Translations under genes and position numbers: made by a program
In this document: positions 1-23,378 of the stretch, piece by piece
Layout of the letters: each line of letters opens with the position of its first letter
How positions within the stretch are numbered: position 1 is the stretch's first letter
Notes under the pieces: generated by a model
Told to the model about the DNA's origin: nothing
Databases searched by the model: none
The model's input: only the letters and a program-made list of their open reading frames with translations
Source of the DNA: Candidatus Heimdallarchaeota archaeon
GTDB lineage: Archaea > Asgardarchaeota > Heimdallarchaeia > Heimdallarchaeales > Heimdallarchaeaceae
Reading direction: 5' to 3'
DNA length: 23,378 nucleotides
Assembly: GCA_019057375.1 (NCBI GenBank)
Contig: DXJF01000121.1
Span: 1 to 23,378, forward strand

Positions 1-113
1 AACATGTCAAGAGTTTTTTCAGAATCTTCTCCCTCTTTGATTTTTACCTTAAATTCATCCCATTTGTCAGCTATCAAAGTTCCACAAGTAAAACATCTTA
101 CTGGAATAATCAT
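1..113 (-). CDS. rpo10: DNA-directed RNA polymerase subunit N/Rpo10, runs off the left edge of the window (not in the ORF track)
   Basis: Manual translation from ATG at 113: [37 protein letters not shown]..., the characteristic RpoN/RPB10 N-terminus ([11 protein letters not shown]); AGGAGTGA SD at 130-123. Confidence 0.95.
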
Positions 114-122
114 TTCAGTCAA

Positions 123-130
123 TCACTCCT
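123..130 (-). promoter_or_regulatory. Shine-Dalgarno site of rpo10
   Basis: AGGAGTGA on the minus strand, 9 nt before the ATG at 113. Confidence 0.6.
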
Positions 131-168
131 TCAATATCACGCATTTAACTATTATGTTATGTGATAAA

Positions 169-1341
169 TTAGAACCCCCAATCTCTCGCTATTTTGAAAC
201 CTTTATAGATTTGAAACAATCCTTTTGGGTGTCTTAGAAGTCCAGGTTCCATTAATAAATTGGAAAGAACCTTGATTTTTTCCCTTCCTGAGATTCTATT
301 GATATATTGGTTATTCAAGATTTTTCCTAGCTTGGAGAGGAATTTATTGGAACGACTGTAAAAAAAGTTATGGCATTTAAGATTGATTTCATCCATAAAT
401 TTGAAATTCAAAATTTCTGATTGATAATTTGATAAGGAATAAGATTGGTTTTCCTCTTTACTGGTTAGAAATTTAGCACCTATTCTCCCTGCAATTTCTC
501 CACTTGTCATTCCCATTCTAATTCCGCCATAGAAAATGGGGTTAACCATTCCAGCAGTGTCTCCTACAACCAACACATTATCACGATAGAGATTAGGTAT
601 TGGACCTTTCATTGGAATTAGACCACCCATCTTTTTCAAAATTTTACCGGAAATATTATTTTGTTTCAAGAAATTATCCAATCTCTTTTTTCTCTCCTTT
701 GCTGTAGTAACAATCCCAATATTTGTTTCGTTTTTTCTTGGAAATATCCAGATATATCCATAAGGATATTTTTCTGAATCGAAATGAAATTCTAACTCTT
801 CCCCCCATTCACCTTCTACTTTGTACTCAAAACCATGAATCAGAGGAGAGGGAGGTGCAAAACTCAAACTTTGAGCAAGTTTAGCTCTTGCTCCCTCTGC
901 TAGAATAACTAAATTACTTTGAATTCGCTTTGTTTCTTCTCCTTTTGAGTTTAGTATTACTCCCTCTGAATTCTGTTGAATGGAATGAACTTTAGTCGCT
1001 GTAATTATTTCTGCTCCAAGATTTATAGCTTTCTTCGCTAAGTATTGATCAAATTTATCTCTTCGAATCATGTATGCTTGAATATCTCCATAAGTAACTC
1101 TACTCTCTGGAAAAACCAATTTACATTTTTTATGGAGACCTACCCATAACTTACTTTCTTCAATAGGTATTGAAAAATCATCAAAGGCATGGATACTTAA
1201 ACCTTCCCCACACTGAATGGGTTGGCCGATAGAGGGGTGCTCTTCAAAAACAGTAGGAGTCATTCCTGCTCTAGACAAAGAAATGGCTGCTTGTAAACCT
1301 GCAGGACCACCGCCTACAATAGCTGCTCTAATATTCTCCAT
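169..1341 (-). CDS. Geranylgeranyl reductase family FAD-dependent oxidoreductase (DGGGPL reductase-like)
   Basis: N-terminal GGGPAG Rossmann motif, CGEG, RRDKFDQYLA, YIWIFP and GDTAGMVNPIFYGGI motifs typical of archaeal GGR-family enzymes; 390 aa. Confidence 0.85.
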   Translation of the reverse strand: MENIRAAIVGGGPAGLQAAISLSRAGMTPTVFEEHPSIGQPIQCGEGLSIHAFDDFSIPIEESKLWVGLHKKCKLVFPESRVTYGDIQAYMIRRDKFDQYLAKKAINLGAEIITATKVHSIQQNSEGVILNSKGEETKRIQSNLVILAEGARAKLAQSLSFAPPSPLIHGFEYKVEGEWGEELEFHFDSEKYPYGYIWIFPRKNETNIGIVTTAKERKKRLDNFLKQNNISGKILKKMGGLIPMKGPIPNLYRDNVLVVGDTAGMVNPIFYGGIRMGMTSGEIAGRIGAKFLTSKEENQSYSLSNYQSEILNFKFMDEINLKCHNFFYSRSNKFLSKLGKILNNQYINRISGREKIKVLSNLLMEPGLLRHPKGLFQIYKGFKIARDWGF

Positions 1342-1461
1342 AAAAGTATAAAGTAGTGGTACTTCAAAAGTTTAGTGCGTCAAGTCAAAGAGGTTATAGA
1401 GAAAATCTTTTAGATGAACTACCTTTATCAACTACAGTTCTAGAAACCATATAAAGTTGAT

Positions 1462-2748
1462 GTGAAAGATATGGATCCCATGAGAGAGTTATTAGCAGAT
1501 TGGACACAAGATGTCCCTGAAAGCGAAATAAGACGATTGTTAAAAAACAAAACAAAATATTATCTTGCCGGAGGTTTACCTGGAAATCTACCAACAAAAG
1601 TATTTCCACAGATCTTACGAGAACTAGCGGAATATTATGATACTGACGAACAAAGAGTGATAAATGAATTTCAATATGGTCAGACAGCTGGTTGGCCTGG
1701 GCTTAGAAAAGTTCTTGCCGAAAGACTAGTGAAAAAAGATAAATTGAATTGTATAAGTGGAGAAGAAGATTGGGAGAAGGTTCTAATCTCTACAGGCTCC
1801 CAACAAGCGATTTATTTAGCTTTAGATATTCTAATCAATCCAGGAGATATTGTAGTAACTCCATCACCAGCGTATCTAGGGTTTGTCACAACTGTTGTAA
1901 AAGTTGGAGGTCATGTGGTTACAGCTCCAACAGACAATGAAGGATTAATTCCCGAATATGTTGAAGATACAATCATAAAAGCTGAAAAAAAATTTGGAAG
2001 AAAAGTAAAAATCCTCTATGTGGTTGAAGATAGTGACAATCCAAAAGGGACAACTCTTCCAATAAAAAGAAGAGAACAGTTGTTTGACATTGCCGAAAGA
2101 CATGATGTTATCGTTATTTGTGATGCAGCTTACAAAGAGATGCAATTTGAAGAAAAAAAGCCAACCATGAAAACTCTTGATAAAGATAATGAGCGTGTAA
2201 TATACACTTCAACTTCTTCAAAAGAAGCAGCCCCAATTAGAATCGGGTATACTATTATGCCAGATTATTTATTCACAGAAGCTGAGAAATCAAAGGGATA
2301 TTTAGATCTCTGTACTCCAACTCTTACACAAAGGGTTGCTGAAATCTATTATGATAAATATATAGACAACGAACTACCAAAAATTATTCAGAAGTACAAG
2401 GAACAGAAAGATGCGGCATATAATGGACTCCTGGAAACTTTTCCAGAAGGTGATTTCACTAATCCATCAGGAGGATTCTTTATCTGGTATCAACCTAAAG
2501 GAGAAAAGGCTTATACATTTGATGTAAGGAAGTTTAACCAAGAAATTTTAATGCCCAACGAAGTTCTGGTGGTTCCAGGAGCAGCGTTTTATCCACCTAG
2601 CGGACATTCATATGACCCTGAAGCTAGAGAGATTGAACCACTTAAAGTGATCACTGGTGGAATGAGAATAGGGTATTCATTTGTGTCAAAAGAGATGATT
2701 GATGTAGGTGTCCGTAAACTCGGTAATTTACTCAAAGAGAATCTATGA
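1462..2748 (+). CDS. PLP-dependent class I/II aminotransferase (2-aminoadipate/aromatic aminotransferase-like)
   Basis: YLAGGLP, GSQQAI, DNPKG, DAAY and STSSKEAAPIRIG (PLP lysine) motifs; true start may be the ATG at 1471 or 1480. Confidence 0.9.
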   Translation: MKDMDPMRELLADWTQDVPESEIRRLLKNKTKYYLAGGLPGNLPTKVFPQILRELAEYYDTDEQRVINEFQYGQTAGWPGLRKVLAERLVKKDKLNCISGEEDWEKVLISTGSQQAIYLALDILINPGDIVVTPSPAYLGFVTTVVKVGGHVVTAPTDNEGLIPEYVEDTIIKAEKKFGRKVKILYVVEDSDNPKGTTLPIKRREQLFDIAERHDVIVICDAAYKEMQFEEKKPTMKTLDKDNERVIYTSTSSKEAAPIRIGYTIMPDYLFTEAEKSKGYLDLCTPTLTQRVAEIYYDKYIDNELPKIIQKYKEQKDAAYNGLLETFPEGDFTNPSGGFFIWYQPKGEKAYTFDVRKFNQEILMPNEVLVVPGAAFYPPSGHSYDPEAREIEPLKVITGGMRIGYSFVSKEMIDVGVRKLGNLLKENL

Positions 2749-2963
2749 TCAAAACCATCTTTTTCTTCAATTTTTATAGACAAATAACTGCCTTTTTCCA
2801 TATGCTTTTAAAGCCATGAAATACGCCCAAAATTAGCTCCATTGCAATTTAAGGACAAAATAGCCTGTAAACGGTGAAAACCGCAGTTTTAAGACTTAAA
2901 AAAAACTTTTTTAACGAATTCTTCAATTAGAACGTGTGTAATACCGTAATTTTTCGACATAAC

Positions 2964-2980
2964 CGAAAAGGTTTTTAATA
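2964..2980 (+). promoter_or_regulatory. Putative BRE/TATA promoter of the histone gene
   Basis: Purine-rich CGAAAAGG followed by TTTTTAATA, about 70 nt upstream of the ATG at 3047. Confidence 0.45.
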
Positions 2981-3046
2981 AGAGTACGGAAGTTATTACC
3001 GTGCTTGCCCCCGTGGCAAGTCAAAACCGACAGAAGTGCAAGTAAA

Positions 3047-3217
3047 ATGATGATCGTACAATCTAAAGTCAGAGATTACGTCAAGGAACTTGGAGATTAT
3101 AAAGTCGGCGGTGACCTTCTAAAAGCTTTAGACGAAAAAGTTGCTAAACTCGTTAAATTAGCAGCTGGCAGAGCCAAAGCAAACGGAAGAAAAACTGTTT
3201 CCGCAAGAGACCTTTAA
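3047..3217 (+). CDS. Short histone-fold protein with truncated alpha3 helix (face-to-face / bacterial-dimer type), 56 aa
   Basis: MMIVQSKVRDYVKELGDYKVGGDLLKALDEKVAKLVKLAAGRAKANGRKTVSARDL: the IVxSKV start and RAKAxGRKTVxARDL end match alpha3-truncated prokaryotic histones. ATG at 3047 preferred over the TTG at 3005. Confidence 0.85.
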   Translation: MMIVQSKVRDYVKELGDYKVGGDLLKALDEKVAKLVKLAAGRAKANGRKTVSARDL

Positions 3218-3259
3218 ATAGCCAGAGACCTCTAAATTTGAAAATATTCATTCAAATTC

Positions 3260-3287
3260 TTTTATTTTTTTTTTGTTTTTTCTTTTC
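3260..3287 (+). terminator. Oligo-T terminator after the histone gene
   Basis: Near-continuous T tract about 40 nt after the stop codon; archaeal terminators are oligo-U. Confidence 0.55.
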
Positions 3288-3293
3288 TAAAAT

Positions 3294-3848
3294 CTAAAAT
3301 GTAAAATTGTCTTCAGGTGTAAGATCTTCATCCAGTGAAATTGAGAGTTCAGCTTGTGGTGATAGAGACAAATAGGTCCATTTTCCAAGAATTTCTACTA
3401 CTATGTAATGACGTGGGTTATCTAGCATTACCTTTCCAACATTAACTTCGGAAGCTACAGCTGTTATTATTTCATTGCGAGAGAGCTGTGAATGTCTTCT
3501 ACGAAGAGTGACTCTCCAAGAGTCATCATCCTTAATCTTAAGGGTGATTTTTTTTGTTACTTCCCTCATGTCTTCCAAGGTAGTAGCAACTCGATATTGA
3601 GTAGGAACAAGTTTGAGTGTATATTGTAAAACAGTTCTATCCTTTTCAAGCTCTTCTTCAATTCTTTGAAGAGTCTTGATAGGATCCTCTTCAAATCTTG
3701 CTATAAACAAACCAGAAATAGCAGAATCAGGTGAAATATCTACATTCTGATAACCCAGTAATTCTGTAAGCAGATAATAGAGTTCGCTAGAAGCATTTCT
3801 CTCTTGAGTTCTTGCACAGGATCCAATTAAGCCGAGAAATTCAGTCAT
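3294..3848 (-). CDS. THUMP domain RNA-binding protein (Tan1-like tRNA-modification adaptor)
   Basis: SGL, KLVP, SWRVTLRRRHSQLSRNEIITAVA and VMLDNPRHYIVVEILG match the THUMP pattern (F.V...RR...V.L.NPD..I.VEI.G). Confidence 0.85.
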   Translation of the reverse strand: MTEFLGLIGSCARTQERNASSELYYLLTELLGYQNVDISPDSAISGLFIARFEEDPIKTLQRIEEELEKDRTVLQYTLKLVPTQYRVATTLEDMREVTKKITLKIKDDDSWRVTLRRRHSQLSRNEIITAVASEVNVGKVMLDNPRHYIVVEILGKWTYLSLSPQAELSISLDEDLTPEDNFTF

Positions 3849-3878
3849 AGAGTGAAATAAATCTGAAATAAATTAAAC

Positions 3879-4730
3879 TTACTCATTAGTGGGTAGATCT
3901 GGATTTTCAGCTGATTGAGAGGAGGAACTACTTCTTATAATCCGTTTAGCTAGTAAAACCAAGACCGACATTCCGAAGAGTAAATACAACCCACCATCAA
4001 AAAGCAAGAATGCAGTAAAGCCGTAAACAAAGGTAACAATCCCTTTAGTTGTAGTTAGACCTGTTAATAAATAGGGAATACGAACTATTAATGTAGCCCC
4101 TAAAATGTAGAGAAATGGAGCCATGGTAATTGAAATCAGTTTAGTTTTCAAGGTGACATTACGACTCCAATCAGGAATTTCTGGATTGAACCCTTTTGGT
4201 TTTTTCTTCTCAAATTTAGAGAGTAGAAGGGGAAAGGTATTAGAAATTCGCTTGCCTTGATCTTGCCTAATGGTTGTAAGATGGATTCCAACCTCTTCGA
4301 ATTTGTCTATAAGCTCATAGGCTTCATCAAAATTTACTCGAATGTCCAACAATCTCAATCTATGTGTTCTGATTCTAACAAGGTAATCCCCGTAATACGC
4401 GAGGAAATAAACGCCCCTTAATTCATCAAAATTCCAAGACTTACTTTTCGTGAATTCATGGAAGATTACTTTTTTTGAAGAAAAGTCTATAGATACTTGA
4501 CCTTTGACAAAGATATAAACTAAAACAATCATAATGGCATTAAGTATTCCAAAATAAAACCAGAGTGACAAACCAAACAAATCTCCAATGAGTACATCAT
4601 TTCTGTATGGTACATAGTAAGCAAGAACATCTATTATCAGTAGTAAGAAGATAGTAGAAATTCTTGGTCGAACCTTATGTACATAGCGAGATTCATCTGA
4701 CTCAGTAAGCATGCAAATAGAAGCCCTCAT
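3879..4730 (-). CDS. Hypothetical integral membrane protein (two TM pairs around a beta-rich soluble region)
   Basis: 283-aa ORF with hydrophobic segments near aa 24-75 and 195-260. Confidence 0.7.
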   Translation of the reverse strand: MRASICMLTESDESRYVHKVRPRISTIFLLLIIDVLAYYVPYRNDVLIGDLFGLSLWFYFGILNAIMIVLVYIFVKGQVSIDFSSKKVIFHEFTKSKSWNFDELRGVYFLAYYGDYLVRIRTHRLRLLDIRVNFDEAYELIDKFEEVGIHLTTIRQDQGKRISNTFPLLLSKFEKKKPKGFNPEIPDWSRNVTLKTKLISITMAPFLYILGATLIVRIPYLLTGLTTTKGIVTFVYGFTAFLLFDGGLYLLFGMSVLVLLAKRIIRSSSSSQSAENPDLPTNE

Positions 4731-4849
4731 GGAAAGTTATGAACTTTTCCGTAAAACGATTAACAAAATAATCCTTTCTTTACCCTAACTAGCTTTAGTT
4801 GTAAAAACAAAGATTTAAAAGAAGAGGAGGAAAAGAAAGCCATAAGAAA

Positions 4850-4958
4850 AGCGCCGTGGGGTAGCGTGGAAAACCCGTCGGGCTCATAAGTTCAAAATTT
4901 GTGAATTTTAAACTGAAAAACCCGAAGATCAATGGTTCAAGTCCATTCGGCGCTACCA
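4850..4958 (+). tRNA. Initiator tRNA-Met(CAU) with encoded CCA and a 31-nt intron
   Basis: Acceptor stem AGCGCCG/CGGCGCT (A1-U72), anticodon stem CGGG/CCCG with three consecutive G-C pairs, CAT at 4885-4887, T-arm AATGG-TTCAAGT-CCATT, ends ACCA. Confidence 0.95.
4889..4919 (+). other. tRNA intron at canonical 37/38 position with bulge-helix-bulge motif
   Basis: Removing 4889-4919 restores the CT-CAT-AA loop. CTCA(4883-86) pairs with TGAA(4914-17) with one C.A mismatch, flanked by 3-nt bulges; the intron forms a GTTcAAAATT/AATTTTaAAC hairpin. Confidence 0.85.
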
Positions 4959-4969
4959 TCTTCATTTTT
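4928..4969 (+). repeat. 42-bp direct repeat, copy 1 (tRNA 3' half plus 11 nt; att-like)
   Basis: ATCAATGGTTCAAGTCCATTCGGCGCTACCATCTTCATTTTT, identical to 5410-5451. Confidence 0.95.
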
Positions 4970-5009
4970 TCCCAAAAATTAATATCTGTTCCTTCAATAT
5001 TGTACTTCT

Positions 5010-5405
5010 ATGATAAAAAGTTCTCGAATGATTAAGAGCTTTAACGTTTTCACACTTGTAGTCCTTCTTAGTTGTGGTATAGTTTTTCTTGCTATTCAAT
5101 ACCCTAAATGGTATCCAGAACTAACTGAAATCTCTTACCAGCCCGTTACAGATTTATATGAAGATTGGGAACTTAATGCAACTACTACTAATTTTTATCC
5201 TGCTAGCTGGGAATTAGCAGAGCCTAAAGTGATTTTTGATGAGAAAGCTTTCAGATTATTAATCGTTATAAGAGCAAGATATAAAGGATATACACTTATA
5301 CCAGCATTCTGGCAGCTGATGACTACTATCAATCTCGTTTTTCCACTGATAGGGAATTGGACTGTTTATTGTAATGATCAAATGTTCATTGTTCAGGTAA
5401 TATGA
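5010..5405 (+). CDS. Hypothetical N-terminally anchored or secreted beta-rich protein carried between the att-like repeats
   Basis: 131 aa; hydrophobic segment at about aa 12-29, then alternating beta-strand patterns ending GNWTVYCND; fills almost the entire inter-repeat interval. Confidence 0.65.
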   Translation: MIKSSRMIKSFNVFTLVVLLSCGIVFLAIQYPKWYPELTEISYQPVTDLYEDWELNATTTNFYPASWELAEPKVIFDEKAFRLLIVIRARYKGYTLIPAFWQLMTTINLVFPLIGNWTVYCNDQMFIVQVI

Positions 5406-5409
5406 TAGA

Positions 5410-5451
5410 ATCAATGGTTCAAGTCCATTCGGCGCTACCATCTTCATTTTT
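5410..5451 (+). repeat. 42-bp direct repeat, copy 2 (orphan tRNA 3' fragment)
   Basis: Identical to 4928-4969; no tRNA 5' half upstream. Confidence 0.95.
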
Positions 5452-5478
5452 ACTGAAACACTATCTTTCAAAGCTAGT

Positions 5479-6696
5479 TTATTTATCCAGTTCTTCTAGG
5501 ATTTTTATCGTAAGTCCAAATGCTTGCTGTAACAGCTGTTCATCCAAATTCTCTACTACATCTTCTGTTGAATGCCAGAGATCAAAGACATCATTTTTAC
5601 CAAATGCGAATATTGTTGTTGCTGAAATGTTCTTTTTAGAGAAACTACCAGCATCTGTATTTCCAAAATGGATTTGTTTCGCGGGCAAATCAAAACCATA
5701 CTTTTCCGCTAGATCGTGAAGATAGATAACCAATTCATTGTCATGAACCACATTATTATCTTTCTCCTTAGCTATTACACCTAATTTTCCACTTCCTAAT
5801 GTTTCATAATTTATGTTTATGGCATCCTTTAACTCATCAATTCGTTTATCTACATAATATTTGCTTCCCACCAGACCAGGTTCTTCTGCTCCAAATGAAA
5901 TTAATCTTATTTCTATATTCTTTGGAGGATTCTCCTTCAGATGTTTTCCTAGAGCAAACAACATAACTACCGAGGTCAAATTATCATTTGCGCCCATAAC
6001 TGGTGTATTTGTAACCATATTTGCCATAAAATAAAAGCCAAACCCTAGACCAATTAACGCTAATAAAAAGATTAAATCAGGTAGGAGTAACCAATCTATG
6101 ACTAAAGATCCTATTGAATATGAGAATACTTTGAATATCCCAACTACAGGTGCAAGAAAGAATATTGATTTCCAAATAGCTGCAATAACTAACAAAGCTA
6201 TTCCAGCTATTGCACTATTTTGAATGAATGTGATTTGAGAAATCCTTTTTTCAAATAGAGGCATGTGAAAAGCTGAATCATGATGTCCTGAGAAAATAAC
6301 AATCTTCTTTTTCTCGTTTACAGGTTCAAACCTAGCAATAATGTTGCTAGAACTGGATTTCTTAGTTAAAAGATTTACAAGATTCTTATCCTTGAACCTT
6401 GCTAAATAGTAAATAATTAACATCACAACCGCTAGAACTAGAGCTAGAAATGGAATGAAGAAATATGCTACTACAGAAATAAAATATCCCCATACAAGGA
6501 AGAGAATAAGATTCTGTAAAGCTCTTCCAACCACGGGAAATGTCTCAACTTCAACATTAGAGGAAAGAGCGCGGAATTTTTCTTCTATATACTTGCATGT
6601 TTTATGATCTGCTTCTGTACCCGTAATTCGTACTCCAAAAGTATCTGTAATAAACTTAATTGAATCAAGAAATGAATCCATAAGGGTTTGAGACAA
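5479..6696 (-). CDS. Membrane-embedded M28/M20-family zinc peptidase
   Basis: Metal-ligand motifs GHHDS, GANDN, GAEEPGLVGS, NYETLG and WHSTED, with several TM helices inserted. Confidence 0.9.
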   Translation of the reverse strand: MSQTLMDSFLDSIKFITDTFGVRITGTEADHKTCKYIEEKFRALSSNVEVETFPVVGRALQNLILFLVWGYFISVVAYFFIPFLALVLAVVMLIIYYLARFKDKNLVNLLTKKSSSSNIIARFEPVNEKKKIVIFSGHHDSAFHMPLFEKRISQITFIQNSAIAGIALLVIAAIWKSIFFLAPVVGIFKVFSYSIGSLVIDWLLLPDLIFLLALIGLGFGFYFMANMVTNTPVMGANDNLTSVVMLFALGKHLKENPPKNIEIRLISFGAEEPGLVGSKYYVDKRIDELKDAININYETLGSGKLGVIAKEKDNNVVHDNELVIYLHDLAEKYGFDLPAKQIHFGNTDAGSFSKKNISATTIFAFGKNDVFDLWHSTEDVVENLDEQLLQQAFGLTIKILEELDK

Positions 6697-6744
6697 ATAA
6701 GTTTTATTTAAGTCTTAACAACTTTCTCCCCCAAAATGAAGAAA

Positions 6745-6930
6745 TTATCTTCCACTCTTAGCTTTAACAAAGGGGGATTTTTCTTTGGTTTCTAGTTTGA
6801 TGCCAACTTCATGCTTTATTTCATTTAACTTCCATAAAACAAAGTCGATAGTTTCTTGATTAAGTATAACATCCTTATTGGAATGATGTTTAAGATGACG
6901 TACTAAATCTTCACGCTTTATCTCTTCCAT
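6745..6930 (-). CDS. Small hypothetical protein, 61 aa (possible degenerate histone-fold)
   Basis: ATG preceded by AGGCGA (SD-like); amphipathic helix-loop-helix pattern; codirectional with the M28 gene. Confidence 0.55.
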   Translation of the reverse strand: MEEIKREDLVRHLKHHSNKDVILNQETIDFVLWKLNEIKHEVGIKLETKEKSPFVKAKSGR

Positions 6931-7088
6931 TGAAATCGCCTTTTCTCAATATTATATATTGAATTTGCATTATAAACTCAAGAATTTTCTTTATTAATTG
7001 TATGTAATATTAATGCAATACTAGAAAATTGTCAAAAAAGATTAAATCTACTTTGAGAATTGGTTTATTTATAGATGTAAGGGAAAAT

Positions 7089-7157
7089 GGCGTGGAAGGA
7101 ATCATCTTAGTTTTCAGCAAGATTAAGACGGACTAATTTTAATTTCCTTCCTACACC
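7089..7157 (-). ncRNA. Candidate structured small RNA or 5' leader
   Basis: Minus strand GGTGT-A-GGAAGGAA pairs with TTCCTTCC-ACGCC (13 bp, one G.U, one bulge), inner TTAGT/ACTAA stem; begins about 33 nt after a TATATAAG box. Confidence 0.3.
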
Positions 7158-7171
7158 TTATTTTTGTACGC

Positions 7172-7202
7172 TCATTCAAACACTTATATATTGTTTCAAT
7201 GA
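7172..7202. promoter_or_regulatory. Imperfect palindrome (10/11) bracketing a TATA box; candidate operator
   Basis: TCATTCAAACA-cttatatat-TGTTTCAATGA; the spacer reads ATATATAAG on the minus strand. Confidence 0.5.
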
Positions 7203-7295
7203 TTAGAATGATTGATACAAAAGCTGTTTTTTATCTGCAAATACCGTCTTAATGCATTTTCACTTGATTTGTGTGAAAAAAACGACTGATTTTTT

Positions 7296-7936
7296 TCAAT
7301 CTATAATTAATTGGAAAATTTGCTTTTTGAGTTGTTCTTTTACAAAATTCTTAAACTCAGTTTTTGAACCAAAGTTAGAAACGCTATAATTTGGATCAAA
7401 TAAGATTGTATTTGTCAATAGTACCGTTCCATGAATTACAGACCAAAGATATAATGATAGTTTGCTTGAATCGATATCTTTAGACAAACCTTGAGAGAGA
7501 GTTGATTCAATCCAATTTAAGAGTTTCAATGTCTTTTGGGGAATAAATTTCTCATCTTCTGAAGGTTGACCCTCAGCTGGTGGTGGTGGGAGTACAAACA
7601 TTAGTTTATATCTTCTATAATTTGATTCCGCGAAATCAAAATAAAAATCAGTAAGTTTTTCCAATAAGTCAACAGATGTTCCTTTATGATTCAAAACAAT
7701 TGGTTGAATTTGATTTCTCAATTCAGTAAAATCTTGTCTCATAATTTCAAACCAGAGCGTTCTCTTACTAGAGTAGTAGTTATAGAGATTACTTTGGGAC
7801 ATATCAAGTCGTTTAGCTAATGCTCTCATACTAAATCCCGTAGTCCCAACTTCATAGAATAATTCTCTAGCTTCTGTGATAATTCTCTGAATTTGTTTAT
7901 CTTTTGCCTCTGGTGATCTAGCTCTACTCTTACCAT
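7296..7936 (-). CDS. TetR/AcrR-family transcriptional regulator; the 5' end needs a frameshift or a non-canonical start
   Basis: The frame stays open upstream of the track's ATG (7829) and encodes GKSRARSPEAKDKQIQRIITEARELFYEVGTTGFS before MRALAKRLDMSQSNLYNYYSSKRTLW (TetR HTH). The only nearby ATG (7936) is 1 nt out of frame. The C-terminal LWSVIHG is typical of TetR_C. Confidence 0.85.
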
Positions 7937-8219
7937 TAACCCTAGGGGCTTTCTATAGTAAATAAACTTTATTAGAAAATGTAGTTCAGTTAAGGAAAAC
8001 ACACTTCTGCTTTAGAAGTAATATCTTCCTTACAAGAAGGCATCTTTTTGGATATATCTCCTTTTTAGAAGATTAACTTTATATTGGTTTTTGAATGGAA
8101 ACAATTTCTTATTCAAGATGTTTAAAAATTTGCATTCAATCACCCCTAGTTTCAGGAATTAGTGTTTAAGACAATTTGATGAGAAGTTTTTTTTGAAAGT
8201 ATGGATAATAATCGTCGGA

Positions 8220-8242
8220 ATGTTTATGTAAACATATATAAG
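8220..8242 (+). promoter_or_regulatory. Perfect palindrome abutting a TATA box upstream of the 8290 gene
   Basis: ATGTTTA-TG-TAAACAT (8220-8235), overlapping by 1 nt TATATAAG (8235-8242), about 50 nt before the start. Confidence 0.45.
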
Positions 8243-8289
8243 AATGATTTACCAAAGCTAAGCTGAAGTTTACAGATTGGTGTTGTACT

Positions 8290-8985
8290 TTGAGAAAGAA
8301 AAAATTAATATTGCTAATTCTATTCATGTCAATTTATGTTTCTCTAAGTTTTACACAAGCTGAAACAATTCATAAAGAAACAAGAATTGTTTATGCAGAA
8401 TCTTATAATGGCTGGATGTATAGAACGTATTCAGATAACTTAGAAATCTATATCCAATTTGAAGTTATAGAAAACTCTGATATAACTCTTCTAATCTTCG
8501 ATTCACAAAATTATTTTAGATGGAGAGATGGTCTTAGCTCCTCTAAAGAATTGATTGTTTATAATGAAAAATCAACAGAGGTAAGCTGTGAACTAGAACC
8601 ATACAAAAACCATTACATAATTTTAGATAATTTCGATAATACTCAAGATGTTCATGTAAAAATCTTAATCCAAGATGAACCCTTTGCTGTTACATCAGCT
8701 GGTATTAGCAAGTGGATATTCTTAGGTGTTGGATTAAGTATTCTAATTCCAGTGATTTTAGGTATAGTTATAGTTTTTACAAAAAAATCAAAAATTACCT
8801 CATTCAAAGATAAAGGAGCAAACAAATCATCTCGAACCTTAAAGAGAAAAGATAACCCCATTGATACCAAAAGTATTGAAGAGATAAAGAAGAGTATCAA
8901 AGTCTGTCCCGAGTGTAACTATTCAGTACAGATTGCAGAAGAATATTGTTCTTATTGTGGTCACAAATATTCTATTGACTCTTAA
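8290..8985 (+). CDS. Secreted-domain / single-TM / C-terminal zinc-ribbon protein
   Basis: Signal-like N-terminus (KKKLILLILFMSIYV), TM WIFLGVGLSILIPVILGIVIVF, C-terminal CPEC-x10-CSYC; TTG start. Confidence 0.8.
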   Translation: MRKKKLILLILFMSIYVSLSFTQAETIHKETRIVYAESYNGWMYRTYSDNLEIYIQFEVIENSDITLLIFDSQNYFRWRDGLSSSKELIVYNEKSTEVSCELEPYKNHYIILDNFDNTQDVHVKILIQDEPFAVTSAGISKWIFLGVGLSILIPVILGIVIVFTKKSKITSFKDKGANKSSRTLKRKDNPIDTKSIEEIKKSIKVCPECNYSVQIAEEYCSYCGHKYSIDS

Positions 8986-9046
8986 TCGTTTTTTAACTAA
9001 AGTCCAAAGAATTTTAAGAGGATAATCATCAATCAATTTGATTTGA

Positions 9047-9844
9047 ATGGAAAAAGAATCTCTACCAACAGACCTCCCAGAAGAACTTAAGGAGATTCTA
9101 AAAGAGTTTTCCTTTGAGGTAAACAATATTGGCTGTTCAAGAGCTAAAGTCTTCAAGCTGTTTAATGATGAAAAAACGCTTTATCTTAAAATCAACAAGT
9201 CATTGTCTATTTTTGATCTAGAAAAAGAGAAAATTATCCTTGAATGGGTATCACAGAAACTAGAGGTTCCCGAAGTTATTTATTTTGGAAAAGAGAATGA
9301 TATAGTATTTCTTTTAATATCTGAAATTGAAGGAAAGGTTTCACACCTTACAGAATCTGACAAGGAAAAACGTAGAAATGTTAAGATACTAGCTGAAGGT
9401 CTGAAAAAAATACATTCAATTCCCACAGCTACATGTCCAATAAATAACACACCAGATAAGTTATTACAATTAGCGAAGGAAAGAATAGAAAAGGGAGATA
9501 TTGATGCAACACAGTTTGACAAAAGATGGTCTGATAAAAGTCCTGAGGAATTATTTGAAGAAGTAGTAAAAATAAGACCTAGTGAATATGATCTTGTTTT
9601 TTCTCATGGTGATTATTGCTTACCCAATATCTTGATCGAGGAAAATGCCCTTAGTGGTTTTGTTGATTGGTCTTGGGGAGGAATAAATGACAGATATTTT
9701 GATTTTGCTGCTATAATATGGAGTATCGGATATAACTATAGTAAAGAATGGGTAAACTACTTCCTTGAAGATTATGGAATAGAAAATATAGATTTGAATA
9801 GACTCAAATTTTTCCAAATGTTAAATGAGTTCTTCCAACAATGA
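9047..9844 (+). CDS. Aminoglycoside 3'-phosphotransferase (APH(3'))-like kinase
   Basis: IGCSRAKVFKL nucleotide loop, LYLKI, E..ILEW...L.VPEVI, LKKIHSIP...CP, Brenner motif HGDYCLPN, FVDW and DRYFD; 265 aa, the usual APH(3') size. Confidence 0.85.
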   Translation: MEKESLPTDLPEELKEILKEFSFEVNNIGCSRAKVFKLFNDEKTLYLKINKSLSIFDLEKEKIILEWVSQKLEVPEVIYFGKENDIVFLLISEIEGKVSHLTESDKEKRRNVKILAEGLKKIHSIPTATCPINNTPDKLLQLAKERIEKGDIDATQFDKRWSDKSPEELFEEVVKIRPSEYDLVFSHGDYCLPNILIEENALSGFVDWSWGGINDRYFDFAAIIWSIGYNYSKEWVNYFLEDYGIENIDLNRLKFFQMLNEFFQQ

Positions 9845-9893
9845 TAAGAAAGACTGACCATTAGATTTATTTTAAACTAGATTATTTTCTCAC

Positions 9894-9937
9894 TATGAGT
9901 TATTCTCTCCTCAAAAACCTTCAATAGCCTTCAGAAA
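9894..9937 (+). repeat. Degenerate 44-bp direct repeat, copy A
   Basis: TATGAGTTATTCTCTcctCAAAAaCCTTcaatAGccTTCAGAAA; 35/44 ungapped identity with 10076-10119. Confidence 0.8.
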
Positions 9938-9960
9938 ATCATCTAATATAAGTCTTTATG

Positions 9961-9998
9961 AAAGAAAAAAAGGAAAAAAAAGGGGAAAAGTAGGAAAG
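9961..9998 (-). terminator. Poly-pyrimidine (U-rich) tract, candidate terminator for the tnpB/omegaRNA transcript
   Basis: The plus strand is an almost pure purine run (aaagaaaaaaaggaaaaaaaaggggaaaagtaggaaag), i.e. U/C-rich on the tnpB strand. Confidence 0.45.
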
Positions 9999-10075
9999 AA
10001 TGTAAAACCTCGTAGAAAAGTTTGTTGTTGATTTATCACATGAGTTTGCGATTTGATTCTTATCGTTCCCCTGTT

Positions 10076-10119
10076 TATGAGTTATTCTCTTCCCAAAAGC
10101 CTTTTGCAGTATTCAGAAA
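10076..10119 (+). repeat. Degenerate 44-bp direct repeat, copy B
   Basis: TATGAGTTATTCTCTtccCAAAAgCCTTttgcAGtaTTCAGAAA; 182 bp from copy A. Confidence 0.8.
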
Positions 10120-10310
10120 GGTCCTCTCAAGACTCATCCTAAACCAGCGTAATATTGAAGAAACAGAGTTCTCCATAGTGGCAAAACTGCACAAAATGAA
10201 ATGATAATCAATTCATATTGTATCAGTACCGGTTTTCTGGAACAGAGACATACAATACTGTAAATCTGCTCAAAGGAATCATCTCTTGCTAATGGACACT
10301 CATTACAGAA

Positions 10311-10386
10311 CCTGTCGAATCTAAATAGATGACGGATTCTTGACCAAGCCTATCGAATCTAGAGAGTCGATGGATTCTTGGCAGAA
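10311..10386. repeat. Imperfect 38-bp tandem duplication spanning the tnpB stop codon
   Basis: 10311-10348 vs 10349-10386: 28/38 identical (26 of the first 32). Confidence 0.75.
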
Positions 10387-11918
10387 TCCTTAAGCCATTG
10401 ACCTAAAGGCGCTAGACACTTGAAAAGTGTTATCGGGTAGTAGTCACTGGAAAGTTTGTCTCCAATCTTGGTAAAACCTTGTTTAGGTTTCAGAGCATAT
10501 TGAATCAACCTTTTCCCGATGTTTTTTGCCCCATTCAGATCAGCATCAAGTTCATAACTGCAATCATGGCAATTAAATTGTCCTTGACCTGTACGGGTAG
10601 TGTTAAGTGAATCACACCTTGAACATCGTTTCGAGGTCCAACTTTCATTTATAACTACAACCCGATGGGATTCAAATCCATGGAGAGCAAGTTTTTGCTT
10701 CAGTTTAGTAACAAAGAAACGGAAGCGCCACTTGTGCACCGAACTTCTTAAGGATTTGTTTCCGCTACCGCGAGGGTGACTTTTTTGAATCTTACCAGGA
10801 TATCCTACTGATATAAACAGATTATATCGCTTTTTCAACTGGAGAATAAAGTCAACTAGTTGGTTAACTGCATATCCCAGTTCCTGTTCTTTAACAGAGC
10901 GAAGTCTTCTACGCAGTTGGTAGAGTTTGACGTTAAGCTGATTTGTAGGTTGTCCGTTGTATTTGCGCGTATCTAACACACTTTGAATAGACTTAATCCT
11001 GTAATCTAGCTTATGTATCTGTTGTTGTCGTTCCTTATCTACGATGAATTTTATATTATCCATGATTACTTTTCCAGAGGGGGTAAGTAACACTGCAACA
11101 GCTGTCTTCTTTATCCCTAGATCTACTCCCAACACAGCAGGTGGTTGAGTAGAATGGTAAAGAGGGACAGTATATTGGAGGGTGAAATGTGCCCACCACT
11201 GTTGATTTTTAGGAGAATATACTAGTTCCAACGTTTTTATCTTCTCTAGTTTCATCTTCTGTTTGTGATAAGGTGACAATGCTAAAGGTAGCCAAAGTTT
11301 CTTATGGTTTGATTTACCAGACCTTTTCGTATCAAGTGAATCCCTTAATACCAACCAAATTTTAGCAACGGTATTCTTGGGACTGTAAATCATTAGAAAC
11401 CGTTCTCTATTTATTGACTGTATTCGGGGGGTTTTCTTCTTGAATCGTGGTCTTTTCAGCTCCTTTTTGGTAAGACTCTGTTGTGTTTTCCAGCTTTCAT
11501 AAGTCCAGATAGCTTTATCTCTACATTCGATGAATTCATCATGGGAACAGCGAGGATAGCGTTTCTTCAAGTCGTGAGGAACTGTTGTTCGTAGTTTGTG
11601 GTTTGTTCGTTTAGAAGTCGTTAAAGTCAATTTATCCAGAAGGGATTTGTTGACTGTACCATTGTTTCGAAGTACTTTGTTCTCGTTGTGTTTGATGATT
11701 CGTAGGTAGTCATTGCAGATTCTGGTATCGCGTGTTGTAATGATTCTCAACTTATCGCACTTCCGAGCTGTCATCCGTTCTGTTTTTATCCTGAGTTTAA
11801 CAGTATCGTAAACAGGGAGAGATGGTGCTTGAAGTGTGCAATTTGTTTTTCCACTTTTCTCATTTTTTTGTTTTCCATTTTTTAGTTTTTTTTGTACATT
11901 ATCTTCTTCAATTTTCAT
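10359..11918 (-). CDS. tnpB: TnpB/Cas12-superfamily RNA-guided endonuclease with a rearranged (Fanzor-like) RuvC active site
   Basis: RuvC-I GVDLG (D269), canonical RuvC-II Glu replaced in ISVGYP (G375), Glu in INESWTSKRC (E428), zinc finger CSRC-x14-CHDC, RuvC-III DADLNGAKNI (D463); numbering from the GTG at 11927. A GAGGTGA SD favours the ATG at 11918. Confidence 0.9.
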   Translation of the reverse strand: MKIEEDNVQKKLKNGKQKNEKSGKTNCTLQAPSLPVYDTVKLRIKTERMTARKCDKLRIITTRDTRICNDYLRIIKHNENKVLRNNGTVNKSLLDKLTLTTSKRTNHKLRTTVPHDLKKRYPRCSHDEFIECRDKAIWTYESWKTQQSLTKKELKRPRFKKKTPRIQSINRERFLMIYSPKNTVAKIWLVLRDSLDTKRSGKSNHKKLWLPLALSPYHKQKMKLEKIKTLELVYSPKNQQWWAHFTLQYTVPLYHSTQPPAVLGVDLGIKKTAVAVLLTPSGKVIMDNIKFIVDKERQQQIHKLDYRIKSIQSVLDTRKYNGQPTNQLNVKLYQLRRRLRSVKEQELGYAVNQLVDFILQLKKRYNLFISVGYPGKIQKSHPRGSGNKSLRSSVHKWRFRFFVTKLKQKLALHGFESHRVVVINESWTSKRCSRCDSLNTTRTGQGQFNCHDCSYELDADLNGAKNIGKRLIQYALKPKQGFTKIGDKLSSDYYPITLFKCLAPLGQWLKDSAKNPSTL

Positions 11919-11981
11919 GAATTTCACCTCTTAAAATTGTTAGTGTATAATGAACACTGAAACCATTATCGAATGATCTAA

Positions 11982-12038
11982 AACCAATGGTTCCTCTTCT
12001 AGTCTTGTAGCATTAAACCAGTAGAGGAACCACTGGTT
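11982..12038. repeat. Long inverted repeat / hairpin upstream of tnpB (candidate left-end structure)
   Basis: AACCAATGGTTCCTCT (11982-97) vs AGAGGAACCACTGGTT (12023-38): 15/16 complementary; flanked by AGTGTATAAT direct repeats at 11942 and 12045. Confidence 0.75.
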
Positions 12039-12224
12039 GTACAAAGTGTATAATTGCTCCGAAATATCCGACAACTAAGATTTCAAAAAACTAAATTTCT
12101 TCTCTTCACCTCTTTTTCCTGCGATAAGCAAAGAATTAACAGGCAATGGAGTAGAGGTAACGAATGTAATTCTTGCCTATCAAAGTATTAGAAGAGTCTT
12201 TGTATTATAAACCCCAAGGAAATT

Positions 12225-14957
12225 TTATGACAAATCTTTTTTCATCAAGTGATTGACCAGTTCTCGTTTTGCACAGAATAGAGAGTAATCATTATATGCT
12301 AGCTTTCTTTCCAATAAGACTTGTTTCAGTAATTCCTCTATTGTTATGTGAAATTTTTCTAGAATAGCTTGTTCAATTTCATATTTTGTATATCTCTTCA
12401 TTAAAATCGAGCAAACGAGTTGAGCATTTTTCCTATAATCTAAACATTTTTGTTTGTTCATGCTAGAAGAACAAAATGTGTTACAAACATCATCCTGTAT
12501 GTTTTTATTCTCTTCTAAAACACTAGCCGTGGGTTGTTCTTCGAAGCTTTTAACCATTATCAAAGGACTAACTCTTTTCTTCGAGGTTTGTTTGCTGCTG
12601 TTTTCTTTCTCGTTCTTCTTGCTTTTACCTTCCTTTCTAGAGTGTCGATTAGCTTTTCCAAGTTTTTCATACAAGGAGGTTCGCATATCAATGAAACTGG
12701 TGTAAAGGAGGGGATAGGTGAAGGAGGGATATCTACTTTCAAGAACTTGAAGGTACTGATTATAGTTGAGAGGGTTGCGAGAAAAATCTAAGGTAGTCAT
12801 TTCAAGAGCTTGATCTTGACCATCAATCCAAACTAAACAATGTCGGATAGGAAGTTGTTGAACAAGCTTAAAGCGGTCATCTGGTAGATTAAATGCATTA
12901 GCAATTTTTTTGATGGCTTGATTTGATCGAAAAACAATTTTAGTGGAGGAATTGGCATGGACAATGTTGCTCACACTATCCCACATCTGGGAAATGGTTA
13001 AGTGACCAATCCCTAAGCTTCTCCCAAGTAAGAATTTATTTTCTGCAGTTATTAAAGAAGCAGAACTCTCAGTCCTATAGAAATTAGGTATAACATTAAT
13101 TGCTTCTTCTAAAACAACTATATAACGCAACTTGTTTGTAAACTCTCCAGTAGAAGCGAAACGATAGAATAATTTCAGAATCAAGTTACAAATAAGAAAA
13201 ATATCGGAAGGTCTTGCAGCTCTTCTTTGAAATTGGCTTAAATCAAAAATTATACTTTTTCCTTGTTCCAATAAATCGAAGTCTAAAGTGGTTTCTTTCA
13301 CTCCCAGCATTTCAAAGTTTATGGGATTAAAGATATAGTTGAGTCTGTTAAGAACGGCATCTAATGTGTGTTGTATAGACGAGATGTGGCTTGTTTGTTT
13401 GGCAAGAGCAATGAGGTTTTCAACAAAAGTCTCTAATGTGCGTTCATCAGCTTTATGGGTCAAAAATAAGGCGTTTTCAAAAAGGTTCTTCATAGAAGGA
13501 CTAAACTCTTGACTGGAAGTAACCATCATTTCTTCAATGATGAGGAGTGTGCTCCGTACATCATCTTCATCTTTAGTATCAAAAAGGTTGATGCATAGAG
13601 GATGAGGCTGTCCAATAGTATAAATTTCCACATTAGGTTCATCCACAAATGTTGCAGCATACTCTCCCTTCACATCAAAGATTAAGCAAGGTTTCTGGTA
13701 CCTAATCAGCTGTTCAAGTATACCACAAACTAAACGGGTTTTACCGCGTCCTATCATCCCATAGATTTCAACATTATAGAGAAGTTCTTCAATGCCAATC
13801 AAGACTTCATTTGTTGACAGTACAGTACGTCCATTACCCAAAAGAATAGAGTGTTCACGTTGAAGGATTGTTTTCTCCCTTGGGTGCAAGACAAAAGCAG
13901 TTCCCTGATAATCTAAGGGGAGATGGAAATACTTTGACAGTTTATCTAAAGGTACAATTTGGGGTTTTTTGAGTCGAAGTACATTCTTGTTTTTAGGGAA
14001 ACTTGTAGCATGGCGGAAATTTTTCAAAGTTTGAGCATCATCAGAAAAGGAATAGAATTGTAAAAGAAAAGTAGTGGATTTCTTCTCCTTTTTCTTAACT
14101 CTTAGCAATAAAGTAATGTTTGGAAAAATCTCATTTGATATAGTTCTGAACACTAGTTCCATCATATCTATATCGGTTTCTTCTAAAGAAGAAATATCTA
14201 ATGGAATTTTGATTTTCATTTCCTTAAGAACCTGAAATAGTAGCTTTGTTTGTTCTACGGTTAATATTTCGCTTGAACTCTCGTAATATGTAGTAAGTAA
14301 ATTCGATAGAAACAACAATTTCTGCTGCATCTTACTTACAAGCTTCTTTTTGGAAAACCCTTTCATTGAAACAAAGAAATAGATGCTGATAGAAGATTCA
14401 TATTTAGATATGAACATTTGAATATGGTCAATGTTGAGGGCCAATGTCTGACTGAAATTCTCATGTACTTTATAGGCAAAATGTTTTTTATTGACAATGT
14501 CACTACTTATAGAATTCAACAGTAGAACGCTAGTAATCTTGTAAAATGGAAGACACATTCTTCGCTGACAAAATACTTTTTGGTCCTTTGTCATAACATA
14601 TGGGGAAAAGATACTAAATGTAAGAAAAATAATTATGCTGAGAAATGTTATTGCTCCGCTTATGCTCGAAAATACGCTTCGTAATGAATTGCTTATCATC
14701 TCCCATAAATTAGAGAAAAAAGTAGAAATAGACGAGAAGAAACGCATGTCATTTAGAAATGATAGAGATGGAAACCATCTAGCTAATTCAGGAAATAAAA
14801 AGAGAAAAGTGATTACTCCCACAATTAAGGCAATAACATAAGGTGATACAGTGCGTATCACAGATCTTCCTGTTCGTTTCAAAGATCTAGAATCTGTTGA
14901 ATGTGAAGAATTCCTTTGCCTGTTTGCTCGATATCTGGAATCCTTCATGTTCACCAC
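12225..14957 (-). CDS. Membrane-anchored HerA/FtsK/VirB4-superfamily P-loop ATPase (DUF87-like), 910 aa
   Basis: Walker A GMIGRGKT, IFDVKGEY, Walker B VVLEEA, GRSLGIGHLTISQ (HerA-clade motif), NSSTKIVFR; two N-terminal hydrophobic segments; GTG start. Confidence 0.85.
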   Translation of the reverse strand: MVNMKDSRYRANRQRNSSHSTDSRSLKRTGRSVIRTVSPYVIALIVGVITFLFLFPELARWFPSLSFLNDMRFFSSISTFFSNLWEMISNSLRSVFSSISGAITFLSIIIFLTFSIFSPYVMTKDQKVFCQRRMCLPFYKITSVLLLNSISSDIVNKKHFAYKVHENFSQTLALNIDHIQMFISKYESSISIYFFVSMKGFSKKKLVSKMQQKLLFLSNLLTTYYESSSEILTVEQTKLLFQVLKEMKIKIPLDISSLEETDIDMMELVFRTISNEIFPNITLLLRVKKKEKKSTTFLLQFYSFSDDAQTLKNFRHATSFPKNKNVLRLKKPQIVPLDKLSKYFHLPLDYQGTAFVLHPREKTILQREHSILLGNGRTVLSTNEVLIGIEELLYNVEIYGMIGRGKTRLVCGILEQLIRYQKPCLIFDVKGEYAATFVDEPNVEIYTIGQPHPLCINLFDTKDEDDVRSTLLIIEEMMVTSSQEFSPSMKNLFENALFLTHKADERTLETFVENLIALAKQTSHISSIQHTLDAVLNRLNYIFNPINFEMLGVKETTLDFDLLEQGKSIIFDLSQFQRRAARPSDIFLICNLILKLFYRFASTGEFTNKLRYIVVLEEAINVIPNFYRTESSASLITAENKFLLGRSLGIGHLTISQMWDSVSNIVHANSSTKIVFRSNQAIKKIANAFNLPDDRFKLVQQLPIRHCLVWIDGQDQALEMTTLDFSRNPLNYNQYLQVLESRYPSFTYPLLYTSFIDMRTSLYEKLGKANRHSRKEGKSKKNEKENSSKQTSKKRVSPLIMVKSFEEQPTASVLEENKNIQDDVCNTFCSSSMNKQKCLDYRKNAQLVCSILMKRYTKYEIEQAILEKFHITIEELLKQVLLERKLAYNDYSLFCAKRELVNHLMKKDLS

Positions 14958-15289
14958 TTGAATTGCTAGTACTTCATAAGCTTACAAATTCAACCAGACA
15001 AGCATATAAAAACACCTCAAGATATTACTGTTAAAATAGTTTCAATAGGATTTGAAGAAAGAAAGTACAAGGAAATAAAAAGTTCAAATTTCACAAGGAA
15101 TGAATGTGATGGAAGTTAACACCATTAACTCTCTGAAAACATAAACACAACAAAGAAACTAATTAGAAGAGTGAAATCACGAATTCAAAAAAAATCATCT
15201 AATAGTGAAAATTTTACTGCTAATTCTAATAAAACTACAAATAATAACTAACAATATTCTTTTTGAAGAAAAAGTTCTGTTTAATCACT

Positions 15290-15424
15290 TTACTTTTTGA
15301 TTTTTTTCAGGCAATTTGAAATAAATCTATGCTTATTTAAATTATTAAGACCTAAGTGTTCAATTAAATCAGACAAAAAAGCTTCATAATCAACTTTATA
15401 CAAATAATTTGATAGTTCTCCCAT
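15290..15424 (-). CDS. Possible 44-aa small ORF or gene remnant (not in the ORF track)
   Basis: MGELSNYLYKVDYEAFLSDLIEHLGLNNLNKHRFISNCLKKIKK, amphipathic-helix pattern inside a 700-bp AT-rich gap. Confidence 0.25.
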   Translation of the reverse strand: MGELSNYLYKVDYEAFLSDLIEHLGLNNLNKHRFISNCLKKIKK

Positions 15425-15678
15425 TTGTAAAAATCACATGTTCTTTTGTAGAGTTTTATGCTAACTTATGTTTTCTATTATCGAATTTGTAAATTCAAAC
15501 AAGTACTGAATTATTGTTTTGTATCTCACCAACAATAGATTCTTTAAACTTTATCTTTCTTCCGTCTAGCATTGGTAAGAGTAAGATTAAATACAACGAA
15601 AATAAAAACTTCTTTATATATCAAAAGATAATCAAATCTCTAATGAATATAGACAAGTTTGTGAATGGAGGAAGATAA

Positions 15679-16995
15679 TTGAATTATATTAACAATATTT
15701 CTAATAACAAAATTTCCTTTTCTGCAGCGAAAGTAAGGTTGGCTTCGAAATCTGGAAATCGTTGTGCAATGACAGGATGTTATAAACAACTTGTATTCAA
15801 AGATAGGGAAAGTGGTGCAGAAGTTTTTATTGCTCAAACACATCATATTCGTTCTATAGATAAAAAACATTCTAGGTATGATCCTAATTTTCATGTTGAG
15901 AAATATAATAATACAGAAAATCTAATCTTGTTTTGTTCTGATTGTCATAAGATTGTTCATGATGCTCCAAATTACTATTCTATAGAAATCCTCCTGAAAA
16001 TAAAGAAAGAACGTGAAGAGAAAGTTGATAATAACGAAGCTTTTATTCAAAAGGTTGAGGAAGAAAAGCAAGAATTTGAAGAAGCTTTTGAAGAGTTTTC
16101 ACTTCTTCCAATGCTAACAGATTTTCACAAGAGAAGGAAGCATTGGCTAAACGACAGGTTAAAAGGTGTTTTCAATGAATTTAATCCAATAAACTACCAA
16201 AATGTGTTTGAATCACAATTTCCTAAAACAGGTTTAATTACTTCTGTATGGAAAAAAGATTACGGATTGATGTCTGATGATTATTATAAACTGTATTCTG
16301 TCCAAAATTACAATACAAGTGAGGATATAGATATAAGTGCTTTTGAAACTGCTGTACCATCTTTCAATACTGATTCACTTGTGGTCAGGAATGTCTTGGA
16401 GACAGAATTTGCCAAAATTGTTTTAGACCTTATAAAACTTGAAGAAACACAAAGTGATTCTTGCTTCATTTATGAGAATTTTTCAGAAATAATAGAAAAT
16501 ATATCTCACTTCAATAAACCTCTACTATTATTAGATGACCATACAGATGATTTGATTGATTTTAATTCTAAGGAACCTAAAGTGTTTATGGATATCTTCT
16601 TTGCAAGAAATGTGGAAAGTGTTAAGTATCGCAAGGTATCAATGAAAGTCAATGATGTTAAACTAAATATTATAAAATATCATATTCCTACAAAACTAAG
16701 AGAAAAATATCCACAGTTTTCAGAGACTAAAGGGATAATCATTGATCAAGACAAAGTTGAATATAGAATTAAGGAACCTCTTAGAGTGGAATGGAGAGTA
16801 AAAAAAGATGCAGTGAAAGTTATTGAACATGATGATGCTTCTTCAACTAGAAATCTAGATAAGGATTATTTCAATTTCAGATGTTTCACTTTAGCTGAAA
16901 TAAAAAACCATGATACTACAATAATCTGGAAATATACAGGTGAAGAGCTAGAAATATTAAAAGAAAAGAAGAAGAAACTTCAAAAGCTGACTTAA
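15679..16995 (+). CDS. HNH endonuclease (N-terminal) fused via a charged helical linker to an uncharacterised C-terminal domain, possibly HK97/encapsulin-like
   Basis: SGNRCAMTGC...HHI...RYDP...NNTENLILFCSDCHKIVH is the effector-type HNH seen in HNH-SAVED and similar fusions; E/K-rich aa 105-165; the C-terminal call is tentative. Confidence 0.75.
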   Translation: MNYINNISNNKISFSAAKVRLASKSGNRCAMTGCYKQLVFKDRESGAEVFIAQTHHIRSIDKKHSRYDPNFHVEKYNNTENLILFCSDCHKIVHDAPNYYSIEILLKIKKEREEKVDNNEAFIQKVEEEKQEFEEAFEEFSLLPMLTDFHKRRKHWLNDRLKGVFNEFNPINYQNVFESQFPKTGLITSVWKKDYGLMSDDYYKLYSVQNYNTSEDIDISAFETAVPSFNTDSLVVRNVLETEFAKIVLDLIKLEETQSDSCFIYENFSEIIENISHFNKPLLLLDDHTDDLIDFNSKEPKVFMDIFFARNVESVKYRKVSMKVNDVKLNIIKYHIPTKLREKYPQFSETKGIIIDQDKVEYRIKEPLRVEWRVKKDAVKVIEHDDASSTRNLDKDYFNFRCFTLAEIKNHDTTIIWKYTGEELEILKEKKKKLQKLT

Positions 16996-17034
16996 CTATT
17001 GTAGAAAAGATATTTCACTCTATCAATTGGATAT

Positions 17035-17262
17035 TTATCGTTTATTAAGTTCGTCTGTAGAGATTGATCCACTTTGATATCTCCTTTTAACGGTTGAAGA
17101 TGTTAATACTATAACTGAGATTAAACTCACCATTATAGAGAGTGAATGAAGGGGGGTTTTTCTTGTTGATGGATTAACAAAAGGAATAGTTTTACTAGAA
17201 GTTCTTCCCACTCCATCTAAAGCTACAAAAGTTATAATTACAGATCCTCCGTTTGGTATCAT
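17035..17262 (-). pseudogene. C-terminal remnant of a surface protein (end of an Ig-like domain plus TM anchor)
   Basis: IPNGGSVIITFVALDGVGRTSS resembles the last strands of Ig-like repeats (NG.Y.I...A.D..G..S), followed by a hydrophobic helix and KRR; a stop lies 2 codons upstream of the ATG. Confidence 0.45.
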
Positions 17263-17281
17263 CAGTTATAGTAGAAAAATG

Positions 17282-17547
17282 TCAATATATTCTCTTATTA
17301 ATCCTCATTAAGGGGATATTTTGATACATCTTGTTTGGTTTGAGTATTATCTTTCCCTCCAACAATTTTTACTCAAAGAACTTCTCTGCTACCACCAAAG
17401 TCCACCTTCTTCTCTTCAGCTCTCTTCAAGAACTCTTCAAAGGAATATTTCTTCTCTTTCAGTTTGTCCATTATCTTCTCTAAAATCTCCAAACAGTCCA
17501 GAAAAACTTATTTTCTCGCCTATCTTTTCGAAACAGTTTTTTTCCAT
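17282..17547 (-). pseudogene. Decayed winged-helix protein gene (resembles the MCM C-terminal wH)
   Basis: Joined over two frameshifts and one TAA: MEKNCFEKIGEK/FLDCLEILEKIMDKLKEKKYSFEEFLKRAEEKKVD/VVAEKFFE*KLLEGKIILKPNKMYQ. Confidence 0.45.
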
Positions 17548-17607
17548 TATAAAAAGAATTGATATAAAAGGGTAACAGAGTTTAAGAATTAAAAGGATAG
17601 AGAAAGT

Positions 17608-18105
17608 TCACAGAGTGGAAACATCTAACATTGCTTTTTCTATTTTTAGTTTTCCTTGTTTCTCTAAAGAATGAATAGCATTCACAATTGCTTGAGCTGA
17701 TAAAGGATAGAACAAAGGATTAATCCCATCTGTTACTCCAGAAGTTTGTACAATAATAATTGCTTGGTAGATAGATATTTTCTCTTGATTTGTACTCTTT
17801 TTATAATATTGTAGAGCTTGAGTGACCTGATCGATTGAATATTCGTGAGGAACAGGAATCCCAATGGATGAGATTTTTTTAGTAAGTTTTTTCAAGATCA
17901 TATCTCTTTTTCCTTGATTACATTCTTGACACAAAGTCCAAAGATTGTCAAAGTCATCTGTACCCCCCTTGGAAATTGGAATAAAATGGTCAACGGTCAA
18001 TTTTATGTTATCTTCACGACCACGACCACAAAAACGACATTTATAATTATCTCTGCTAAAAATTAATGTATTAACTTCTTTACTAATGTCCCTTCTTGAT
18101 GTCAT
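17608..18105 (-). CDS. McrA-like HNH endonuclease with C-terminal helical (winged-helix-like) extension
   Basis: IFSRDNYKCRFCG, VDHFIPISKGGTDDFDNLWTLCQECNQGK (H-N-N with CxxC pairs); C-terminal AIHSLEKQGKLKIE. Confidence 0.9.
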   Translation of the reverse strand: MTSRRDISKEVNTLIFSRDNYKCRFCGRGREDNIKLTVDHFIPISKGGTDDFDNLWTLCQECNQGKRDMILKKLTKKISSIGIPVPHEYSIDQVTQALQYYKKSTNQEKISIYQAIIIVQTSGVTDGINPLFYPLSAQAIVNAIHSLEKQGKLKIEKAMLDVSTL

Positions 18106-18367
18106 TTATTTTGTGTACATCGTACTAAACTTAAAGTTTCTTCATGAAATTATCTTTTTTTAATCAAGAAAAAACAAATGTTCTAATCTAAGATTGGGGT
18201 ATACGTAGGAATAGGAACAATCATACTAGTAGAAACTCTGTGATCGTTACTCTATGCTAGCTGCTGTTTCTACTTTAGAAAAAGACTTTTGACTATTTAA
18301 ACTGCAATAGACTGAAAGAGATATACTATTGTGATATGTTTATAACAGTGTTTACATTAAAATCAGT

Positions 18368-18523
18368 ATGAAACAGACTTGCTATATGTGTCAAAAAGAA
18401 CCTCTAGCAAGATGTCTCCATTGTAACCATCCAATCTGTAAAGAACACTCAACTGCTTATAATTCAAGTACAAAAAAAGCGTTTTGTCCAGCATGTATAA
18501 AGTATTATCATAAAGAAAATTAG
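18368..18523 (+). CDS. 51-aa two-zinc finger protein (AN1/B-box-like spacing), not in the ORF track
   Basis: MKQTCYMCQKEPLARCLHCNHPICKEHSTAYNSSTKKAFCPACIKYYHKEN: C-x2-C-x7-C-x2-C-x4-C-x2-H-x12-C-x2-C. Confidence 0.8.
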   Translation: MKQTCYMCQKEPLARCLHCNHPICKEHSTAYNSSTKKAFCPACIKYYHKEN

Positions 18524-18541
18524 ATTGTTTTTCTTGTTATT

Positions 18542-18711
18542 CTATTCTTTAAATACCATTTCTTCTTCTATCAGTTTTCCTCTATTGACTACTCCACAGT
18601 TTATGCAAACCATCTCTCATCTGATGTCATCGGTTATGAAAGAGATTTTCCACATTTTGAACAAGATTCTTCTTCTCTCCGATTTGTTTATCTCTGTTCT
18701 ACCTTTATCAT
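18542..18711 (-). pseudogene. Decayed stand-alone TFB/TFIIB-type zinc-ribbon gene
   Basis: MIKVEQR*TNRREEESCSKCGKS / FITDDIR*EMVCINCGVVNRGKLIEEEMVFKE; one 1-nt frameshift and two stops; matches CxxCG-x-D..RGE.VCxxCG.V. Confidence 0.6.
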
Positions 18712-18716
18712 ATTCC

Positions 18717-18959
18717 TCACCCTGTATTGATAAAGTGGGTGACTATAACATAGAACATCCCTCCCAGAACAAGGACTATCCCTGCTCTGTAAAACAGTAG
18801 AGCAATAGAAGTTTTTCATATCTTGGATGTTTCTATTATCTTTTTCTGTTTCTCGTCTAATCTTATTGTTCTGAATAGTTCCATTATTGGTCTGATATAC
18901 ACTACCAATCCTATGAAACAAATTATTGCTCCTGCAAAGACAGCAAAAATAATGTTCAT
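18717..18959 (-). pseudogene. Two-TM small membrane protein interrupted by one in-frame TGA
   Basis: MNIIFAVFAGAIICFIGLVVYI...IIETSKI*(18816-18)KTSIALLFYRAGIVLVLGGMFYVIVTHFINTG*; the second TM helix continues in frame after the stop. Confidence 0.65.
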
Positions 18960-19423
18960 TCTCTGTTCAAAGTTCTCTTGACTGTTTCTTAAAAATATCA
19001 GTTCTATCAGTGTTGCTTTGAGAAAAATTACAAGTAATATTCCTTGACTTTGGATTATCTTCAAATTTTCTCTGTTAGCTTTAGTATGAATTGTTTTTTT
19101 CTGTTTTTTTTCACGTTATTTTCTTTTGTACCCACTTCTTTCACCTTTCCTAGAAGGGGAATGAGCGAACAAGAAGAATGATGTTCAAACATATATCGGA
19201 AAAATGGTTTATATAGATTGTATAGATGTTAAAGAGGTTCATACATTGTCTAATTGCATGTGGGTACGTGCTGTTTAAATTTCCAATATATGTCAATTCT
19301 AATTTCTATTTGCTCTATATTTTCATTCGTTGAATATAGGAATATTTATACTAGAATACTATTTATGTGGAAAATAGAATTTTAGAAAAGATGATTTATT
19401 TACATAATTGTCTTTCACATTTA

Positions 19424-22400
19424 TTAGATATAATAATCTAATTTTTCTTTATACTTATTTTTTTCAATCATCTTATGTTCTATTTTTGTGTACAAATTAT
19501 CTAGATCCTTTGTAAGAGAGAATGTCCTTTCAATAACTGCAACAATTGTTTTGAAATATTTCAAATCCTTCAAACCCAGTTCATTTCCCTTTCTTCTTCT
19601 CAACCATTGCTTTAATACTTGGTATCCGCCAATTCTATAATCCCAAACATTCTTTTTAACTCCGGTAAAATATTGTTCTTTATTAATTTCTAATCTTTCA
19701 TGATTTTCATCATATCTCAGATGCTCAACTATATTATCTCCAGGATTTGGAAAGCCAATATGTTTTGTTTCTACGAGTAATTTATCTTCTTCTTTTAAAA
19801 GATGTAAATTTGCAAGTTCTTGACCCTTTTTCGACATAGCAATAAACAATCTAAATGAGGTTGGAAAAGGTATCTTTGGCATATCATAATCAAGACAGGA
19901 TTGCCATTTTTCCCTATAATGGTTGGAGTAAAGAATCCCGTAAATGTAATAGAGTACCTTTTCTGCTATTTTCTCATTATCATTTAGGATATTTCCATTG
20001 TGATCATCAACAGCTTCAGTTTTGTAAGAGCCTCTTAACAAACTTAGAAGTCTTTCCTTGATATTCAAAGATAGTTTTTCTCCTTTTCCTTTCTTATAAT
20101 GTAATGGACAGAGTATAGATGACCCTCTATAAGTTACTAGAACCTGATCTGGCATATCTGATACAATAAAAACCATATCCCAAGGATATTTGCTTGGTCT
20201 ACCAGATCTACCAACAACTAGGGCAAGTTCCTCAGATTCATTTCCTCTTAAATGCTCTGCTCTTCCCCTTGCTGTAATTTGAACAAATCCCTCTTGATAG
20301 AAGATATATTGAAAATCAAATGGACGGTAATGTATCCTTCGAATATATTCTTCGACTTTCTTATTGGAATTTCTTAAGGTGGTAACATAATTATTTATTC
20401 GTTCTTCTGTCCAATCATTTCCTTTCCACTTCATAAGATTATATCGCTGTATAAGTTCAGTGACAGATAAATCGCGATTCTTGAATTCATCAAATCGTCT
20501 AACAAGATTTTCTTGTTTCAAGTCAATAGATAACTCGTCTCTACTTGTTTGAACACCAATTTGAGCAACGTAAAAAATATCCTCTCGAAAATCGAAAAAT
20601 TTTTCCCATGATTCACTTTTCTCACGACTTATCTGGTGTCTATTTAATAAGAAATAAGGTCCCCTAGGTTGTATTTTCTCAAAAAAGTCTCCTTTTTCAT
20701 ACAATTGCAAAATACGTGAATTTTTCAAACTGTCCAATTTCTCTATAGCTGAACCCCAAACATCACCATAATAAACATTGGCAAAACCTAGTTCATCCTT
20801 TCCCTCAAATTCATTATTCTTGTATTTGATTAAAAAGAACATACAAACCCCAGTTTGAATGTTAAATACGTTTTCATTTTTCATATCTTTAGGCGGAGTT
20901 TCTTCTCGAGCATCTCCATGTAAATCATAGATAAAGATTTCATCAAATGCTTTAAGCAGACTCTCTCTCATTCCTCTATGAATTCTTCCTCTCAAAAAAT
21001 TGTTATTTGTTATAAATGCTACAATTCCACCTTTCTTTGATTCGGAAATTTTCCAATGGGCGAATCGTATGAACTTAATATAATCATCGGACAAAGGTTG
21101 TAAATTTTCTCTAGATTTTTTATCACTTGGTTTGTAATCTTTCATCAAATTTTCAATAAATGAATGTTGATTTGTGGAACCGATTTTGTAAGGAGGATTA
21201 CCCATTACAACAAAAATTGGTGTCTTTGCTTTTACTCTATTAGCTAATCGCCCCTCAGTGGTTAATGCAAGAAATCCTGTTAAGTCTGAGGGTTCATTTT
21301 TTGTTTCCAATGCGTTTGTAAGATATAGTTTGAATCTATCAGTTTCTTTAAGTGGAAATTTCAAAGATTTGAAATACATTCTTAGTTTGAAATGACTGAT
21401 AGCATATGCTGTAACCATTATCTCAAATGCGTAGAAGTTCTTCAGTATATGCTCATTTATCAATGAGCCAAAGGTTCCAAGATCCCCTCTGTTTGCAAGC
21501 TTACCACATACACAGTTGATTGTCTGAAGAATGAATGTTAATGTACCAGCACATGGATCTAAGACAGAAACCTTTGGATTCGCGAAACCATCATTAACTT
21601 TGAATCTTTTTTCTAACATTTGATCAACAGAATTAACCATGAAATTTACAATTTGAATTGGAGTATAGTACACTCCTTTTATCTTTTTCAAATTTGGATT
21701 GTAGGATTCGAGAAATTTTTCATAGAAATAGATAGTAGGGTCTATTCTACTATCATTAAAAAATGAAAAGACATGATCCAAATCTGTATTATTTAGCAAT
21801 TGTATTATACTATTACAACAAAATTCAACATTTTTTGGCATTTTAATCATAAATTGAGTATATAACTCCACCAGAACAGGTATACTTTGAGGGATTTCTT
21901 TCCACACAGAAGAAATTGTCAATGGTTCTTTCTTTTCTTCAGCTTTTTCATGATGAACAACCGCTAGTAGCAAACTATAACAGATAGTTTGTGCTAACAT
22001 GTCTGAAAATTCCTCGTGAGAAATATTTTCAATTAGAGAGTTTCTAAAACCTTTAAATAAAGATTCAATTGCTTGGACCCTAAATATCACTCCATTTTCT
22101 GTCTCAGTCAGATATGAAATAAAAATATCTTTCATAATTGCCGTTAATCTAGAAAGAGAGTTTGTTAACCTGTTGATATCTTTTATTTTCCTAGCTTTGA
22201 AACTGAAGAAATCTGTGAAACACTCTCTTAATTGCTTTATATTGTTTGGTTTTATTTTGAAATGTTCTTTTTGTAATTCTTCACTTGAGCATAAATTTAT
22301 TCTTATTAATTGTGAGCTTTCATTTAAAAAGATAAATTCTCTGAAATTGGTTAGACATATGTTTGGAAAAGCATTCTTATATCTTAATACTTGTTCAGAT

Positions 22401-22675
22401 TGAATGAAGGCTTTAATTTTTAAATTTGGACTTTTCGCTTCAATATATCCCTGAATCAGCTCACCATTTAAAACTATGAAATCTGGCATCCCCCACTTTT
22501 CTACAGGATTAACAATTACTCTTTTATCTGGTGTATCAAATATGTTGGAAATAAACTCGGATAAAATAGGATAGAAGGACTGTTCTGTTGATTTTTCTGT
22601 TTCCAACACAGACTTGATATCTAGTAAATAATTGTCCAAGTATTTCTCGAAAGCTATTTCTGATACTATAACCAT
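19424..22675 (-). CDS. Single-polypeptide restriction-modification enzyme (PD-(D/E)xK nuclease + N6-adenine MTase + Type ISP-like specificity domain; no helicase, Type IIL/IIG-like)
   Basis: PDF-x11-EAK nuclease motif, YYTP, DPCAGT (motif I), MGNPPY (motif IV), YIKFIR, C-terminal YYIYGILYS...YR...PKIP and VWDYRIGGYQVLKQWL; 1083 aa intact. Confidence 0.9.
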   Translation of the reverse strand: MVIVSEIAFEKYLDNYLLDIKSVLETEKSTEQSFYPILSEFISNIFDTPDKRVIVNPVEKWGMPDFIVLNGELIQGYIEAKSPNLKIKAFIQSEQVLRYKNAFPNICLTNFREFIFLNESSQLIRINLCSSEELQKEHFKIKPNNIKQLRECFTDFFSFKARKIKDINRLTNSLSRLTAIMKDIFISYLTETENGVIFRVQAIESLFKGFRNSLIENISHEEFSDMLAQTICYSLLLAVVHHEKAEEKKEPLTISSVWKEIPQSIPVLVELYTQFMIKMPKNVEFCCNSIIQLLNNTDLDHVFSFFNDSRIDPTIYFYEKFLESYNPNLKKIKGVYYTPIQIVNFMVNSVDQMLEKRFKVNDGFANPKVSVLDPCAGTLTFILQTINCVCGKLANRGDLGTFGSLINEHILKNFYAFEIMVTAYAISHFKLRMYFKSLKFPLKETDRFKLYLTNALETKNEPSDLTGFLALTTEGRLANRVKAKTPIFVVMGNPPYKIGSTNQHSFIENLMKDYKPSDKKSRENLQPLSDDYIKFIRFAHWKISESKKGGIVAFITNNNFLRGRIHRGMRESLLKAFDEIFIYDLHGDAREETPPKDMKNENVFNIQTGVCMFFLIKYKNNEFEGKDELGFANVYYGDVWGSAIEKLDSLKNSRILQLYEKGDFFEKIQPRGPYFLLNRHQISREKSESWEKFFDFREDIFYVAQIGVQTSRDELSIDLKQENLVRRFDEFKNRDLSVTELIQRYNLMKWKGNDWTEERINNYVTTLRNSNKKVEEYIRRIHYRPFDFQYIFYQEGFVQITARGRAEHLRGNESEELALVVGRSGRPSKYPWDMVFIVSDMPDQVLVTYRGSSILCPLHYKKGKGEKLSLNIKERLLSLLRGSYKTEAVDDHNGNILNDNEKIAEKVLYYIYGILYSNHYREKWQSCLDYDMPKIPFPTSFRLFIAMSKKGQELANLHLLKEEDKLLVETKHIGFPNPGDNIVEHLRYDENHERLEINKEQYFTGVKKNVWDYRIGGYQVLKQWLRRRKGNELGLKDLKYFKTIVAVIERTFSLTKDLDNLYTKIEHKMIEKNKYKEKLDYYI

Positions 22676-22910
22676 ATTATTCCTCTATATTTTTAACATA
22701 TCAAGGTTTTTATCTTTTACTGAACGCCTTCCTATCATTACAAAACGATCTATCTCCTCTACTCTTCTTCTGTCTTTATCTTAAATCTAGACATTTATAA
22801 TGGGATTTGCGCGAATATGCCACTTTATTAACGAGTTTATTTATTATCTTTACAGACTAGTCCTTACCCTTCTTTTTGTTCATCCCACCAAACTCTTAGA
22901 GTTGATCAAC

Positions 22911-23300
22911 ATGAGTCAGAAACAACTACCAAAATATGATTTGAACAAGCTTAGATTTTTCCTTTCTCAATTTAAAGAATTGATTGAGGATATTGAATTA
23001 TTGAAAAAACAGCGTGCTCTTCTTGAACTTCCTTTGAATCTTTCTATTAATCTTGCGCCTGTCGATATGAATGACGAAGATTCTTTTCATCAAGTTCTCT
23101 GAGATCATTAACAGATGCTTCATCAGGGAGCTAAAGATCCTTTAATTTTTGGTCTTAAAAAAATCTTTGAGCAGACTTACAAAGATTTCAGAGAATCCGT
23201 ACAAAATGATTCAAATTATTTTATTAAATTCATTGAAGAAATTGAAAAATTATCTAGTTTAGATACTGTTCTCTTAAAACTCACAGAGGATATCTCATAA
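22911..23300 (+). pseudogene. Helical hypothetical protein split by two in-frame stops
   Basis: The track ORFs 22800-23102 and 23115-23300 are in the same frame: ...DSFHQVL*DH*QMLHQGAKD...; likely start is the ATG at 22911 (129 codons before the final stop). Confidence 0.6.
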
Positions 23301-23378
23301 GTTGTTATCAGAAGTGTCTTGATGGGGGACATTCATTTTTAGTTGGACTTCTTTTATTATACATCAAAAGAATTATTC

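Follow-up and report, generated by a model that had tools for sequence, protein, structure and literature searches.

TnpB–omegaRNA complexes of IS200/IS605 and IS607 elements reportedly serve in homing and retention, a view credited to Meers et al. in Nature in 2023.

Rearrangement of the RuvC-II motif is known from large prokaryotic clades of TnpBs, some of them nearly archaea-only (PMC10691335). Proteins of this kind have been named TnpB2, with Thermoplasma volcanium TvTnpB as an example (PMC10530073), Ealt with D-hydrophobic-G (PMC10711439) and RIIr, of which RIIr-5 shows the change from Glu to Gly and RIIr-6 and RIIr-8 are nearly archaea-only; a shift of the RuvC-II Glu from strand beta-4 to beta-5 has been described for the RIIr TnpBs (PMC10691335). 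TvTnpB, an archaeal member of the rearranged class, has been shown to be active (PMC10530073). The hallmark of Fanzors and pro-Fanzors, as given by Yoon et al., is DPG plus Ealt, and Fanzors have been derived from cyanobacterial IS607 TnpBs (PMC10711439).

The protein described here is encoded in a window of 23,378 nt (the whole stretch of DNA analysed) from a Heimdall-group Asgard archaeon and, judged by its sequence, belongs to the known Ealt / TnpB2 / RIIr class of 2023, not to a Fanzor-specific form. It agrees with the published Ealt pattern in having a non-acidic residue, Gly, at the canonical RuvC-II Glu site and a Glu six residues before the first CxxC, and further shares with the RuvC-II-rearranged TnpBs DLG at RuvC-I, an NADxN-type RuvC-III and an omegaRNA at the gene 3′ end. 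It is larger than these (519 versus ~400 aa) and has a longer scaffold (~328 nt), and whereas TvTnpB sits with an IS605 TnpA, this TnpB stands without TnpA, terminates a cargo island of 17.6 kb and has a built-in guide. With the Fanzor2 ApmFz2 of Acanthamoeba polyphaga mimivirus (PDB 9b0l; PMC11832414) it has in common the register of the Glu (N-E-x-x-T-S/T-K-x-C), the zinc finger, the RuvC-III Asp and the RNA-guided nuclease fold, while the Fanzor differs in its DPG, Pro at the canonical site, nuclear localisation signal, eukaryotic/viral hosts and separate clade. The best whole-protein matches, in structure and in sequence, are Cas12f (OsCas12f 9nzq, AsCas12f 8j12) and TnpB structures (ISFba1 8iaz, ISDra2 8h1j), all with the same WED-REC-RuvC-zinc finger architecture; these carry the canonical RuvC-II Glu where this TnpB has Gly, and Cas12f works with a CRISPR array, of which there is none at this locus.

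The TnpB gene and its rearranged RuvC site

The gene and the codons discussed below are as follows.
10359–11918, minus strand: tnpB ORF (P0001), open frame of 519 aa plus stop
11121–11123, minus strand: codon of D266 (RuvC-I, GVDLG), Asp in 65/65 aligned sequences
10803–10805, minus strand: codon of G372 (ISVGYP), the canonical RuvC-II Glu position, from the alignment column
10644–10646, minus strand: codon of E425, the alternative Glu (INESWTSKRC), from the alignment column
10560–10625, minus strand: C4 zinc finger, C432/C435 ... C450/C453, all four Cys invariant
10539–10541, minus strand: codon of D460 (RuvC-III, DADLNGA), invariant in the alignment

The product of the ORF is a TnpB-family protein from an intact gene, scoring 103.4 bits with NCBIfam guided_TnpB NF040570 (cut-off 100) and 54.5 bits with Pfam PF07282 (cut-off 26.3; 1.3e-14). 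The frame comprises 519 aa from the ATG at 11918 and 522 aa from a GTG at 11927, the former being the likely product because the GTG falls within the GGTGA ribosome-binding motif and ATG/TTG is kept in the paralogs. The first-pass annotation of an archaeal TnpB of about 519 aa is borne out by these scores and the open frame, and the Asgard host on which it had made part of its interest conditional is, to judge by the names attached to the nearest homologues, a Heimdall-group archaeon. Its D269, G375, E428 and D463 are our D266, G372, E425 and D460, the numbers running three higher because they were counted from the GTG at 11927; all of the motifs that it named are present, and the spacing that it gave, with the Glu 53 residues C-terminal of the Gly and seven positions ahead of C432 (six residues between), is correct. 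Six diverged paralogs, 58–73% identical, occur in the same genome under purifying selection, which is new here; dN/dS is 0.21–0.30. At this identity the paralogs give no sign of recent movement. Near-identical tnpB copies were not found in the genome, and a fragment on contig C44 as well as truncated HerA-like copies do occur.

Residue columns were compared in an alignment of 65 sequences comprising Asgard, other Ealt and canonical TnpBs and giant-virus Fanzors. The residue following D266 is Leu in this TnpB and Pro in Fanzors. The G372 column holds Glu in all of the canonical TnpBs (16/16), Gly in every sequence from Asgard or other Ealt TnpBs (39/39) and Pro in 9/10 giant-virus Fanzors, and the E425 column holds Glu in every Ealt and Fanzor row and Pro or Arg in the canonical rows. 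Both G372 and E425 are kept in 49 of 50 relatives, the sole exception being a distant canonical TnpB, and the Gly/alternative-Glu arrangement is, as these alignment columns indicate, a family trait and not chance. D460 is taken as the catalytic Asp because D458 varies (N/D/H/Q). E425 has the same register as Glu467 of ApmFanzor2 (PMC11832414) and E323 of TvTnpB (PMC10530073), for both of which a requirement or activity has been demonstrated. The D-G...E-D layout is real, and a search relying on the canonical Glu would, as had been predicted in the first-pass annotation, wrongly call the protein dead.

The AlphaFold2 model (mean pLDDT 84.4) places G372 at the end of strand 366–373, E425 directly after strand 420–424 and D460 at the opening of helix 459–476, and this predicted topology fits the beta-4 to beta-5 shift of RIIr TnpBs. 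D266-E425-D460 is proposed as the catalytic triad, with E425 completing it. Cas12f and TnpB are its best matches among solved structures, and ApmFanzor2 comes at rank 19; at its N-terminus the protein is disordered and rich in Lys. Conservation, dN/dS and a conserved omegaRNA argue for an active RNA-guided enzyme.

Guide RNA and the island at ggt

Downstream of tnpB lie the elements of a putative guide RNA, next to the start of ggt.
10077–10404, minus strand: omegaRNA scaffold, ~328 nt, ending ...GAGAATAACTCAT, from covariation and conservation in 11 loci
10040–10076, minus strand: guide region, 37 nt, reverse complement of nt 1–37 of the sister ggt ORF
9895–10039, minus strand: element tail, ~145–146 nt, not in sister empty sites, homologous in locus L012
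9960–9998, minus strand: T-rich tract, likely terminator, part of the tail
9895–9917, minus strand: second copy of the scaffold end, part of the tail
10040–10079, plus strand: displaced ggt start, ATG plus 12 codons, MSLRFDSYRSPVY, from comparison with sister ggt
10080–23378, no strand: window part of a ~17.6-kb island at the 5′ end of ggt, from sister-genome empty sites

The predicted scaffold overlaps the last 45 nt of tnpB and is kept in 11 loci (the six own paralogs and five in other genomes), similarity ending exactly after CTCAT. In the folded alignment 95.3% of cells are paired versus 31–46% in slid controls, and compensatory changes are seen at 17 pairs versus 0–5 in controls, a level reached in 0/500 shuffles; the pairing partner of the terminal ACTCAT is an ATGAGT that does not vary. 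Rfam holds no family that matches the scaffold or the 5′ leader of the gene. A putative 328-nt omegaRNA scaffold backed by covariation is new here.

The guide is identical to ggt of sister genome G013 at 36/37 positions, and its first 20 nt match at 20/20 in G013 and G010, with CCAT directly before the target. Compared with the host's own ggt on contig C84 the match falls to 13/20 and 27/37, with mismatches from guide position 8; this partner is too diverged for BLAST-short and was located via the sister genomes. A search for a second guide copy in the host's own genome returned only chance-level matches. That the guide matches empty ggt alleles at 20/20 and own ggt at 13/20 is new here. The guide is flanked by two scaffold-end copies, a placement that the classical IS605 layout does not predict, and the closest relative, in another genome (L012), has the same order of scaffold end, spacer and scaffold end with a different spacer and a homologous tail behind its guide; because of this homology we rejected the idea that the 146-nt tail is a miniature insertion in its own right. 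At a second locus, on C80, a 22-nt guide and a 25-nt T-rich tail both lack a counterpart in the sister genomes, the host flank after the tail repeats the guide at 20/22, and the sister targets follow ACCAA or ACCAT. Our guess at the TAM is CCAW, a candidate drawn from two sites, one of which lies within coding sequence that is conserved anyway. An ORF listed at 10022–10204 (plus strand) was rejected as a gene, being the ggt stub fused to antisense of the omegaRNA.

The guide target coincides with the point at which the island separates ggt of the host from the sequence upstream of it. Sister genomes that lack the island have APH directly followed by ggt, and these empty sites, which reveal a tnpB-terminated island of ~17.6 kb at the ggt 5′ end, are new here. 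Beyond the window the island runs on to contig C84 (reverse complement, bases 16 to ~4320), and tnpB closes it. The C72–C84 join rests on synteny and on an exact 15-nt overlap of the C72 end with the start of reverse-complemented C84, a kind of end pairing that occurs just twice in the assembly; the exact island ends at the ggt site are ambiguous. A second island lies at C80/C88. The cargo of the ggt island is made up of a HerA-like ATPase, HNH proteins and a type ISP restriction enzyme, alongside unknowns. Those of its ORFs that were scanned showed no integrase or recombinase domain, the genome (89% complete) gave no match to PF01797 (Y1 TnpA), and neither a serine recombinase nor a Y1 TnpA adjoins tnpB; the four resolvase genes of the genome are on contigs without a TnpB match. 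With no Y1 TnpA match in the genome and the gene residing in a 17.6-kb island, the locus departs from an IS200/IS605 element; conserved hairpins do occur in the 5′ leader.

Upstream, tnpB is preceded by a leader and, on the same strand, directly by a HerA-like ATPase gene.
11919–12226, minus strand: conserved 5′ leader, ~300 nt, conserved in nine loci
12202–12215, minus strand: TATA-like box, an element of the leader
12123–12181, minus strand: leader hairpin 1, predicted
11984–12036, minus strand: leader hairpin 2, predicted
12225–14957, minus strand: gene for a membrane ATPase of HerA/FtsK type, 910 aa, from DUF87/HerA, CedD matching weakly

The leader ends with a GGTGA ribosome-binding site ahead of the ATG, eight of its predicted pairs show compensatory changes, and it may be a promoter plus 5′ UTR or a left-end structure. 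HerA-like copies or remnants lie upstream of tnpB at 4/4 own loci with an assembled upstream side, and some relatives in other genomes retain short HerA-like remnants. One fixed mobile unit of the HerA-like gene and tnpB is not the rule, relatives elsewhere standing solo between housekeeping genes. Aloposons were considered as context for the HerA-like gene and set aside, being described with giant tandem genes and tRNA sites and with no mention of TnpB or HerA (PMC8813620).

A proposed role at island-free ggt and its alternatives

We read the locus, with a probability of roughly 0.7, as a functional Ealt-type TnpB nuclease that closes the ~17.6-kb island and carries a guide against island-free ggt. 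Motifs, their conservation, RNA covariation, empty sites and guide–target matches are the observations on which we build; catalysis, the TAM and a homing or retention role are what we infer from these sequences. Gly372 would take the canonical site on strand beta-4, and Glu425, at the end of the next strand, would complete D266-E425-D460; the clade to which the protein belongs is Asgard-wide. The guide RNA would be encoded from the last tnpB codons onward as a 328-nt scaffold ending ACTCAT, the guide and a T-rich tail, the guide being a copy of the ggt 5′ end as it occurs in island-free sister genomes, with CCAT ahead of the target. The TnpB–omegaRNA complex would then cut island-free ggt alleles and spare its own locus, and retention or homing of the island would therefore be favoured. 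As in IS200/IS605/IS607 homing, the guide matches the TAM-adjoining sequence of the element-free allele, so that the nuclease would cut the empty and not the occupied site; unlike in those elements, there is no TnpA, the cargo is multi-kilobase, and in place of plain host flank there is a guide copy built into the element, behind which comes a T-rich tail that the element itself encodes. A broader proposal is possible but doubtful: Heimdall TnpBs with a built-in target copy as guide (scaffold end, spacer, terminator, second scaffold end) might be the only maintenance or homing device of multi-kilobase islands without recognisable integrase or transposase, cutting island-free alleles (here ggt) such that repair spreads or retains the island, and the repeat-spacer-repeat layout might represent a natural step between omegaRNA guides derived from the flank and CRISPR arrays.

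The same observations can be read in other ways. A TldR-like regulator, that is, a nuclease-dead or weakened RNA-guided DNA-binding protein with E425 structural only, would account for the missing canonical Glu and for a guide that copies the start of the ggt gene, where a repressor would bind, but we think it unlikely: throughout a deep clade there is no variation in D266, E425, D460 or the zinc finger, which would be surprising after a loss of catalysis, ApmFanzor2 and TvTnpB have this layout and are catalytically active (PMC10530073, PMC11832414), and own ggt start is mismatched at 7 of the first 20 guide positions, so that there would be no cellular target to regulate. In sister strains the spacer has its counterpart in a housekeeping gene of the chromosome, at the very site where the island is inserted, and not in a virus, the 23-kb window has no CRISPR array and the neighbours include no cas or adaptation genes, and viral contigs hold no close relatives (at most 27% identity over 260 aa). 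These points make it still less likely that the protein is a host-side defence effector, Cas12-like with a fixed single spacer, and not a selfish island module, even though its guide is built into the element between two scaffold-end copies in the manner of repeat-spacer-repeat, the closest relative repeats the layout with another spacer, it has defence-like neighbours (HNH, type ISP restriction enzyme, HerA) and the PADLOC Cas12u3 and Cas12f models match the protein. We give little credence to an immobile relic without current function that has simply not yet decayed: the 519-aa frame is intact, dN/dS is 0.21–0.30, the RNA has compensatory changes and the guide fits sister alleles 20/20, against which stand the want of near-identical copies in the genome and of a transposase, and the presence of fragments, such as that on C44 and the truncated HerA-like copies.

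Relation to Fanzors and meaning for the Asgard clade

Position relative to Fanzors was assessed in a tree built by quick search, in which the Fanzors sampled are viral Fanzor2-like only (the giant-virus Fanzor L064 being taken from viral contigs), without Fanzor1 or cyanobacterial pro-Fanzors. Here the Asgard clade is nested among prokaryotic Gly/Ealt TnpBs (95*), while the giant-virus Fanzor2 relatives group with canonical-Glu TnpBs (99*), apart from the Asgard clade, and a clade uniting the Asgard sequences with giant-virus Fanzor2 is rejected in the AU test (p-AU 6.7e-11). RuvC-I reads DLG in this protein and in 13/13 Asgard relatives, with Pro in 10/10 giant-virus Fanzors, and the host is an Asgard archaeon, where Fanzors have a eukaryote or giant virus as host or an IS607 serine recombinase as partner. 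The "Fanzor-type" label of the first-pass annotation is therefore not supported, given DLG in place of DPG, the separate Asgard clade and the AU test, and neither is its "IS607-related", given the lack of an adjacent serine recombinase. Since the rearrangement is already known across prokaryotic clades and the archaeal TvTnpB is active, the locus has no bearing on the origin of Fanzors, a bearing that the first-pass annotation had held possible. That eukaryotic Fanzors have in this TnpB a near prokaryotic relative or their ancestor, and are hence of Asgard origin, is the least probable reading of all, the shared register of the alternative Glu with Fanzor2, the Asgard host and the disordered, Lys-rich N-terminus being outweighed by DLG and Gly in place of DPG and Pro, the tree (95* and 99*), the AU test (p = 6.7e-11), top structural matches to Cas12f and TnpB with ApmFanzor2 at rank 19, and the published derivation of Fanzors from cyanobacterial IS607 TnpBs (PMC10711439).

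The catalytic rearrangement by itself adds little, being known since 2023, having an active archaeal example and lacking a link to Fanzor origin. Its importance lies in annotation, since any search for the canonical Glu would wrongly label the whole Asgard clade as dead. The locus is a complete testable system, comprising the protein, its 328-nt scaffold, whose boundary to the guide is defined, and a natural target with the candidate TAM CCAW, together with a naturally mismatched "immune" ggt copy in the genome and empty sites in sister genomes. Should the cutting of empty ggt prove true, it would provide a large Ealt-type TnpB to try in genome editing, and would mean that large cargo islands lacking any recognisable integrase undergo RNA-guided upkeep in an archaeal group related to eukaryotes.

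Reading frame and rearranged catalytic site

The tnpB frame (10359–11918, minus strand) is open for 519 aa from an ATG at 11918; ATG or TTG is the start kept among the paralogs, and a GTG at 11927 falls within a GGTGA ribosome-binding motif. Residue numbers in the first-pass annotation exceed ours by 3 because they were counted from that GTG. The Gly/alternative-Glu layout it described is confirmed, with all four catalytic-region motifs found in the ORF: GVDLG (D266), ISVGYP (G372), INESWTSKRC (E425, seven positions before C432) and DADLN (D460). The protein matches NCBIfam guided_TnpB at 103 bits (cut-off 100) and also passes the Pfam PF07282 threshold. Residues 1–30 (window 11829–11918, minus strand) form a Lys-rich N-terminus that is predicted to be disordered (pLDDT under 50) and differs in sequence and length between paralogs.

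Since HMMER pairwise alignment to OsCas12f displaces the G372 stretch, this position was examined in multiple alignments. Both G372 and E425 are kept in 49 of 50 relatives, the sole exception being a distantly related canonical TnpB, which has IQMEN and Pro instead. A 65-row alignment that includes canonical TnpBs, Asgard and other TnpBs with a relocated RuvC-II Glu (Ealt) and giant-virus Fanzors has the same Asp in every row at D266 and D460, but not at D458.

Residues at the G372 and E425 columns of the 65-row alignment
G372: canonical TnpBs, Glu 16/16; Asgard and other Ealt TnpBs, Gly 39/39; giant-virus Fanzors, Pro 9/10
E425: canonical TnpBs, Pro/Arg; Asgard and other Ealt TnpBs, Glu in all rows; giant-virus Fanzors, Glu in all rows

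The AlphaFold2 model (mean pLDDT 84.4) places G372 at the end of strand 366–373, E425 directly past strand 420–424, and D460 at the opening of helix 459–476, a predicted topology that is the β4-to-β5 relocation described for rearranged TnpBs (PMC10691335). E425 shares the register N-E-x-x-T-S-K-x-C with the surroundings of Glu467 in ApmFanzor2, a residue that is required for cleavage (PMC10530073) and that makes up the triad together with Asp324 and Asp501, as seen by cryo-EM (PMC11832414). Hodarchaeota relatives P0078–P0081 carry VVGELKG at RuvC-II, with a Glu right behind the conserved Gly, and retain the alternative Glu, which could be an intermediate or a redundant state.

Class membership and relation to Fanzors

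The window TnpB belongs to the already published rearranged (Gly/Ealt) class. Jiang et al. described TnpB2 and showed DNA cleavage by the archaeal TvTnpB (PMC10530073); Altae-Tran et al. reported RIIr clades, among them one that has Gly in place of Glu and some branches that are nearly archaea-only (PMC10691335); Yoon et al. defined the Ealt pattern, which our protein matches, and stated that in Fanzors and the cyanobacterial IS607 "pro-Fanzors" it occurs along with DPG (PMC10711439). A profile search over 1.84 billion representatives returned 126 proteins at E ≤ 1e-30. Where their zinc finger could be placed, the majority have Gly and Ealt, and canonical ones appear from ~1e-35. Names attached to the closest homologues are Heimdallarchaeaceae, Thor-, Hod- and Promethearchaeota; the only two named neighbouring clusters are from Odinarchaeia and an "Asgard group archaeon".

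A Fanzor-type reading, proposed in the first-pass annotation, is not supported. Fanzors and pro-Fanzors have DPG (PMC10711439), whereas the window TnpB has DLG. For phylogeny, a giant-virus Fanzor was recovered from a GVMAG contig (L064) together with its family, Klosneuvirus included, of which ApmFanzor2 is the best solved relative. In a quick-search IQ-TREE tree (LG+C20), which has long branches and represents Fanzors by viral Fanzor2-like sequences only, all 14 Asgard rows group as a single clade (support 100) nested in a 36-row prokaryotic Gly/Ealt clade (95), and the Fanzors form a separate clade (99) beside canonical-Glu TnpBs. A tree constrained to unite Asgard TnpBs with Fanzors is worse by 63.8 log-likelihood units (p-AU 6.7e-11). 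In a Foldseek comparison the top ranks go to Cas12f and TnpB structures, with ApmFanzor2 in nineteenth place.

The host genome holds 27 PF07282 matches, no detected Y1 TnpA and four resolvases, all unlinked; the window contains no CRISPR array. In one relative's contig, tnpB is followed at a distance of 2.8 kb by a 267-aa resolvase gene (L013:4499–5302) of opposite orientation, probably outside the element.

The omegaRNA, the 5′ leader and the HerA-like neighbour

Eleven loci were compared, namely six paralogs of the host genome (58–73% identical as proteins) and five loci of other genomes. They have in common ~330 nt, beginning within the last tnpB codons and terminating in GAGAATAACTCAT, past which similarity ceases. 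The consensus structure has 61 pairs, with 95.3% of cells paired versus 31–46% when partners are slid, and compensatory changes in 17 pairs versus 0–5 in the slid controls; none of 500 shuffles reached this covariation. The terminal ACTCAT pairs with an invariant ATGAGT. tnpB itself shows dN/dS of 0.21–0.30. The family has two C-terminal forms (paralogs C79, C65 and C80 against C72, the window's, C81 and C63), one stopping at GQWLK or GQWLE, the other extending by another eight or nine codons into the first hairpins of the omegaRNA, which accounts for the "TGA inside" flags raised when the genome was searched.

Also conserved are the 300 nt 5′ of the ATG, which hold a TATA-like box as well as two long hairpins (window 11984–12181, minus strand; about 15 and 20 bp, some compensatory changes). 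The hairpins may be either a leader in the RNA or an end structure in the DNA.

Directly upstream lies a HerA/FtsK-type gene:
12225–14957, minus strand: membrane HerA/FtsK-type ATPase, 910 aa (DUF87, weak CedD match)
C80:4083–6758, C65:72898–74511 and C81:8092–8265, same strand as tnpB: other copies or remnants in the host genome

Such a gene or remnant stands directly 5′ of tnpB, on the same strand, in all four host loci with an assembled upstream side. At two of them, C72 and C80, the conserved leader shares its first bases with the last four codons and stop of the HerA-like gene. HerA-like copies without tnpB occur on contigs C12 and C132. In two other genomes tnpB relatives still have short HerA-like remnants; the remaining tnpB relatives are solo.

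The ggt island and its guide

10077–10089 and 9895–9907, minus strand: scaffold-end copies GAGAATAACTCAT, bracketing the guide
10040–10076, minus strand: guide, 37 nt
9895–10039, minus strand: tail 3′ of the guide, about 145–146 nt, with a T-rich tract and the second scaffold-end copy
10040–10079, plus strand: displaced ggt start, first 13 codons (MSLRFDSYRSPVY), adjoining the scaffold end

In seven same-genus genomes an APH gene is followed directly by the start of ggt (gamma-glutamyltranspeptidase), with no TnpB at the junction. The rest of the host's ggt is on contig C84. The window's end (23364–23378) overlaps the reverse complement of the C84 start (L077:8836–8850) by an exact 15 nt, one of only two such contig-end pairs in the assembly, so the window continues into C84, where three unknown ORFs precede ggt. 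Together with the empty sister sites, this gives ~17.6 kb of inserted DNA. No recombinase domain was found among the scanned island ORFs. Among the cargo genes at 14958–23378 are two for HNH proteins and one for a type ISP restriction-modification enzyme of 1083 aa, which makes the content defence-like. A listed 60-aa ORF (10022–10204, plus strand) was rejected as a gene, being the ggt start MSLRFDSYRSPVY running into omegaRNA antisense.

The 37 nt past the scaffold match the sister ggt start at 36 of 37 positions, and the first 20 match fully in two sister genomes, preceded there by CCAT. The host's own ggt start mismatches the guide at 7/20 and 10/37 positions, from guide position 8 onward, its divergence from the nearest sister jumping from 1/40 to 10/37 precisely between CAT and AAACAGG. 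Sister genomes lack the tail; a homologous one (L012:3200–3330) follows an unrelated spacer in the closest relative, from another genome, and both loci show the same repeat-spacer-tail-repeat layout. Behind the scaffold of paralog C80 come a guide of 22 nt and a T-rich tail of 25 nt, precisely the 47 nt missing from sister genomes, and the host flank past the tail repeats the guide at 20 of 22 positions. The guide is thus a stored copy, not simply host flank. In sister genomes the C80 target is preceded by ACCAA or ACCAT. Two sites together give CCAW as a candidate TAM. What merits experiment is the island with a built-in guide that targets the island-free ggt.

Follow-up and report, generated by a model that had tools for sequence, protein, structure and literature searches.

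The fusion gene and its surroundings

The 23,378 nucleotides of Heimdallarchaeal DNA analysed here (henceforth the window) carry on their forward strand a gene in which an HNH nuclease domain is joined, through a charged linker, to a C-terminal domain with a predicted HK97 fold (Table 1). According to the ORF list and the translation, its single frame (15679-16995) runs through 438 codons without interruption. The database gene call (P0002) begins at Met31 and truncates the HNH domain; the TTG start is the better choice because the homology to Cap5 starts at residue 17. This TTG is shared by the orthologue P0003 (locus L001, in a second genus), which has 87% amino acid identity to the window protein. 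The overall dN/dS between these two copies is 0.41; that of the C-terminal domain is 0.34, a rough figure in view of the low divergence. For the HNH part (15679-16038 against L001) the value is 0.67 at a dS of ~0.13, from too few substitutions to document constraint on the nuclease well; the head may be under relaxed or diversifying selection.

Table 1. Features of the fusion gene and of its flanks, in window positions
Feature	Position	Strand	Basis
Conserved upstream stretch, presumed to contain the promoter of the fusion gene	15445..15678	+	~91% nt identity block starts at 15445
Whole ORF, HNH - linker - HK97-fold fusion (fold predicted)	15679..16995	+	438 aa, TTG start
Cap5/SPARHA-type HNH (His-Me finger) nuclease domain, aa 17-120	15727..16038	+	Pfam, PADLOC and PDB matches
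Glu/Lys-rich helical linker, aa ~121-143	16039..16107	+	helix 102-139 predicted (full-length model); composition
N-terminal helix of the predicted capsid-fold domain, aa 144-162, within LLPxFxEFxxRRxxWL	16108..16164	+	model helix 20-38
Expected E-loop region, aa 163-228, low confidence, variable length	16165..16362	+	model; indels in alignment A1
Predicted P-domain spine helix, aa 229-252	16363..16434	+	model
Predicted A-domain, aa 262-356	16462..16746	+	model
Long beta-strands of the P-domain plus final strand of the A-domain (predicted), aa 360-418	16756..16932	+	model, alignment
Extra charged C-terminal helix, aa 421-437, missing in some relatives	16939..16989	+	alignment, model
Stub of the 801-aa gene, intact in L001 (1670-4075)	17035..17305	-	blastn, ORF list
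Small stand-alone HNH endonuclease, 165 aa, in the transferred cassette	17608..18105	-	Pfam HNH_5 6.5e-14
Type IIG/ISP RM enzyme, 1083 aa, outside the shared cassette	19424..22675	-	Pfam Type_ISP_C 6e-60; PADLOC REase_MTase_IIG 5e-181

An earlier note on this DNA had placed an effector-type HNH at residues ~20-110 with a charged linker behind it, and both were recovered. With respect to the nuclease, the Pfam HNH_2 match is barely past the threshold (E=1.6e-4), and four PADLOC profiles are matched, all of them via the nuclease part alone: PDC-M68A (3e-23), the CBASS “Effector Endonuclease” (7e-20), SAVED_HNH (1e-15) and SduA (3e-14). The best PDB sequence matches are Cap5 (7rwm, 5.6e-9) and the HNH-APAZ effector of SPARHA (9om4, 5.4e-7). 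The zinc ligands and catalytic residues are in place (C29/C34, H55-H56, N81, C86, C89 and H90), and with its catalytic histidine and zinc ligands the domain is a member of the Cap5-type HNH subfamily. The linker region is charged, with 13 Glu and 9 Lys among the 65 residues of aa 101-165.

The type IIG/ISP restriction-modification enzyme and the second HNH gene that the earlier note had listed as neighbours are both present (Table 1). By blastn, positions 15445-18226 of the window are ~90% identical in nucleotide sequence to a cassette of another genus (L001:79-5015), which is laid out as HNH-capsid-fold gene, 801-aa gene and small HNH. The window version has a ~2.25-kb deletion with respect to L001 that removes most of the 801-aa gene. 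Because the cassette is so similar (~90% of nucleotides) whereas the flanking HerA-like gene has 40% amino acid identity between the same two genomes, the cassette appears to have been transferred recently.

Two other proteins encoded on the reverse strand of the window deserve mention. The HerA/FtsK-type ATPase at 12225-14957 has 910 aa, N-terminal membrane segments and a DUF87 match (8e-13), and it also matches a PHROG labelled terminase large subunit (2.7e-11). At 10359-11927 there is a TnpB/Cas12f-like protein (Cas12f1-like_TNB 1.4e-14, PADLOC Cas12u3 1.8e-22). This is probably a nuclease associated with a transposon, on the border of the variable region.

A very small family with exchangeable nuclease heads

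The HNH and linker are followed by a C-terminal domain of ~275 aa (residues ~140-438). As the earlier note had it, this is a large domain of unfamiliar sequence: aa 125-438 give not a single Pfam, PHROG or PDB sequence match, and the domain of all nine family members matches nothing in Pfam or PHROGs at E<=10. The family profile, run against PDB sequences with hmmsearch, returned chance-level matches alone, and an ESM Atlas feature search with the domain produced no usable match. An exhaustive HMMER pass found 10 relatives among 1.84 billion representatives, and a word-index homology search with the family profile added no further members. The alignment of nine sequences (A1) contains the conserved blocks LLPxFxEFxxRRxxWL, EFNP, PKxG, KGIxIDxxxVEYRVKEPLRxEWR and FDFxCFTLAEI. 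Judged by this conservation, the domain is a genuine, very small family.

The earlier note had proposed a search for the same domain fused to other effectors, and such fusions do exist. In P0008, P0009, P0013 and P0014 the place of the HNH before the same C-terminal domain is taken by DUF4365, which has an Mrr-like restriction fold; these heads are recognised by Pfam PF14280 and by the PADLOC profile for a pAgo-associated REase, the latter through its nuclease part. Two unrelated nuclease heads are swapped on a constant module, the predicted capsid-fold domain.

Predicted fold of the C-terminal domain

Residues 125-438 were modelled with AlphaFold2 without templates, from the nine sequences of alignment A1. 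The resulting model has a mean pLDDT of 68.7 and a pTM of 0.68, three of the five models being below 54. A full-length run gave a pLDDT of 53.5, and the placement of the HNH relative to the capsid-fold domain is not readable from it; in both runs the core blocks of the C-terminal domain are at pLDDT 80-90. When the domain model was compared with the PDB by Foldseek, all 107 matches at E<=1e-3 were HK97-fold capsid proteins or encapsulins, with low global TM-scores (0.3-0.5). A search independent of Foldseek, through 48,161 chains, had HK97-fold proteins exclusively among its top 50, BFVD contributed 113 capsid matches, and the structure matches in the ESM Atlas were capsid clusters only (TM ~0.5). 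Even with the full-length model capsids and encapsulins were still ranked first by Foldseek, at E>=3e-3. In this Foldseek check of an AlphaFold2 model, which the earlier note had itself suggested, its idea of a capsid-like (HK97/encapsulin) C-terminal domain was sustained, HK97-fold proteins being the only PDB matches of the domain model at E<=1e-3.

In the order that is canonical for an HK97 fold, the model shows an A-domain and a P-domain, the latter with its long spine helix and its extended beta-sheet. The N-terminal helix (aa 144-162) aligns from residues ~7-12 onward of the family-1 encapsulins, and the most conserved motifs of the family (KGIxIDxxxVEYRVKEPLRxEWR and FDFxCFTLAEI) lie in aa 360-418. 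Where an HK97 protein would have its E-loop, a long hairpin of two strands between N-arm and spine helix, the model has one short strand (model 60-67), model residues 71-92 have a pLDDT below 50, and there are indels among the relatives. Co-folding of three copies of the domain gave a score of 0.00 with controls not run, a figure that speaks neither for nor against self-association.

At the sequence level the picture is different. Neither sequence nor profile comparison links the domain to capsid families (PF05065 and others in Pfam, PHROGs), none of the nine family members matches Linocin_M18 (PF04454) even at E<=10, and hhalign of the domain against four Phage_capsid proteins of Asgard proviruses gave a probability of 0.2%. 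The earlier note had stated that a lack of significant profile similarity to capsid or encapsulin families would refute its proposal, and in Pfam, in PHROGs and by hhalign against the Asgard proviral capsids no such similarity was found. The encapsulin motifs that it had picked out by eye fared unevenly: the string read as a “spine helix” (aa 236-251) does lie inside the predicted helix 229-252, but the sequence-level significance of these resemblances is not demonstrable.

Could the predicted fold be an artefact? The domain would then have some other, perhaps new fold and simply be a regulatory part, so far uncharacterised, of a defence nuclease. The nine-sequence alignment, the modest pLDDT values of the domain and full-length models and the lack of sequence-level support speak for this. 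Nevertheless, the fold was obtained without templates and with confident core blocks in both runs, four libraries and two aligners agree on this one fold with end-to-end coverage, and capsids come first even with the poor second model. We consider an artefact decidedly unlikely. An HK97 fold is the best-supported reading of the domain and very probably the right one, as a prediction made from nine sequences and without sequence-profile support.

Distribution and genomic neighbourhoods

The C-terminal domain occurs in 9 of 400 genomes of the phylum; seven of these are from the family of the window genome, and the two outside it are weak matches (E ~6-9e-4). Within that family the carriers are the window genome and 6 of 30 others, and within its genus 2 of 24. 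The domain family is thus essentially restricted to one family, Heimdallarchaeaceae-like genomes, and patchy there. The host of P0008 is Heimdallarchaeota PR6 (CP084167.1). RING, Roadblock and LRR proteins are among the products of neighbouring genes. Short decayed fragments of the domain with internal stops are present at G003:C16:182013-182225, G003:C24:74051-74254 and G160:C264:1834-2078; losses of the capsid-fold family recur, as do gains. A search of 201 genomes of the phylum revealed no canonical encapsulin. With respect to viruses, neither IMG/VR nor INPHARED contains a relative of the domain or a virus with an identifiably similar capsid protein.

The neighbours of the relatives vary from locus to locus. 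At L005 they are a SIR2-TPR protein, a DrmC-like PLD protein and a type IIG RM enzyme; at L003, two CBASS-type cyclases, a HEPN protein and PDC-S18; at L004, a Cas4-like nuclease and a transposase. No conserved partner gene next to the C-domain family was found across the loci compared, and the small HNH gene of the window cassette was not found beside the DUF4365-type relatives. The HerA-like neighbour was considered as such a partner and rejected: it is unrelated to the genes at the other loci, and although present in all five related genomes tested, it is unlinked there except in G026, where it lies ~5.4 kb from the DUF4365 fusion variant.

Two of these loci have features of their own. L005 (1-7746 and 13017-15194), with the DUF4365 variant, also encodes an 897-aa RING protein and an LRR protein; its type IIG gene is that of a methyltransferase, and its SIR2 is of the type associated with pAgo; it is a rich uncharacterised Asgard defence island that recurs in six metagenome contigs. 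L003 (394-2491) contains a nuclease-less capsid-fold copy with a conserved linker, before which a stop at ~391 closes the frame. A CBASS-type cyclase (PADLOC Cyclase 9e-47) follows this copy at a distance of 100 bp and in the same orientation; the second cyclase and a 155-aa gene are on the opposite strand.

A possible role in antiviral defence

From guilt by association and domain logic, a role in defence is suggested for this family, and the HNH/capsid-fold fusion is probably a new kind of antiviral protein. In its more specific form, namely a stand-alone, horizontally mobile antiviral effector of the Heimdall-group Asgard archaea that is built on a capsid-fold platform, we regard the proposal as evenly balanced between right and wrong. 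The analysis itself shows the domain architecture, the predicted fold, the swapping of nuclease heads, the defence-island surroundings, the patchy occurrence and the recent transfer; the mode of action proposed below goes beyond these.

In such an effector a charged helix would tether the N-terminal Cap5/SPARHA-type HNH to the C-terminal HK97-fold domain, and the latter would occupy the slot of sensor or assembly platform that is filled by SAVED in Cap5 and by APAZ plus pAgo in SPARHA. Enzymes of this HNH class are active only when the platform attached to them assembles their nuclease domains into tetramers (PMC12738770), and the SPARHA nuclease is switched on by filament assembly. Since this class of HNH cuts only once it has been brought into tetramers, we infer that the capsid-fold domain controls the nuclease by assembly. 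HK97-fold proteins would be apt for this purpose, being self-assembling units with their N-termini towards the lumen in every known HK97 shell; N-terminal fusions to encapsulin (Flp) end up inside upon assembly (PMC8346489). It is from these two considerations, the SAVED and APAZ-pAgo platforms that assemble nucleases and the self-assembling, lumen-facing HK97 proteins, that we prefer assembly-gated activation.

As for the trigger, the likeliest would be an infecting head-tailed virus whose capsid, scaffold or procapsid components nucleate the domain or co-assemble with it. The N-terminal nucleases would thereby be brought together on the luminal face, the side on which the viral genome is packaged. 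Head-tailed viruses of Asgard archaea are known, one of them with an encapsulin-like capsid protein. In the fullest version of this idea, a domesticated viral capsid domain joins or nucleates on the procapsid and activates the luminal HNH or DUF4365, which destroys the genome as it is being packaged; taken as a whole, this remains doubtful.

The self-assembly of HK97-fold proteins could also serve a different end. The C-terminal domain might constitutively form a closed shell with the HNH or DUF4365 locked inside, a nuclease-loaded nanocompartment that either keeps a toxic enzyme confined up to the moment of opening or degrades DNA that enters. It would have a parallel in the archaeal Flp-fusion encapsulins, which hold a ferritin-like domain inside. 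On present indications we find such a shell unlikely.

An HK97 fold is, of course, a hallmark of head-tailed viruses, and the gene could instead encode a structural protein of viral or satellite origin: some cryptic virus, satellite or GTA-like element would have it as its major capsid protein, with the fused nuclease serving genome processing or packaging. HNH genes occur in the packaging modules of HK97-like phages, the divergently transcribed HerA/FtsK-like ATPase of the window matches the terminase-labelled PHROG (2.7e-11), and the cassette is mobile. Yet portal, terminase, protease and tail genes are absent beside the window gene and beside four other independent loci, IMG/VR and INPHARED hold no relatives, and the HerA-like gene, which is in all five related genomes tested, is mostly unlinked. 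The HNH, moreover, is of the Cap5 immune-effector type and exchangeable with DUF4365. Such an origin of the gene appears very improbable. Equally improbable is a CBASS-type effector whose C-terminal domain, replacing the SAVED of Cap5, is the receptor for a nucleotide second messenger of a CD-NTase: Cap5 is indeed the closest characterised HNH and the L003 member does lie just upstream of a same-strand cyclase, but a CD-NTase (SMODS) gene or operon is absent from the window and from its own genome (89% complete), no cyclase stands beside the four other loci, the degraded L003 copy has no nuclease domain, and the predicted fold is HK97, the PADLOC SAVED_HNH profiles matching by the HNH part only.

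The preferred reading, assembly-gated control of a nuclease by a capsid-fold platform, extends known kinds of protein, the assembly-activated nuclease effectors and the fusion encapsulins; if the capsid-mimic mechanism were true, it could be categorically new. A full-text search of the literature turned up neither a fusion of an HK97 or encapsulin domain to HNH or DUF4365 nor the use of such a domain in a defence protein, and the fusions listed in an encapsulin census are to Flp and cytochrome only (PMC8346489). Two roles of HK97-fold proteins are known, that of the virus capsid and that of the metabolic encapsulin shell. Coupled to interchangeable immune-type nucleases, a capsid-fold module would give them a third, in defence, and would be a new platform for assembly-activated nuclease effectors beside SAVED (Cap5) and APAZ/pAgo (SPARHA, SPARDA). 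Should the domain co-assemble with viral capsids, capsid-subunit mimicry would be a new principle of virus sensing, and the protein would be the first immune effector with the viral capsid fold itself as its sensor, in the archaeal lineage closest to eukaryotes. A closed shell, for its part, would have no natural precedent as a protein compartment with a nuclease inside, and would be attractive to engineers.

Comparison with known systems

Considering the architecture of the window protein, the family 1 fusion encapsulins (the Flp-encapsulin of Pyrococcus furiosus, PDB 2e0z, and the anammox cytochrome fusion) are an obvious point of reference. The N-terminal position of the fused enzyme domain is analogous to that in the Flp fusions. 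However, the enzyme of the encapsulins is an iron or redox enzyme and that of the window protein a DNA nuclease, the Linocin_M18 signature is missing from the latter, and its assembly is putative. The genomic settings differ as well, a metabolic operon for the fusion encapsulins and a defence island on a mobile cassette for the window gene. In comparison with the HK97-type major capsid proteins, including those of the Asgard verdandiviruses, the window gene has no morphogenesis genes nearby; its C-terminal domain has no sequence or profile similarity to the Phage_capsid proteins of Asgard proviruses and is fused to an immune-type nuclease.

Cap5, the HNH-SAVED effector of CBASS (PDB 7rwm, 7rwk), has the same N-terminal HNH subfamily as the window protein (E 5.6e-9). 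Both are single chains of similar size in which a nuclease head is followed by a regulatory C-terminal domain, and activation by oligomerisation is established for Cap5 (PMC12738770). The C-terminal domain itself is SAVED in Cap5 and has a predicted HK97 fold in the window protein. A SAVED identity for it was considered and rejected: there is no Pfam SAVED match, and the PADLOC SAVED_HNH and Effector profiles align only over the first ~110-128 of their 368-389 positions.

An APAZ domain behind the nuclease is not supported by Pfam, PADLOC or PDB matches; those to 9om4 and to PADLOC Aga_REase end at the nuclease domain. Argonaute-like chains are absent among the fold matches of the C-terminal domain, an absence that does not exclude a family, and there is no Piwi or Ago match that would indicate a short Argonaute among the neighbours in the window, L001, L003, L004, L005 and L011. 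In overall design the short-Argonaute effectors are parallel to the window family. The SPARHA HNH-APAZ protein (PDB 9om4) has 435 aa and the window protein 438, with HNH domains similar at E 5.4e-7, and DUF4365 is presumably the DREN domain of SPARDA. SPARHA (HNH-APAZ) and SPARDA (DUF4365(DREN)-APAZ) have the same alternative nuclease heads as the window family, and in both cases the C-terminal platform behind these heads stays constant: APAZ in the short-Argonaute effectors, the predicted capsid-fold domain in the window family.
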